Counted from the first letter of the stretch, positions 1 to 64,000 are shown. The stretch: 64,000 nt of DNA from Clostridiales bacterium (GCA_918292005.1 CAKJZJ010000017.1:5051-69050), one strand, 5' to 3'. The notes: a model not told the origin generated them from the sequence alone. Made by a program: numbers and translations.

Positions 1-1
1 C

Positions 2-337
2 ACAAAAATAAAGGCACCGATTAGTCTACTACTCGCAATATGCGATCGTGGTCAGGGCGATCTGGTAGAAAGCTATCTGAATAATCATCATCTAGATGCA
101 GGTCTGATTATGATGGGCAAAGGTACTGCAACTACCGATATCGCCGATATATTTGGTTTCGGTATGAGTGACCGAGATGTAATATTATGTCTAGTGCCAA
201 AAGCTGACGAGACCAAAATATTAGATGATGTTACCGACATATTGGGCATAGAGAGAGACGAATATGGACTGACTATGCTACTAGATCTGAATAGTGCTAG
301 CTCTAGCATACTGGAGCTGTGCAAAGTGAAGATTTGA
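2..337 (+). CDS. P-II-like (GlnB-fold) protein, 5' partial
   Basis: The frame is open from base 2 (TKIKAPISLLLAICDRGQGD...MMGKGTATTDIADIFGFGMSDRDVILCLV). The GxGTA...lG motif matches the adjacent P-II-like gene. Confidence 0.7.
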   Translation, partial: TKIKAPISLLLAICDRGQGDLVESYLNNHHLDAGLIMMGKGTATTDIADIFGFGMSDRDVILCLVPKADETKILDDVTDILGIERDEYGLTMLLDLNSASSSILELCKVKI

Positions 338-351
338 TGTTCTTTAAAAGA

Positions 352-574
352 AAGTTCTTAAAGAACTTATAAAACTTTCTTTAGACACTAAAAGAAAGTT
401 TAACAAAGAAAGTGCTGGGGGTTCGGATTCCCCCAGACCCCTAAAACCGTTTACGATAGGTCTTATTGGAAAGGGGTTGTAGTCATACATAATACCATAT
501 GCTGTCATTCTGAGCATAGCGAAGAATCTATAAAAATAAAAACAATTTGTCATTCTGAGAGACACGGAGAATCT
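352..574 (+). repeat. Hairpin-rich REP/BIME-like intergenic mosaic
   Basis: Perfect stems at 352-368, 372-401, 415-436 and 437-442/472-477. These are followed by two direct TGTC-tagged units at 503-529 and 548-574 (TGTCATTCTGA...AGAATCT). Confidence 0.7.
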
Positions 575-610
575 ATAAAAAAGATAGCATCTGTAAAAAA
601 GGAAATAATT

Positions 611-1000
611 ATGGAAAATAAAGAAATTAATAATAGTGGATATGATATGATAGTGGCAGTAATTGCCAGGGGTTTTGCCGATTATGTGGTCTCTGCAGCA
701 CGTGATGCAGGTGCGACCGGAGCGACTATTCTATATGGCAGAGGAACAGCCGATGCAGACAAGCAGGTAATGGGTATATCATTGCAACCAGAACGTGAAG
801 CAGTACTAATACTAGTAAAATCTAATGAAAGGAAAAAGGTAATGCAGAATATTGCCGATGAGACTAGTCTAATGGAAGAAGGCCGTGGACTATGCTTTAG
901 TCTGCCAGTGTCTCAAGTGCAAGGTCTACGTAGAGTGACCGAGCAACGTGCCGAGCAGGACCGTATTGCCAAAATGTTAAATAAAAAGAAGAACAAGTGA
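611..1000 (+). CDS. P-II family nitrogen-regulator-like protein
   Basis: IVAVIARG...AARDAGATGATILYGRGTA...EREAVLILV...GRGLCFSLPV is the typical P-II-like pattern. Confidence 0.8.
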   Translation: MENKEINNSGYDMIVAVIARGFADYVVSAARDAGATGATILYGRGTADADKQVMGISLQPEREAVLILVKSNERKKVMQNIADETSLMEEGRGLCFSLPVSQVQGLRRVTEQRAEQDRIAKMLNKKKNK

Positions 1001-1071
1001 AAACTTGTTTTTTTCTTATCATATATTAAAATTATTGAGCAAATTATTGATTTTTGCTAAAATATAAATGT

Positions 1072-3246
1072 ATGGAGAGAAGTGTCGAGATTTTATCCCC
1101 TGTGGGAGATTTGAATACTTTTTATGTGGCACTGAATGCAGGAGCAGATGCTGTGTATTTGGGTTTGCCCAAGTTTAATGCACGAATCAAGGCTGAGAAT
1201 ATTAGTCTGGATAATCTTTCTGATGTCGTAAAGTATGCTCATCTCCGTGGTGTAAAAGTATATCTCACACTCAATACTCTAGTAACTACGTCCGAAATGA
1301 CGCAGGTGGTATCCATGGTAGATAGATGTGTGCAGGCAGGTGTAGATGCATACATTGTACAGGATCTAGGTATAATATCTGTGCTGAAAAGTCTATATCC
1401 AGATATAGTCTTGCATGGTAGTACCCAGATGGGTATTCACAATGTACGTGGTGCTAGGGTGGCTAAAGAACTAGGTCTCAGTAGAATTGTGCTATCTAGA
1501 GAATGTACCATAGATGATATATTAGCCATAAAGCAGGCAGTAGATATAGAAATAGAAGTGTTTGTGCAGGGTGCTATGTGTGTGGCATTCTCTGGGAATT
1601 GCTACATGAGTGCGCTGAAATGTGGTGCTAGTGGTAATAGGGGCGAGTGTAAGCAACTGTGTAGGCTACCATATACTCTGACTAGTGGCAGTAGCAGTAT
1701 GAATGGATACACCATATCTATGAGAGATAATTCAATGATGGGAATATTGAGTAGTCTACTAGACATAGGTGTAGACTCTCTGAAAATAGAAGGCAGGCTC
1801 AGAAGACCTGGATATGTGTATCAGATGACCAGTGCATACAGACATGCTGTAGATGATATATGTCATGGCAAATCTATAGATGTGGGCGTGGTCGAAAATG
1901 GTATGAAAAGGGTATTCTCACGTGGTGAATATATACCTAGTTATAATGCCGGTAATGATGTGATAGAGCCTACTATCAATAATCACATAGGCGAGAGAAT
2001 AGGTACTGTAGTGAGATGTAATAAGTTTAAAGATATATACCAGATACACGTAGATGCTACTCGAGATATACATGTGGGCGATGGGATAAAATTTGTGAAT
2101 GGTAAAAATGTTGTAGATAGTATTGGTGTTGGTAATATTGATAAATATGGCAGAGAAACTATACTTTATGGCACAAAGTCCATACCTAGTGGCACAGATG
2201 TGTATTTAGCGATAGATAGTGATGTCGAGTCAAAAATGATAGAGAATGGTCGCAAGCATAGTATAAATGTGCATGTGTATGCTAGACCTGAGAGTCCACT
2301 ACGCATAGATATTGATGGTGCTGTAGCGATATCCAGAGAGTATGATATGTGCGAAAAAGCAATCAAAAGTGCTATAGACTATACGTCTGTATCTACTGCG
2401 ATGACCAGAGCGAATAAGGGGACTTTTGATATAAATCTAGATGTAGATGCGGTCGGGGTTTTCCTGCCTGTATCTAGACTAAATGCTATATGTAGGGAGA
2501 CCGTCTCTGCAGTGTCTGATGAGATATTATCCAGGTATCCTATTCCTGCTAGGACGGGTGCATTACCCGAGACAAAAGAGATAGGTAGTGATTATGCTAA
2601 TATCGCCATTGTGTGTGATGCAAAAAATATTCGTGGGCTAAAAAAAGATTATGATGCACTCATATATTCTCCTTATGTGTACACTCTATCCAATGTGGAG
2701 AATTTCTACAATGACTATATCAAAATTTTCAAATCTCCTATGTATCTCAATCTACCTATGATATCGCGTTACGATGATATGCCTATCGTCGACGGCATTG
2801 TAGAGTGGTGCAAAGGTAAAAAGGTAGTCCTAGTGGCTGAGAATATATACGGGCTAGACTATATACGTGATGGGCATACAGTAATGGCTGGTAGCAATCT
2901 AAATATTAGTAATGATTATACTGCCACCAAACTTTTGAGCATGGGTGTGCGTGAGATGGTGTCTAGTATAGAGAAATGGTGTCCTACTATATCTGGCACG
3001 TACAAAGTGGTAGATGGTAGGCTGGTGCTAATGACATTCGCACATTGTCCGAATAAAACCCTACATCACAATGATTGTAGTCATTGTACACACTGTGGGG
3101 ATTTGAAACTAAGTGATAGTAGAGAAAAATACTGCTTACGTCGTGTGAAGATTGCTAATTGTTATTTTGAATTGGTAGATGGTGTAGAGAGCAAATCTAA
3201 ATATCATCATCAAATACATGATTTGAGAGGTGGTGGATATGTATAG
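1072..3246 (+). CDS. U32 peptidase family protein (RlhA-type rRNA hydroxylase-like, long C-terminal extension)
   Basis: EILSPVGD, GADAVYLG, HGSTQMGIHN, EVFVQGAMCVAFSGNCYMS...NRGECKQLCRLPY and SLKIEGR motifs. ATG 1072 is preferred over TTG 1054. Confidence 0.85.
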   Translation: MERSVEILSPVGDLNTFYVALNAGADAVYLGLPKFNARIKAENISLDNLSDVVKYAHLRGVKVYLTLNTLVTTSEMTQVVSMVDRCVQAGVDAYIVQDLGIISVLKSLYPDIVLHGSTQMGIHNVRGARVAKELGLSRIVLSRECTIDDILAIKQAVDIEIEVFVQGAMCVAFSGNCYMSALKCGASGNRGECKQLCRLPYTLTSGSSSMNGYTISMRDNSMMGILSSLLDIGVDSLKIEGRLRRPGYVYQMTSAYRHAVDDICHGKSIDVGVVENGMKRVFSRGEYIPSYNAGNDVIEPTINNHIGERIGTVVRCNKFKDIYQIHVDATRDIHVGDGIKFVNGKNVVDSIGVGNIDKYGRETILYGTKSIPSGTDVYLAIDSDVESKMIENGRKHSINVHVYARPESPLRIDIDGAVAISREYDMCEKAIKSAIDYTSVSTAMTRANKGTFDINLDVDAVGVFLPVSRLNAICRETVSAVSDEILSRYPIPARTGALPETKEIGSDYANIAIVCDAKNIRGLKKDYDALIYSPYVYTLSNVENFYNDYIKIFKSPMYLNLPMISRYDDMPIVDGIVEWCKGKKVVLVAENIYGLDYIRDGHTVMAGSNLNISNDYTATKLLSMGVREMVSSIEKWCPTISGTYKVVDGRLVLMTFAHCPNKTLHHNDCSHCTHCGDLKLSDSREKYCLRRVKIANCYFELVDGVESKSKYHHQIHDLRGGGYV

Positions 3247-4813
3247 AATCAATCAGATGACTCTGCCACTTGATTTCGACAGGTCGAGTCTAAAAGAATA
3301 TCTAAGTGAGAGAATCAAACTACCTACAGAGCAAATACCTATTTGCAAATTGTCTAGACTATCTATAGATGCTAGAAACAAACAAAATGTATGCTATAAG
3401 GCTAGTCTAGTATTCGATACCACGGTTCCTTTAAATCTAGATAGACTACGTACGGTGGAGAAATACACCCAACGTCTATTCCCTAAAAAATATTGGTTAA
3501 AAGAACAGAAAGATATCATTGTCGTAGGTACTGGTCCTAGTGGACTTTTTACAGCATTGGTTCTGGCTGAAGCTGGCGCCAAAGTTACTCTCATTGAGCG
3601 TGGCTACGAGATGGAAAAAAGGAAAATCGCCACCAACAAGCTCATGGAATCCGGTGAATTGGACGAAGTATCCAATATTCAATTTGGCGAAGGTGGTGCT
3701 GGTACATTCTCCGATGGTAAATTGAATACGGGTATAAAAAGTGATTATATAGACTATGTTCTGGAGACATTCCATAAATATGGTGCACCAGAGAATATTC
3801 TATATGATAGTCGTGCACATATCGGTACGGATATACTGGCAGATGTAGTGGTGAATATTAGACACAGACTAGAGAATATTGGTGTAAAAGTACTTTTCGA
3901 ACATCAGATGATAGACTGTGAGATAATAGATGGGTGTATAAATTCGATATACGTTCGTCATGGCTCAGAAGTGAAAAATATGCCATGCGATATTCTGGTA
4001 CTAGCAATAGGACACTCTAGTAGAGACACCATCCGAATGCTAGTAAAAAACAATCTAGAGCTCAAGCAAAAAGCCTTTTCTATGGGCTATCGAATAGAAC
4101 ATTTACAACGTGAAATAAGTGTAAGACAATATGGTAGAAGTGCAGAGTTTTTGCCACCTGCAGACTATCATTTGTCAAAAAAACTAGACAATGGGCGCAC
4201 TATCTATACTTTTTGTATGTGTCCCGGTGGTGTGGTGGTACCTGCTATGAGTGAGCATGGTACTATAGTAACCAATGGTATGAGCTATCATGATAGAGCA
4301 GGAGAGAATAGCAATTCTGCAGTGCTAATAAATGTAAATCCAGAAGACTTCGGTGGCGATGGAGTACTGGCAGGTGTAGAGATGCAAGAGAAGTGGGAGA
4401 GATATGCTTATGAGAAAAATGGTCTCATGAAAGCCACCGTGCAACGTGTAGGAGATTTCCTAGCAGGTGTACCATCGCAGAAATTGGGCAAAGTGAAACC
4501 AACTTTCAAGCCTGGTTATGTACTAGGAAGTGTGGAAGATATGCTACCTAGATTTGTAGTAGATTCTATCAAAATGGGTTTACCAAAGCTGGCCGAGCAA
4601 CTCGCAGACTTTGATGAGCCTAATGCAATACTGACTGGTATAGAGACTAGGAGTAGTGCACCATATCAGGTCATACGTAATCAAGACATGGAGAGTAGTA
4701 TAGGTGGCGTGTATATGATAGGCGAAGGCGCCGGATTTGCCGGTGGTATAGTCTCTAGTGCGGTGGAAGGAATAAAGTGTGCTTTCTCATTAATTGATAG
4801 GTTTGGCAAGTGA
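3230..4813 (+). CDS. FAD/NAD(P)-dependent oxidoreductase
   Basis: VVGTGPSG dinucleotide motif, NIQFGEGGAGTFSDGKL, TFCMCPGG and GEGAGFAGGIVSSA. Overlaps the U32 stop. Confidence 0.85.
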   Translation: MVDMYRINQMTLPLDFDRSSLKEYLSERIKLPTEQIPICKLSRLSIDARNKQNVCYKASLVFDTTVPLNLDRLRTVEKYTQRLFPKKYWLKEQKDIIVVGTGPSGLFTALVLAEAGAKVTLIERGYEMEKRKIATNKLMESGELDEVSNIQFGEGGAGTFSDGKLNTGIKSDYIDYVLETFHKYGAPENILYDSRAHIGTDILADVVVNIRHRLENIGVKVLFEHQMIDCEIIDGCINSIYVRHGSEVKNMPCDILVLAIGHSSRDTIRMLVKNNLELKQKAFSMGYRIEHLQREISVRQYGRSAEFLPPADYHLSKKLDNGRTIYTFCMCPGGVVVPAMSEHGTIVTNGMSYHDRAGENSNSAVLINVNPEDFGGDGVLAGVEMQEKWERYAYEKNGLMKATVQRVGDFLAGVPSQKLGKVKPTFKPGYVLGSVEDMLPRFVVDSIKMGLPKLAEQLADFDEPNAILTGIETRSSAPYQVIRNQDMESSIGGVYMIGEGAGFAGGIVSSAVEGIKCAFSLIDRFGK

Positions 4814-4871
4814 TTTTGACCATAAATATGCACTTTGGTGGGATATATTTGCACATTACCAGTGACATTAT

Positions 4872-4900
4872 TTGACAAAAACTGTCATTGTGTATATAAT
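4872..4900 (+). promoter_or_regulatory. Consensus sigma70/sigmaA promoter
   Basis: TTGACA (4872-4877)-N17-TATAAT (4895-4900). Confidence 0.8.
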
Positions 4901-4993
4901 ACATAGTGATTTTTAATCTAATAGTTATTTATTAAGAAATTTATAAGTATATATATTGTGGGTGTTTATCCACAATTTGGAGATTGATTTATA

Positions 4994-5434
4994 ATGTGTC
5001 AAGTGAATACTTTTATGTTTAAAGATGGTGAATTGGACGGAGAAAAATTGATAGATATTATCAAAATTTTTCAGTCTGATGGCTTTACAAATTTTTACGA
5101 ATACAATAATCCACATTTGCGTAATATTAGACGCGACCTAAGACTTTTCGGCTGTGGAAATTTCTGCGATTGTGGTAGCGTACTTACCAAAAAAGTGGTA
5201 GTAGATGAAATGGTCGAACATGAAGAGAGCAGAAAGCTCATAGATATACTATCCAAAACTCTAAATGTGGTAGATACTGCATATGTATTTACGCATTGGT
5301 ATAAAGGCAATAATGATATCGCCCAAGAGAGAGTGGTATTAGAGCGTGCCCCTAAACAGGTAAAACTAAAAGACCTAAGTGAGCAAACCTTTAGGGATAT
5401 GTTTTACAATGAGGTACTAGAAGTAACGAGATAA
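4994..5434 (+). CDS. Hypothetical protein (146 aa)
   Basis: ORF with GGAG RBS at 4979-4982, its own promoter and a terminator. No recognisable family. Confidence 0.75.
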   Translation: MCQVNTFMFKDGELDGEKLIDIIKIFQSDGFTNFYEYNNPHLRNIRRDLRLFGCGNFCDCGSVLTKKVVVDEMVEHEESRKLIDILSKTLNVVDTAYVFTHWYKGNNDIAQERVVLERAPKQVKLKDLSEQTFRDMFYNEVLEVTR

Positions 5435-5465
5435 AAAAAAGACTAGAATGTTTCTAGTCTTTTTT
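5434..5465. terminator. Bidirectional intrinsic terminator
   Basis: A-tract, GACTAGAA/TTCTAGTC stem, T-tract, between convergent genes. Confidence 0.8.
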
Positions 5466-5473
5466 CTTTTCCT

Positions 5474-8400
5474 TTATGGAGTGCTATTAAACTCGGCATT
5501 GTATTTAGCTAATATAGATCTGAATGGATTGTCGTATGTGTCTGGAGTAGTTACATTGTAATTCTCCGGAGTGGTACTATTAGCTTTATTTGTATAATGC
5601 GACTCCAGTGCATCTATATATTGCATGGTCTGGCTATTATTTATTTGTGTATCAGTGAGCTCTGGATGTGCCGTATGGATAGCATCTACTACATTGTCTC
5701 GTACTTCAGATAGAATCATCTTTGCCACCTTTCTAGTTGTAACTACTCCACAGATTAATTTTGCTTGGGTAGTGTCTAGATATACATCTAGTTCGGTTGC
5801 TTTTGCATCACTAATAATGTCGCTAGAAGTAGTTATACTATTGCTGAGACTCTCCATATCATCTTTTACAGTATTGAGTTCGGTAAATAATTCTACGTAT
5901 GTTTTGTAATTACCAGCAGTATTGTATGCACCTGTATTGATGGTGGTGGAGATATTATCTATTAGGTCGTTTGTAATCTCATCTTTGCTACCGGCTGCTG
6001 CACCAGATACTTTGAAATCTTCTACGAGAGATGCTACAGCATCTTTTAGTATTGTACGTGTAATGAATAGGCTATTTACTCTGTTATTATCTACTTCGTA
6101 TGCACTATAGCCACCCTCTAGATTGGTAGAAGAATATATTAGGTCATTATATCTGAGTGGGGTATTGTTTTGATCGAAAGTATTGAATGCTATTGCATCA
6201 ATATTGGTAGCAATAGTTGTGCTAGCATTGTCTAGGGAGTATTCTTGGTCTTTATTCATACTGGTTAGTTTGGTTACGAATGCCAATTCTTTTTCCCAAG
6301 AGAATACTTTATTCTGTGTAATAGCGATAGTATTAATACTATCCTGAATGTTATCAATTAGGTCATTAAATACTGTTTCGTAGGTATTGGTTGTGCTATT
6401 ATTTTTAGCCAAACCGAATGTGTCTTTGATGAGTGTATTGAGAATTGTTCTAGTCACTATCTTGCTATTATTATCGCTATATTGCATATATAGATGGTCG
6501 GAAGTCTCTATCGTATTGAATGCAATAGAGTCTATGGTGCTACCTATATCGGTACCTGTAGGGATATTGAAAATATCTTTAGATATATCTAGAGTGGTGA
6601 GTGTTGCAATATTGCCCAATTCGTAAGCAAATGAAGAAATCTCAATTGAAGTATTGGCAATATTATTTTTGATAGATGTTACTGCAGTTCCGATAATAGT
6701 TGACATTGTAGCATCAAATGAATCTACTATGTCTCCACTCATTTCTTCTATAGCAGTGGCTAATAAATCGCGTACTCTAGGCTCGGTAATAAGATATGAT
6801 CCACGGATGATATCTTCGCCATCGGTGTAGCCGTCTACTACTTTGTCTATCTCTACTCCAATAAATCTAATATTATCTGCTAGATTACTCGAAGTAGAAT
6901 TATCTAGGTCTAGAGATTTCAGTCTATTAATATGGTTCAATTCGGTTGCCCAGAAATTCACTCTAGAGTGTCCGTCTGGATTTGTTTCTGTTGCAAAGAA
7001 AGTAGGGTCTTCGATATCTGTAGCAATATTTTCGATTAATGTATTGATTTTACCATTAATACCAGTAGTATCGTTGGTTTTGATTTGTCTGATTACCGTA
7101 GCAATAATACCGTCTAGAGATGTGGCTGGTATAAGCCTACTAGTATATGCTTTGTCTATATCTTCTGCTATTGCTAGACAAGCAGATATATTGCTAATAT
7201 TTCCACTATCTTCGGATAGTTTTTGTAGAGATTTAAAGCAGGATATTTCTTTAGTCCAGAAATCATTATCGTCTTGCATAATGGTAGTGGTGTTTGCATC
7301 TTCTAGTGTATCTTTTATATCGGTAAATAGTGCATTTATTTTATCATTGAGTGTGTCGGTACCAGAGTCTTCGTAATTGGCGCCTAGTACCATTTCTTTT
7401 ACCTTGTCCATAGCGATATTGACTATTTTTAGTGTTGTATCACCACCTAATAGATTGGATTTTTTCGCTCTGTCTAGGTCTGATCCTAGGGAATTGGATA
7501 ATTCAAATTGACCATTATTACTAGAGTCTTGTAGCATATTATATACATTAGATATTAGTGGAGATACTTTGGATATCTCGTCAGTCCAGAAATCTTCGTC
7601 TGTTGTCGAATGTCCACACCTGATGATATTGTCCTGCATATCTTTAATAATGGATAGCATGTCTCTGAGTCCAGAGTCTGCTTTTTCAGATATTTGTTCG
7701 TGAGCATAGTTTAGAATAGTTGTAAGCAATTTTGTAACAGATGTGCTGGCATAAATGGTTTCTGTACTATCGTATATATTTGTATTACCACCGAATAATT
7801 GTGATGTTTCTAGTGCGTCCAAGAAAGCTCCAAAATTATTGATAATGGTCTCTGACATAGAGAATTCTATAGAATAACCAACTCTTTTATTGTAGCCTTC
7901 TTGAACTTTACCTAGTATTCCATTATCTTTATCACGTAAAATATTGAGTGCAGTATCTATTTTACCCATTTCAACGGCCCAGTCGGTAACATCACCGATA
8001 TTCTCTAGTAGAGAATTATTTACGTAATCTTTGAATACTTTTGGAATAGCATTAGGTGTTAATTGCTTTAGCTTTCTGGTAGTATATGAAATTACATTAT
8101 TGTAAGTTTCTGTATTAATAATTCCACCATCTTTTATGGTATTGAGTAATTGACCTAGTGGAACTAGGGATTCTTGAGTAAGGTAAATAGGGGAATCATT
8201 ACTAATAGTTTTTGCTGTGTCAAATGCTTCATTAATAATCTCTGTGAAACGATCAATGAAATCATCTTTTTCTATATCATTTTTTACATATCCGAAATGA
8301 ATAGAATTGTCTAATGCAGTGAGTCCAATATTGAATACATTGGCAATCGTAGTATTGACGAGTTTTAGTGATAAAATTCTCTCTACCAACTGATTGCTAA

Positions 8401-10042
8401 AGTCGTCATCTACATTGTGAATTATTGTTACAGGATCGTCTAATTTATTAGTAATGACTGGCAGTAATAGATTTTGACTATTGATATATTTTACTATATC
8501 TATCATTCCTTCTGCTTCTTCAAACAGATTTACATTTGCAACTGTAGTTAATTCTTCGATGGTATCTAGCAACAAATCATTTATTTTTTCGTCTGCCGCT
8601 AGTCTAATCTCATTATTTGCCACATAGTTAGTTGCGGCAGGTAGGAGATAATCGGCTAGACAATTTAGGAATTGTACTTTTTTACTTTGAGCCAATAGAT
8701 CTTCGACAGCAGTGATTATTTCGTTTAGTTCGGCTTGAGTCATATTCGCTATGCCGTGCTCATTGACCTTTTTGTATAGACCGAAGGTTTTATCTGCTTG
8801 GACAATGGTGCCAACTAGATTTTGGATATCATCTCTTAAGACAATCTTTTTACCATTAATAGTGGTAGATGTTAATTGGTCGAAGCCAACTAGGTATAAT
8901 TGCTCTAGTCCGATGCTATTGCCCAAAGTATGCATGAGAGATGTTTCATAACCTTTTAGAATCTGTGTTGCTAATCCACCACTTGCTGAGTCTAGAGAGT
9001 ATGTCGTTTCGGTAACATTTTTAATCTCGGTATCTTTGTTGCTCTCTAAAATATTAAGCAAACCATATAGTGGCATCATGGTATTGATAGTTATTACCAA
9101 TCCTACCACCGATCCTACTAGGGCGCCTAGCAGTCTGTGTTTTTTAGGTTTTACATATTTTTCGTCAGAGTCTTGTCCACGATGTCTAGGCTCTTTTACT
9201 TTCTGTGGTTTTTCTTTTTTAGCTTTGCCTTTTGCATTATTGGTATCATTATGTGCTTCTTCGAATGTTGGCATATTACTAGCACCATGAGCATTGGCTG
9301 TTGCGATGTCTTCTTCTTTCTTTATAAACATTCCGACATCACTAGTAGGCTCTGCTTTTGCAGGTTCGGCACTAGTTGTAGCCATTTCCGATACACTAGG
9401 TGTAAGTTTGACAGGATCTTCTGCAGGTGGTGTGGCTGGAGTCTCTGGTGCAGGCTGTTGAGTCTCTGGTTGTGGTGTTGGAGTGGGTGGTGTAGGTGAC
9501 GACTCTGCACTAGTTGTTTGAGATGGGTTGGATTGTAGTGGTTTGGTATTATCATCGTCGCCAAAATCCCATGCTGAAAATCCCATTGCTTCTTTTTTCT
9601 TTCTTTTCCTATCAAATATAGCCTTATATAGTAGATGGTCGATAGGTAAAAGCAGATATTTGAACAGCCAGAATAAAAGTAAATATACAAATGCATTGAC
9701 TAGTATTAGTGGAATGGAAGTTAATACTGAAACGAATTGTGGATTTTTGGTGATGAATTCTTCACCTAAAAATGCCTTTATGTATGCGACAATTATATCA
9801 GATATTTTTACACTACCATGCACTATCTCTTCGCCATTATATGTAATGGTGGTATTGATAGGGATATTCAAAAGTAGTTTAGTCAAAGGCACGGTAATAA
9901 AGAGAAGAATGACACTAGTAATCAAAAGAAAAAGTAGACGACCAGTTGTTCTTTTTAGTCCCCTTATTAGTCCCCAAAGTATTCCGAAAAAAATAAATAC
10001 TGCCAAGGCTATGGTAAAGCCCATTTGTATATATCCACTCAT
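5474..10042 (-). CDS. Giant membrane-anchored protein (1522 aa): CvpA-like N-terminus, Pro/Thr-rich insert, helical repeat region
   Basis: N-terminal TM helices (ILWGLIRGLKR; RLLGALVGSVVG), a low-complexity PTPPTPTPQPE segment and a recurring W-x2-E motif. Confidence 0.8.
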   Translation of the reverse strand: MSGYIQMGFTIALAVFIFFGILWGLIRGLKRTTGRLLFLLITSVILLFITVPLTKLLLNIPINTTITYNGEEIVHGSVKISDIIVAYIKAFLGEEFITKNPQFVSVLTSIPLILVNAFVYLLLFWLFKYLLLPIDHLLYKAIFDRKRKKKEAMGFSAWDFGDDDNTKPLQSNPSQTTSAESSPTPPTPTPQPETQQPAPETPATPPAEDPVKLTPSVSEMATTSAEPAKAEPTSDVGMFIKKEEDIATANAHGASNMPTFEEAHNDTNNAKGKAKKEKPQKVKEPRHRGQDSDEKYVKPKKHRLLGALVGSVVGLVITINTMMPLYGLLNILESNKDTEIKNVTETTYSLDSASGGLATQILKGYETSLMHTLGNSIGLEQLYLVGFDQLTSTTINGKKIVLRDDIQNLVGTIVQADKTFGLYKKVNEHGIANMTQAELNEIITAVEDLLAQSKKVQFLNCLADYLLPAATNYVANNEIRLAADEKINDLLLDTIEELTTVANVNLFEEAEGMIDIVKYINSQNLLLPVITNKLDDPVTIIHNVDDDFSNQLVERILSLKLVNTTIANVFNIGLTALDNSIHFGYVKNDIEKDDFIDRFTEIINEAFDTAKTISNDSPIYLTQESLVPLGQLLNTIKDGGIINTETYNNVISYTTRKLKQLTPNAIPKVFKDYVNNSLLENIGDVTDWAVEMGKIDTALNILRDKDNGILGKVQEGYNKRVGYSIEFSMSETIINNFGAFLDALETSQLFGGNTNIYDSTETIYASTSVTKLLTTILNYAHEQISEKADSGLRDMLSIIKDMQDNIIRCGHSTTDEDFWTDEISKVSPLISNVYNMLQDSSNNGQFELSNSLGSDLDRAKKSNLLGGDTTLKIVNIAMDKVKEMVLGANYEDSGTDTLNDKINALFTDIKDTLEDANTTTIMQDDNDFWTKEISCFKSLQKLSEDSGNISNISACLAIAEDIDKAYTSRLIPATSLDGIIATVIRQIKTNDTTGINGKINTLIENIATDIEDPTFFATETNPDGHSRVNFWATELNHINRLKSLDLDNSTSSNLADNIRFIGVEIDKVVDGYTDGEDIIRGSYLITEPRVRDLLATAIEEMSGDIVDSFDATMSTIIGTAVTSIKNNIANTSIEISSFAYELGNIATLTTLDISKDIFNIPTGTDIGSTIDSIAFNTIETSDHLYMQYSDNNSKIVTRTILNTLIKDTFGLAKNNSTTNTYETVFNDLIDNIQDSINTIAITQNKVFSWEKELAFVTKLTSMNKDQEYSLDNASTTIATNIDAIAFNTFDQNNTPLRYNDLIYSSTNLEGGYSAYEVDNNRVNSLFITRTILKDAVASLVEDFKVSGAAAGSKDEITNDLIDNISTTINTGAYNTAGNYKTYVELFTELNTVKDDMESLSNSITTSSDIISDAKATELDVYLDTTQAKLICGVVTTRKVAKMILSEVRDNVVDAIHTAHPELTDTQINNSQTMQYIDALESHYTNKANSTTPENYNVTTPDTYDNPFRSILAKYNAEFNSTP

Positions 10043-10281
10043 ATATAGTCCCCTAATATGTAATATAATAACTTTATTCTATCATATAAGTAGTTTTTCT
10101 CAAAATGTTATAAATAAAGAAAAAATATAAAATATATCATATTTTCCACATTTTTTGCAGAAAAAAACATTGAAATGATAAATATTTTTAATGTTTGATG
10201 TGTCAAAGTGTGTTGATTTTGTTTGTCAATTGTGTGGCAAAATTATATACTTGAGAGTGATAAAACAAAAGTGGGTGGCAT

Positions 10282-10737
10282 ATGAAAATAATTTTGCAGA
10301 GAGTGAATAGGGCAAATCTTACTAGTGGAGAATACAAAAGTAATATAGGTGGCGGATTACTTGCACTGATTGGTGTGGGTAAGGGGGACACCGAATATGA
10401 TGCTATGTATCTAGCACGTCGTGTGGCACAACTAAGGATATTTGAAGATGGTGATGGCAAGTCCAATTTATCCATTTTGGATATAAATGGAGAAATAATG
10501 TGTGTGAGCAATTTTACCCTACTGGCTGTGACTAAAAAGGGTACAAGACCAGATTATTTCGAAGCAGCAGGTAGAGAAGAAGCAGTGCATTTATATGAAT
10601 TATTTGTGACAGAAATAAAAAAGTATGTAAAGACCAATGTGGCTACGGGTAGTTTCGGCAATCACATGGATATTGATTGTAGTCTAAATGGACCATTTAC
10701 TATTACTCTAGAATCGGCAGGTAGAGATCATGAATGA
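10282..10737 (+). CDS. dtd: D-aminoacyl-tRNA deacylase
   Basis: MKIILQRV, LRIFED, SNFTL and the C-terminal NGPFT (Gly-Pro) motif. Confidence 0.9.
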   Translation: MKIILQRVNRANLTSGEYKSNIGGGLLALIGVGKGDTEYDAMYLARRVAQLRIFEDGDGKSNLSILDINGEIMCVSNFTLLAVTKKGTRPDYFEAAGREEAVHLYELFVTEIKKYVKTNVATGSFGNHMDIDCSLNGPFTITLESAGRDHE

Positions 10738-11086
10738 GAAATTATTGGCTTTATTCCATTATTTTGAACATCTGAAAGTGGTGGAAACAATAGTCGCAGA
10801 AATAATACAGATGGATCATTATGTGTATGATTTTGTAGAAGATGAAGCCATCGCACTTATAGACCATTACTTAACCAAATACAACAAAGAAATCAAAGAA
10901 ATTGGCCATATATATAAAAACAGAGTGGTCATAGAAGATGATCCCAATGTGTATGATACCAAAGATAGTACAGAAGTCAATTCGGACGTGGAGTATATTA
11001 GGGATTGTTTGATTATCATTGGTGCAGTCAAGTCGGGTATTAGGGAGAGTTATAAGCAAGTTATAGAAGAAATAGAGGAGTGGTAA
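10730..11086 (+). CDS. Hypothetical protein (118 aa)
   Basis: ORF overlapping dtd and abutting the MarR gene. No recognisable motif. Confidence 0.7.
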   Translation: MNEKLLALFHYFEHLKVVETIVAEIIQMDHYVYDFVEDEAIALIDHYLTKYNKEIKEIGHIYKNRVVIEDDPNVYDTKDSTEVNSDVEYIRDCLIIIGAVKSGIRESYKQVIEEIEEW

Positions 11087-11087
11087 T

Positions 11088-11513
11088 ATGGATAATTTGG
11101 ATGAATTATTAGAAGAAATGCTTTGCAAAATGTATACTCAAATAATTAATAATGAAAACCGAATTTTAAAGTCTGTTAGTTCACTTTCGCAAAAGGAATT
11201 TCAAACACTAGACATGGTGTTTAGTTGTGAGAGAAATGATTGTAATACCCTAGGTACTATTGCACAGAGACTGGGTATTACACTCAGTACATGTACTATC
11301 AATGTAGATAGATTGATAGAAAAGGGATATCTGCAAAAAGTGAAATTAAATGGAGACAAAAGAGTGTCGTATATTAGTCTTACTTCAACGGGATTAACAG
11401 CCCTAAAGAAGCGAGATATTATGCATCATAGAGTCGTTAATGGTGCCATAAAAAATCTAACATCTAGTGAGAAGGTGGCCCTGCTCAGTGCCATAAATAA
11501 AATGGATATTTAA
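11088..11513 (+). CDS. MarR family transcriptional regulator
   Basis: IAQRLGITLSTCTINVDRLIEKGYL...DKRVSYISLTSTG winged-helix signature. Confidence 0.85.
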   Translation: MDNLDELLEEMLCKMYTQIINNENRILKSVSSLSQKEFQTLDMVFSCERNDCNTLGTIAQRLGITLSTCTINVDRLIEKGYLQKVKLNGDKRVSYISLTSTGLTALKKRDIMHHRVVNGAIKNLTSSEKVALLSAINKMDI

Positions 11514-11591
11514 TTTTCTTATATGGAATTATTTGTATTAAATAAGCAAATTTGATAAAATGGATGTATATAAATTTAAGAGGTGAAAATA

Positions 11592-12131
11592 ATGGATTTC
11601 AAAGATAGTAAAACATATAAAAATCTACAAGAAGCATTCGCTGGTGAGAGCCAGGCTAGAAATAAATACACATATTATGCTTCAAAGGCAAAAAAAGAAG
11701 GATACGAGCAGATAGCTGCTATTTTCGAAGAAACTGCAAATAATGAAAAAGAACATGCGAAAATGTGGTACAAACATTTGAATGGTGGAGAGGTTTCCGA
11801 TACATATACCAATCTTTTGGCTGCTGCCGGTGGTGAGAATGAAGAGTGGACAGCAATGTACAAGAGAATGGCTAAAGAGGCTAGAGAAGAAGGTTATGAC
11901 CAAATCGCTGCTCAATTTGAGGGTGTAGCAAAGATAGAAAAATCTCATGAAGAAAGATATAGAGCATTAGCCAAAAACCTAGAAGAGAATAAGGTATTTA
12001 CAAAAAATGGCGAAAAGGTATGGATTTGCAGAAATTGTGGTCATGTACATGTAGGTAAATCTGCACCTAAGGTATGCCCTGTTTGCGCACATCCACAGAG
12101 TTATTTTGAAGTAAAAGCAGACAACTATTAA
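11592..12131 (+). CDS. rbr: Rubrerythrin
   Basis: [16 protein letters not shown], ExxH di-iron motifs and a C-terminal CRNCG...CPVC rubredoxin. The start is at ATG 11592, because GTG 11583 lies within the RBS. Confidence 0.92.
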
Positions 12132-12278
12132 AATTGATAAAAGACCTAATGATATATGTCATAAGGTCTTTTTTTTATTCATAAATTTTAGTAGTAAAAA
12201 TTTTGTGCATATAGACTTGTGAAACTACGGGTTGTGTGGTATTATTAAATAGTTATTTTTTTTGATACGGGTGTATAC

Positions 12279-12986
12279 GTGGCAGAATATATTGGTAAAA
12301 TCTTTTCAGAGATATTTGGCTCACATTCTGGGCTAGCAACATTACTAATATCCATGTTCCCCCTGATAGAACACAAAGGTGCTATTCCAATAGGCATGAG
12401 TGTGGATTTCTGGGGGAGAGATGCTTTGACTGGTGGTGAAGCATTGCTTTTTGCATTGTTGGGTAGTTGTGCTATAGTGCCAATACTAGCATGGATATTT
12501 ACACCGATTATTAGATGGCTGAAATCTACTAGAGTTTTCAGAAAACTAGGAGAATTTATTGAGAATAAAATAAAGAAAAGTTCAAAGAAAATAGATGACA
12601 AAACACAACATGAAAAAAATAAATTCCGACGCACATTCCTGAAATGTCTAGCAATATTTGGATTTGTGGCTGTGCCACTACCTATGACTGGTGTGTGGAC
12701 TGGTACATGTGTGGCAGTGATGATAGGTCTTAATTATTGGCAAACTATTCTATCTGTGGTGCTGGGCAATATTGTGGCAGGGACAATTATTATGGCAGTA
12801 TGTCTAGCGTTCCCAGAGTTTACAACCATTCTTGTTTATATATTCTTCTTAATAATATTTGCAATGATAGTATTTGCAGTTATTCGAATCATAATGAATA
12901 CTATTAGAGAAAAGAAAAAAATAGCAGAGCCAGCAGTAGATAGTGATGAAATGACTTCATCTGATGAAGAAAACAAAAATGCCTAG
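12279..12986 (+). CDS. Small multidrug export (COG2426-like) membrane protein
   Basis: SMFPLIEHKGAIP and FVAVPLPMTGVWTG motifs. Confidence 0.8.
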   Translation: MAEYIGKIFSEIFGSHSGLATLLISMFPLIEHKGAIPIGMSVDFWGRDALTGGEALLFALLGSCAIVPILAWIFTPIIRWLKSTRVFRKLGEFIENKIKKSSKKIDDKTQHEKNKFRRTFLKCLAIFGFVAVPLPMTGVWTGTCVAVMIGLNYWQTILSVVLGNIVAGTIIMAVCLAFPEFTTILVYIFFLIIFAMIVFAVIRIIMNTIREKKKIAEPAVDSDEMTSSDEENKNA

Positions 12987-13005
12987 AATAAATCTAGACA
13001 TTTTT

Positions 13006-14511
13006 TTATGTTATTTTTCTTTTTCGACTTCGGCGATCCCTGTGTTGTGTGGTGGTGTCCGTAGAATCAGTCGCCATGTTGGGTTCTTCATTATTGGTGT
13101 CAATCTGATTGGTAGAGTCGGTCTCTGGTATAGTCTCAGATGACTCTAATAATTCAGGTTTGGCACTTATATTATTATCTTTTCTTTTACGATCTTTCAG
13201 TATAATATTTGCAATGATACCGACAATTAGGGCGCAGGCAATATTAGGTATTTCTAATGCTTGGAATTTAAGGACCAGACCACCAATGCCACAGATAAAT
13301 ATAGATGATATCACAAATAGATTTTTTGAATTATTTAGATCGATATCTTTTATCATTCTTAGACCAGATACTGATATAAATCCATATAGAGCAATACATA
13401 TACCACCTATAACACAACTAGGTATGGAAGCAACGAAAAGTACTAGTGGATAAAAGAATGCGGTAATGATACATAGTATACATGCTGTGAATATTGTCCA
13501 TGTTGAACCGTTTTTAGATAAAGCTACACAGCCGATAGATTCGCCATAAGTAGTATTTGGACAGCCACCGAATAGTGCGCCTACGAATGAGCCTAGACCG
13601 TCTCCTAAAAGTGTGCGATGTAGTCCGGGAGTAACAAACAAATCACTACCTATGATAGAACTAATATTTTTGTGGTCAGCAATGTGTTCGGCGAAAGAAA
13701 CTAGCGATATAGGAACAAATAATAGGAAGATGGCTAAGATATCACCAAACGATGTGATTTGTGATGCCCCCTCGGTAAATAATCCCACAAATGTTAGATT
13801 TGGTAACCAATTATTAAAGTCTGTAATTTTGGCAAAAACACCAAAGTCAATGAGCTGTAAGTATGGTGTTTCTGACAATAAACCTATAATTGTGAAGAAG
13901 CTTGCAATAATGTAACCACCCAAAATGCCAACAATAAAAGGAAACATTTTTAGTTTCTTTTTACCTTTTACCGATACCCAAATAACTATAACGAATGTGA
14001 CTATACCTACGAAGATTGATAGTAGATTGTAATTGGCGGGGTCGGATGCTGTATTCATCAGATTATTAATTGCCGATGCAGATAGGTCAAATCCAATGAG
14101 TGCAACGGTCGGTCCAATTATTATAGGTGGCATGATTTTGTTTATCCAGTTCACGCCAACTTTTTTTGTGATTAGTGCTAGGATTATGTATACTAGGCTA
14201 GAGAATACTGCACCTAGTAATATTCCAAAATATCCAAATGATACTGCAGTAGTCAATGGTACGAGAAAGGCAAATGAACTACCTAGCATGACTGGACTTT
14301 TGAATTGTGTACATATTAGATATATTATAGTTCCAACTGCCGCTCCTATGAGTGCTGCTGACTGTGATAGGTGCGTACCACTAGGGTCAGCGAGTAAGGG
14401 GACTAGCATGGTGGCTGCTATTATTGCTAAATATTGCTGTAGAGCAAAAAGTAAATTTTTGCCGAATGGTAATTTTTCGTGTACCTGATACACCAATTGA
14501 TTATTTTGCAT
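13006..14511 (-). CDS. uraA: NCS2 family uracil/xanthine permease
   Basis: LGSSFAF, EHIADH, TLLGDG and PNTTYGESIG motifs. The start is placed just after the yjjX stop. Confidence 0.85.
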   Translation of the reverse strand: MQNNQLVYQVHEKLPFGKNLLFALQQYLAIIAATMLVPLLADPSGTHLSQSAALIGAAVGTIIYLICTQFKSPVMLGSSFAFLVPLTTAVSFGYFGILLGAVFSSLVYIILALITKKVGVNWINKIMPPIIIGPTVALIGFDLSASAINNLMNTASDPANYNLLSIFVGIVTFVIVIWVSVKGKKKLKMFPFIVGILGGYIIASFFTIIGLLSETPYLQLIDFGVFAKITDFNNWLPNLTFVGLFTEGASQITSFGDILAIFLLFVPISLVSFAEHIADHKNISSIIGSDLFVTPGLHRTLLGDGLGSFVGALFGGCPNTTYGESIGCVALSKNGSTWTIFTACILCIITAFFYPLVLFVASIPSCVIGGICIALYGFISVSGLRMIKDIDLNNSKNLFVISSIFICGIGGLVLKFQALEIPNIACALIVGIIANIILKDRKRKDNNISAKPELLESSETIPETDSTNQIDTNNEEPNMATDSTDTTTQHRDRRSRKRKIT

Positions 14512-14512
14512 T

Positions 14513-15040
14513 TTAATCTCTCCATTTTTCATCTATAAATTGTGTGAGTGACATTATAAAAGCATCTCTAGTTAAATCAATTCTGGATACTTTGTCGTGT
14601 GATATTAAACTAATACCACCACCTTTTGAGCGTATGTCAATTTTATCATATAGTTTATCCATCACATTACCTAGCGAATGGCTCATGATAGATGCTACAT
14701 ATTTTTCGGGTACAGGAAATCCTGCACTAGTACCATACGACCAATTATTTCCATCAGTTGTGGCTGCGACATTTACTATCAACCACATACCGAGACTATT
14801 AGTGATACCCGATTCTATAGCCATATAATAATCGGCTTCTATTCCATTATTTTGTGCATATTCGATAAGTGCCTTTACACGATTTTCAGCACCATGCTTT
14901 ATATCTAGATTGATAGGCTGTTCGGCCACTCCAGAGTCTACACTGATGCCAATTACTTCTACATCGTCATAGTATGTGGTTAGGGCCTGCCTAGCACCCT
15001 CAATTTTTGCTGGATTTTTTGAACCAATCAATACTTTCAT
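14513..15040 (-). CDS. yjjX: Inosine/xanthosine triphosphatase (YjjX/DUF84)
   Basis: GSKNPAKI, SGVAEQP, GAENR, AIESGI and KGGGISLISHDKVSR motifs. Confidence 0.85.
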   Translation of the reverse strand: MKVLIGSKNPAKIEGARQALTTYYDDVEVIGISVDSGVAEQPINLDIKHGAENRVKALIEYAQNNGIEADYYMAIESGITNSLGMWLIVNVAATTDGNNWSYGTSAGFPVPEKYVASIMSHSLGNVMDKLYDKIDIRSKGGGISLISHDKVSRIDLTRDAFIMSLTQFIDEKWRD

Positions 15041-15172
15041 ATTTTCTCCATTTTCATAGTTAGTTTAGCATTTTAGAGTGTACAAGTCAAATAAGCGATG
15101 TCAATATATTGGGTATTGACATCGCTAGTAAACTATTGTATAATCATTACAGAAAAAATGGGGGGGTATATT

Positions 15173-15595
15173 ATGGCTACACAAGGAACAAAAAACTTTG
15201 AATTGTTGTTACTCAGAAACAATGTATATGGGTGGAAAGATCTGTCTATGGATGACGCTCAACAGAGTTATTATGATTTGACCATGTCTATGAAACCAGA
15301 TGAGATAGAAAAACTTAGAGAGGATGAAGCTTGCAATCCTAGCATGGTGGGTGCATATATGCTAGCAATAATTGATAATCCTGAGCACTTTGAGCAAATT
15401 AGTAGAATGGTGGCTAGTTATAGGTATCAAAAGGCTTGTCAGATTTTGAAAGCTTTATCATTTAAAAAGTTTACACCAGAACAAAGAGCAAAACTTAAAA
15501 TTGATTTGGCAGCATATGTGGATGTAGTATCTGCTACGCATGTTAGAGTAGATGAAGATAAACATGTAGACGATGCAGATGTTATGTCTATGTAA
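15173..15595 (+). CDS. Hypothetical protein (140 aa)
   Basis: G-rich RBS before ATG 15173 and a terminator at 15596-15630. No family recognised. Confidence 0.7.
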   Translation: MATQGTKNFELLLLRNNVYGWKDLSMDDAQQSYYDLTMSMKPDEIEKLREDEACNPSMVGAYMLAIIDNPEHFEQISRMVASYRYQKACQILKALSFKKFTPEQRAKLKIDLAAYVDVVSATHVRVDEDKHVDDADVMSM

Positions 15596-15629
15596 AAAAG
15601 GCAACCCAAAATAAATAGGGTTGCTTTTT

Positions 15630-16844
15630 TTATGCATTGTCAGTTATTTGATATTGGAATGTTTTGGTCTTCTGTAGCATACGGTCACTTTTGGTAATGA
15701 GTAGTGTAGATACTATCTGCATACATGATGCAAAGGCTAAATATATGGATAGACTGATAATGTCATTGAGACAATTATATAGTATGAAACATACTATACA
15801 CGATAACATTAGTGATATAGCACTAAAGGTCACATATGCTACATTTTGTTCTATTTTGTATGGTTGTAATTCTGTGTGATTGACCAATACAAATAGACTG
15901 GAATTGATATCTGTATTGAGTAGTTTGGTGGTAATCGCTTGTACAAAATAGTAGATGAAGAATATTACAATCGAGCCGGACAATATCAGAGTTATTGACA
16001 CAATTATACGAGATATTGTACATATCCACATACCTATTGTCTTATGTTTGCCGAATTGGGTGTATAACATAAGTGTAATGCCTGCTATGAGTGCTGCTAG
16101 AGATGCATATATGCCGACTCTATAATTTGTACTAGTTCGCATAAATATTAGTACTGGTAGGAGTATTTCTACAGGACCATTTTTGGAGAATCTGCCTATA
16201 GCGTAACCGAAATATCCATACATGACAGGCTTGTGATGTTTGATGTAAGAAAAGTAATTTTTGATAGGAATGTGTACTATCTCATCATTAACTAGATTGG
16301 TATATAGAGATATTATGAAACATATTGCAGCAATACCAATCATTACGCCGAATAATACATAGTAAGATATAAAGTCGATTACATAACCAGAGATAAGTGG
16401 ACTCAGTACTGCGGCTACTAGTCCTAGAGCATTATTTACTCCTACAAATTTTTTCATTTGAGACTTGGTATTTTTGCTCATCACAGATATTTCGTGGGTA
16501 AAGTAATATGCTGTTTCCGATATTATATACATGGCCTGAATGATAAATATTAGATATACTCTGTCGCTATTCACTAGGAATATTAGCATTGTGGTAGGTA
16601 TGCACATAATAAAACTTAGTCGGTAAATAATATTGAGTAATTTTTTATTGATGATTTTGTATATTGCCAGATGCACGACTAGGTTTATTATTTGATTCAT
16701 AAATAAGTATGATAGAATGATGTTGAGATTTTTGGTTATTTGGTAGGCATATATATTGAAAAATATAGAAAAGAAAGAAAAATTTATTTGCATAAATAAA
16801 TTAATAATTACCAATTTTTTTTTATCTTTAGTATTAGTCTGCAT
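15630..16844 (-). CDS. MFS-type transporter
   Basis: About 12 hydrophobic segments; LSPLISGYVI motif. Confidence 0.75.
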   Translation of the reverse strand: MQTNTKDKKKLVIINLFMQINFSFFSIFFNIYAYQITKNLNIILSYLFMNQIINLVVHLAIYKIINKKLLNIIYRLSFIMCIPTTMLIFLVNSDRVYLIFIIQAMYIISETAYYFTHEISVMSKNTKSQMKKFVGVNNALGLVAAVLSPLISGYVIDFISYYVLFGVMIGIAAICFIISLYTNLVNDEIVHIPIKNYFSYIKHHKPVMYGYFGYAIGRFSKNGPVEILLPVLIFMRTSTNYRVGIYASLAALIAGITLMLYTQFGKHKTIGMWICTISRIIVSITLILSGSIVIFFIYYFVQAITTKLLNTDINSSLFVLVNHTELQPYKIEQNVAYVTFSAISLMLSCIVCFILYNCLNDIISLSIYLAFASCMQIVSTLLITKSDRMLQKTKTFQYQITDNA

Positions 16845-16994
16845 TTCTCTTTCCTTGTCACAATTAATTAATACAAAAGTATATTAGCATATTTGCGATT
16901 TATTTCATAATGAAATGCACAAAAAACAACAACCTACATAGGTTGCTTTTTAAAATTACATATAAGTCAAAAATGCTTATTGGTATTCATCGCT

Positions 16995-17675
16995 TTAAAT
17001 TTCTTTTTGATCTGTTTCAGAATTAAAAAATTGCTTATTTTGTTCGGTTTTATTATCAAGTTTGAGATATTGGCCAAATGCTCTTTCGTCGTAAGAATAT
17101 CCAATGAATATATCTTCGGGAATATCTGCATTATGATAAACCGCTAAAATCTGATTTGGTTGGATATCAAAAAACAATTCCTCTTCGATTATTGCAGATA
17201 TAGCACCGTCGATGATTACTGGTTTTTTAAAGCCTGGTAATTTGGTTCGTATAACTGCATGGCGGTCTATAATATTTTTATCTTCTGAGCGATCGTATAC
17301 AATAAAATCAAAGTCAGTTTTCTTTTCTCTTAATTGTTCTGCTACTGCTTTGCTAGCATAAAAACAAAATGATGGTTTGAAGTCTTCTTCTAGCCTGAAA
17401 TAGTCGTTTATCGAACAAAATCTACCTTTTACACCATCTATCAATTCTAGGGAATTTGGATTTCCTATTTTTAGTTTTTTGATTCGTTTATTAAATTTTA
17501 AATTTTTGTATGCGATAAGTGGAATGAATTGAGTTTTTAAATGATACATAGGGAATTTGTAATCTCTATTTAGATATGGTATTTCATATCCATTGTCATA
17601 TATTCTCTTGATATTCTTGTGCATAAATAAGTCTGCTATATCGTCATATATTGTAAAATTTTCTTTGTTTTTCAT
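16995..17675 (-). CDS. Hypothetical protein, possible transglutaminase/papain-like fold
   Basis: Cys (FCFYASKAV), His (RHAVI) and Asp (VIIDG) in catalytic-triad order. Promoter TTGACA 17710-17705, N17, TATCAT 17687-17682. Confidence 0.65.
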   Translation of the reverse strand: MKNKENFTIYDDIADLFMHKNIKRIYDNGYEIPYLNRDYKFPMYHLKTQFIPLIAYKNLKFNKRIKKLKIGNPNSLELIDGVKGRFCSINDYFRLEEDFKPSFCFYASKAVAEQLREKKTDFDFIVYDRSEDKNIIDRHAVIRTKLPGFKKPVIIDGAISAIIEEELFFDIQPNQILAVYHNADIPEDIFIGYSYDERAFGQYLKLDNKTEQNKQFFNSETDQKEI

Positions 17676-17722
17676 GCAGTTATGATAACATTTTGCATTC
17701 ATTTTGTCAATATGGGCTCTAA

Positions 17723-17864
17723 TGCGGATAACTGGATTTGTCTATATGAGTGGAACGAATATATCTCACGAGTAGGAGGGCTTGCACTCCGGTGACGAGT
17801 GAGTACGGTTCAAATGTAGATTGCTGTCGCAATCTCGTGTGTGGAACACACGCCAGTTATTGCA
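17723..17864. repeat. Branched palindromic element containing tRNA-Leu 3'-end copies
   Basis: 17723-17740 is identical to 17902-17919. Closing stem 17728-17735/17853-17860, with four internal hairpins. Confidence 0.75.
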
Positions 17865-17898
17865 CAAAAAAACAACCACAGGAGTGGTTGTCATTTTT

Positions 17899-17982
17899 TG
17901 GTGCGGATAACTGGATTTGAACCAGCACGGGTCTCCCCACAAACACCTCAAGCTTGCGCGTCTGCCGTTCCGCCATATCCGC
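17899..17982 (-). tRNA. tRNA-Leu(GAG)
   Basis: GCGGATATGGCGGAACGGCAGACGCG CAAGC TT GAG GT GTTTG...long variable arm...GGTTCAAATCC...CCGC A CCA. Terminator at 17866-17898. Confidence 0.95.
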
Positions 17983-18062
17983 ATATGATAGGCTTTTGCC
18001 TATCAATAATATACCACAATATTTGTGATTTTAAAAGACTTTGTAAACAAATTTTTGAAAAA

Positions 18063-19262
18063 CTATGATTTGATTTTATAATAAATCTTTTGTAATTCTT
18101 TTGCCGAGAATTCTTTTGGTACAGGGTACAAAGGATTGGCTTCTTTGGCAGCATGTTTAGCCATGAGTTCTATGTCTTCATCTCGGATAAAGTCAAATGT
18201 TTTTGGTATTCCAAATTCTTCATTAAGGTCGAGTATTTTATTTATAAATTTGTTGGTTGCATTTTGTTCGCTATCGTATGGTCTAGCCACATTACAATAT
18301 ACTGCCATTATTTTTAATTTTTTTATAGCAGATAGTCCATATTCGGATAATACATATGGTAATATTACAGCATTGGCTAGTCCGTGTGGGGTATTGTATC
18401 TACCACCCAGACTGTGTGCAATAGCATGTACATATCCTACATACGATTTTGTAAATGCGAGACCAGCCATGTATGATGCACGTAGCATGTTTGCTCTAGC
18501 TCTTTCATTGCTACCATCGTGATATACTTTTTCTATATTTTCTAATATTAGCCTAGCGGCTTCTAGGGCATTTTTTCTACTATCATCAGTAGTTGAATTA
18601 CCTATAAATGCTTCTATTGCATGAGTTAGTGCATCCATACCAGTCGTTGCTGTGATATTAGGGGGTAATTTGAGAGTGAGAGTGTGGTCTAATAATACCA
18701 ATTCTGGTATGAGTTTAAAGTCATTTATGGTGTACTTTCTATGTGTCTGGTCGTCGGTAATAACGGCTGTAACGGTGGTCTCACTACCAGTACCTGCAGT
18801 AGTTGGTATGGCGATGATTGTAGGTGGTGGATTTTTAATTTTCATAATTCCACGCATATTTAGGAGAGATTTTTTAGGATTTGCAACTCTAGCACCTACA
18901 GCTTTGGCAGTATCCATTACACTACCACCACCGAAAGCTATTATACATTCACACCCATTCTCTTGGTACAGGGCAACTACTTCTTCTACTAGTGAGACGG
19001 TTGGATTTGGTTTCACTTGATCGTATACGGTTAGTTTGATTTTTTCTGCCTTTAGGTCTCTCTCTAGTGGTAGAGTTAGTTTTTGTACACGAATGCCTTC
19101 GTCGGTAATGAGCATTACCTTGCTATAGCCTTTATCTAGCACAATATTTTTGATATCTTCCATTTTTTCTATACACTTTGGTTCGCGATATGGAAGCATA
19201 GGCATTATCCATTTGAAAATTGTTTGATATGTTCTGCAATACGCTTTACTAAAAAAATCCAT
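18063..19262 (-). CDS. Iron-containing alcohol dehydrogenase
   Basis: GGGSVMD, PTTAGTGSE, GMDALTHAIE, HAIAHSLG and HGLANA metal-binding motifs. Confidence 0.9.
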   Translation of the reverse strand: MDFFSKAYCRTYQTIFKWIMPMLPYREPKCIEKMEDIKNIVLDKGYSKVMLITDEGIRVQKLTLPLERDLKAEKIKLTVYDQVKPNPTVSLVEEVVALYQENGCECIIAFGGGSVMDTAKAVGARVANPKKSLLNMRGIMKIKNPPPTIIAIPTTAGTGSETTVTAVITDDQTHRKYTINDFKLIPELVLLDHTLTLKLPPNITATTGMDALTHAIEAFIGNSTTDDSRKNALEAARLILENIEKVYHDGSNERARANMLRASYMAGLAFTKSYVGYVHAIAHSLGGRYNTPHGLANAVILPYVLSEYGLSAIKKLKIMAVYCNVARPYDSEQNATNKFINKILDLNEEFGIPKTFDFIRDEDIELMAKHAAKEANPLYPVPKEFSAKELQKIYYKIKS

Positions 19263-19379
19263 TTTTTCACCTAATATATTTATATTTCATGGCTTTTAAT
19301 TCATGCTTTATTTTATATAAATGATAAGAAAAAAATCATGGATTGTCAAATTTTTTGCTAGTGATAATAAAAAAGCAGG

Positions 19380-21214
19380 ATGGGTTATCAATTTTGAAAT
19401 TTGCAAAAAAGACTAAAAGTAAATTTAGTCTTCTTTTATATTTACAAATTTCCAGTGATAACCACCAGAGCTTTGAGATTTACCTTTACAACATACAGAT
19501 ATAGCACTACGGCTCACATTTATGGTTTGTGCCGCTTCCTTAATGCTATTATAAATAATGCCTGTATCTAAATTAACGACTTTTTTATAATGTGAAGATA
19601 TAGTTATTTGTCTTGCACACTTTGGACAGTTGCGACCTCTTACTCTACAACTAGGACTGGTTTGCCATTCGTAGCCACATTTCTTACATTTCCACCAGTA
19701 TTTTTTATTTGTTTGTGGTCTGATTTGATATGGTTTAATATCGCCATTTTTTTCATAATGCCATTCTTTTACAATTTTAGGAAACAATGTTTCTAAATCA
19801 TTATCGCCAGATAATACTTTTTGTCCAGCACAATATGGACAACCACATTTCATACTGCCTGCTCTTGATGAAACAGTTGCTTGCCACTCGTGTCCTTTTT
19901 TGCACTTCCACCATACTTTTTTATCACTACCTAGTGTAACATATTCAGGATTAACTTTGTTCCTATCATAATCCCATTCGTTTATTAAAATGTGGTTAGC
20001 GATACTATTTTCTTTTGATATTGTTAAAGCTTTATTTAGTATTTTCATATAATCATTTTCAATGTTTGGGGTTGAATTAAGGTTTGTATTAAAAGCTTTA
20101 TTAATAAAATCAAATGTTTGTTTAATAATTTCTTTAAGTTGTAAAATAGGGTTTTTATAAATATTTACATATACGAGATATGAATTTGTTTCATATTCAG
20201 GACAACCAATCTCACGAATACGCACTAGTTTTAAATTATTTTTAGCACATAGTTGATCTTTTTTAAAATCACGTTCTATATTTTTATGCCATTGCCTACC
20301 ATCATATTCTATACCTAAATTTAATTCTGGTATAAATATATCAATTTCCATTGTGTTTAACCAATCAAAATGTTTACTCTCTTCGATTTTAAAATATTTT
20401 GACAAGTAATATGATAATGTTTTTTCTCGAATAGAAGTTTTTAATTCATTTTTACAATATGGACATTCAGTTTTTAAACCAGCTCTTGATCCAATTGTTG
20501 CCAACCATTCATGACCTTTTTTACATTTCCACCAAATCTTTTTAGTCATTCCATGGCTAACCTCTTGTGGGGTTAATACATTTTTTTCATAATTCCACTC
20601 TTTTAACAATTCAGGATGTGTCGTTGCTAAGTCATTTACTCCCACAATGATTTTTTGACCTGAACATATTGGACAAACAATTCTACCTTCCGTCATGTGG
20701 CAAACTTTCGCTTGAAAAACATGTCTTTTATCTTTATCACAAATCCACCAAACTTTTTTGTTGCAATGTGGAAAAATTTCACTTGGTTTTTCTTTATTCA
20801 AATCATAATTCCATTTTCTTGCTATTTTTGGAAATAATGTTTGTAAATCATTTTTACCACTCACTAAGATTTTATTTGCACATGCCGGACAACCTTGTCC
20901 TTTATTTCTATTATTACAGATGCTTAACCATTCATAATTACAAATGTGGCATTTCCACCATGCTTTTTTATTACTACCAAGAGTTGTTTTGTCTGGAAAA
21001 ATACCAAGAGAATTATTTTTCTCCCAGTTCCATTCTTTCATTAACTCTTTGTTGTTTATTATATAATCTTTGATCATATGTGTATTATAACATAAAAATA
21101 ATAAAAAGTCTCGAATTGACCAAATTTTTGTGTTAAGAGAGAATTAAAAAACACCCTAACTTTTTCAAGTTAAAGTGTTAATTATTTGGCTAGTTTCAAA
21201 AGTCAGCAACTATA
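19380..21214. mobile_element. Cassette A: non-autonomous element with conserved ends, inserted in the degV terminator loop
   Basis: Both ends are shared with 40242-42339. Flanked by AAAAGCAGG (19371-19379) and CCTGCTTTT (21216-21224). Boundaries are uncertain by about 3 bp. Confidence 0.75.
19425..21077 (-). CDS. Zinc-ribbon repeat (DUF4379-like) protein with Vsr/DUF559-like nuclease and NUMOD1-like C-terminus
   Basis: Five WWxC...CPxC modules, central EIDIFIPELNLGIEYDGRQWH, and C-terminal YNSIKEAAQTINVSRSAISVCCKGKSQSSGGYHWKF. Confidence 0.8.
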   Translation of the reverse strand: MIKDYIINNKELMKEWNWEKNNSLGIFPDKTTLGSNKKAWWKCHICNYEWLSICNNRNKGQGCPACANKILVSGKNDLQTLFPKIARKWNYDLNKEKPSEIFPHCNKKVWWICDKDKRHVFQAKVCHMTEGRIVCPICSGQKIIVGVNDLATTHPELLKEWNYEKNVLTPQEVSHGMTKKIWWKCKKGHEWLATIGSRAGLKTECPYCKNELKTSIREKTLSYYLSKYFKIEESKHFDWLNTMEIDIFIPELNLGIEYDGRQWHKNIERDFKKDQLCAKNNLKLVRIREIGCPEYETNSYLVYVNIYKNPILQLKEIIKQTFDFINKAFNTNLNSTPNIENDYMKILNKALTISKENSIANHILINEWDYDRNKVNPEYVTLGSDKKVWWKCKKGHEWQATVSSRAGSMKCGCPYCAGQKVLSGDNDLETLFPKIVKEWHYEKNGDIKPYQIRPQTNKKYWWKCKKCGYEWQTSPSCRVRGRNCPKCARQITISSHYKKVVNLDTGIIYNSIKEAAQTINVSRSAISVCCKGKSQSSGGYHWKFVNIKED

Positions 21215-21222
21215 ACCTGCTT

Positions 21223-22059
21223 TTATTTATCAAGGAAAAGTACTCCTATACAATTCTCGCCACAATGGCTAGATATTGTGCCACCTGCTCTGGTAGGGTA
21301 GATGTGACCAAATCCACGATCTTTCAGTATCTCTGTGATGGCTGTTTCGGCTTCGGGCATGTCGGTCGAACTAGTGATAAATACATAGTCTAGTTCGGGA
21401 TCGGGGTGGGATACTAGCAAATCTTTGCAGTATTTGATGGCTACTTTGTTTATGTCGCCGGTGTATTTTTTACCTACACCCATTTTGCCATTAGCGACAA
21501 TGATTTGTGGTTTGATTCTTAGGATATTAGCACCCAACATTGCTAGAGCAGAACATCTGCCACCTTTGTATAGATAATTGAGTTTTTCTAGAACAAAACT
21601 TGCTTGGGTTTTTTCGGTCAGTTTGTTTATAGTGGCGACTATCTCTTCTGGAGACTTGCCGGCTTTTGCTAGCTCTGTGGCTTTGATGGCCTGTAGTGCA
21701 ATACCGGTAGATAGAGTTTTGCTATCTATTACATATACGTTACTCATCTCTTTAGCTATCATAACGGCATTATTGTATGCACTGCTCATTAGAGAACTGA
21801 GTGTAATGTGTATTATTGCATCGTAGTCCTTTTTTAAGTTTTCGAAATATTCCTTGTATTGCTCTGGACTGACGGCAGATGTCTTTGGTAATTTTTTGGT
21901 TTTAGATACGTACTCAAATATATCTTTTGATATACCAAATCTATCTTTTTCAATTTTGTCACCAAAAGTTATAGAGAATGGTGTGGTGGTTATGCCGAAT
22001 TTATCTAGTAATTCTTGTGGTAAATCGATTGTGCTTTCGGCAGATATTGCTATTTTCAT
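21223..22059 (-). CDS. DegV family fatty-acid-binding protein
   Basis: LPKTSAVS, SSLMSSAY, IDSKTLSTG, YLYKGGR and ISSHCG motifs. Confidence 0.9.
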   Translation of the reverse strand: MKIAISAESTIDLPQELLDKFGITTTPFSITFGDKIEKDRFGISKDIFEYVSKTKKLPKTSAVSPEQYKEYFENLKKDYDAIIHITLSSLMSSAYNNAVMIAKEMSNVYVIDSKTLSTGIALQAIKATELAKAGKSPEEIVATINKLTEKTQASFVLEKLNYLYKGGRCSALAMLGANILRIKPQIIVANGKMGVGKKYTGDINKVAIKYCKDLLVSHPDPELDYVFITSSTDMPEAETAITEILKDRGFGHIYPTRAGGTISSHCGENCIGVLFLDK

Positions 22060-22265
22060 AATTCATCTCCTAGTTCTTTTTATATTTTCATTGTATTGCA
22101 AATGTGATTTTTTTACACTCTAATTTGTGTCCTGGGAATTCTCTACTGATGCGAGTTAATTCTACTAATCAGTTTTGTCACTCTATTATGAATAGAGTGG
22201 GCAAAATTTGCTTGTATTGACGGCGTGTATGTGCTAAAATAAATGTAGAATGAAAAGGGAAAATT

Positions 22266-23474
22266 ATGAAATTATTGGCTAGTAACAAATGGAAAAAAAG
22301 ATTGCCATTTGATAATGTAATATATAAAGATGTGCGTAGGCATAGTCTGCAATTAAGTGCTTTAGAGCGAGAAATTATGAACGTTCAGATAGATTTCTAT
22401 AGAACGCATTTTTCGCTTGAGCAGGTAATGGTTCATTTCCGAATTTTGAAAACTCCAGAAGAAAAAGAAACTTTTATAAAAGCAGTATTGAAAAGACTAG
22501 ACAATGTACTCTATATCCCTGTAGCATTGAATGGCTATTATAAAAAAATAATTAAAGAAGAATTCGCCGAATATAGAGCATTTTTTGAGATTGTGCTGAA
22601 TAGGTCCTTGGAACAAAAACACGACAATCTAATGTTGCCTATATACAAAAAAATATTTGGCGAATATTACAAGTGTATTGTAAAAGATGTAAATAAATAT
22701 TATAAACAAAAACCATTCATGGTATCTGATAGAGTATTGAAACCAGAAGCCCAGGAGAATACTGCTAGAGATATAATAAAGAGTATTCAAGATGATCTAT
22801 ATCTTGCTGCTATCTATGGCAGGTCGACGGTTAGACGTAGTGTGCCTATATCTGTAGTTGATGATTATGGTTATGGCGAGTGGACCAGTAAAAATGTATC
22901 ATTTGCTACCAATAGATTTTATCTATATGCCAATCATGATAAACTCACCAAATTGCAATTAGAATATATGATATATCTGAATGTTTATCCGGGCTATGGA
23001 CATTTCTATAATACTGTGCTAGATGAGCCACATAATATATGTTTCGATAATGGTGCTACTTATCTAATCAATGGCTGGGGAATGTATGCATCATGCTTTA
23101 GTAAAAATTCTCCTTATGCTACAAATAGACTGGTGGAAGCATGTACTATTGCACATCATCTGCTGGGTAAAAATCTAGAGAAAGCATTTGAAAATGTTTA
23201 CGTATATCTACTCAGCAAATATACCAAAGCACAAGCACAGGAGTATCTAGCATCTTATTCCCAATTCCCAGGAGATTATATGAGTTATGTTTTGGGGGCT
23301 CTCGCTACATTTGAGTGTATCAAAGTGGGTTTTGCCAATAATCCATTAGACTATCTGAATACACTAAAAGATATTAATTGTGGAGATTTTTTCGCATTGT
23401 ATTCTCCTAAAATGCAGAGAAAAATCGCCAAAACTACTATTACAGCCAAAGTTTCGCCTAAATTTTTACAATAA
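22266..23474 (+). CDS. DUF885-like protein with degenerate metallopeptidase motifs
   Basis: YLNVYPGYGH, INGWGMYA and PGDYMSYVLG align with DUF885 HExxPGHH, EGWALYAE and PGQAxxYxxG. Confidence 0.55.
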   Translation: MKLLASNKWKKRLPFDNVIYKDVRRHSLQLSALEREIMNVQIDFYRTHFSLEQVMVHFRILKTPEEKETFIKAVLKRLDNVLYIPVALNGYYKKIIKEEFAEYRAFFEIVLNRSLEQKHDNLMLPIYKKIFGEYYKCIVKDVNKYYKQKPFMVSDRVLKPEAQENTARDIIKSIQDDLYLAAIYGRSTVRRSVPISVVDDYGYGEWTSKNVSFATNRFYLYANHDKLTKLQLEYMIYLNVYPGYGHFYNTVLDEPHNICFDNGATYLINGWGMYASCFSKNSPYATNRLVEACTIAHHLLGKNLEKAFENVYVYLLSKYTKAQAQEYLASYSQFPGDYMSYVLGALATFECIKVGFANNPLDYLNTLKDINCGDFFALYSPKMQRKIAKTTITAKVSPKFLQ

Positions 23475-23502
23475 AAAAGAAGGACTAAGTCCTTCTTTTT
23501 TT
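23472..23502. terminator. Bidirectional intrinsic terminator
   Basis: AAAAAA GAAGGAC TAA GTCCTTC TTTTTT. Confidence 0.8.
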
Positions 23503-23509
23503 TCTTATA

Positions 23510-23941
23510 TTAATCTCTATCCATAGTATCCACTGTATGTGGTTTGTATCCGTATGCAATTTTAGTCAAATATTTGCCGAGCATACCATTCAATTCGGAT
23601 GCTTGAATTATGCCTTTGTTAGACATAGCATTGTAATAGTATACTTCGAGTAATTCTCTAGACTTTACTATTGCGCTTACTAGGTCGCGTTGGGTATATT
23701 CTACGTCCATTGTATGATTCTCGCCTAGTAGTATTCTAGAGTCTCTGATATCTCCTCTCAATGTATCCAAGAATTCTTCCATTTTGGCACTAGTTCTAAA
23801 TGCAAAAGAACGATTGAATAGTCCGACTTGGCTCTCTGGTACCATTGTGCTTTTAACATTGTTGAGAGCCAATTCCAATTCACGGTCTCTTTTTATATGA
23901 ATACGTAGTGTTTCTTCATTTGGTTTAATTTGATTTTTCAT
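23510..23941 (-). CDS. Hypothetical protein (143 aa)
   Basis: GGGGGA RBS before ATG 23941. The longer ORF-track start overlaps the divergent gene and is unlikely. Confidence 0.7.
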   Translation of the reverse strand: MKNQIKPNEETLRIHIKRDRELELALNNVKSTMVPESQVGLFNRSFAFRTSAKMEEFLDTLRGDIRDSRILLGENHTMDVEYTQRDLVSAIVKSRELLEVYYYNAMSNKGIIQASELNGMLGKYLTKIAYGYKPHTVDTMDRD

Positions 23942-24095
23942 TGTATTTCCCCCAATCCATTTTCCTGTTACAATTTTATCATAGTATGGGGGATGTGTCA
24001 ATAGTGAATTTTTTTGGGGTGGGCATTTAGAGTAGTATTGCAAAATGTGTAATTGTATGCTATAATATGTACAATAAGAAATATGGGGGTGTATT

Positions 24096-25241
24096 ATGCC
24101 TGTACCAGATAGTAGAGATTTGAGAATTAGGAAACTGCTCAATGCGAGAGTGTCAGAGAAATTAAAGACATTTAGAGACAAGATATACTGTGTGTATGCA
24201 GATACGTCTGATTGCAATATAACTCTATCCAATTTATATGATAATTTTGTAGAAGAATCTGGAAGTCATTTCGGCGATACGATTACTAGAATTGGTAGAC
24301 ACCAGGATAGTCAAAGAATGGGTAAATATACAGTATATAATTACTTTGATAATGATTCACTATATGCTTTTGACAAATACTTGGAAAAACTATTACAATT
24401 CATTTACAATAATAGGGAAATAGTTCAGGGATATAGATATCCTAGAATTACACCTCGCACTATAGACAAATCAATGCAACAAGTAGTGGATTGGTCTGTG
24501 AAAAATAAAAATAAAAGTGAATCAAATTATTACAAAGGCTATGCCACACTAGCACTCAAATCCGAAAGGGGATATTTACATCTAGATCCTATCACGACAG
24601 GAGTGTCCAAGACTCTAGCAGGCAAATTAACTCCAGCAGAGATTGATGATGAAATAAATGAATACTTCAGAGAAAGACATACCAAGACTAGTGTCACTAC
24701 CACCGAGCCTGCACGTACAACAGGATTGACACATATATCTGACATTATTCCCAAGGCCATTCCTAAGCCTGCTGAATTGTCCGAAGATGAAGCAGATGTA
24801 TATGAATATATAGATTATACATACCATGACAAGAATGGAGACAAACACTGCAAATTGCGTATTGATAGTGATGAGTGGTTCTATGATAGTGAAGGTGTCA
24901 TGAATATTCGTAAAATCATAGCAGTAGGTCCAGAAGGAATGTTGATTGGTACATACAGGTGTGATGATGGACAATTAGCAAATAGACGAGTATATACTGG
25001 ACTATTGTATGACGAAGAATACAATCCTGTGCAAGATGAAGAAGAAACAGGTGAAGTATTCTACCCACATAAATCTCTAAGGGCTGCATGTGGTGAGATG
25101 AGAGAAAGGGTGGCAACAGAATCAAAAACCAATCCAAAAAATACAGGTAAAAAATCTACTAGAAAACCTAAAGTAAAACCAGACGATCCAAACCAGATGA
25201 CATTATTTGATAATCCAACAGATGGCAAAGATGAAATGTAA
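24096..25241 (+). CDS. Hypothetical protein (381 aa) with C-terminal QMTLF motif
   Basis: GGGGGTG RBS and a downstream terminator. No family recognised. Confidence 0.75.
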   Translation: MPVPDSRDLRIRKLLNARVSEKLKTFRDKIYCVYADTSDCNITLSNLYDNFVEESGSHFGDTITRIGRHQDSQRMGKYTVYNYFDNDSLYAFDKYLEKLLQFIYNNREIVQGYRYPRITPRTIDKSMQQVVDWSVKNKNKSESNYYKGYATLALKSERGYLHLDPITTGVSKTLAGKLTPAEIDDEINEYFRERHTKTSVTTTEPARTTGLTHISDIIPKAIPKPAELSEDEADVYEYIDYTYHDKNGDKHCKLRIDSDEWFYDSEGVMNIRKIIAVGPEGMLIGTYRCDDGQLANRRVYTGLLYDEEYNPVQDEEETGEVFYPHKSLRAACGEMRERVATESKTNPKNTGKKSTRKPKVKPDDPNQMTLFDNPTDGKDEM

Positions 25242-25277
25242 AAAGAAAAAGAATGAGACTGCTATCTCATTCTTTTT

Positions 25278-26297
25278 TTATAATTGAATTATTCTAAATC
25301 CGGCGGCACGAATTAGTCTATTATATACAGCCATGGATATGCCTGTTGTTTCTGGACATCGGGCATATACTGTTTCGGCATGCATTTCATCCAATTCACG
25401 TAGCGCTCTAAAGAGCCTATGGGCTTGTTCCTGTGGACTAGTAATACTACCATAGGTGATAGTGGGTAGTACAAAGGCATCTTTTTCTTCATCAAAGCAC
25501 ATTACAAACATGTTATCACAAGTGTGCATATCTACATATTTTTTAAATTCTTCTAGTGTTCCTTTTAATATTGTGATATTTGCTTTTGGGGCATAATGTT
25601 TATATTTAATGCCAGGAGATAATACTTTTTTGTCAGAAACGTGTTTTTCTAATACGCCTTTTGCAATATCAACTTTTTTGTTTAAACATGTCTCTATCAT
25701 CTCTTTGGTGATAACACCTGGACGTAAGATAATAGGGGTGTCGTCTAGCGTAGATATGACTGTGGACTCTACACCAGCATCACATTCCCCACCATCTATG
25801 ATGAGTGGGATTCTACCTATCATATCGGTGTATACATCATTTGCATTGGTGGGACTGGGTTTGCCAGATAGATTGGCGCTGGGTGCTGCAAATGCAATTC
25901 TGGATCTAGATATTATCTCATGTGCTATGGGATGTGATGGCATCCTGACTCCCACACTATTTAGACCTGCACAGGTGCTATCACACACCTTATTACCTTT
26001 AGGCATAATAATTGTGATTGGCCCCGGCCAAAATGTCTCAGCGAGTTTTTTTGCATCATCTGGGATTTTAGATACAATGCCGTCCAGCATATCCATATTT
26101 GCTATATGTACTATTAGGGGATTGTCTTGAGGTCTGCCTTTTGCTGTAAATATTTTTTGTATTGCTGATGGATTTGTACTATCTCCTGCTAGACCATAGA
26201 CAGTCTCTGTCGGTACTGCTACGACTTCTCCATTTTGCAGAAGTTTACAGGCTAGATTTATACTATCTTCTGTGGGCTTTAAAATTTGAGTTTCCAT
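25278..26297 (-). CDS. sua5: Threonylcarbamoyl-AMP synthase (Sua5)
   Basis: PTETVYGL, KGRPQDNPLIVH, APSANLSG, STV and SPGIKYKHYAP motifs. Confidence 0.93.
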   Translation of the reverse strand: METQILKPTEDSINLACKLLQNGEVVAVPTETVYGLAGDSTNPSAIQKIFTAKGRPQDNPLIVHIANMDMLDGIVSKIPDDAKKLAETFWPGPITIIMPKGNKVCDSTCAGLNSVGVRMPSHPIAHEIISRSRIAFAAPSANLSGKPSPTNANDVYTDMIGRIPLIIDGGECDAGVESTVISTLDDTPIILRPGVITKEMIETCLNKKVDIAKGVLEKHVSDKKVLSPGIKYKHYAPKANITILKGTLEEFKKYVDMHTCDNMFVMCFDEEKDAFVLPTITYGSITSPQEQAHRLFRALRELDEMHAETVYARCPETTGISMAVYNRLIRAAGFRIIQL

Positions 26298-26402
26298 ATC
26301 TGCTCCTTTGACTACATAATAATATAACACACATGTTTTTTTGTTACAAGTGAGTGGTGGGTTTTGTTTTGTAATTATTATTTTTCTGGGTATAATAGTA
26401 GT

Positions 26403-27224
26403 ATGAAAACCAAAGAAAAATCAAAAAATGCTTGTAAAAAAATTTATTACTATTCAGACCCTTTGAATGATGATTTCGCTGGTACAAATATAAAGACTAA
26501 ACAGGTCGGGGAGAACTTTCAATTTTTACATAAAAGTTTATTTTGGCGATTTCTATCATTTATTGCTTACTATGTAGTGGCATTTATACCCGTATGGATA
26601 TTTGTTCGCATTATCCATGGTGTAAAATTCAAAGGCAAGAAGAATTTGCGTAAGGTGAAAGGCCCCAAATTTTTCTATGGTAATCACACTCAAATAATAG
26701 ATGTACTAGAGCCTAGCATCATTTCTTGGCCTAGGAGAAATAAGATAATGGCATCTCCTGATGTTGTATCCATCTGGGGTATCAAAAATTTCGTACAGAT
26801 GCTAGGGGCTATTCCCGTTCCTAATAATATAGGTGCTCTAAAAAAATTTAAAACGGCTATCGATTATGACTATAAAAGGGGTTACGATATCTATGTATTC
26901 CCCGAAGCACACATTTGGCCATATTATACTGGTGTTAGACCATTCAGTGATGTTACATTCTCCTATGCTATTAGTTTAAATGCGCCAGTATTTGCATTCT
27001 TTACAGCATATTCTCCACCTAGGAGTATTTTTAAACTTTTCCCACACAAAACAACCAAGACTATATATATCAGTGAGCCTTTTTATATAAATACAGATTT
27101 GCCTAGGAAAGAGGCAAAAAAAGACTTGCGTGATAGAGTGTATAATTGGATGTTAGATTGCTCCAAAAAATACAATACATACGAAGTAATTCAGTATGTA
27201 CAAGTAGATAAAAAAGAAAAATAA
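26403..27224 (+). CDS. Lysophospholipid acyltransferase (PlsC-like)
   Basis: NHTQIID (HX4D) and FPEAH motifs. Confidence 0.8.
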   Translation: MKTKEKSKNACKKIYYYSDPLNDDFAGTNIKTKQVGENFQFLHKSLFWRFLSFIAYYVVAFIPVWIFVRIIHGVKFKGKKNLRKVKGPKFFYGNHTQIIDVLEPSIISWPRRNKIMASPDVVSIWGIKNFVQMLGAIPVPNNIGALKKFKTAIDYDYKRGYDIYVFPEAHIWPYYTGVRPFSDVTFSYAISLNAPVFAFFTAYSPPRSIFKLFPHKTTKTIYISEPFYINTDLPRKEAKKDLRDRVYNWMLDCSKKYNTYEVIQYVQVDKKEK

Positions 27225-27254
27225 AAACTGCTATTACTAGCAGTTTTTTTGTTT

Positions 27255-28631
27255 TTAGAAATTACAATTTTTAGGTGTTCTAGGGAATGGCATAACGTCT
27301 CTAATATTTGTCATACCAGTTACATACATGATGAATCTATCGAAGCCCATGCCGAAGCCACTATGTTTAACCGAACCGAATTTTCTTAGGTTTAGATACC
27401 ACCAATAACTCTCTTCGTTTAGGCCTAATTCATGTATTCTATTTAGTAGTACATCATATCTTTCTTCTCTTTCACTAGCACCACACAATTCTCCGATACC
27501 TGGTACTAGTAGGTCGGTGGCTTTTACTGTCTTGCCATCATCATTTACACGCATATAGAATGCTTTGATTTCCTTTGGATAATTGTATACGAATACAGGT
27601 TTGCCATAGACTACTTGAGATAGATATTTCTCGTGTTCGCTTTGTAGGTCGCAACCCCATTCTACTTTGAATTCAAATTTATCGTTATTTTTCTCTAGTT
27701 CTTTGATGGCATCGGTATATGTTACTCTAGCAAAGTCATTATCTGTTACATTGTGTAATTTTTCTAGTAATCCTTTTTCTACGAATTTATCGAAAAACTC
27801 TAGTTCATCTTTGCATTTGGTGAATAGGTGATTGATAACGTATTTTATCATGGCTTCCATGACGTCCATATCATCAAAAAGTTCGTAAAATGCCATCTCT
27901 GGCTCAATATGCCAGAATTCATTTACATGCTTTACAGTATTGCTATTTTCTGCTCTGAATGATGGGCCAAAAGTGTATATCTTACCCATTGATAGAGCGA
28001 ATGCTTCGCCTTCTAATTGACACGATGGAGATAGGTATACTTCTTTACCAAAAAGTTCGTCTTTTGGATCTAATTTATGGCCAGCATAGATGTCTTGTGT
28101 ACTTACTTTAAATAATTCTCCAGCACCTTCACAGTCGGAAGCAGTGAGTATTGGTGCATGTACATATGTGAATCCTTCACTATTGAAAAATTCGTGCAAT
28201 GCAAAGGCAGATTCACTCCTTACTCTGAATACGGCATTGAAAAGATTGGTTCTACCACGCAAATATGCCTGGTCACGCAAAAATTCGTAACTATGGCCTT
28301 TTTTCTGTAGTGGGTATGTCTCGTCGGTAGCACATACGATTTCCACACTATCGCACTGCAATTCGAAAGGCTGTTTTGCATTAGGGGTGGATACTAGTTT
28401 GCCATGACATATTACTGATGAGCCAGCATTGAGTTTTGATACTTCGCTGTAATTAGGCATTTTGCTATTTAATACTACCTGAGCGCCTTTAAAACTAGTG
28501 CCATCATTCAAATCTAGAAAGCCGAAATTTTTCAGGTCTCTGACCGATCTAACCCAGCCTGCTAGAGTCACTTCTTTGCCATCATATTGTTTCAAATCTT
28601 TGTATATTTTGTTTAAGTCTAATTTTTTCAT
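27255..28631 (-). CDS. asnS: Asparagine--tRNA ligase
   Basis: OB-fold N-terminus, YPLQKK, CEGAGELF, FRAENS, DLQSEHE and HSGFGMGFDR motifs. Confidence 0.95.
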   Translation of the reverse strand: MKKLDLNKIYKDLKQYDGKEVTLAGWVRSVRDLKNFGFLDLNDGTSFKGAQVVLNSKMPNYSEVSKLNAGSSVICHGKLVSTPNAKQPFELQCDSVEIVCATDETYPLQKKGHSYEFLRDQAYLRGRTNLFNAVFRVRSESAFALHEFFNSEGFTYVHAPILTASDCEGAGELFKVSTQDIYAGHKLDPKDELFGKEVYLSPSCQLEGEAFALSMGKIYTFGPSFRAENSNTVKHVNEFWHIEPEMAFYELFDDMDVMEAMIKYVINHLFTKCKDELEFFDKFVEKGLLEKLHNVTDNDFARVTYTDAIKELEKNNDKFEFKVEWGCDLQSEHEKYLSQVVYGKPVFVYNYPKEIKAFYMRVNDDGKTVKATDLLVPGIGELCGASEREERYDVLLNRIHELGLNEESYWWYLNLRKFGSVKHSGFGMGFDRFIMYVTGMTNIRDVMPFPRTPKNCNF

Positions 28632-28877
28632 GATTGCTCCCCATAAGGTTCTAATAAATTTATACTATATTTTACACTTTTTATTTGTTTTTGTCTAAAA
28701 AAAACCACGTATTTATAAATATTATTGATATTAATAATAAACGTATTTTACACCCATTGTGTGCAAAATGCAATAGTATTATAAAATATGATGTTGGGGT
28801 GGATTTGGCGTAAATATTTTGAGAAAGGAAAAACTTATGTTAGAATGAAAATAATTAAATAATTTTGCGAGGTAATA

Positions 28878-31133
28878 ATGATAGAGAATGAGAAACTACT
28901 AGAAAATCTAGAGAATTATTTCGGAAATTGGTTTGAGACTAGTGACGTGCCACATATGACTAAAAATCTATATCCATATAGTAGCATGTTTAGTCCTATT
29001 AGAGTCAATAGACTTACCATTAAAAATAGGCTAGTAATGGGACCAATGGGCAATATATCTATGTGTGAAGAGACGGGTAGACCTAATGATAAAATGCTCA
29101 AATATTTCGAAGAAAGAGCCAAGGGTGGTGTGGGGCTAATTACCACCGGACTTATCCCTGTGAGCCATGGCGTAGATCCGTCACTTACCGAGCCAGACAG
29201 ACTATCCTATTTCCCTAGGATAGATAGATCTAGAACCAATCTAGCAGGCTGGAGAGATTTATCTTATGCTTGTCATAGTTATGGTGCAACAATGTTTATT
29301 CAATTAACAGCAGGTCTGGGAAGGGTGGGCAATCCACAGTGTTTGGTTAATTCTCTAAAATTACCAGTGAGTGCATCGTGGAATTCCAATTTTTATATAC
29401 CACAGATACCTTGCAAAAGGCTCAGTACCTGTGCAATAAAGAAAATTGTGAAAAATATTGGTCAAGCCAGTGCAGATGCCAAAGCATGTAATATAGATGG
29501 TGTTTATCTGCATGGCCATGAAGGCTATTTGATGGAGCAATTAACCAATCCAGCATTCAATCGTAGAAAACTGGGTAGATATGCAAATTGGCAGGCATTT
29601 GGTATAGATTGTGTAAAGAAAATAAGGGAGAGATGTGGGGACAAATACCCTATAATGTATAGAATAGATCTGTCTCTAGCGCTCAATGCCACTTATGGCG
29701 AAAAAATGAAGACTATCAAAGCCCTGAAAAAATTTAGGAATGAGCGTAGAATAGCTGAAACACTAGACTACATGGTGAATCTAGTAAAAGCAGGTGTGGA
29801 TATATTTGACGTCGACCTAGGGTGTTATGATAATTGGTGGTTACCACATCCACCTACATCAATGCCATCGGGGTGTTACCTGGAAGTAAGCAAACTTGTC
29901 AAAGATTATTTCAAAGACCACGGGATTCTCTCTAATGCAGGAGTAGAAGTGCCAATAGTAGCAGTAGGCAAATTAGGCTATCCAGATCTAGCAGAGCAGG
30001 CATTGAGAGATGGTAAATGCGATATGATAATGCTCGCCAGACCTTTGCTTGCCGATCCAGACTGGCCTAAGAAAGCATATGCAGGAGAAGTAGGTAGTAT
30101 TAGACCATGTATAGGCTGTCACGAAGGCTGTATAAAAGAATTTGTAGATGGTGGTCATCCACAATGTGCAGTAAATCCTAGATGTGCATTTGAACATGAA
30201 TTGGGTAATATTCAGAAAGTAGATAATCCTAAAAAAGTGTGTGTAATAGGTGCAGGTCCTGCAGGTATTACCGCGACTGCTGTATTACTTGCCAAAGGAC
30301 ACAAGGTGGATTTAATAGAAAAAGCAAATCAAGTGGGTGGTAATGTTGATGTGGCAGGTGTGCCAAAAATCAAATATGAAGTGGAGAATTATAGACAATA
30401 TCTAATTGGCTGTGTAGAGAAATTTAAGGCTAATAAAAATTTCCATTTACAACTGGGCAAGTCTGCCGAAGCAAAAGATTTGCAGGGTAAATATGATGTA
30501 ATCATTACTGCTACTGGTACTACTATGGTAGGATTGCCAGTACATGGTATCAATAAACCTAATGTGGCTAGTGTTGTAGATGTCCTACGTAATCCTAAAA
30601 AACTAGAGCATGCAAAAAGAGTGGCTATAATAGGTGGCGGAGATAGTGGATGTGAATTGGCATATTATCTGAAATATGAACTTAATAAAGAGCCAATTAT
30701 TATTGAAATGCAGAAATACTTAATGAGTGAGAGCTGTACTGCTAATAGGGGGCATATATTACACTATCTGCAGAAAGCAGGGGTAAAGGCGTATAATTGT
30801 ACTAGTCTACTAGGTATCAATGATGATGGTACAATATCTATTAATCAGAATGTATCCAAGACTGTTCCCGATCCATACAATACGTGGCAACCGATATTGC
30901 CTGATAATATAGTAAATCCATTGGCACCTAAATTTAAAGAAGAACTAGAAGAAAAAGCAATAGAAGTCGACTACATAGTATTAGCATGTGGTACCAAATC
31001 TAATAATGAGATGTATTATGAATTGGTGAAAAACAACGCAGCCAAAGAAATATACAATGTGGGCGATAGCAATAAACCGGGCAAAATATTTGTTGCAACC
31101 AAAACGGCATATAGGGTGGCGATTAATATTTAA
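28878..31133 (+). CDS. Old-yellow-enzyme family NADH:flavin oxidoreductase (2-enoate-reductase-like)
   Basis: TIM-barrel HGHEGY, 4Fe-4S CIGCHEGC...CAVNP and two GxGxxG dinucleotide motifs. Confidence 0.85.
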   Translation: MIENEKLLENLENYFGNWFETSDVPHMTKNLYPYSSMFSPIRVNRLTIKNRLVMGPMGNISMCEETGRPNDKMLKYFEERAKGGVGLITTGLIPVSHGVDPSLTEPDRLSYFPRIDRSRTNLAGWRDLSYACHSYGATMFIQLTAGLGRVGNPQCLVNSLKLPVSASWNSNFYIPQIPCKRLSTCAIKKIVKNIGQASADAKACNIDGVYLHGHEGYLMEQLTNPAFNRRKLGRYANWQAFGIDCVKKIRERCGDKYPIMYRIDLSLALNATYGEKMKTIKALKKFRNERRIAETLDYMVNLVKAGVDIFDVDLGCYDNWWLPHPPTSMPSGCYLEVSKLVKDYFKDHGILSNAGVEVPIVAVGKLGYPDLAEQALRDGKCDMIMLARPLLADPDWPKKAYAGEVGSIRPCIGCHEGCIKEFVDGGHPQCAVNPRCAFEHELGNIQKVDNPKKVCVIGAGPAGITATAVLLAKGHKVDLIEKANQVGGNVDVAGVPKIKYEVENYRQYLIGCVEKFKANKNFHLQLGKSAEAKDLQGKYDVIITATGTTMVGLPVHGINKPNVASVVDVLRNPKKLEHAKRVAIIGGGDSGCELAYYLKYELNKEPIIIEMQKYLMSESCTANRGHILHYLQKAGVKAYNCTSLLGINDDGTISINQNVSKTVPDPYNTWQPILPDNIVNPLAPKFKEELEEKAIEVDYIVLACGTKSNNEMYYELVKNNAAKEIYNVGDSNKPGKIFVATKTAYRVAINI

Positions 31134-31197
31134 TATACAATACGGGCAAACAAAAAACGACTTGAGTAGTACAAGTCGTTTTTCTTTACTTATATTA

Positions 31198-31398
31198 TTA
31201 ATTGTTTTTACTTTCTTCGTTAGTTTGACCAGATTGACTATCTTTTTCAGCCTGTTGCATATCGCTGTCTAGTCTCTGCTCATACATTTCATCGCTCTTT
31301 TTAATGCGGAAATTCTCATAAGCGAATGAACCTGCAAATACCAATACGAATATAGCAATCATTATTGTGATGACGATATTAATTGACTTCTTAGACAT
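31198..31398 (-). CDS. Small single-TM membrane protein (66 aa)
   Basis: N-terminal hydrophobic helix, an RBS and a shared terminator near 31150-31185. Confidence 0.6.
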   Translation of the reverse strand: MSKKSINIVITIMIAIFVLVFAGSFAYENFRIKKSDEMYEQRLDSDMQQAEKDSQSGQTNEESKNN

Positions 31399-31631
31399 AA
31401 TATTTATCCCCTTGTTTGCTCATTTCGAGTCAGGTTTTATACCTTATTTTATGCAACTTGTGCAAATTTTACATATATATCATATAACAAAAAAATTCAA
31501 ATGTCAATATAGTTATTGAAATAATTTAACTTAATTCCTTGACTTTATGGGAAATTAGTTGGACAATTATTAGAGAAAATTTGTAATGTATTTATCGATT
31601 TTTGTGTATATTATATGGGGTGACAGGTATT

Positions 31632-33413
31632 ATGAAAAAAAGAAGTCAAATAGAAGAAAAATACAAATGGGATTTAACTCAGATATATTCCAGTGATGAT
31701 TTGTTATTAGCAGATATAGAAAAATTAAAGACATATCCCGAAAAATTGTCTGCATACAAAGGTAAATTGGGCAAGCCAAATAAGTGTCTGGAATTTTTGC
31801 AATTAGGCTCTGAATTGGGTAAATTAAGCGAAAAAATATCGGTGTATATTTTCTTGAGATTGTCCGAAAATCTAGAGAATACCAAATATATAGAATTGAA
31901 TTCGGTAGTTAGCACCATAGGTAAACATATATCGGTAGCATCATCTTTTGAAGAGTCCGAACTTATCGGTTATGGTGAAAAATATATTCGTAAATTGATG
32001 GCAGATGATAGATTTGCCGAATACAGAATGGGACTCAATAATTTCCTTAGAAATAAAGACCATATATTAGATGAGCGTGAAGAGATTATTGTCTCCAAGG
32101 CTATGAAATCTCTATCTGGCTACTCTGATGTATTTGATAATATAGACAATCTAGATCTGAAATTTGCCGATGCTCTAGATGGCAAGGGTAAAAAACATGA
32201 AGTAAATCAACACAATATGACCGAATTATTAGAGAGTAAGGATAGGACATTACGTTGTAATGCACAGAAATCAATTACCAATGCTTATCATTCTATGGGT
32301 AATACCATATCTGCCAATTATATTAGTTCGGTAGAAGGTGACTGGTTTGTATCAGATATATATAGATATGATTCTGTCCTAGGTAATGAATTATTCGGAG
32401 AGAATATACCCAAACTGGTGTATGAGAAATTACTTGCCAATGTCAATAATAATCTAAAGTCTATGCATAGATTTTATGCTCTAAAAAAGAAAGCATTGGG
32501 ATACAAAGATTTTTATTTCTACGATAGAATGGTGTCTATATGTAATCACAAAAGCAGTATGAAGTATTCTCAAATGTGTGACTTGGTTTTACGTGCTTTA
32601 GGAGTATTAGGTCAAGACTATGTAGATGGGCTAAAGACTGCTATGGATAATAGATGGATAGATGTATATCCATGTGAGAAAAAAGAGAGTGGTGGTTTCT
32701 GTTGTAATATGTATGAACCACATCCATATGTGTTGCTGAATACTGTAGAAGATAGTTCTAGCGTGTACACACTAGCACATGAATTGGGACATGCCATGCA
32801 CGGTGTGTTTAGTAGAAAAAATCAACCATATGAATTATATGACCATACAATATTTTTAGCAGAGATAGCCAGTACCGTAAATGAAGTATTACTTTTCAAA
32901 TATTTATACAATCATGCAGAGAGTAAAAAAGAGAAACTATCACACCTAGAGAAATATATTAGCAATATTATCGGAACAATATATAGACAAACACTCTATA
33001 GTGAATTTGAATATTTTGCTCACACTCTGGTAGAAAAAGGTGAACCAATATCTAAAGACATTCTGAATGCTAAATATAAATCTCTGACACAGAAATATTA
33101 TGGCAAGGGGGTAAAATTAATCAAAGAAGATCTAGGTGAAGACTGGATGAGAATACCACATTTCTATAGAGCGTATTATGTATATAAATATGCTACCGGT
33201 ATGACTAGTGCGATTAATTTTGCTAGAACAATTTATAATGGTGTAGATGGCGCAGTAGATAGGTACAAATCATTCTTAAGTTCTGGCACGTGTGACTATT
33301 CGATTAATATATTACGTAATGCAGGAGTAGATCTCACGACTGATGAGCCATACAGGGTTATGAATGAAGAATTGACCTGGGCTTTGGATGAATTTGAGAA
33401 ATTAATAAAATAA
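31632..33413 (+). CDS. pepF: Oligoendopeptidase F (M3B)
   Basis: KYKWDL, WIDVY, HELGH zinc motif, AEIAST, WMRIPHFY and YVYKYATG. Confidence 0.92.
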   Translation: MKKRSQIEEKYKWDLTQIYSSDDLLLADIEKLKTYPEKLSAYKGKLGKPNKCLEFLQLGSELGKLSEKISVYIFLRLSENLENTKYIELNSVVSTIGKHISVASSFEESELIGYGEKYIRKLMADDRFAEYRMGLNNFLRNKDHILDEREEIIVSKAMKSLSGYSDVFDNIDNLDLKFADALDGKGKKHEVNQHNMTELLESKDRTLRCNAQKSITNAYHSMGNTISANYISSVEGDWFVSDIYRYDSVLGNELFGENIPKLVYEKLLANVNNNLKSMHRFYALKKKALGYKDFYFYDRMVSICNHKSSMKYSQMCDLVLRALGVLGQDYVDGLKTAMDNRWIDVYPCEKKESGGFCCNMYEPHPYVLLNTVEDSSSVYTLAHELGHAMHGVFSRKNQPYELYDHTIFLAEIASTVNEVLLFKYLYNHAESKKEKLSHLEKYISNIIGTIYRQTLYSEFEYFAHTLVEKGEPISKDILNAKYKSLTQKYYGKGVKLIKEDLGEDWMRIPHFYRAYYVYKYATGMTSAINFARTIYNGVDGAVDRYKSFLSSGTCDYSINILRNAGVDLTTDEPYRVMNEELTWALDEFEKLIK

Positions 33414-33465
33414 TATAGCGACACATATAAGTGTCGCTTTTTGTTTGTTATATATAGAGTTTGTG

Positions 33466-34275
33466 TCAATTAATTGTATTCATTTGCCAAATACTATATT
33501 CTTTTTCAAAATCTTGTCGATACGTTTCTCCAATGGTATTCTGGTATTGGTCGAATGTTTGTGCAAATTTTTGTTGTGTTGAATTGGTTATATTTGCCAT
33601 GTGTTTTTCGTATTTTTCTATATTGTCCTGTATCATTTGTTTTTTAATGTTTTGTAGTGATTCATCGTGTTTATCTGGCAGAGTGGTATGGATATTATGA
33701 ACCATATTTATGAGCTCTATTTCTGATAGTTTAGTTAGCCTTAGTATATCTACCCCAGGGTGGTTTTCATGTAGTCTTTTTACCAATTTATATTTATTGA
33801 TATCTCCTACGCCATTAGTGATTTTTTCGTCGTACATGTCTCGATCTTCGTAGTTTTCACATACGGCACATAGTATTTCTTTTTGTCTAAGGTAATTGTA
33901 GACATGCTCGACTATATGAACGTCGAGTGCCTGTGTGAGTCCGTCTATTACTGTAATGTTTACAGCATTATTTTTATCATCTACATCTATAAATCCACAT
34001 CTAGCACACTGGTCCATAAAATCGGTGGTTGCTGTGGCTATGTCTAGTCCAGTGTAGTCTAGATCGGATAGAACTATCGCTGCATCTTCGTTGAGTGCTT
34101 TGCTACTAACGACTTTGTAGTTTTTATCACACAGAAATTCTACCCTAGGATTTATCTCTATCATTATGTAATTATAATCTCTGGCTGTAATGCCTAATAC
34201 TATTATTAGTGTTACAGCACATGAGATTATAAAAACTACGAATGCCAGTGCTATAATTGTTTGTTTTTTTTCCAT
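33466..34275 (-). CDS. Membrane protein with RsgI-like extracytoplasmic domain
   Basis: TM helix followed by YIMIEINPRVEF...VVSSKALNEDAAIVL. Confidence 0.7.
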   Translation of the reverse strand: MEKKQTIIALAFVVFIISCAVTLIIVLGITARDYNYIMIEINPRVEFLCDKNYKVVSSKALNEDAAIVLSDLDYTGLDIATATTDFMDQCARCGFIDVDDKNNAVNITVIDGLTQALDVHIVEHVYNYLRQKEILCAVCENYEDRDMYDEKITNGVGDINKYKLVKRLHENHPGVDILRLTKLSEIELINMVHNIHTTLPDKHDESLQNIKKQMIQDNIEKYEKHMANITNSTQQKFAQTFDQYQNTIGETYRQDFEKEYSIWQMNTIN

Positions 34276-34396
34276 ATCTGATACCGAAATTTTTCTTTTA
34301 TCTTTTGCAAAAAGGTTTTATTTATGTGTAATATAAATTATTTTGTTAGTTGTCTATTTTGTGGTACAATGTTTTTAAAAAATAGGTAGGTGTGAT

Positions 34397-35245
34397 ATGG
34401 CATTGGTTTTGAATGGAAAATTGCTTGCTCAGGCTACAGAAGAAGATTTAAAAATTCGTGTGGAAAAAGTTAAGGAAAAACTGGGATATACACCAGTGCT
34501 TGCCACCATTCTAGTGGGGGATAATCCTGCTTCGGTAACTTATGTTAATATGAAAGCAAAAGCATGTGAAAGAATAGGAATGGGTTCGCAGATAGTGAGA
34601 CTTGCAGAGACCACAACTACCCAGGAATTATTGGACGTTATAGATACACTCAATAATGATGTAAAAGTGTGTGGAATACTTCTTCAACACCCTGTACCTA
34701 AGCAAATAGATGAGCGTGCATGTTTCGATAGAATATTACTATCCAAAGATGTTGATGGAGTAAATTCTCAATCGTATGGTCTAATGTCCATGGGTAGAGA
34801 TGCTTATGTGTCGGCTACACCATTTGGTATTATGAGAATTTTGAAACATTACGGAATAGAACTTGCTGGCAAACATGCTGTAGTTGTGGGAAGATCTGCC
34901 ATTTTAGGCAAACCAGTTGCGATGCTGCTACTCAATGAGAATTGTACTGTCACAATATGCCATAGCAAAACAAAAAATTTGCCCGATATAGTCCGTACGG
35001 CAGATATAGTTGTGGGTGCAGTGGGCAAACCTAAGTTTATCCAGAGTGACTGGGTAAAAGATGGGGTGGTTTTAGTAGATGCTGGCTATAATCCTGGTAA
35101 CATCGGAGATATAGATTTGGAAAATTGTATCAATAAATGTTCTGCCTACACTCCTGTGCCAGGTGGAGTAGGACCAATGACTATCAATTCACTTATTTTA
35201 CAAACGGTTATGTCTGCTGAAAAACTAGCGAATGATGAGAGATAA
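34397..35245 (+). CDS. folD: Bifunctional methylene-THF dehydrogenase/cyclohydrolase
   Basis: [20 protein letters not shown] and [11 protein letters not shown] motifs. Confidence 0.95.
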
Positions 35246-35558
35246 GTTGACTCTGTATTTTGTCTAAAGTTTCACAGATTTTATCCAATTGTGTGTTGTT
35301 TAAATTATAGGTATAGATATTGTTTTTTACGGCATTATCTATATCTTTTTTTAGTATAATAAATGCATCATCGTACATGCCATTTTCTTTTATTTTTTCT
35401 AGGCATAAATCCCTTAGTTTTATGGCTATATTACTTGCATTATTTAGTCTTTCTGTATCAATGTTTAGATTAATTATAATCATACTTTTGCACTTGAGCA
35501 AAATGCGACTAATCTCTATATAATTGTCTAGTAGTTTTAGTTTCTCTTTATATCTCAT
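35208..35558 (-). CDS. Hypothetical protein (116 aa)
   Basis: AGGTGG RBS before ATG 35558. Its 3' end overlaps the folD 3' end. Confidence 0.55.
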
Positions 35559-35687
35559 AATCCACCTATGTATTGTATATGTTGGCGACACAATGGATTG
35601 TGAATACTGAATGCTCCAATATCACCTACATTGCTTGACAATTTACGCTTTATTTAGATATAATCTAAATAATAAAACTACGAAGGT

Positions 35688-36434
35688 GTGCACAACGTGA
35701 AAAAAAGTATATATCGGTGTTTCTTTAAAAGGCTTTTCGATGTAGTATGTTCATTTCTGGCGATTATAATATTGTCGCCAATTTTTTTGCTAACTATAAT
35801 ACTATCGGAAATATTTATAGGTGGTAATGTTTTCTTTAAACAATACAGACCGGGCAAAAATGGTAAAATTTTTCCACTTGTTAAATTTCGCTCCATGACG
35901 AATAAAAAAGACAAAGATGGAAATTTGCTACCCGATAAAGATAGAATTACCTGGTGGGGTAAGGTTATTAGGAAAACTAGCATAGATGAATTACCACAAT
36001 TATTTAATATTTTAGTCGGACATATGAGTTTTATAGGTCCAAGACCTAGAATGGTAGAAGAATGTGTCTTTCTAGATGAAACCCAGCAAGACAGATTTCG
36101 TGTAACCCCAGGTATTACTGGATGGGCTCAGGTGCATGGTAGAAATACGATTACTTTTGATAAAGTTGTTGAGTATGATAAATATTACGTAGAGCATATT
36201 TCTCTATGGCTAGACATCAAGATATTCTTTATGACTATAGGATACGTGTTTAAAAGGAAAGGTATTAATAAAGAAGGCACGGTATCTAATGAATTTCATG
36301 GAGACTATTTGCTTCGTACCGGCCAAATAGAAAAAGATTATTATGATGAAAAAATCGCTCAGGCAAAAGAGATGATTGCAGAAGCAAAAGATAAAAAATA
36401 CAAAAAGAACAAAAAGAGAGTAGATAATGTTTAG
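35688..36434 (+). CDS. Priming sugar-1-phosphate transferase (EpsL/PglC-like)
   Basis: KRLFD, KFRSM, RKTSIDELPQL, GHMSFIGPRP and PGITGWAQV motifs. Confidence 0.9.
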   Translation: MHNVKKSIYRCFFKRLFDVVCSFLAIIILSPIFLLTIILSEIFIGGNVFFKQYRPGKNGKIFPLVKFRSMTNKKDKDGNLLPDKDRITWWGKVIRKTSIDELPQLFNILVGHMSFIGPRPRMVEECVFLDETQQDRFRVTPGITGWAQVHGRNTITFDKVVEYDKYYVEHISLWLDIKIFFMTIGYVFKRKGINKEGTVSNEFHGDYLLRTGQIEKDYYDEKIAQAKEMIAEAKDKKYKKNKKRVDNV

Positions 36435-37545
36435 TGGTAAAAAAATAATGTTGGTTGCAACAACAGACAATATGATATGGCAGTTTTTATTGCCACATAT
36501 AAACTATATGATTAAGGCCGGCAATACTGTGGACTGCTATTGTACGAAGACTGGCTTTTGGTTTGATGATATGAAAGAAAAGTATGGTCTAAACGTCATA
36601 GATATTCCATTCACACGTAGTCCATTTAGTATCAAAAATATTAAAGGATACAATCAGTTGGTTGCTAATGAAAAAGATAAAAAGTATGACCTTGTGTATT
36701 GCCAACAGCCAGTTGGTGGCGTAATGGGTAGACTTATTGCCAAAAAGTTCAAGATACCATGTATATATACTGCACACGGTTTTCATTTTTACAAAGGTTG
36801 CCCTTTGATGTACAAGTTGCTTTTTAAGCCTGTAGAGAAGTATTGTGCGAAGTATACTACAGCACTGGTTACCATGAATGAGGAAGACTACCAGAATGCA
36901 CAAAAATTCAAAGCAAAGAAAGTATACAAAATTAATGGTATAGGTGTAGATTTATCTAAATATAAAAAGAATGAAAAATTAGATGCCAAGGCTTTTAGGG
37001 CTCAATTTGGTATTGCTCCAGATGACTTTGTAATAACATCTATCGGTGAATTGAATAAAAATAAAAACACATTACGTCTAATAGATGTAATGTCCCAGAT
37101 ATCTAATCCCAAGATTAAATATCTCATTTGTGGTCAGGGGCCATTAAAAGAAGATTATGAAAAAGCAATAGCAAAATACAATCTGCAGGATAGGGTAAAA
37201 ATGTTGGGGTTTAGAAAAGACATTCCAGATATACTGACTATCACTGACTTGTATATAATGCCATCTTATCGTGAGGGGTTACCTAAATCCATGATGGAGG
37301 CTATGTGTTATGGATTACCAGTGGTTGCATCCAAAATTCGTGGCAATATGGATTTGATCGGTGAGAACGAAGGTGGAATATTATTTGACCCAACTCGTAA
37401 TGCAGAGATTATAGATAGTATTATGCAGATTTATGAAGATAAAGCTCTTAGAAACAAATTTTCAAAAAGAAATGCCGAGTTTATCAAAAATTATGATACT
37501 TCGGTAGTTATAGACCAATTAGAAAAAATTTATGAAGAAATGTAA
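36427..37545 (+). CDS. GT4 family glycosyltransferase
   Basis: YTAHGFHF and PSYREGLPKSMMEAM (EX7E) motifs. Confidence 0.9.
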   Translation: MFSGKKIMLVATTDNMIWQFLLPHINYMIKAGNTVDCYCTKTGFWFDDMKEKYGLNVIDIPFTRSPFSIKNIKGYNQLVANEKDKKYDLVYCQQPVGGVMGRLIAKKFKIPCIYTAHGFHFYKGCPLMYKLLFKPVEKYCAKYTTALVTMNEEDYQNAQKFKAKKVYKINGIGVDLSKYKKNEKLDAKAFRAQFGIAPDDFVITSIGELNKNKNTLRLIDVMSQISNPKIKYLICGQGPLKEDYEKAIAKYNLQDRVKMLGFRKDIPDILTITDLYIMPSYREGLPKSMMEAMCYGLPVVASKIRGNMDLIGENEGGILFDPTRNAEIIDSIMQIYEDKALRNKFSKRNAEFIKNYDTSVVIDQLEKIYEEM

Positions 37546-37550
37546 TTGAC

Positions 37551-38846
37551 ATGGAAAAAGAAAAGAAAAAAGTCCTGATTAATAATACGATAATGATGTA
37601 CATACTCAGTATAGCCAAATTAGTTATACCACTTATTTCATTACCATATCTCACGAGAGTATTATCCGTAGAGTGCTATGGTAGTGTGGCTTATGCTAGA
37701 AGTATTGTTTCCTATATGCAGATACTTATTGACTTTGGTTTTATATTATCTGCAACAAAAGATATTGTAAACATAATTAAAAAGAAAAAGTCTCCATCTA
37801 TTATCATTGGAGACACTATGTATGCTCAATTACTATTGTGTGTAATTGCCACGATAGTGATGGTAATTATGTGTTTCTGTATGGATATACTGAAAGGCTA
37901 TGAATTATTTGCTATTCTTACATTGATTCCATCAATTATGTCTATCTTTCTGTTTGAATATGTGTTTAGAGCATACGAAAAGATGGATAAGATTGCCATT
38001 AGATATGTTATAGCCAGGGTAATATCACTAATACTAGTATTGATATTTGTTAAATCCGATTCAGACATATATCTGATGCCAATATTTGATTGTATTGCAG
38101 TATTTGTGGCAATACTTCTAGTGTCAGTGCAAATGAAAAAATTAGGAGTACATATCAGCTTTAATCTCAAAAGATTTCTACCAGCACTGAGAGTTATAAA
38201 AGAATCTTTTATATTCTTTTTGTCAGATTTTGCCACGACGGCTTTCTCTGCTCTAAATACATTGTTAATAGGTATATTCTTAACAAAGACTGATGTGGCA
38301 TATTGGGCAGTGGCTTTACAATTAGTGAGTGCTATTCAGGCACTGTATACGCCTATTACCAATAGTGTTTTCCCAACAATGTTAAAAGAAAAAGAACTAA
38401 AAATTGTGCACAGAATAATGCTAATATATATGCCACTGATTTTCATTGGTTGTGGACTAGTTGTATTATTGGGCGACTGGGCTGTAGTTCTTGTATTGGG
38501 TGATAATTATCTCATGTCTTCTACATTACTCAAATATCTCATTCCGGTACTCATAGCATCATTCCCGGGACTACTATATGGGTGGCCATGTTTGGGGGCT
38601 ATAAATAAACAAGGAACAAATACGATGGCTACTTTTGTTGCAGCATTATTTCAGACATTCGGTATAGGGGTATTACTCATGATAGGTCAATTTAATTTAC
38701 TCGCTATCTGTATAGTAAGGGGATTTACCGAATTTGTATTGGCAGGATATAGGGTAATAGCTGTTTACAAAAACAAGCATTTGTTTGTTGGTGGAGAAAA
38801 AAACACAGAGATTAATGAAACTAATGTAAATGAGATGGAAGTTTAA
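37551..38846 (+). CDS. Wzx-type oligosaccharide flippase
   Basis: PYLTRVLSVECYG and DFGF motifs, with many TM segments. Confidence 0.85.
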   Translation: MEKEKKKVLINNTIMMYILSIAKLVIPLISLPYLTRVLSVECYGSVAYARSIVSYMQILIDFGFILSATKDIVNIIKKKKSPSIIIGDTMYAQLLLCVIATIVMVIMCFCMDILKGYELFAILTLIPSIMSIFLFEYVFRAYEKMDKIAIRYVIARVISLILVLIFVKSDSDIYLMPIFDCIAVFVAILLVSVQMKKLGVHISFNLKRFLPALRVIKESFIFFLSDFATTAFSALNTLLIGIFLTKTDVAYWAVALQLVSAIQALYTPITNSVFPTMLKEKELKIVHRIMLIYMPLIFIGCGLVVLLGDWAVVLVLGDNYLMSSTLLKYLIPVLIASFPGLLYGWPCLGAINKQGTNTMATFVAALFQTFGIGVLLMIGQFNLLAICIVRGFTEFVLAGYRVIAVYKNKHLFVGGEKNTEINETNVNEMEV

Positions 38847-38945
38847 AATAGATGTAATAATGATAAGATTTGTTTCGTCATGAAATACAATTAGATAGTC
38901 AATAGTTTACTTTTCATCATAAACTAAATACAAGGTGGTAAGGTA

Positions 38946-39650
38946 ATGTATAAAAACTTAAAAAAGATGCCTACACATATTGCTTTTATTCTAGATGGCA
39001 ATGGTAGATGGGCAAAAGAACGTGGGTTGCCTAGGTCAATGGGACACAAGGCAGGACTAGACAATTTAAAAAAGATATTGAAAGAGTGTTTTTACAAATG
39101 TGATATTCCATATGTGAGCATATATGCATTCTCTACAGAGAATTGGAATAGACCACAAAAAGAAATAGACTTTATCACAGGACTTGCTAAAAACTTTTTC
39201 GTTGATAGATTTTTAAAGAATTTTCCAGGCGTTAGACTAAATATCATGGGAGATTATACCAAATTCCCTAGTAATGTAGTAAAAATGGCAGAAGACACTA
39301 TCAATGCCACCAAGAAAAATACTAAATATGTACTTAATCTAGGTGTAAATTATAGTGGTCAAGATGAAATAGTGCATGCTATCAATGGCATTATTGCCGA
39401 TGGCATACAGAGCGTAGATAGAGATACTGTGGAGAAGTATTTATACACAGCAGGTCAGCCACCAGTAGACTTGCTGGTTAGGTCTAGCGGTGAGCAGAGA
39501 CTCAGCAATTTTATGCTATGGCAATTAGCATATGCAGAGTTTTATTTTTCCAATGTTATGTGGCCTGCTTATGATAAAAAAGAATTTCTAAAATCCCTTA
39601 TCGATTACCAGAATCGAGATAGGCGATTTGGTGGTATAAAGGAGCAATAA
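38946..39650 (+). CDS. uppS: Undecaprenyl diphosphate synthase
   Basis: HIAFILDGNGRWA, FSTENWNR and RSSGEQRLSNF motifs. Confidence 0.93.
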   Translation: MYKNLKKMPTHIAFILDGNGRWAKERGLPRSMGHKAGLDNLKKILKECFYKCDIPYVSIYAFSTENWNRPQKEIDFITGLAKNFFVDRFLKNFPGVRLNIMGDYTKFPSNVVKMAEDTINATKKNTKYVLNLGVNYSGQDEIVHAINGIIADGIQSVDRDTVEKYLYTAGQPPVDLLVRSSGEQRLSNFMLWQLAYAEFYFSNVMWPAYDKKEFLKSLIDYQNRDRRFGGIKEQ

Positions 39651-40240
39651 TGGATATATCTATTCTAAATTGGATTAATAGTAATCTTCATGGTAGTGTG
39701 GTATTTAATTACCTATTTAAATATATTACATATACTGCCGAGTGGGGCGCAATATGGTTGCTCACGGCACTGGTTTTGCTATTCTTTAGACGAACTAGAC
39801 GTGGTGCAATTATTTTGTTTATTGCCTATGGTGGTGTGGCATGTGTAAATCTTGTGCTCAAACATTTTATAGATAGACCTAGACCATTTTTAGAGAATGC
39901 AGAATTTGTATCGTTTATCGAGTCTATCAATATGAAATTGCCCGATTCTTCTAGTTTCCCTAGTGGTCATACGGCTCTGTCATTTATGGCAGCGACTGTA
40001 CTTACTCTTACCTTTGGTAAATATGGCGCATGGTCATATATATGGGCTGTGCTTGTAGCATTCAGCAGGATATTCTTATGTGTGCATTATCCTACAGATG
40101 TGCTAGGTGGTGCAATGGTGGGGGTTATCGTTGCATTCGCCGTATTCTACATTTGCAAATGGATATTCCCTAAAATAGAAAAATGGTGGCAGGATAGACA
40201 TAAGGACAAGCCTAATGAAGACAAAAATAAAAGTGCATAA
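39650..40240 (+). CDS. PAP2 family phosphatase (undecaprenyl-PP phosphatase-like)
   Basis: K...RPRP, SFPSGH and SRIFLCVHYPTDV motifs. Confidence 0.88.
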   Translation: MDISILNWINSNLHGSVVFNYLFKYITYTAEWGAIWLLTALVLLFFRRTRRGAIILFIAYGGVACVNLVLKHFIDRPRPFLENAEFVSFIESINMKLPDSSSFPSGHTALSFMAATVLTLTFGKYGAWSYIWAVLVAFSRIFLCVHYPTDVLGGAMVGVIVAFAVFYICKWIFPKIEKWWQDRHKDKPNEDKNKSA

Positions 40241-40241
40241 G

Positions 40242-42339
40242 ATGGGCTATCAATTTTGAAACTTGCATAATATTGAAGGAATCTTATTCTAGAAGGTTCC
40301 TTTTTATAATTTTTTTAAAAAAATAACATTTTTATATTCGCTTATGTTATACTATTGTTGTAGTGTTATTGGAGTATAATTATGCCAAGTGGTAAAAAAA
40401 GAACAAATGAAGAGTTTTTGAATGAGTTTAATAGAAAAAATACAAATTCATCATCTATAAAAATATTAGGTCAATATTTGAATAATAACACAAATATTGC
40501 GTGTTTATGTTTGAAATGTGGAAACAAATGGAATCCCACTCCAAAAACATTATTAAGTAATCATGGTTGCCCTAAATGTGGGAATAATCAAAAATTTACA
40601 AAACTAGAATTTCTTAATCAATTTCATAAGAATAATTCGCATTCTGAAAATATAAATGTTATTGGTGAATATGGTGGTGTATCAAAAAAAATTAAATGTG
40701 AATGTAAAATATGTAAAAATATTTGGTATACTCGTGCTGGGGATTTGATTTATTCTAATTCAGGATGCCCAATTTGTTCTGGGAGTATTACACAAACACA
40801 TAATATTTTTTTAAAAAAAGTGGCATTTAAAAATATTCATTTTAATGATATCGAATTTAAAAGTCAATACACAGGTTCATTAAACAGAATAAAATGTCAA
40901 TGTAAAATTTGTGGACACGAATGGGAACCAATAGCAAGTAGTTTGTTGCAGGGTACAGGATGCCCTAAATGTGCACAAATCAAAACATCGCAAAAAGGAA
41001 AAGAAATTCTAAAAAAAGTCAGAGACAATAACCCGGCTGTAAAAAAAATGTCTCATAAAGATTTCATAGAGAAATTATATCTAAAAAATCCTTATGCCAA
41101 TAGTATAGAAATAATAAATGAATACAAAGGCGCAAATACTAGATTAAGATGTAAATGTAAGCGATGTAATAATATATGGGAGCCAATGGCTAGTGCATTA
41201 TTACAAGGACAATTTTGTCCTAGATGTCAACATTCATCAACGTCTTTTATGGAACAATTTATTGCACAAGGTTTAATTTATGTTTTAGGTAAAAAACATG
41301 TAATTCAAAGAGATAAAAAATTGATAAATAAAGAATTGGATATTTATATACCAAAATACCAATTAGCAATTGAACCCGGCTCATGGAAATGGCATAAAAA
41401 TATTCTACAAAAAGATATTGAAAAAATAAATTTATGCAAACAAAAAGGTGTTAAATTGATCATTCTCTATGATTCATGCCCTGAAGACAATATAAAAAAT
41501 GAAAACATTATATGTTTTAAAAATGATTTAGGTAGTGAAAAAAATCATAAGACATTAAAACAATTTTTAAAATCAATATTTACACAAAATAATATTATTG
41601 TTTCAGAGGATATGACTATGTGGAGTAATATTGAACAAAGAGCATATAAATTATCTCAAAGAATTACAAATCAAGAGTTTATTGAAAAATTTAAAATAAA
41701 TAATAATCACTATGCAAACATTATCATTAAATCTCAATATACTAGAGCAATAGATTCTATTGAATGTGAATGTAAAAATTGTGGAAATATTTGGAAAACA
41801 CCAGCATATGAGTTATTAAAAGGCAAGGGTTGTCCGAAATGTCAAATAAAACAGGTTGGATTAAAGAAGCAAAAAAGAAATATAATTAAGGAATGGCGAA
41901 GACAAAATCCTTATGGAAATAAATTACAATGTGAAAAAGAAACTGGAATAAGCAGAGTTACAATTTATAAATGGTGGAATGATTAAAAATAATTGGCATT
42001 TAAACGTGTGCTAGTCTTGATACAAGTCGTTGTCGCTTCGCTCCAACGAAGACAAGCACACAATAAATAAAATCGGTTAGAAGAAAGAGTGTGTGCTGGC
42101 GTTAGCATTAGCACAACACTCTTTCATTTTTCTCTTTGTTTTTTAGTGTAAACGAATATTCTTTGTTGTCAAGGTTAAAATGTATGTCTTGTAATTGTAA
42201 ATATTAAGATAACAACGACAACCTATGACAACGGCATAATATCCGTTTTGTTGGCTGGTTAAGAGAGAATAAAAAACACTCTAACTTTTTCAAGTTAAAG
42301 TGTTCATTATTTGGCTTGTTTCAAAAGTCAGTGACTATA
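40242..42339. mobile_element. Cassette B: same end family as cassette A, inserted in the PAP2-gene terminator loop
   Basis: Shared ends. Flanked by AAAAGTGCAT (40230-40239) and ATGCACTTTT (42339-42348). Boundaries are uncertain by about 3 bp. Confidence 0.75.
40382..41986 (+). CDS. Zinc-ribbon repeat protein with Vsr/DUF559-like nuclease and C-terminal HTH
   Basis: Five CxCxxC..W...GCPxC modules, central ELDIYIPKYQLAIEPGSWKWH, and C-terminal KETGISRVTIYKWW. Confidence 0.8.
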   Translation: MPSGKKRTNEEFLNEFNRKNTNSSSIKILGQYLNNNTNIACLCLKCGNKWNPTPKTLLSNHGCPKCGNNQKFTKLEFLNQFHKNNSHSENINVIGEYGGVSKKIKCECKICKNIWYTRAGDLIYSNSGCPICSGSITQTHNIFLKKVAFKNIHFNDIEFKSQYTGSLNRIKCQCKICGHEWEPIASSLLQGTGCPKCAQIKTSQKGKEILKKVRDNNPAVKKMSHKDFIEKLYLKNPYANSIEIINEYKGANTRLRCKCKRCNNIWEPMASALLQGQFCPRCQHSSTSFMEQFIAQGLIYVLGKKHVIQRDKKLINKELDIYIPKYQLAIEPGSWKWHKNILQKDIEKINLCKQKGVKLIILYDSCPEDNIKNENIICFKNDLGSEKNHKTLKQFLKSIFTQNNIIVSEDMTMWSNIEQRAYKLSQRITNQEFIEKFKINNNHYANIIIKSQYTRAIDSIECECKNCGNIWKTPAYELLKGKGCPKCQIKQVGLKKQKRNIIKEWRRQNPYGNKLQCEKETGISRVTIYKWWND

Positions 42340-42410
42340 TGCACTTTTTATATTTGAAAAACAAAAAACACCTTTATATATTAGAAGGTGTTTTTATTCG
42401 GCTACCTTGA

Positions 42411-42623
42411 TTATGCCAAAACAGTAATGTCTTTGCTGATAATCATAGTTACAAGGTCAATGATCCAGAAAATTGGAGCTAAGAAAAAGTTAAGTATTGC
42501 GCCAATGATGTGACCTCTTTGTACTCTGGTAATAATTCCACATACAATGCTAGTAATAGGAATAATAGCCAAAATTAAGCATACAATCCAATCAAGACCG
42601 AAATATCTTTTTGAACTTGCCAT
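42411..42623 (-). CDS. Small membrane protein (70 aa)
   Basis: AGGAG RBS, two hydrophobic helices, promoter TTGACA 42714-42709/N17/TACAAT 42691-42686, and a terminator at about 42363-42396. Confidence 0.7.
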   Translation of the reverse strand: MASSKRYFGLDWIVCLILAIIPITSIVCGIITRVQRGHIIGAILNFFLAPIFWIIDLVTMIISKDITVLA

Positions 42624-43089
42624 ATTCGTACTCCTTCTAATAATTTGTAATAATTCGACCATACTTGTCGAATGATGACAAGAATATTGTATGATTTTTT
42701 TGTATATTTGTCAAGAGAATAATAGAATATTTATATGCATTGGTCGAAATTATTTGTACTATAAATTATATGAGAAATTTTGTCAGATTATTACCAAAAT
42801 TTATAAAGAGCAATAGGGATTTCCTATTGCTCAATTATGGTGTTATTTGTTGCATTTATGATTGTGCGATAGGGACAAAGTGGTATTATGATAAAAGGAT
42901 TGGCACAACCACATCTATTGCAATTATTATTGTAGTATCTATTGCAAAACATTGATGACTCCTAAATTGCAAGTGATAAGCACTTGCTAGTCTAGTATAT
43001 GTAAAGATTTGATTTTTTGTTTTCACGTAGTGTTTGCCTTGTCAAAATGGTAGATTTGTGCTAATATTATCTCATAATATAGGTGAAAT

Positions 43090-43734
43090 ATGGACATTAT
43101 AAAAATTATCAGTGAAAAGAATAAGGAAAAATTGTCCCAGAATAATTATCTGGTAGTCTCTGGCAAAGATGCTATTATGATAGATGCTAGTGCTAGTGTA
43201 AAGGCTACAAAGGAAAATCTGGCACTATATGGTGGTGTGAAATTGCATGCAATTTTTCTGACACATTGTCATTTTGACCATATAGCAGAATTAGACGATC
43301 TTATTGCACATTATAATTGTCCTGTATACATTCATAAAAATGGTAAACATAGTCTGTACAAAGTGGAAGAAAATTTATCTTTCCTAGACGAACCATTTAC
43401 GATTAAAAATAGAAAGAATATAAAGACATTTGTAGATGGTGATGAGATGGATTTCGGGGAAATCCACATTAAGTGTTATTTGACGGAAGGTCATAGTCAT
43501 GACAGCAGTTGTTTCATTGTAGGTGATAATATGTTTACCGGCGATACTGTATTTAAAGTCTGTGTGGGACGAACAGATATGTTCGGTGGTAATGAGTTTG
43601 TGCAGAAGATATCTCTAAAGAGAATACGAGATGATTTAAGTAATGGTGTAAATAATTACTATTCCGGACATGGTGCCAACTTTGATTATGAAGGAATGAA
43701 ATATATTATTGATAGCGTTGTGGGAGATAAATAA
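43090..43734 (+). CDS. MBL-fold metallo-hydrolase
   Basis: THCHFDH, GHS, FTGDT and SGHG motifs. Confidence 0.88.
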   Translation: MDIIKIISEKNKEKLSQNNYLVVSGKDAIMIDASASVKATKENLALYGGVKLHAIFLTHCHFDHIAELDDLIAHYNCPVYIHKNGKHSLYKVEENLSFLDEPFTIKNRKNIKTFVDGDEMDFGEIHIKCYLTEGHSHDSSCFIVGDNMFTGDTVFKVCVGRTDMFGGNEFVQKISLKRIRDDLSNGVNNYYSGHGANFDYEGMKYIIDSVVGDK

Positions 43735-45410
43735 TGGATTTGAAAAAATTGGTTTATGACCAAATAAAAGATGTGGAAATACTATCATGTGTAGACAATT
43801 TGTATCAATTATTGACGGTAACACAGGATAGTAAAAATGGCGATATCACATTGCCATGTTTTTCGCTAGCAAAAATATTACACAAAAGTCCAGTGGCTAT
43901 TGGTGATGAAGTGGTAGGTGCTATACATAGCGATATTTTCCAAAATATTGTCAATGTAAATGGCTATGTAAATTTCTTTTTTAAAAAAGACATGTTGTTT
44001 GGTAAAATAATAGAGAATTTCGGAAAATCAGACATATCAAAAACTGGTGCTGGCAAAACACTCTTTATAGACTTTAGTAGTCTAAATCTAGCCAAATATA
44101 TGCATATAGGGCATTTGTCTACTACGGTAATAGGTAGTGTGATCGCCAATACGTATGAGCATATAGGATATGATGTAAAAAGACTCAATTATGTGGGTGA
44201 TTATGGTACACCTTTTGGGAAAATGATTGCCGCTATTAAACATTGGGGTGATGAGTCCGAGATAGAGAAAAAAGGTGTGGATTATATCCAGGACCTATAT
44301 GTAAAATTTAATGTAGAAGCAGACAATCAGCCTAGCCTTATGGATGAAGCAAGGGATTGGTTTAAAAGGATAGAAGATGGTGAGCCTGAAGCCACTAGAA
44401 TTTACAATAAAATCATTACAGTGTCTATTGCCGAAGCAAAAAGACTGTGCGATATTTTAGGCATAAATTTCGATAGTTGGCGTGGAGAAGCATACTATAA
44501 TGATAAAATGGGACCTATCATTGACACACTCAATGAAAAGGGACTACTTGTGACTAGCGAAGGAGCAAAAATAGTAGACCTAGAGCCATATGGACTAGGT
44601 GCATGTATGATTCAGAAAAGTGATGGTGCCAGCCTATATGCTACTAGGGATTTGGCAACTGCTGTAGATAGATACAATACGTATCATTTTGACCTAGGAT
44701 TGTATGTGACTAGCGTACAACAAAATTTGCATTTCGCTAGATGGTTCAAAGTACTAGAACTCATGGGATATGACTATGCAAAAAATTTAAGACATATAGC
44801 CTATGGCACATATTCTCTACCTACGGGGAAAATTGGCTCTAGATTTGGTAAACAGGCATTGGTAAAAGATATGTTGGATTTATCTATAACAAAAGCCAAA
44901 GATGTCGTAATTAGTCGTGGCACAAAAGTAGATGATATAGATGCACTCGCTAGGTCTATAGGTATTGGTGCAGTAAAATTCGGAGTATTAAAAACAGAGA
45001 GAATCAAAGACTGTGTGTTTGACCTAGAGAGTAGTCTAAATTTTGATGGAGAAACTAGCCCATACATACAATACACATATGCTAGATGTAATAGCATTAT
45101 CAATAAATCTAATGGACTAGAAAAAGTAGGCGATATATCTGATGTAGATAATTTTGATACATTCGAATTGGTTAAATATGTTAATGATTTAGATAAAACT
45201 ATTTTAGACTCTGCCAATGACTTTGAGCCATGCTATATTAGTAGATTTTTATTAGGTCTATGTGGGCTTTTCAATAAATTCTACAATAATTACAGAATCA
45301 TTGATGGCGACAAAGTAAATAAGTATAGATTGCAATTAGTAGGTGCAGTAAAATTGGCATTAGCCACTGGTCTAAAATTGCTAGGTATAGATGCCACAGA
45401 GGTAATGTAA
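43734..45410 (+). CDS. argS: Arginine--tRNA ligase
   Basis: MHIGH (HIGH motif), NYVGDYG, LYATRD and DALR-type C-terminus (PYIQYTYAR). Confidence 0.95.
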   Translation: MDLKKLVYDQIKDVEILSCVDNLYQLLTVTQDSKNGDITLPCFSLAKILHKSPVAIGDEVVGAIHSDIFQNIVNVNGYVNFFFKKDMLFGKIIENFGKSDISKTGAGKTLFIDFSSLNLAKYMHIGHLSTTVIGSVIANTYEHIGYDVKRLNYVGDYGTPFGKMIAAIKHWGDESEIEKKGVDYIQDLYVKFNVEADNQPSLMDEARDWFKRIEDGEPEATRIYNKIITVSIAEAKRLCDILGINFDSWRGEAYYNDKMGPIIDTLNEKGLLVTSEGAKIVDLEPYGLGACMIQKSDGASLYATRDLATAVDRYNTYHFDLGLYVTSVQQNLHFARWFKVLELMGYDYAKNLRHIAYGTYSLPTGKIGSRFGKQALVKDMLDLSITKAKDVVISRGTKVDDIDALARSIGIGAVKFGVLKTERIKDCVFDLESSLNFDGETSPYIQYTYARCNSIINKSNGLEKVGDISDVDNFDTFELVKYVNDLDKTILDSANDFEPCYISRFLLGLCGLFNKFYNNYRIIDGDKVNKYRLQLVGAVKLALATGLKLLGIDATEVM

Positions 45411-45415
45411 AAGTA

Positions 45416-45444
45416 TTGACATTGTATGTCCTAAGTGATACAAT
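45416..45444 (+). promoter_or_regulatory. Sigma70/sigmaA promoter of the pheST leader
   Basis: TTGACA-N17-TACAAT. Confidence 0.8.
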
Positions 45445-45454
45445 TTACATTGTA

Positions 45455-45704
45455 ATTGAATAAAGACGTTTGAGGGTAATTTCAGTAGTCTATCACAGTT
45501 CTTGACAGAGAGTGCTGGTCGTGGGTTGAGAGCCGGTATGAAGATAAAAGTGTAGATGAATTTCGCTTATCCGAGTCGCTAGTGAAAACTATGCCGGTTA
45601 TATTTCCGTAATAAAAATAAATTGAGCAAATGTGCATACATTTGGAAATAGGGTGGTACCACGATAATAATCGTCCCTAAGGAGTTTTGCCTTAGGGATT
45701 TTTT
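45455..45704 (+). promoter_or_regulatory. T-box riboswitch leader (Phe)
   Basis: T-box AATAGGGTGGTACCACG at 45647-45663, terminator TCCCTAAGG/CCTTAGGGA-T6 at 45674-45704, an AGAGA/GCTG-like stem I motif and a candidate TTC specifier near 45561-45563. The 5' boundary is approximate. Confidence 0.88.
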
Positions 45705-45721
45705 ATGTAAAAGGAGACATT

Positions 45722-46747
45722 ATGAAAGAAATTGACGAAATACAAAAATTATTCAATACTGCACTAGACAAGGTCGACACCAATGATGATTTGAATGAAG
45801 TGAGAACGGCGTTTTTAGGTAAAACGGGACATCTTACCAATGCTATGAAACTTCTCAAAGATATGACTGCCGAGGCTAAAAAAGAATTCGGTGTAGGTAT
45901 CAATAATCTGAAGACCAAAATTTTAGATATGATTGAGAGTAAAAAGTCAGAATTGGAATTGGCAAAAATTAATAGAGAATTGAAAAATATGCCTAGAGTA
46001 GACTTGACTGTACCTTGTGATGAGTGTACGGGTAGTCTGCATCCAGTAACAATTATCCAAGATAGACTTATTCAGATATTTAGGTCAATGGGCTTTACTG
46101 TAGAAGATGGTTGTGAGATAGAGACAGAATATAATAATTTTGAGGCTGTGAATGTGCCTAAAAATCATCCTGCTAGAGATATGCAGGATACTTTCTATCT
46201 AGATAATGGCGAACTCCTAAAAACTCATACATCTGCCATTCAGAATAAGATTATGCGTAAGTATGGCGCACCATTAAAGGCTATATTCCCAGGAAGATGT
46301 TTTAGAAATGAGGAATTGGATGCCAGTCATGAAAATACTTTCTTTCAGATGGAAGGTATGATGATAGATAAAAATGTATCTATTAGTAATTTAATTTACT
46401 TTATGAAGACTATGCTTACTCAGGTTTTTGGCAAAGAAGTAGATGTTAGACTGCGTCCGGGATTTTTCCCATTTGTTGAACCTGGGTTTGAATTAGACTG
46501 CTCTTGCCCATATTGTGGTGGCAAAGGTTGTCGTGTGTGCAAAAATGGTGGCTGGATAGAATTGTGTCCATGCGGCATGATACATCCTAATGTACTCAGA
46601 ATGGGTGGTATTGATCCTGATGAATATCAGGGATTTGCCTTTGGATTGGGACTAAGTAGACTAGTCATGATGACGTATGGATTTAATGATATTAGATATT
46701 TGAATGGTAAAGACTTGAAAATACTCAGTCAGACCAGATTGAAGTAA
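45722..46747 (+). CDS. pheS: Phenylalanine--tRNA ligase alpha subunit
   Basis: HPARDMQDTFY, KTHTS, FFPFVEP and GFAFGLG motifs. Confidence 0.96.
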   Translation: MKEIDEIQKLFNTALDKVDTNDDLNEVRTAFLGKTGHLTNAMKLLKDMTAEAKKEFGVGINNLKTKILDMIESKKSELELAKINRELKNMPRVDLTVPCDECTGSLHPVTIIQDRLIQIFRSMGFTVEDGCEIETEYNNFEAVNVPKNHPARDMQDTFYLDNGELLKTHTSAIQNKIMRKYGAPLKAIFPGRCFRNEELDASHENTFFQMEGMMIDKNVSISNLIYFMKTMLTQVFGKEVDVRLRPGFFPFVEPGFELDCSCPYCGGKGCRVCKNGGWIELCPCGMIHPNVLRMGGIDPDEYQGFAFGLGLSRLVMMTYGFNDIRYLNGKDLKILSQTRLK

Positions 46748-46758
46748 GGGGTGCAATT

Positions 46759-49125
46759 ATGTATATTTCAACCAATTGGATAAAAGATTTCGTAGATATA
46801 GACGATTTAGATATAAAAGAAATTGCTAATAAATTTACTCTATCGTGTGCCGAAGTAGAGGGTGTTATTGAAAAGGGTAAAGACATCTCCGGTATTATTA
46901 CAGCGAAGATTGAGTCGGTAGCAGAACATCCCAATAGCAAAAAATTGCATATTTTGCAAGTAAATACAGGTAAAGAAACATTACAGGTGGTGTGTGGTGC
47001 ACCTAATGTAAGAGTGGGATTAATTACGGCTTTTGCTACTATTGGAGCAAAATTGGGAGACATTACTATAGCAAAGGCAGAACTAGCCGGATATGAGAGT
47101 TATGGTATGTGTTGTAGTGCCAAAGAGATAGGTATATCAGACGACCATAGTGGTATTATGGAATTTCCTGCTGATACCAAAGTGGGCGTGGATATAAAAA
47201 CAATACTACCTATAGAAGATACACTGATTGAAGTAGATAATAAATCACTAACTAATAGACCAGATATGTGGGGACACTATGGTATTGCTAGAGAGATAGC
47301 AGCCATTACTGGTAGGGCATTAAAGCCATATCCGGTAGACAATACCGACTACAGCAAAAATGCAGGTCTTGATGTAAAAGTTGAGAGTGAGAGTTGCTAT
47401 AGATATAGTGCAGTAAGAATTGAGAATGTGCATAAATCGATAAGTCCAATGGCTATGCAAATTAGACTATATTATACAGGCATGAGAGCAATATCCTTGC
47501 TTGCTGACCTGACTAATTATATTATGTTGGAATTAGGCCAACCAATGCATAGTTTCAATGGAAGCAAAGTGAAAAGTATATTAGTTAGAGATGTAGATAA
47601 TGATACACCATTCACAACATTGGATGGCACCGAGAGAGTATTGCCTGCTGGTACTATGGTTATTGACCTAAATTCTGAAATAGGTGCTGTGGCTGGTGTT
47701 ATGGGTGGATTGTCATCCGAGATAGAGAGTGATACAAATTCTACATTTATAGAGAGTGCCAATTTTGATGCTGCCAAAGTGAGAAGAACTGCGATAGCAT
47801 TAGGTCTCAGGACTGAGTCCAGTGCTAGATATGAGAAAAGCCTAGATCCAGAGATGACTATTACTGCAATCAAGAGATATTTGTATCTGCTCAAAAATAT
47901 TGATGGTGGTGTAAAGGTAACTAGCAATATTACTGATGTCTATAATTATCAGTATCCAAAGATAACTATTGACGTATCCAAAGAGTATATAGATAGATAT
48001 GCTGGCATTGATATCGGTGCTGAGAAAATGATGGCTATACTCAAATCTCTAGAATTCGATGTAAAGTATGCAGATGGCGTCTTTACAGTAGGTGTACCAT
48101 CATGGCGTGCAACAAAAGATATATCTAATAAAGCAGATATAGTAGAAGAGATTACCAGGGTGTATGGTTACGATAATATTACACCATTACCAATATTACA
48201 ACCAGTACGTGTTTCTGCACTTGATGTCGCAATTAAGAGAGATTATGACATAAAATATGCACTTGCTGACAAATATTCTATGCATGAGATACATAGTTAT
48301 ATTTGGGAAGATAGTGCTATTAATAATACGTATGGTATAAAAACTACATCGTATATTAGACTGGTTAATGCTTTGCAAAAGGGTAATGATGATATTAGGT
48401 CTACTATGAAACCTACTATTATTAGAGCATTGGCTATGAATAAAAATTATAGTGAAGATTTGGGAATATTCGAGATAGGGCATATCGTAACAGGTGTTGT
48501 AGATGGTCTCGCTGTAGAAGAAAAATCTTTAGGTATGGGATGGCTTTTCGAAAAGTCTCAATTATCTAAAAAACTAATTGATGTAAAAAATCTAATTGGG
48601 TATCTGTTTGGTTACATTCTCAGCATGCCTGTGAAACTAGTGGCATCTAATACCAATGAAGATTACCTGTGTGATGTCAATCATTACGATATTGTATGTG
48701 AGAATGATATTATAGGTAATATAGGTGTATTGCATCCGACTGTTGCCAATAAAATTGATGATGGCAAATATATGATACTGGCTGAATTGAATATAACCAA
48801 ACTAGGCAACCATTCATCATTCGAGAACAAATTTGAGCAGGTATCAAAATATCCTGTGACTACATTGGATTTCAATTTTGTATTACCAAAAGATGGTCTG
48901 TATTCAACTATTGAGAATATCGCTAGCATAGTGGATACCGAGTTGTCATACAAATGTGAGTTATTAGATATTTTCCATAATACTCATGATAATACAAAGA
49001 GTTATACTCTGAGATATTATGTAACTAGCATGGACCACACCTTGTCTAGTACCGAGATTGAGTCGTTCCATAAAAATGTTATAGATACATTCCGTGCAAA
49101 TGGTATTGCTCTAAAAACTGAATAA
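46759..49125 (+). CDS. pheT: Phenylalanine--tRNA ligase beta subunit
   Basis: VVCGAPNV, NRPDMWGHYGIARE, VPSWR...D and EEITRVYGY motifs. Confidence 0.95.
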   Translation: MYISTNWIKDFVDIDDLDIKEIANKFTLSCAEVEGVIEKGKDISGIITAKIESVAEHPNSKKLHILQVNTGKETLQVVCGAPNVRVGLITAFATIGAKLGDITIAKAELAGYESYGMCCSAKEIGISDDHSGIMEFPADTKVGVDIKTILPIEDTLIEVDNKSLTNRPDMWGHYGIAREIAAITGRALKPYPVDNTDYSKNAGLDVKVESESCYRYSAVRIENVHKSISPMAMQIRLYYTGMRAISLLADLTNYIMLELGQPMHSFNGSKVKSILVRDVDNDTPFTTLDGTERVLPAGTMVIDLNSEIGAVAGVMGGLSSEIESDTNSTFIESANFDAAKVRRTAIALGLRTESSARYEKSLDPEMTITAIKRYLYLLKNIDGGVKVTSNITDVYNYQYPKITIDVSKEYIDRYAGIDIGAEKMMAILKSLEFDVKYADGVFTVGVPSWRATKDISNKADIVEEITRVYGYDNITPLPILQPVRVSALDVAIKRDYDIKYALADKYSMHEIHSYIWEDSAINNTYGIKTTSYIRLVNALQKGNDDIRSTMKPTIIRALAMNKNYSEDLGIFEIGHIVTGVVDGLAVEEKSLGMGWLFEKSQLSKKLIDVKNLIGYLFGYILSMPVKLVASNTNEDYLCDVNHYDIVCENDIIGNIGVLHPTVANKIDDGKYMILAELNITKLGNHSSFENKFEQVSKYPVTTLDFNFVLPKDGLYSTIENIASIVDTELSYKCELLDIFHNTHDNTKSYTLRYYVTSMDHTLSSTEIESFHKNVIDTFRANGIALKTE

Positions 49126-49264
49126 AAAATAAACACCCTACCAATAGTGGATAGGGTGTTTATTTATTGTTATGTATTATTTTTTCTCGTCGATTACGTA
49201 AGTGGTTGGATTAGAGCCATGTTGCAAAAAAAACAAGACTTCGATTTGGAAGTCTTGAATATCA

Positions 49265-50170
49265 TTATGGCATCTTTTTTAATGTTTCGAAGAATAGTTT
49301 TTTGAATTTTTTTACTTTTATGGTTGTGGCTACCAACATATTAGGTGCTTTGATTGGGTCAAAGTCTATTACACCAGTTTGTTGTTTTTCTAGGAATCTA
49401 ATATGTACGTACATCATTTCTTTCTCAAAAAATTCTGGATGTGCAACATATACTACTGCACAAGGGTCATGGGTGGCTATACCTACCTTTACATGTCTGT
49501 CTTTGTAACTACGGAAGATGTATTCCAGCATCTCTCCAGTTTTATTGGTTGTTCGGATTTGTTCTACTTCGTCTGGAGTCAGGAATGCTGTGTGACCATG
49601 GTCGCTAGGACAGATAATAATATTGGCTCCACTCTGCAATACATATTTGGCTGCTTCTGGATCTTGCATAACATTGAACCCTAGATATGGATTGCGTTTG
49701 CTATCATGTAGTAGTCCACCAGATATGAGTATGTAGTCTATATTATATTTTACTTCTGGGTGGGTAAGAAGGAGTTTGCCTATATTGGTCAGTGGTCCCA
49801 GTGCAATAACGACCACTCTTTCTTTACTTTTCATAATGGTCTTATACATTTTCTCTACTGCATCTTCTTTGATAGTTTTGAGTTCTAGTTTTGGGAATTT
49901 ATATTTGCCTAGACCTTTTTTACCATGGGCTTGTATGGAATTATCCTTTTCTCTTTCTAGTGGTTTAGATTCCCCCATGGCTACAGGTATTTTTGTTTTG
50001 CCTATTGCTTGCAAAAAATTCAATGTGTTTTTTGTAACTTCGTTTACACTCAAATTACCACAGATGGTGGTAATGAGTTTTACATTGAGTTTATTGGAGT
50101 AGGTGGCTAGTGCTATTGCTACTGCATCGTCTATACCTGTGTCTACATCTAGGATAACTGGTTTTTTCAT
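49265..50170 (-). CDS. Inosine-uridine nucleoside hydrolase
   Basis: DVDTGIDDA (DxDxxxDD), LGPLTN and HDP motifs. The real start is MKKPVILD, not the 447-aa ORF start. Confidence 0.9.
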   Translation of the reverse strand: MKKPVILDVDTGIDDAVAIALATYSNKLNVKLITTICGNLSVNEVTKNTLNFLQAIGKTKIPVAMGESKPLEREKDNSIQAHGKKGLGKYKFPKLELKTIKEDAVEKMYKTIMKSKERVVVIALGPLTNIGKLLLTHPEVKYNIDYILISGGLLHDSKRNPYLGFNVMQDPEAAKYVLQSGANIIICPSDHGHTAFLTPDEVEQIRTTNKTGEMLEYIFRSYKDRHVKVGIATHDPCAVVYVAHPEFFEKEMMYVHIRFLEKQQTGVIDFDPIKAPNMLVATTIKVKKFKKLFFETLKKMP

Positions 50171-50384
50171 ATGGAATTTCCTTAATTTTATTTTGTACAA
50201 ATAGTATATATTGATTTGATGATTTTTCAAAGTCTTTTCGGTATATTGTGGTATTTTCTTTAGTATTTTCTCATGTGAATATGTGTGCATATATTCAGAT
50301 ATTGTATATACCCAATATTTCATTTGACAATTTGCAGATAATTTTTCATACTTAGTAGGTAAATATATATTATACGGAGTAAGT

Positions 50385-51617
50385 ATGGCTAAAAGGCGAA
50401 TGACGAAAAGACAAAAGAAGCAAATGGCTAATTTTGCTTTTGCACATTGGAAATTATTGCTAGTATTATTGCTAATAGTGGTAGTTCTAGGTGTAACGGC
50501 ATATTTTATGGGCTGGCTAAATTTTTTATTTGTAGATAAAAATGCTACGAGCAATACTACACCTGTGAGTGCTCCAGAGAGAATGTCGTCTGCAGGTGGG
50601 CAAGTCACAAATCTAGATGCTCCAAAAGACCTGGTTATTAATTTCTTTAGTGTAGGTCAGGCTGATTGTATGATTATTGAATTGCCAGACGGCAAGTATA
50701 TGATCATAGATGGTGGTGATGATAAAACTACTGATAGAACAATTTTGCAGAATTACATTACAGCCAAAAGTATCACAACATTTGACTATATGTTGCTTAC
50801 ACATCCACATCAGGATCACGTGGCAAATTTAGGCTGGATAATAGACAATTATATTGTTAGATACGTATTCCGTCCTAATGTTTATTCGGATAATACAGTA
50901 TCTAGTGGTCTGCCAGATACATTTAATGTAGGACCTAGGGATAAAGATACTTATTCTACCAATAAATCTTATGCAGAATTCCTAGTATCTCTATACAACG
51001 AAGAAAATTGCAGTAATGAAATTTTCGATAAAGATAGCGATTTTTCAAATAAAGTAATTTGTGGTGAACAGGAATACACATATAAATTTGATTTTCTGAC
51101 ACCTGTGGCTCTAGGTACCACGGTATCTTCCAAAAACATTAATAATTATTCTCCTATAGTAATGCTAGAGTATGCTGGCAGAAAGATAATCTTTACAGGG
51201 GATGCAGAGACAAACGTTCTTACAGAATATGTGTCTACATATGGTAATGCCAATAATGTAGATGTATTGAAGGTGGGACATCATGGTAGCAAAAATGCTA
51301 CGACTCAGGCATTTATAGATGCTATCGATCCAGAGTATGCTGTTATTCAGGTGTATCCGACTAGAAAAGATAGACTACCAAATACCGAAACACTTAACAT
51401 TCTAGCCGGTAACGATACTACAATATACAGAAACGACACTAATGGAAAAATAGTATTGACTATTAATACTGCAGGTAATATGAATTGGGAACTAGAAGAT
51501 ACAGACATGTCCAACAATATGAAAAATGGCGAAGAGATGTGTGACCTATATGATATAGGTGTCAGTATGCCATTATTCGATATTTTCTATGATGATAAAA
51601 AAGTAAAAATCGCCTAA
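50385..51617 (+). CDS. ComEC/Rec2-type MBL-fold hydrolase with N-terminal membrane anchor
   Basis: VGQADC, THPHQDH, FTGDAE and KVGHHGS motifs. No multi-TM competence domain. Confidence 0.8.
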   Translation: MAKRRMTKRQKKQMANFAFAHWKLLLVLLLIVVVLGVTAYFMGWLNFLFVDKNATSNTTPVSAPERMSSAGGQVTNLDAPKDLVINFFSVGQADCMIIELPDGKYMIIDGGDDKTTDRTILQNYITAKSITTFDYMLLTHPHQDHVANLGWIIDNYIVRYVFRPNVYSDNTVSSGLPDTFNVGPRDKDTYSTNKSYAEFLVSLYNEENCSNEIFDKDSDFSNKVICGEQEYTYKFDFLTPVALGTTVSSKNINNYSPIVMLEYAGRKIIFTGDAETNVLTEYVSTYGNANNVDVLKVGHHGSKNATTQAFIDAIDPEYAVIQVYPTRKDRLPNTETLNILAGNDTTIYRNDTNGKIVLTINTAGNMNWELEDTDMSNNMKNGEEMCDLYDIGVSMPLFDIFYDDKKVKIA

Positions 51618-51631
51618 ATAAAGGAGTAATT

Positions 51632-52540
51632 ATGTATTATATAGGTGTAGACGTGGGTGGAACAAACTTAAAAATAGGTTTGATTCAAGACAACCAAGTC
51701 GTTATAAAAAAAGTATTACAAACCAATGCTCTAGATATTATTAAACAAGTAGTCACTGGTATAAAAGAGATGCTCGCAGATAATTCTATATCCATGTCTG
51801 ATATTGCTGGTGTGGGTGTTGGTTTCCCTGGTATGATGAAAAATGGCAGGGTTATCCATAGTCCAAATATCCAATTAGACGATTGTCCAATACAGTCTAT
51901 TTTGGCAGACCATTTGGGTGTAAAGACTATTGTAAAAAATGATGGAGACCTGGCTGCTTTTGCCGAACATGAGATTGGTGCCGGTGTCGGTAGTAATGAT
52001 ATGATAATGCTGACCATTGGTACTGGTGTTGGTGGTGGTATTATTATTAATAATCAAATATATCAAGGTTGCGGTGGTGCCGGAGAATTAGGTCATATAA
52101 TGTGTGTCCCTAATGGCAAACATTGTAATTGTGGCAGATTGGGTTGTGCAGAAAAATACGTGTCTCTGTCTGCCTTGCATGATATGGCTGTAGAAAAAAT
52201 GACTAAATATAGCGAAAATACAATACACAAAGCAGATGGTGTAAGAGCGATAGATATTTTAGATGCCTATCATCAAGGAGATGCATGCGCTAGAGAGATT
52301 ATATCCGAGTATGTGGTAATGTTATCTGATGTAATACTTAATTATTGTAATATATTCCGTCCAGATACAATTGTAATAGGTGGTGGACTCACGTATGCTA
52401 GAGACATCATAGATATGGTGGCTAAAAGGTGTGAAGAAATGCACTATGGCTACGTGGGGGCACGTAAGGTAAAAATAGTGCCTGCTAGCCTGGGAAATGA
52501 TGCTGGTATGTTGGGTGCCGTACTATCTCTAGATAGATAA
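51632..52540 (+). CDS. ROK family sugar kinase (glucokinase-like)
   Basis: GVDVGGT, NDG, TIGTGVGGG, GELGH...CNCG..GCAE and GNDAG motifs. Confidence 0.88.
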   Translation: MYYIGVDVGGTNLKIGLIQDNQVVIKKVLQTNALDIIKQVVTGIKEMLADNSISMSDIAGVGVGFPGMMKNGRVIHSPNIQLDDCPIQSILADHLGVKTIVKNDGDLAAFAEHEIGAGVGSNDMIMLTIGTGVGGGIIINNQIYQGCGGAGELGHIMCVPNGKHCNCGRLGCAEKYVSLSALHDMAVEKMTKYSENTIHKADGVRAIDILDAYHQGDACAREIISEYVVMLSDVILNYCNIFRPDTIVIGGGLTYARDIIDMVAKRCEEMHYGYVGARKVKIVPASLGNDAGMLGAVLSLDR

Positions 52541-52856
52541 TTTTTGATAAAAAACACTCTACCTGTATGGTGGGGTGTTTTTTTCAAATTTTGTACAATT
52601 TGTAATAGACAAAAATAATATTTTTTAAAAAATTTTTTATGGTAATTTTGCGAACATTTTACACTTCAAAGTATTTTTTTGCATGGTGATTTTTCATAAA
52701 ATATTGCCTGTGGGGACATATATATTATATATATGTGATATCTTCTGTCAGAAACTATATCAATTTGTATCTGTGACAATTTTCGGCAATAGTGATGTCA
52801 AGCAAAATGACATAGAATTTTAAAAAAAAATAAAAAAAATTTTCTTTAAATTTTTG

Positions 52857-52945
52857 TTGACAACCACTATATCTTGTGGTAAGATTTGGTAATTGCATAC
52901 AAGATATATGTATTTTTGCCATTTGGCGCATACTATATATAGTGT
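52857..52945 (+). promoter_or_regulatory. nrdD promoter with NrdR boxes
   Basis: TTGACA 52857-52862/N17/TAAGAT 52880-52885. NrdR-like boxes CCACTATATCTTGTGG (52864-52879) and ATACTATATATAGTGT (52930-52945). Confidence 0.8.
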
Positions 52946-52984
52946 GTGCATTTTTGAGAGAAAATAAAAAAATAGGAGTTTGAG

Positions 52985-55366
52985 ATGATTACAAAGATAA
53001 GAAAGAGAGACGGAAGACTGGTAGATTATGATATCGGTAAAATTGAAAATGCTATTGCAAAAGCCATGATTGCTCTAGGCGATGGTGAAATCAAAGATTG
53101 TAAAAAGATGGCAAAGATAGTAGAATTCAATCTTATCGAAAAATTCGAAGAAAAAATCCCAACTGTAGAAGATGTACAAGATCTAGTGGAAAAGACTCTT
53201 ATGACCAATGGTTATGAGAATGTCGCAAAGGCTTATATTATATATAGAAAGGATCATGAGAAAGTTCGTAATATTGAGAATACTATGATGGACTACAAGG
53301 CTACCGTAGACAAATATCTCAATTTAGCCGATTGGCGTGTAAAAGAGAATTCTACCGTTACATACTCTGTAGGTGGTCTAATTCTTAGCAATTCGGGTGC
53401 TATTACTGCGAATTATTGGTTGAGTGAAGTATATGACAAAGAGATAGCACAGGCTCACAAAAATGCAGATATTCATATCCACGATTTGTCTATGCTTACT
53501 GGTTATTGTGCCGGCTGGTCTTTGAAACAACTTATCAAAGAAGGTCTAGGTGGTGTTGTGGGTAAAATCACTTCTACACCTGCTAGCCACTTATCTACAC
53601 TATGTAATCAGATGGTAAACTTCTTGGGCATAATGCAGAATGAATGGGCAGGGGCACAAGCATTCTCATCATTTGATACATATTTGGCACCTTTCGTAAG
53701 AGTAGATAATCTAACATATAAAGAAGTTAAACAATGTATCCAGAGTTTTATATACGGCGTAAATACTCCATCTAGATGGGGTACTCAGGCACCATTTACC
53801 AATATTACTCTAGACTGGGTAGTTCCTAATGACCTAGCAGAACTCAATGCTATCGTTGGTGGCAAAGAGATGGACTTCAAATATAAAGATTGTGCAAAAG
53901 AAATGGCTATGGTCAATAAAGCATTCATCGAGATTATGATTGAGGGTGATGCTAATGGTAGGGGATTCCAATATCCTATCCCTACATATTCTATTACTCG
54001 TGATTTCGACTGGTCAGAGACAGAGAATAATAGATTATTATTCGAGATGACTACTAAATATGGTACTCCATATTTCTCCAATTATATCAATTCTGATATG
54101 GAGCCTAGTGATGTAAGATCTATGTGTTGTAGATTGAGACTAGACCTAAGAGAATTACGTAAAAAATCCGGTGGATTCTTTGGTTCTGGTGAAAGCACAG
54201 GTAGTGTGGGTGTTGTTACCATCAATATGCCTAGAATAGCATATCTATCAAAGACAGAAGATGAATTCTTTGAGAGATTAGATCATATGATGGATATTGC
54301 TGCTAGATCACTAAAGACCAAACGTGAAGTTATAACCAAACTCCTAGAATATGGTCTATATCCATATACAAAGAGATATTTGGGTACATTCAATAATCAC
54401 TTCTCCACTATTGGTCTAGTGGGTATGAATGAAGCATGCCTAAATGCTATATGGATTGCAGAGGATTTGACACATAAAGATGCTCAAGAATTCACAAAGA
54501 AAGTACTTAATCATATGAGAGATAGACTCAGTGATTATCAAGAGCAATATGGAGATTTATACAATCTAGAAGCAACTCCTGCAGAGAGTACTTCATTCAG
54601 ACTAGCTAAACACGATAGAGAGAGATATCCAGACATTATTACTGCTACTCAGAATGATAATGCTCCATATTATACCAATAGTTCACACTTGCCAGTAGGA
54701 TTTACATCAGATATATTCGAAGCACTAGATATTCAAGATGAATTGCAGACATTATATACATCTGGTACAGTATTCCATGCATTCCTAGGTGAAAAACTAG
54801 AAGACTGGAAGACCACAATGAATCTAGTTAGAAAGATAGCAGAGAATTATAAATTGCCATACTACACCATGTCTCCTACATATTCCGTATGTAAAAATCA
54901 TGGATACATCGCTGGTGAACATTATGAATGTCCAGAGTGTGGTGCTCCAACAGAAGTATATAGTAGAATAACAGGTTATTATAGACCAGTTCAAAACTGG
55001 AATGATGGCAAATCTCAAGAATTCAAAGAGAGAAAAACCTATGATATTGCAAATAGCAAATTGAAAAAGACCAATGAAGATACCTGTTGCGAATGTAAAG
55101 ATGACGATAAAAAAGCCGATAAACCTGCAGGTCCAGTACTATTTGCTACCAAGACATGTCCTAATTGTAAGATGGCAAAAATGTTGCTAGATAAAGCAAA
55201 TATCAAATATACAGTAGTAGATGCAGAAGAAAATGTGGAATTGACAAATGAATATAAGGTTAAAAAAGCACCTACACTTATCGTGCCTACCAAGTCGGGA
55301 CTAGAGTATTACGATAATGCTAGCGAAATAAGAAGATATATCGAGACCAAAACTAATAATAAATAA
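52985..55366 (+). CDS. nrdD: Class III anaerobic ribonucleoside-triphosphate reductase with ATP cone and C-terminal glutaredoxin-like domain
   Basis: N-terminal IRKRDGR ATP cone, SMCCRL thiyl Cys, RITGYY glycyl loop and C-terminal TKTCPNC. Confidence 0.92.
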   Translation: MITKIRKRDGRLVDYDIGKIENAIAKAMIALGDGEIKDCKKMAKIVEFNLIEKFEEKIPTVEDVQDLVEKTLMTNGYENVAKAYIIYRKDHEKVRNIENTMMDYKATVDKYLNLADWRVKENSTVTYSVGGLILSNSGAITANYWLSEVYDKEIAQAHKNADIHIHDLSMLTGYCAGWSLKQLIKEGLGGVVGKITSTPASHLSTLCNQMVNFLGIMQNEWAGAQAFSSFDTYLAPFVRVDNLTYKEVKQCIQSFIYGVNTPSRWGTQAPFTNITLDWVVPNDLAELNAIVGGKEMDFKYKDCAKEMAMVNKAFIEIMIEGDANGRGFQYPIPTYSITRDFDWSETENNRLLFEMTTKYGTPYFSNYINSDMEPSDVRSMCCRLRLDLRELRKKSGGFFGSGESTGSVGVVTINMPRIAYLSKTEDEFFERLDHMMDIAARSLKTKREVITKLLEYGLYPYTKRYLGTFNNHFSTIGLVGMNEACLNAIWIAEDLTHKDAQEFTKKVLNHMRDRLSDYQEQYGDLYNLEATPAESTSFRLAKHDRERYPDIITATQNDNAPYYTNSSHLPVGFTSDIFEALDIQDELQTLYTSGTVFHAFLGEKLEDWKTTMNLVRKIAENYKLPYYTMSPTYSVCKNHGYIAGEHYECPECGAPTEVYSRITGYYRPVQNWNDGKSQEFKERKTYDIANSKLKKTNEDTCCECKDDDKKADKPAGPVLFATKTCPNCKMAKMLLDKANIKYTVVDAEENVELTNEYKVKKAPTLIVPTKSGLEYYDNASEIRRYIETKTNNK

Positions 55367-55376
55367 AGGACAGACA

Positions 55377-56282
55377 ATGTTTGATATAATAGTAATAGGC
55401 GGGGGTGTTGCAGGAATGACTGCAGCACTCTATGCTTTGAGAAACAATAAAAGTGTATTATTGATAGAGGGCACCAGTATTGGTGGTCAGATAGCACAAT
55501 CTCCTAGGGTGGAGAATTATCCTTCTATCAAAAAAATTGCAGGTTCGGAACTCACAGACAATATGTTTGAGCAAATATCAAATCTGGGTGCAGAATTTGA
55601 ATTTGATAATATTGAGCATATAGAGAAAGTCGATAATGTATTTAAACTCACTGGTGAATTTGCAAATTATGAGTCAAGGGCAGTAATTATTGCCAACGGT
55701 GTAAAACATAGAAAATTAAGGCTACCTAATGAAGACGATTTGATAGGTCATGGAGTGTATTATTGTGCATTATGTGATGGTCCTTTTTACAAAGGTAAAG
55801 ACGTGACACTTATCGGTGATGGTAATACGGCTCTGCAGTATGCACTGATGCTGTCAGATATGTGTAGCAAAGTAAATTTGGTTATTATGTTTGATCATTT
55901 CTTTGGTGATGAGAGTCTAGTCAAGGCTGTAGAGAGCAGAGAAAATATAGAGATTACTAGAGAGGCAAAAACAGTGGCTTTGCTAGGTGAGACCGAGCTT
56001 ACGGGTATTAGATTTGAAAGGAAAGATGGTACTACATTTGAAATATTAGACACTCCACTATTCGTGGCGATCGGTCAAGTTCCAGATAATAAGAAATTTG
56101 AGAATCTTGCCAAACTAGATAAGTTCGGATATTTCGATAGTGATGAGTCTACCACCACTATTACTCCTGGATTATTTGTGGCAGGAGATACTAGGAAAAA
56201 AGATGTTCGCCAGGTTACCACAGCTATATGTGATGGTGCTATTGCAGCCACTGGTGCATGTAATTATCTAAATACTTTATAA
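55377..56282 (+). CDS. trxB: Thioredoxin reductase-like flavoprotein
   Basis: GGGVAG, VENYP, YCALCDG, GDGNTA and GLFVAGD motifs. Confidence 0.88.
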   Translation: MFDIIVIGGGVAGMTAALYALRNNKSVLLIEGTSIGGQIAQSPRVENYPSIKKIAGSELTDNMFEQISNLGAEFEFDNIEHIEKVDNVFKLTGEFANYESRAVIIANGVKHRKLRLPNEDDLIGHGVYYCALCDGPFYKGKDVTLIGDGNTALQYALMLSDMCSKVNLVIMFDHFFGDESLVKAVESRENIEITREAKTVALLGETELTGIRFERKDGTTFEILDTPLFVAIGQVPDNKKFENLAKLDKFGYFDSDESTTTITPGLFVAGDTRKKDVRQVTTAICDGAIAATGACNYLNTL

Positions 56283-56365
56283 AAAAATCGACACTGTATT
56301 GGTGTCGTTTTTTTGTTTATTGTTGTGGTATTATCTGTCAATAATATTCTAGTTTATGTCAAAAA

Positions 56366-57049
56366 CTAGTATCCACGCAGTTTTGTATTAGGTATATATT
56401 TTTTTATACGTTCTAGTATTTGTATTGCTTCTGCTTTTGGTATTTCGTGTAGATCACCTTTTATGCATGAGCCACTATCTACAAATTTTTGCAGATAGTA
56501 TTTCTGGGCATTCGGTATCATCTGACCAATGATATCAAAGTCATTAATACTATGATATTCGGATACAATTGTTGTACGGAATTCATAGTCGATTCCACAC
56601 GACATTATGTATTTTATGGTGTCCATTATTTGAATCTTGTTTATATCTTTACCCGTGATGGCAGAGTATTTTTCTAGGCAGTTTTTTATATCCATTGCGA
56701 TGTAGTCGATTAGGTGGTTTTCTACTAGATATTTTACCATGTCTAGATTTGTGCCATTGGTGTCTAGTTTGACTAGATACCCCATATCTTTTATCTTCTT
56801 TATGAATAGGGGAAGATCGGGGTGTAGGGTTGGCTCCCCACCTGATATAACTACACTATCTAGTATGTTTTTTCTTTTCTCTAGATAGGCAAATATTTCT
56901 TTTTCATCAATACTATCGGTGTTACCGATTACTAGCGAAGAATTGTGGCAAAATGGACAGGCAAAATTACAGCCAGCCGTAAAGATAGTTGCTGCCATGT
57001 GTTCGTCGTAGTCTACTAATGATAATTTCTGCAGTCCGGATATTTTCAT
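56366..57049 (-). CDS. nrdG: Anaerobic RNR activating radical-SAM protein
   Basis: GCNFACPFCHN (CX3CX2C), SGGEP and DTNG motifs. Confidence 0.9.
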   Translation of the reverse strand: MKISGLQKLSLVDYDEHMAATIFTAGCNFACPFCHNSSLVIGNTDSIDEKEIFAYLEKRKNILDSVVISGGEPTLHPDLPLFIKKIKDMGYLVKLDTNGTNLDMVKYLVENHLIDYIAMDIKNCLEKYSAITGKDINKIQIMDTIKYIMSCGIDYEFRTTIVSEYHSINDFDIIGQMIPNAQKYYLQKFVDSGSCIKGDLHEIPKAEAIQILERIKKYIPNTKLRGY

Positions 57050-57226
57050 ATTTACCCCCACATATATATTATAACAAATTTTGGTGGATTTGTCATATCC
57101 ATATAGAGTATAAATTTACAATATTTAAATGCATATATGTGCAAGTGCTCAAATGTGCAATAATTCATTTCACAATTTTGACTTTTTTTGGTATTATAAT
57201 TCTATACAATATGTAAGGGTGAAATT

Positions 57227-59947
57227 ATGAAATCGTATCACAATTATGAATTAGAAGAAGTGTATAATAAACTCAATACCAGCGAAGTGGGATTGACTAG
57301 CGAAGAGGCTGCAAATAGACTTGCACGAAATGGAAAAAATGCACTAGATGAGGGTAAGTCAAAGACGTGGATACAGAGATTCTTCGCTCAAATGAAAGAC
57401 CTAATGATAATAGTTTTACTCATAGCGGCTGTGATATCTGCCGTGATAGCAATATTAGAAAAGAATTACACCGAATTGATTGATAGTGGAATAATCCTAC
57501 TCATTGTCATAGTGAATGCTATTATAGGAACCATTCAAGAAGAAAAAGCCGATCAGGCGATGAAAGAACTGACCAAGATGAATAAACCGTATGCAAAGGT
57601 AATGCGTGATGGTGAAATTCAAAAAATTAAATGTGAAGATATAGTGGTGGGTGACGTAGTTGTGCTAGAAGCAGGTGATGTAGTTCCTGCAGACCTAAGG
57701 CTGATATCATCTAAATCACTGAAGATACAAGAAAGTACACTTACTGGAGAGAGCGTTCCTGCAGAAAAAGATTATTTAGCCGACCTACAAGATGAGTGTC
57801 CACTAGGTGATAGAAAAACCATGGCATATAGTACTGGTGTGGTAGCATATGGCAGGGGAAGTGGTATAGTAATTGCTACAGGTATGAATACCGAAGTGGG
57901 CAAAATCGCAGGTATGCTAAATACTCAAACCAAAACAGATACTCCGTTACAAAAGCAATTAGCCAAGACTGCTAAATTCCTATCATTCGTAGTGCTGGGA
58001 ATAGCAGCAGTAATATTCGTAGCAGGAATAATTAATAGAGATCCCGGTCAGCCGATAGTTGATAGTATCATTAATAGCTTCATGGTAGCAGTCGCAATAG
58101 CAGTAGCAGCCATTCCAGAAGGATTGCCTGCAGTAGTAACAATTGTGCTAGCGATAGGCGTAAAGAGAATGAGCGAGAGAAAGGCGATTGTAAAAAATCT
58201 ACCTGCTGTAGAAACACTAGGTTGTTGCGAAGTAATATGTTCGGATAAGACCGGTACACTTACTCTAAATAAAATGACTGTAAAAGAATTCTATACCAAA
58301 TCAATGGGGCTATTCTACAGAGAAGAAAAAGTACTAGACCAGAGTGTCAATACACTCATTGAGGGTGTGGTGCTATGTAATGATACCGAAGAAAGAATGG
58401 ATCAAGAATTAATAGGAGATCCGACCGAGACAGCCCTTGTAGCATATGCTCGAAAGATAGGTGTATCGGCTAAAGATTTGAAACAAAACAATGTTCGTAT
58501 TGATGAGATACCATTTGATAGCAAAAGAAAACTTATGACAACAGTTCATGAGAATTTGACAGAAAATACCAAGATATCGTACACGAAAGGTGCATTTGAT
58601 ATGTTGCTTAATCGTTGTACAAAGATACTGGATTGTGATAAAGAAAGAGAAATAACCGACGAAGATAAACAAAACTTACGTAAGGCTAATAAAGAGATGG
58701 CTAGCAATGCTCTGAGAGTATTGGGTCTAGCGTATAAAAAACATCACCTAAATGACCATGACAATCTAGAGACTGATCTAGTATTCGTGGGACTGGTAGG
58801 TATGATAGATCCACCTAGAAAAGAAGTTGGTGATGCAGTAGCCACATGTAAACGTGCAGGTATGACTGCAATTATGATTACGGGTGATCATCTAGACACG
58901 GCAGTGGCTATCGCCACACAAATAGGTATATATAAAAAAGGTGATCTCGCTATCACTGGTGCCGATCTAGATAAACTCACAGATGAGGAATTCCTGAGAG
59001 ACCTACGTAAATATAAAGTATTTGCACGTGTGTCTCCTGAGAATAAAGTAAGAATAGTGCAAGCATATAAGTCATTCAATGTAATAGTTGCTATGACAGG
59101 AGATGGAGTAAATGATGCTCCATCCATAAAGACTGCTGATATAGGTATAGGTATGGGTATTACTGGTACCGATGTTAGTAAGGGTGCTGCAGATATAGTA
59201 CTAGCAGATGATAATTTTGCAACAATCATTGCTGCAGTGGAAGAGGGTAGAAAAGTTTACTCTAATATAAAAAAGGCTGTGCAATATCTATTGTCGGCGA
59301 ATATTGCCGAAGTACTATGTTTGTTTATTGCAACCATTTTTATGAGAGTGGAATTCCTAAGCGCAGTAATGATACTGTGGGTAAACTTGGTTACAGATAG
59401 TTTGCCTGCTCTAGCACTCGGTGTAGAGAGGGTTGAGCGTGATGTGATGAATAAACCACCTAGGAAGTCTCACGATTCACTCTTTGCAGGGCATACAGGT
59501 AGGAATATTATTATTCAAGGCATAATGCAGACAATACTAGTTATGACATCATTCGTTATAGGTAATTACGTAATCGGTAGTCACATTGTTGGTATGACTA
59601 TGTCATTCATTACCCTAGCACTTACACAATTATTTCATGCCTACAATAGTAGATCTCAGACACACTCATTGTTTAGTTCAAATCCTTTAGGCAATAGACA
59701 GATGAATTTATCATTCCTAGCAGGTGTTATACTTACTGCTATTACATTCATTCCTGCATTCCAGACATTCTTCGGCACAACCATGCTTAGTGCTGGTCAA
59801 TTTGCCATAGCAATCGGATTATCTTTTGCAATTATTCCTTGTGTAGAATTGCAGAAAATAATTGAATGGGGTGTACGTCGTAAAAAAGAGAAACAGATTA
59901 CTCAATATCAAGCCGAACAAAAGGATGAATTTGAATCTCAGAATTAA
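57227..59947 (+). CDS. P-type II cation (Ca2+-like) transporting ATPase
   Basis: TGES, IPEGL, DKTGT, TGDH, GDGVND and NLVTD motifs. Confidence 0.92.
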   Translation: MKSYHNYELEEVYNKLNTSEVGLTSEEAANRLARNGKNALDEGKSKTWIQRFFAQMKDLMIIVLLIAAVISAVIAILEKNYTELIDSGIILLIVIVNAIIGTIQEEKADQAMKELTKMNKPYAKVMRDGEIQKIKCEDIVVGDVVVLEAGDVVPADLRLISSKSLKIQESTLTGESVPAEKDYLADLQDECPLGDRKTMAYSTGVVAYGRGSGIVIATGMNTEVGKIAGMLNTQTKTDTPLQKQLAKTAKFLSFVVLGIAAVIFVAGIINRDPGQPIVDSIINSFMVAVAIAVAAIPEGLPAVVTIVLAIGVKRMSERKAIVKNLPAVETLGCCEVICSDKTGTLTLNKMTVKEFYTKSMGLFYREEKVLDQSVNTLIEGVVLCNDTEERMDQELIGDPTETALVAYARKIGVSAKDLKQNNVRIDEIPFDSKRKLMTTVHENLTENTKISYTKGAFDMLLNRCTKILDCDKEREITDEDKQNLRKANKEMASNALRVLGLAYKKHHLNDHDNLETDLVFVGLVGMIDPPRKEVGDAVATCKRAGMTAIMITGDHLDTAVAIATQIGIYKKGDLAITGADLDKLTDEEFLRDLRKYKVFARVSPENKVRIVQAYKSFNVIVAMTGDGVNDAPSIKTADIGIGMGITGTDVSKGAADIVLADDNFATIIAAVEEGRKVYSNIKKAVQYLLSANIAEVLCLFIATIFMRVEFLSAVMILWVNLVTDSLPALALGVERVERDVMNKPPRKSHDSLFAGHTGRNIIIQGIMQTILVMTSFVIGNYVIGSHIVGMTMSFITLALTQLFHAYNSRSQTHSLFSSNPLGNRQMNLSFLAGVILTAITFIPAFQTFFGTTMLSAGQFAIAIGLSFAIIPCVELQKIIEWGVRRKKEKQITQYQAEQKDEFESQN

Positions 59948-60023
59948 TAAAAAGCATATCATGGCGATATGCTTTTTTCATTCATTTCATATACGGGATT
60001 TTATCCTATATCCATCTACACTA

Positions 60024-60094
60024 TGTCATTCTGAAATGTATCAATCTGAAAATAGCAATTTTGGCTGTGTCATTCTGAACGAAGTGAAGAATCT
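60024..60094 (+). repeat. Tandem TGTC-tagged REP-like units
   Basis: 60024-60047 (degenerate) and 60068-60094 (TGTCATTCTGAACGAAGTGAAGAATCT), the same family as 503-574. Confidence 0.75.
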
Positions 60095-60208
60095 ACTTCA
60101 ATAAAATCTAAATTTATTTTAATAAATCCGTCATCACAAACGTACAAATTCGTTTTGTGAAAAGGATATAATATGCTAAACTACAAAGTAATAAGGCAGG
60201 TATGAATC

Positions 60209-60886
60209 ATGGGTTATTTAATAGTCATAGAAGGTACAGATGGTTCTGGTAAACAGACTCAGGCAGATAGACTACTACTTAGACTACAAATGTTGGGCAA
60301 AAAGGCTATTAAATTTAGTTTTCCTAATTATGACAGCCTGTCATCTGGCCCGGTAAAAATGTATCTAGGTGGAGAATTTGGCGATAATGACAAATCTCTA
60401 GATGCGTATCAGGCTAGTGTGCTATATGCTGTAGATAGGCTATGCACTTATAAAAAGGACATAGAGAAATACTACAACGATGGCTATATAGTAGTGCTAG
60501 ATAGATATGTGCAGTCCAATATGTTACATCAAGCAGGCAAAATTAGAGAGACGGTTGCAGTAGATAAATATCTGGATTGGCTCGATGAATTGGAATTCAA
60601 TACACTACATCTACCTAGAGCAAATAAGGTAATATTCCTAGATGTACCAGTTGATGTTAGTATGGAATTGGCTAGAGCCAGGGGAGACCTAAAAACTGGT
60701 GGTAAAAAGGACATTCACGAGAAAGATCCCAACCATCTAATTCATGCATATAATGCAGGCATCTACGTGGGTGAAAAATATGGCTGGTCTAGGATACAGT
60801 GTACTAGGAATGGTAAAATGAGAACAATAGAAGATATCTCTAATGATATTTTTGATGAAATAAAAGAAGAAATAAAGAGGGTATAG
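60209..60886 (+). CDS. tmk: Thymidylate kinase
   Basis: EGTDGSGKQTQ P-loop and LDRY motifs. Confidence 0.9.
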   Translation: MGYLIVIEGTDGSGKQTQADRLLLRLQMLGKKAIKFSFPNYDSLSSGPVKMYLGGEFGDNDKSLDAYQASVLYAVDRLCTYKKDIEKYYNDGYIVVLDRYVQSNMLHQAGKIRETVAVDKYLDWLDELEFNTLHLPRANKVIFLDVPVDVSMELARARGDLKTGGKKDIHEKDPNHLIHAYNAGIYVGEKYGWSRIQCTRNGKMRTIEDISNDIFDEIKEEIKRV

Positions 60887-60887
60887 T

Positions 60888-62054
60888 ATGGATATCAAAA
60901 TCATTGCATCAACGAGTGTTGGTAATATTGCACCAAAAGATTCTTTTGATACTTTCAGTGGACATGCTGCTGGTGTGTGCTATATGAGTAGCACATTTGA
61001 CGAATTGGTGAATGAAGATCGTTCAAAAACAGCACGTAGAGTGGCTCAGACTAAAAGAGATGGTCATCATAGTGTTTTTGATCATACTAGTATCTCTATG
61101 TATCTGCACGATGTACCTAAAATAGTGGCAATGGTAATTAATAATGAAAAGCAATATACCACTAGTGAAAAATCGGCTAGATATACCCGTATGGCTGCTA
61201 CTCCACAAGAAACTCAATTATACAATAAATGGGTGGAAATATTCAAAAGTAGAATTATTAAAAAGTATGGTAATACCTGCCCACAGTATTTCACAGATAG
61301 TAGAATTGTAAAATTGGCAGAAGAGAATGCTAGACTACTCACATCAGTTTTCACTCCTACATCTTTGATTTACACCACGACATATAGACAATTCAATTAT
61401 TTGATTGCTTTTATTGATAAATTTATCGCTAAAGAAAACAAAGATGAATTTGAGACTAGACTATCGGATAGCCTACAAGAATTCGTAGATAAACTGAAAG
61501 AATTGCCATATTATGATGCAACACTCAATGCCAATGAGAAAAGCAGGGGGCTGTCTATATTCGGTAATGGCAAAAAGGTTGAGGAGTATTATGGCGATGT
61601 GTATGCCACGTCGTACAAGGCTAGTTTCGCCGAATATGCACAGGCTCAGAGACATAGGACTATTAGTTACAATCTACGTGTTCTAGAAGACGAGTATTAT
61701 GTACCTAAGATTATTGCAGATAGTCCAGACTTTACCGAATTATGGATATCGGATATCAAATCTCTAGGTAATACATATCCACAGGCACAATTATGTGAAG
61801 TAAATGAGATGGGTACACTCGATGCATTTATATTGAAAATGAAAGAACGCAAATGTACATATGCACAATTGGAAATCAACCAAATCACAGATGAAACATT
61901 GAAAAAATATGAATATGCATTGCGTATGAAAATACATCCTAGAGCCGAAGAAATGATGGGATATACCAAAGGCAGTAGGTGTACATTCCCAGACTATCAT
62001 TGTTCATCTCCATGTGGATTTGCCGATGGTGTCAATGGTACTAGAGAGATATAA
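60888..62054 (+). CDS. thyX: Flavin-dependent thymidylate synthase, two-domain form
   Basis: GHHSVFDH and SEKSARY in the N-half, QRHRT in the C-half. Lies directly after tmk. Confidence 0.75.
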   Translation: MDIKIIASTSVGNIAPKDSFDTFSGHAAGVCYMSSTFDELVNEDRSKTARRVAQTKRDGHHSVFDHTSISMYLHDVPKIVAMVINNEKQYTTSEKSARYTRMAATPQETQLYNKWVEIFKSRIIKKYGNTCPQYFTDSRIVKLAEENARLLTSVFTPTSLIYTTTYRQFNYLIAFIDKFIAKENKDEFETRLSDSLQEFVDKLKELPYYDATLNANEKSRGLSIFGNGKKVEEYYGDVYATSYKASFAEYAQAQRHRTISYNLRVLEDEYYVPKIIADSPDFTELWISDIKSLGNTYPQAQLCEVNEMGTLDAFILKMKERKCTYAQLEINQITDETLKKYEYALRMKIHPRAEEMMGYTKGSRCTFPDYHCSSPCGFADGVNGTREI

Positions 62055-62061
62055 TAACAAC

Positions 62062-62090
62062 AAAAAAGACCGAGATTTTCGGTCTTTTTT
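62062..62090. terminator. Bidirectional intrinsic terminator
   Basis: AAAAA GACCGA GATT TTCGGTC TTTTTT, between thyX and the VirD4-like gene. Confidence 0.8.
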
Positions 62091-62099
62091 ATTGTTTGA

Positions 62100-63998
62100 T
62101 TAAAAGTCAAATGGATTATTGCCACCACCGAAGCCACCATTATTAGGAGCCTTTTTCAGTATCTTTTGATTACGTACACGTATATCGTAGAATAATGCTT
62201 GTTCATCCAATTGTTGTGGAAGCTTATTATTAGGTGGAGCTTTGGTCATGTCGTATACCGAGCATTTGTAACTAGGTGTGAATACCGACCTAATAGGGTT
62301 ACGCTGTAATATGGATACGATACATTCACCAGAGTTTGGCTTGAGTGATGCGAGCTCGGCAGGGTAGATAAGTGGTCGGGTATCCAGTTGCACGTTAACC
62401 GATTTGCTGGCTTCTGACTCGGCTTTTTCACCTTTGCTAATAGATGTAGTCTCGGTCTCTACAGATATATTACCACATCGTTTACTAAAGTCTTCTAGAG
62501 TGCCCTGGTCATTAGATGCTATGAATATGTGTATATTACAGTTATCTTTGACAGTAGCACTGACATCTTGTCCATATTTAATGGTTAATTGTGCATATGA
62601 TTGTAGGATCAATGTGAAGTATATTCTACGTGATCTAGCAACGGTAATAATAGTCTCAAAATTCTCTATTTTAGGCATATTACCAAATTCATCTAGTAGG
62701 AAGTATACGTCTCTAGGTAGGGCACCACCACGTTTATTGGCGATGTCTACTAGTATTTTATATAGCTGGGATACGAACATTGTAGCTATTGGGTGACGAG
62801 TAGTCTTTTCATCAGGAATTTTAATGAATACTGCTGTTGGTTGATCGGCAAATGTCTTTAGGTCCATCTCATTGGTAGATGTAGCGAAACATATACCCAT
62901 ATCACTGAAAAGTCCCATTCTGTCTGTAACAATACCCATGTAGGATTTCATTGTTTTGTCTGCATTGGTTATAACCTGATTGGCTAGTTGTACAGCCTGA
63001 CTCAGAGTATCACGACCGGCGAAGTAATCTATTAGGGATTTTAGTGGATTGCCTTGGTCGCCATCTTTCATATTTAGTATTTTAGCTAGGTTATAGAAAT
63101 TAAATCTATCCTTGGTCATGCCTAGGTCTGGATTTTCACTATCTTCTAGCATGGCAAGCATAGTACCCAGTACTAGATCTTTGGCACCACGTTCCCATAT
63201 AGGATCGTTATTAGATTGAATAGGGCAGAGTACAGATGCTATATCTTTTAGGTCTTCGAATGCTTCGGTTTTCAGTATTTGCTTTAGCGATGCCTGATGG
63301 TTTTGCAGAGATTGTAGGTCGGCAAATGCATAACCGTCGAATTCGTACCATTCGCCATAATATACCTGACTGACACATTTGAGTGAGAAGTCTCTAGGAT
63401 CATCATTGTGATGGACTTTGACTTCTTTATTTAGATTCATTGCTCTTTCATTTATTTCGTATGCTCTAGTCATTGGATTCCATCTAGCACTTTGGAATGG
63501 CTCTTTTAGGTCGAATACTAGCACACGATAGCCGTTTTTACGTAATTTTTCCGAGTGATTATCATATATTTCACCTTTTGGGTCGGTGATAACTAGGCAT
63601 GGCTTTGCGTGAGATTCGGATAGTATCTGCATGGTAGGGTCTACGAATTGTGTAGTTTTACCAGCACCGGTAGTACCTATGACTAGTGTATGGATTGGTT
63701 TGTACATATTTACATTTAGCTTGTTACCAATGAGCTCGGCTCTAATAGGTATGCCCACATTGTCCGAACGGTGTAGGTCTTCGTAGTAGTGGAATTTAAA
63801 GTCAGGATTCTTTTTCAATTCTTCTACCGATAGCCAATTGGTATCGTAGAATTTCTTTATACCATTTTTAGTTTCTACCTTAGCTCCAGAACTACCGAAT
63901 TTGAATTTACGATTACTGAACCATATAAGTACAGCCAGTAGGGTAATACCGGAGATAATTGTAAAGTAGGATTTAAATTTCTGATGCGTTAGTACTCC
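62100..63998 (-). CDS. virD4: VirD4/TraG-type type IV secretion coupling ATPase, 5' partial
   Basis: Walker A GTTGAGKTT, TDPKGE, WNPM and Walker B FLLDEFGN...RSRRI...ILQSYAQL...YG. The frame stays open to the window edge and includes a TM segment. Confidence 0.85.
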   Translation of the reverse strand, partial: GVLTHQKFKSYFTIISGITLLAVLIWFSNRKFKFGSSGAKVETKNGIKKFYDTNWLSVEELKKNPDFKFHYYEDLHRSDNVGIPIRAELIGNKLNVNMYKPIHTLVIGTTGAGKTTQFVDPTMQILSESHAKPCLVITDPKGEIYDNHSEKLRKNGYRVLVFDLKEPFQSARWNPMTRAYEINERAMNLNKEVKVHHNDDPRDFSLKCVSQVYYGEWYEFDGYAFADLQSLQNHQASLKQILKTEAFEDLKDIASVLCPIQSNNDPIWERGAKDLVLGTMLAMLEDSENPDLGMTKDRFNFYNLAKILNMKDGDQGNPLKSLIDYFAGRDTLSQAVQLANQVITNADKTMKSYMGIVTDRMGLFSDMGICFATSTNEMDLKTFADQPTAVFIKIPDEKTTRHPIATMFVSQLYKILVDIANKRGGALPRDVYFLLDEFGNMPKIENFETIITVARSRRIYFTLILQSYAQLTIKYGQDVSATVKDNCNIHIFIASNDQGTLEDFSKRCGNISVETETTSISKGEKAESEASKSVNVQLDTRPLIYPAELASLKPNSGECIVSILQRNPIRSVFTPSYKCSVYDMTKAPPNNKLPQQLDEQALFYDIRVRNQKILKKAPNNGGFGGGNNPFDF

Positions 63999-64000
63999 CA

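Follow-up and report, generated by a model that had tools for sequence, protein, structure and literature searches.

Paired hairpins in a recombinase-less cassette of a Clostridiales genome are probably the orphaned origin and terminator of a decayed integrative element

Two long hairpins in a gene cassette of a Clostridiales bacterium, previously taken in a sequence-only reading for a structured small RNA serving a neighbouring nuclease, are probably non-coding leftovers of a mobile element: an orphaned DNA origin hairpin (H1) and a terminator (H2) within an integrative element that has decayed. Both the linkage of such cassettes to a rolling-circle initiator gene (rep) and the reading of H1 as an origin are new here. 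The window that we analyzed is a 64,000-nt stretch of this genome (GCA_918292005.1, CAKJZJ010000017.1:5051-69050), and all positions are counted from its first nucleotide. The features of the cassette, termed cassette B, are as follows.

40241-42337, cassette B, spanning its left end to its right end
40241-40270, no strand assigned, left end of cassette B, common to cassette A; inverted-repeat core at 40251-40266
40275-40303, plus strand, inward-facing terminator-like hairpin at the left end (terminator scan); an analogous hairpin lies within the left end of the full-length element L187
40382-41986, plus strand, cargo ORF B, 534 aa (Pfam)
41994-41998, plus strand, TGGCA box, at which conservation of the backbone unit starts abruptly on the left
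42006-42061, no strand assigned, H1, a conserved imperfect hairpin (folds, covariation, linkage to rep)
42083-42144, plus strand, H2, a terminator-like hairpin (42083-42125) with a T-rich tail
42145-42172, minus strand, conserved promoter-like motif TTGACA-N16-TACACT (promoter scan), in the left arm region of H3
42165-42232, no strand assigned, H3, an imperfect inverted repeat with arms at 42165-42174 and 42222-42232
42274-42305, minus strand, H4, an inward-facing terminator hairpin (terminator scan, and alignment with compensatory changes)
42314-42337, no strand assigned, right end of cassette B; inverted-repeat core at 42314-42328

Cassette B splits a host terminator. Its left end lies directly 3' of nucleotides 40229-40239, which form the 5' half of a terminator stem belonging to the upstream PAP2 gene, and its right end is followed directly by the complementary 3' half of that stem (42338-42349). 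The hairpin at 40275-40303 probably stands in for the split PAP2 terminator. The two ends of the cassette are imperfect inverted repeats around a common 15-nt core, which recurs in inverted form at the right end and also bounds the full-length elements described below on either side. In H4, a C.A mismatch of the plus strand becomes a G.U pair on the minus strand.

ORF B is the one long ORF of the cassette, and the TGGCA box starts 8 nt past its end. Its product combines treble-clef zinc-finger (DUF4379) with CapR-homology repeats (Pfam), a DNA-binding architecture like that of homing endonucleases. Neither Pfam nor PHROG searches recognized a catalytic nuclease domain in it, and the PHROG 559 profile ('HNH endonuclease') was matched only over positions 120-323 of 607, so the earlier label of nuclease is unproven.

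Comparison of cassettes within this genome delimits a discrete repeated unit of 264 nt (41994-42257, comprising H1 to H3) that occurs in cassettes B and C and, as had been observed from the sequence, is missing from cassette A (19379-21233), which has a left end of ~30 nt and a right end of ~90 nt in common with cassette B. Cassette C, the third, lies on contig 2 and carries an A-like cargo gene, 77% identical to that of cassette A and on the strand opposite to that of ORF B, after which everything from TGGCA through the right end is present as a 91% copy. Cassettes B and C become homologous at TGGCA, being 91% alike up to that border and unrelated beyond it; relative to cassette C, cassette A is without exactly 264 nt, which begin at TGGCA and stop just short of the right-end hairpin. 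On contig 16, a further copy of H1 and H2, with the H2 loop flipped, was found behind tRNA-Ser.

The full module (H1, H2, H3, H4 and the end) recurs across the genus at ~70% identity beside unrelated cargo, which in other species includes cytosine methylases, an ApaLI-like enzyme, an ABC ATPase, GNAT, MerR, GDSL lipase and CAAX protease proteins, and others. H1 was present in 50 copies in 22 of 41 genus genomes, with one to six copies per genome. BLASTN with DNA of the neighbouring housekeeping PAP2 gene gave no match in the 40 other genus genomes, and an empty site was not recovered from them; the module is therefore far more conserved than ordinary DNA. Rep itself was detected in only six of the 41 genomes and the recombinase family in 15, indicating that most H1 copies are orphans. 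The host genome (96% complete) yielded neither rep nor a serine recombinase gene (PF00239).

A probable derivation of the module is suggested by loci that have genes around H1. In genomes G005 and G008, H1 lies upstream, on the same strand, of a small ORF, a gene encoding a protein of 297-298 aa, an H3-like inverted repeat and a gene for a large serine recombinase; H3 of cassette B is homologous to the inverted repeat between the latter two genes in full-length elements. The 297-298-aa protein, Rep, matches Pfam family PF23343 (REP_ORF2-G2P; E 2e-11, above cut-off), and five divergent homologues all have the HUH initiator motifs FxTFTY, HFHG and YxxKY without change, the last of these motifs containing two tyrosines, as in protein A of phiX174. 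Searches of PHROGs and the PDB, with both the single sequence and a profile, gave no relative of Rep. A scan of species-representative genomes placed relatives of Rep at at least 581 loci, mostly in uncultured gut Clostridia. From these, 80 rep loci representing many genera of gut Clostridia were kept and searched with a covariance model of H1 (R1). The model matched H1 in 60 of the 80 loci; in 59 of these, the match lay on the rep strand, 0.5-2.6 kb upstream. Scores ranged from 33 to 86 bits, compared to only 20-31 bits on the opposite strand. A few loci, including L169, carry H1 after rep and in the opposite orientation.

The ends of the cassettes are likewise those of rep-bearing elements. 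The right-end core was found ~1.8 kb past rep, after the serine recombinase gene, at five loci (L113, L114, L122, L146 and L147). The left junctions of full-length elements fell outside the 3-kb flanks and were located in longer flanking DNA, where two elements whose end motif matches that of both cassettes were recovered whole. One of them (L187, ~10 kb) contains, in order, a left end, a terminator, hsdR-hsdS-hsdM on the other strand, H1, rep, H3, the recombinase gene, a hairpin and a right end. The other (L186, 7.6 kb) is arranged alike, its cargo genes encoding PD-(D/E)XK, WYL and DnaB-like proteins. In each element the sequences bordering the two ends are roughly complementary, as expected of a split terminator, but less cleanly so than those of cassette B. 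The general order in full-length elements is left end, cargo, H1, a long hairpin, the small ORF, rep, H3, the large serine recombinase gene, a hairpin and the right end. The recombinase-less cassettes are thereby tied to a family of small integrative elements that is widespread in gut Clostridia (at least 581 rep loci); its members encode both a rolling-circle initiator and a large serine recombinase, insert into terminator loops, and carry restriction-modification and other accessory genes.

Cassette B shows this order minus the two gene blocks, and the arrangement suggests how it may have arisen. Its 41994-42257 unit would be the gene-less backbone of a decayed integrative element whose intact relatives sit in the loops of host terminators. 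Having lost rep and the recombinase gene, the cassette would have kept the non-coding spacers alone: H1 and H2 would derive from the region upstream of rep, H3 from the spacer between rep and the recombinase gene, and H4 from the region downstream of the latter.

H1 consists of a 12-bp outer stem (42006-42017/42050-42061), a conserved 10-nt bulge on the 5' side (42018-42027), a 5-bp inner stem (42028-42032/42044-42048) and a tip in which a mini-stem of two pairs lies between T.C and C.T mismatches. Read on the minus strand, this tip is GA-GC-GAA-GC-GA, as had been described, and there alone it forms tandem G.A pairs and a mostly GNA triloop, which is the more stable form. In the cassette B copy, H1 and H2 also have the GTGTGCT/AGCACA arms in common, again in agreement with the sequence-only reading. 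Both hairpins are real: the 161-nt stretch that contains them folds with energies of -50.7 kcal/mol on the plus strand and -50.8 kcal/mol on the minus strand, compared to shuffle means of -32.8 and -29.1 (z of -5.2 and -5.7, respectively; none of 200 shuffles folded as well), and H1 and H2 folded singly as DNA gave z values of -3.7 to -6.2.

The pattern of base changes bears on the nucleic acid in which H1 acts. Over 26 genus copies, 93.9% of the cells of the H1 structure were paired and five pairs showed double changes, a result equalled by none of 500 shuffles. Among 42 distinct rep-linked copies from many genera, 724 of 742 cells were Watson-Crick, with one G.T and four A.C; single pairs switch freely in these copies (for example, TA in 17, CG in 13 and GC in 11). 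A transcribed structure is expected to tolerate G.U on its own strand, whereas avoidance of wobble on both strands is the prediction for a DNA hairpin or cruciform. The genus copies showed no strand bias in this respect (10 G.T versus 16 A.C). The near-total avoidance of wobble, together with the double changes, points to a DNA hairpin rather than an RNA. Covariation, which had been proposed as a check on the small RNA, confirmed a conserved structure with double changes, but the pairing is of the DNA type. The outer stem of H1 in cassette B itself contains an A.A mismatch, suggesting that this copy may simply be decaying.

H1 is most likely the cis-acting DNA hairpin of the element, either a double-strand origin or an origin of transfer: it is an inverted repeat that is able to extrude as a hairpin and is kept by compensatory changes. 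We infer that Rep would bind to it and cut either within the conserved bulge (CTTGATA/ATACAAGT) or beside the TGGCA box. The sequence CTTGATA occurs at 42016-42022, in the unpaired bulge of the cassette B copy, and in many other H1 copies. It is the nick consensus of Rep_1-type origins (PMC10378824), and the origin of pC194 contains it (PMC7072734). Across the family, conservation around H1 is confined to (T)ATACAAGT and the TGGCA box, and CTTG is not kept; the exact match to the pC194 consensus is therefore suggestive only and may be partly fortuitous. The TGGCA box forms the left border of the unit in the sense that nothing upstream of it is conserved (column statistics, 86 distinct copies). 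Read on the minus strand, a hairpin is followed by ~10 nt and a conserved box, after which conservation is lost, which is the classical layout of an origin of transfer. The TGGCA border is a second candidate nick site, and both the site and the strand that would be nicked are putative. A reading of TGGCA as part of a sigma-54 promoter was rejected by eye, the GC element not being at the required spacing.

With no Rep in the genome, H1 of cassette B could work only in trans, and trans-mobilization of this kind, if it takes place, would help to explain how accessory genes move among very small gut genomes. A tentative and, in our judgement, unlikely extension is that cassettes without rep and recombinase, rather than being dead, are a successful non-autonomous form. 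Rep and the serine recombinase would then come in trans from newly arriving intact elements; the orphan H1 would be the substrate of Rep, and cargo exchange would take place exactly at the TGGCA border, by initiation or termination at the nick. If true, this would amount to an integron-like exchange of defence and accessory genes by way of a rolling-circle origin and integration into terminator loops.

H2 is terminator-like. On the plus strand a T-rich run, reaching to 42144, follows its stem (42084-42124); the hairpin is omitted by the terminator scan because its loop exceeds 8 nt. In other species its sequence is replaced while the hairpin and the T run are kept, and the relatives have an A run on one flank and a T run on the other, giving H2 a bidirectional appearance. 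Intact elements carry longer nested hairpins at this position. In cassette B, H2 would stop the transcript of ORF B, and its counterparts in intact elements may double as a lagging-strand origin. Two reading frames in this region, one of 43 aa on the minus strand (41983-42114) and one of 16 aa within H2, were rejected as genes: indels separate the copies, and the other H2 lineage is without a start codon.

The minus-strand motif TTGACA (42172-42167)-N16-TACACT (42150-42145), from which the small RNA was thought to start, is present and was listed by our promoter scan. Promoter-like matches in the region numbered 36 versus 26.3 +/- 5.5 expected, which is not clear enrichment, and the weight of this motif thus rests solely on its conservation in related loci. 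It is kept as TTGAC(A/T)-N16-TAnnnT in 17 aligned modules and lies just 3' of the rep stop codon in at least 29 of the 80 rep loci. Conservation extends to the spacer as well as the two hexamers, of which the -35 one falls within the H3 inverted repeat. In intact elements the motif faces the 3' end of rep and not the cargo. We take it to be a conserved block 3' of the rep stop codon that the deletion would have left facing H2; some transcription from it is possible.

Such transcription could produce a short RNA of ~55-80 nt that runs from this promoter to H2, consists of a purine-rich leader and a terminator hairpin, excludes H1 and, in intact elements, is antisense to the 3' end of rep. Deletion-derived modules of several species retain both the promoter-like block and the stretch rich in purines (pyrimidines on the plus strand), and the A run and T run lie on opposite sides of H2. 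We nevertheless consider this RNA quite improbable: the conserved spacer is no less compatible with a DNA element or protein-binding site than with a promoter, the -10 variants TACGCT and TACCAT are weak, and the pyrimidine run may equally be the U tail of a plus-strand terminator.

The longer transcript of the sequence-only reading would comprise 130-150 nt, with H2 followed by H1, and would act on the mRNA or protein of ORF B as an antisense regulator, antitoxin, guide or scaffold. Both hexamer positions (-35 and -10), 16 nt apart, are retained in every aligned module and in intact elements, the minus strand folds well, and it is on this strand only that the tandem G.A pairs and GNA loop of the tip form. 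Several observations make it very unlikely all the same. The unit accompanies unrelated cargo in either orientation, or stands alone, and it does not overlap ORF B, hence offers no antisense complementarity to its mRNA. On the minus strand the terminator-like and, in relatives, seemingly bidirectional H2 precedes H1 and would end the transcript early, while no T run directly follows H1, leaving the RNA without a 3' terminator of its own. H1 is linked to rep and is nearly devoid of wobble pairs, and in intact elements the promoter aims at the 3' end of rep rather than at the cargo. Searches of Rfam for a known RNA family gave no relevant match: the scan of the window at gathering thresholds returned only tRNA elsewhere, and the best score in the E-value scan was 26 bits against a cut-off of 54 and lay outside the hairpins. 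Strict Watson-Crick covariation with hardly any wobble, combined with linkage to rep, is the mark of a DNA hairpin and removes a false small-RNA candidate.

A plus-strand leader or attenuator RNA of the operon formed by the small ORF, rep and the recombinase gene, surviving in cassette B as a relic in the 3' UTR of ORF B, would account for the fact that H1 precedes rep in the same orientation in 59 of 80 loci, and for the terminator-like hairpin after it. We hold it to be highly doubtful. No conserved -35, -10 or other sequence precedes the TGGCA box (column statistics, 86 distinct copies), which argues against an RNA gene on the plus strand; pairing is strictly Watson-Crick, with one G.T in 742 cells; some elements carry H1 after rep and inverted; and the H1 bulge contains an origin-type motif.

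We see a negligible chance that H1 belongs to the REP-like or IS200/IS605-type palindromes, has been spread by a tyrosine (Y1) transposase and is unconnected to the cassette backbone: it is indeed a repeated imperfect palindrome with one to six copies per genome, but its copies are linked to rep loci and to a constant position in the cassette backbone, and Y1 transposase (PF01797) is absent from the genome. The suggestion of a nested REP-like insertion, made on first reading, came close insofar as a discrete 264-nt unit is repeated in cassettes B and C and not in A. BLAST searches of plasmid and phage collections with H1-H2 gave no match.

The interpretation of H1 and H2 as an orphaned origin and terminator can be set against several known systems. 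As in double-strand origins of the pC194/pUB110 type and the phiX174 origin, a hairpin-forming origin would lie near the gene of an HUH initiator, and CTTGATA is unpaired in H1. Unlike pC194/pUB110-type systems, the Rep described here belongs to PF23343 and not to Rep_1, the motif kept family-wide is only ATACAAGT, and the element is integrated by a serine recombinase instead of persisting as a free plasmid.

Integrative and mobilizable elements (IMEs) of Firmicutes are small and integrated, and often encode a serine or tyrosine recombinase together with an initiator or relaxase of the rolling-circle type and carry an origin in cis (PMC5704250, PMC5357655). The element family described here is of this kind. 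Decayed forms (CIMEs) keep their att ends and lose genes (PMC5704250, PMC5357655); IMESag-rpsI provides a further comparison (PMC5090054). Cassette B fits the description of a CIME: its ends are common to recombinase-bearing elements, and its recombination and replication genes are lost. It differs from CIMEs in that the decayed form retains the origin region as well, and no coupling protein was seen. These papers (PMC5704250, PMC5357655, PMC5090054) yielded no description of this particular Rep family, of the H1 hairpin or of terminator loops as targets.

Among elements of Clostridia, those of the Tn4451/Tn4453 type are likewise small, are moved by the large serine recombinase TnpX and are mobilizable in trans. 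They differ in using a Mob/Pre relaxase with an RS_A site, compared to an HUH Rep with an H1-type hairpin here, and in their target sites.

Single-strand origins of the ssoA type are long imperfect hairpins that adjoin the double-strand origin. The tip of their hairpin carries the conserved CS-6 sequence TAGCGA/T (PMC10378824). H1 resembles them in having AGCGA twice in its minus-strand tip; the match to CS-6 is partial and lies on the strand opposite to CTTGATA. By position, H2 and the long hairpins of intact elements are better ssoA candidates than H1.

A search of the host genome (G000) with R1, the covariance model of the imperfect hairpin H1 that we propose as an origin hairpin, recovered only three copies of H1, so a palindrome at a tRNA-Leu is not one of them. 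The third copy of H1 together with the terminator-like hairpin H2 lies on contig 16 (L003, positions 1206-1341), directly behind a tRNA-Ser(gct) and that tRNA's terminator, and its H2 loop is flipped relative to the remaining H1-H2 copies. The right end of the cassette (terminator hairpin H4 plus the end core) occurs in a fourth copy on the minus strand of contig 7 (84876-84960), where it stands without H1-H3.

Two features recur beside H1 in intact elements, those that carry the rolling-circle (HUH) initiator gene rep:

L091, 3576-4205: conserved ORF of ~209 aa between H1 and rep
L182, 598-1227: the same ORF
L167, 986-1615: the same ORF
L187 (element recovered whole), ~6600-6680, reverse strand: nested hairpin after H1
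L159, L146 and L136: nested hairpin after H1

The ORF is present in many intact elements; its product, which matched no Pfam family, may have an accessory role in replication or mobilisation. The nested hairpin measures 80-130 nt, and its tip (GCAGGCT..ATCGC) is semi-conserved; we regard this hairpin as a candidate for a single-strand origin. Several short contigs (L182, L138, L167, L173 and L174) start at or inside H1; terminal repeats, as a sign of circularity, were not found in them, and these starts are probably assembly breaks at the repeated hairpin.

The H3 block, a conserved promoter-like motif (TTGACA-N16-TACACT) with its -35 inside the inverted repeat H3, shares its -35 region, TTTAACCTTGACA, with the cargo promoter of one cassette (L032, ~1479, reverse strand), in which a consensus TATAAT follows. 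Because it is common to both, this -35 context may represent a strong type of promoter in general use across the genus.

Other repeats were also observed in the window. A 34-nt repeat (family D3, beginning TGTCATTCTGA), unrelated to the cassette, is present in three copies, two in tandem at 503-581 and one at 60068-60101, 59.5 kb away. Within ORF A, the cargo of cassette A, the four 31-nt direct repeats (19677-20970) reflect the repetitive coding sequence of this ORF's five DUF4379 zinc-finger units.
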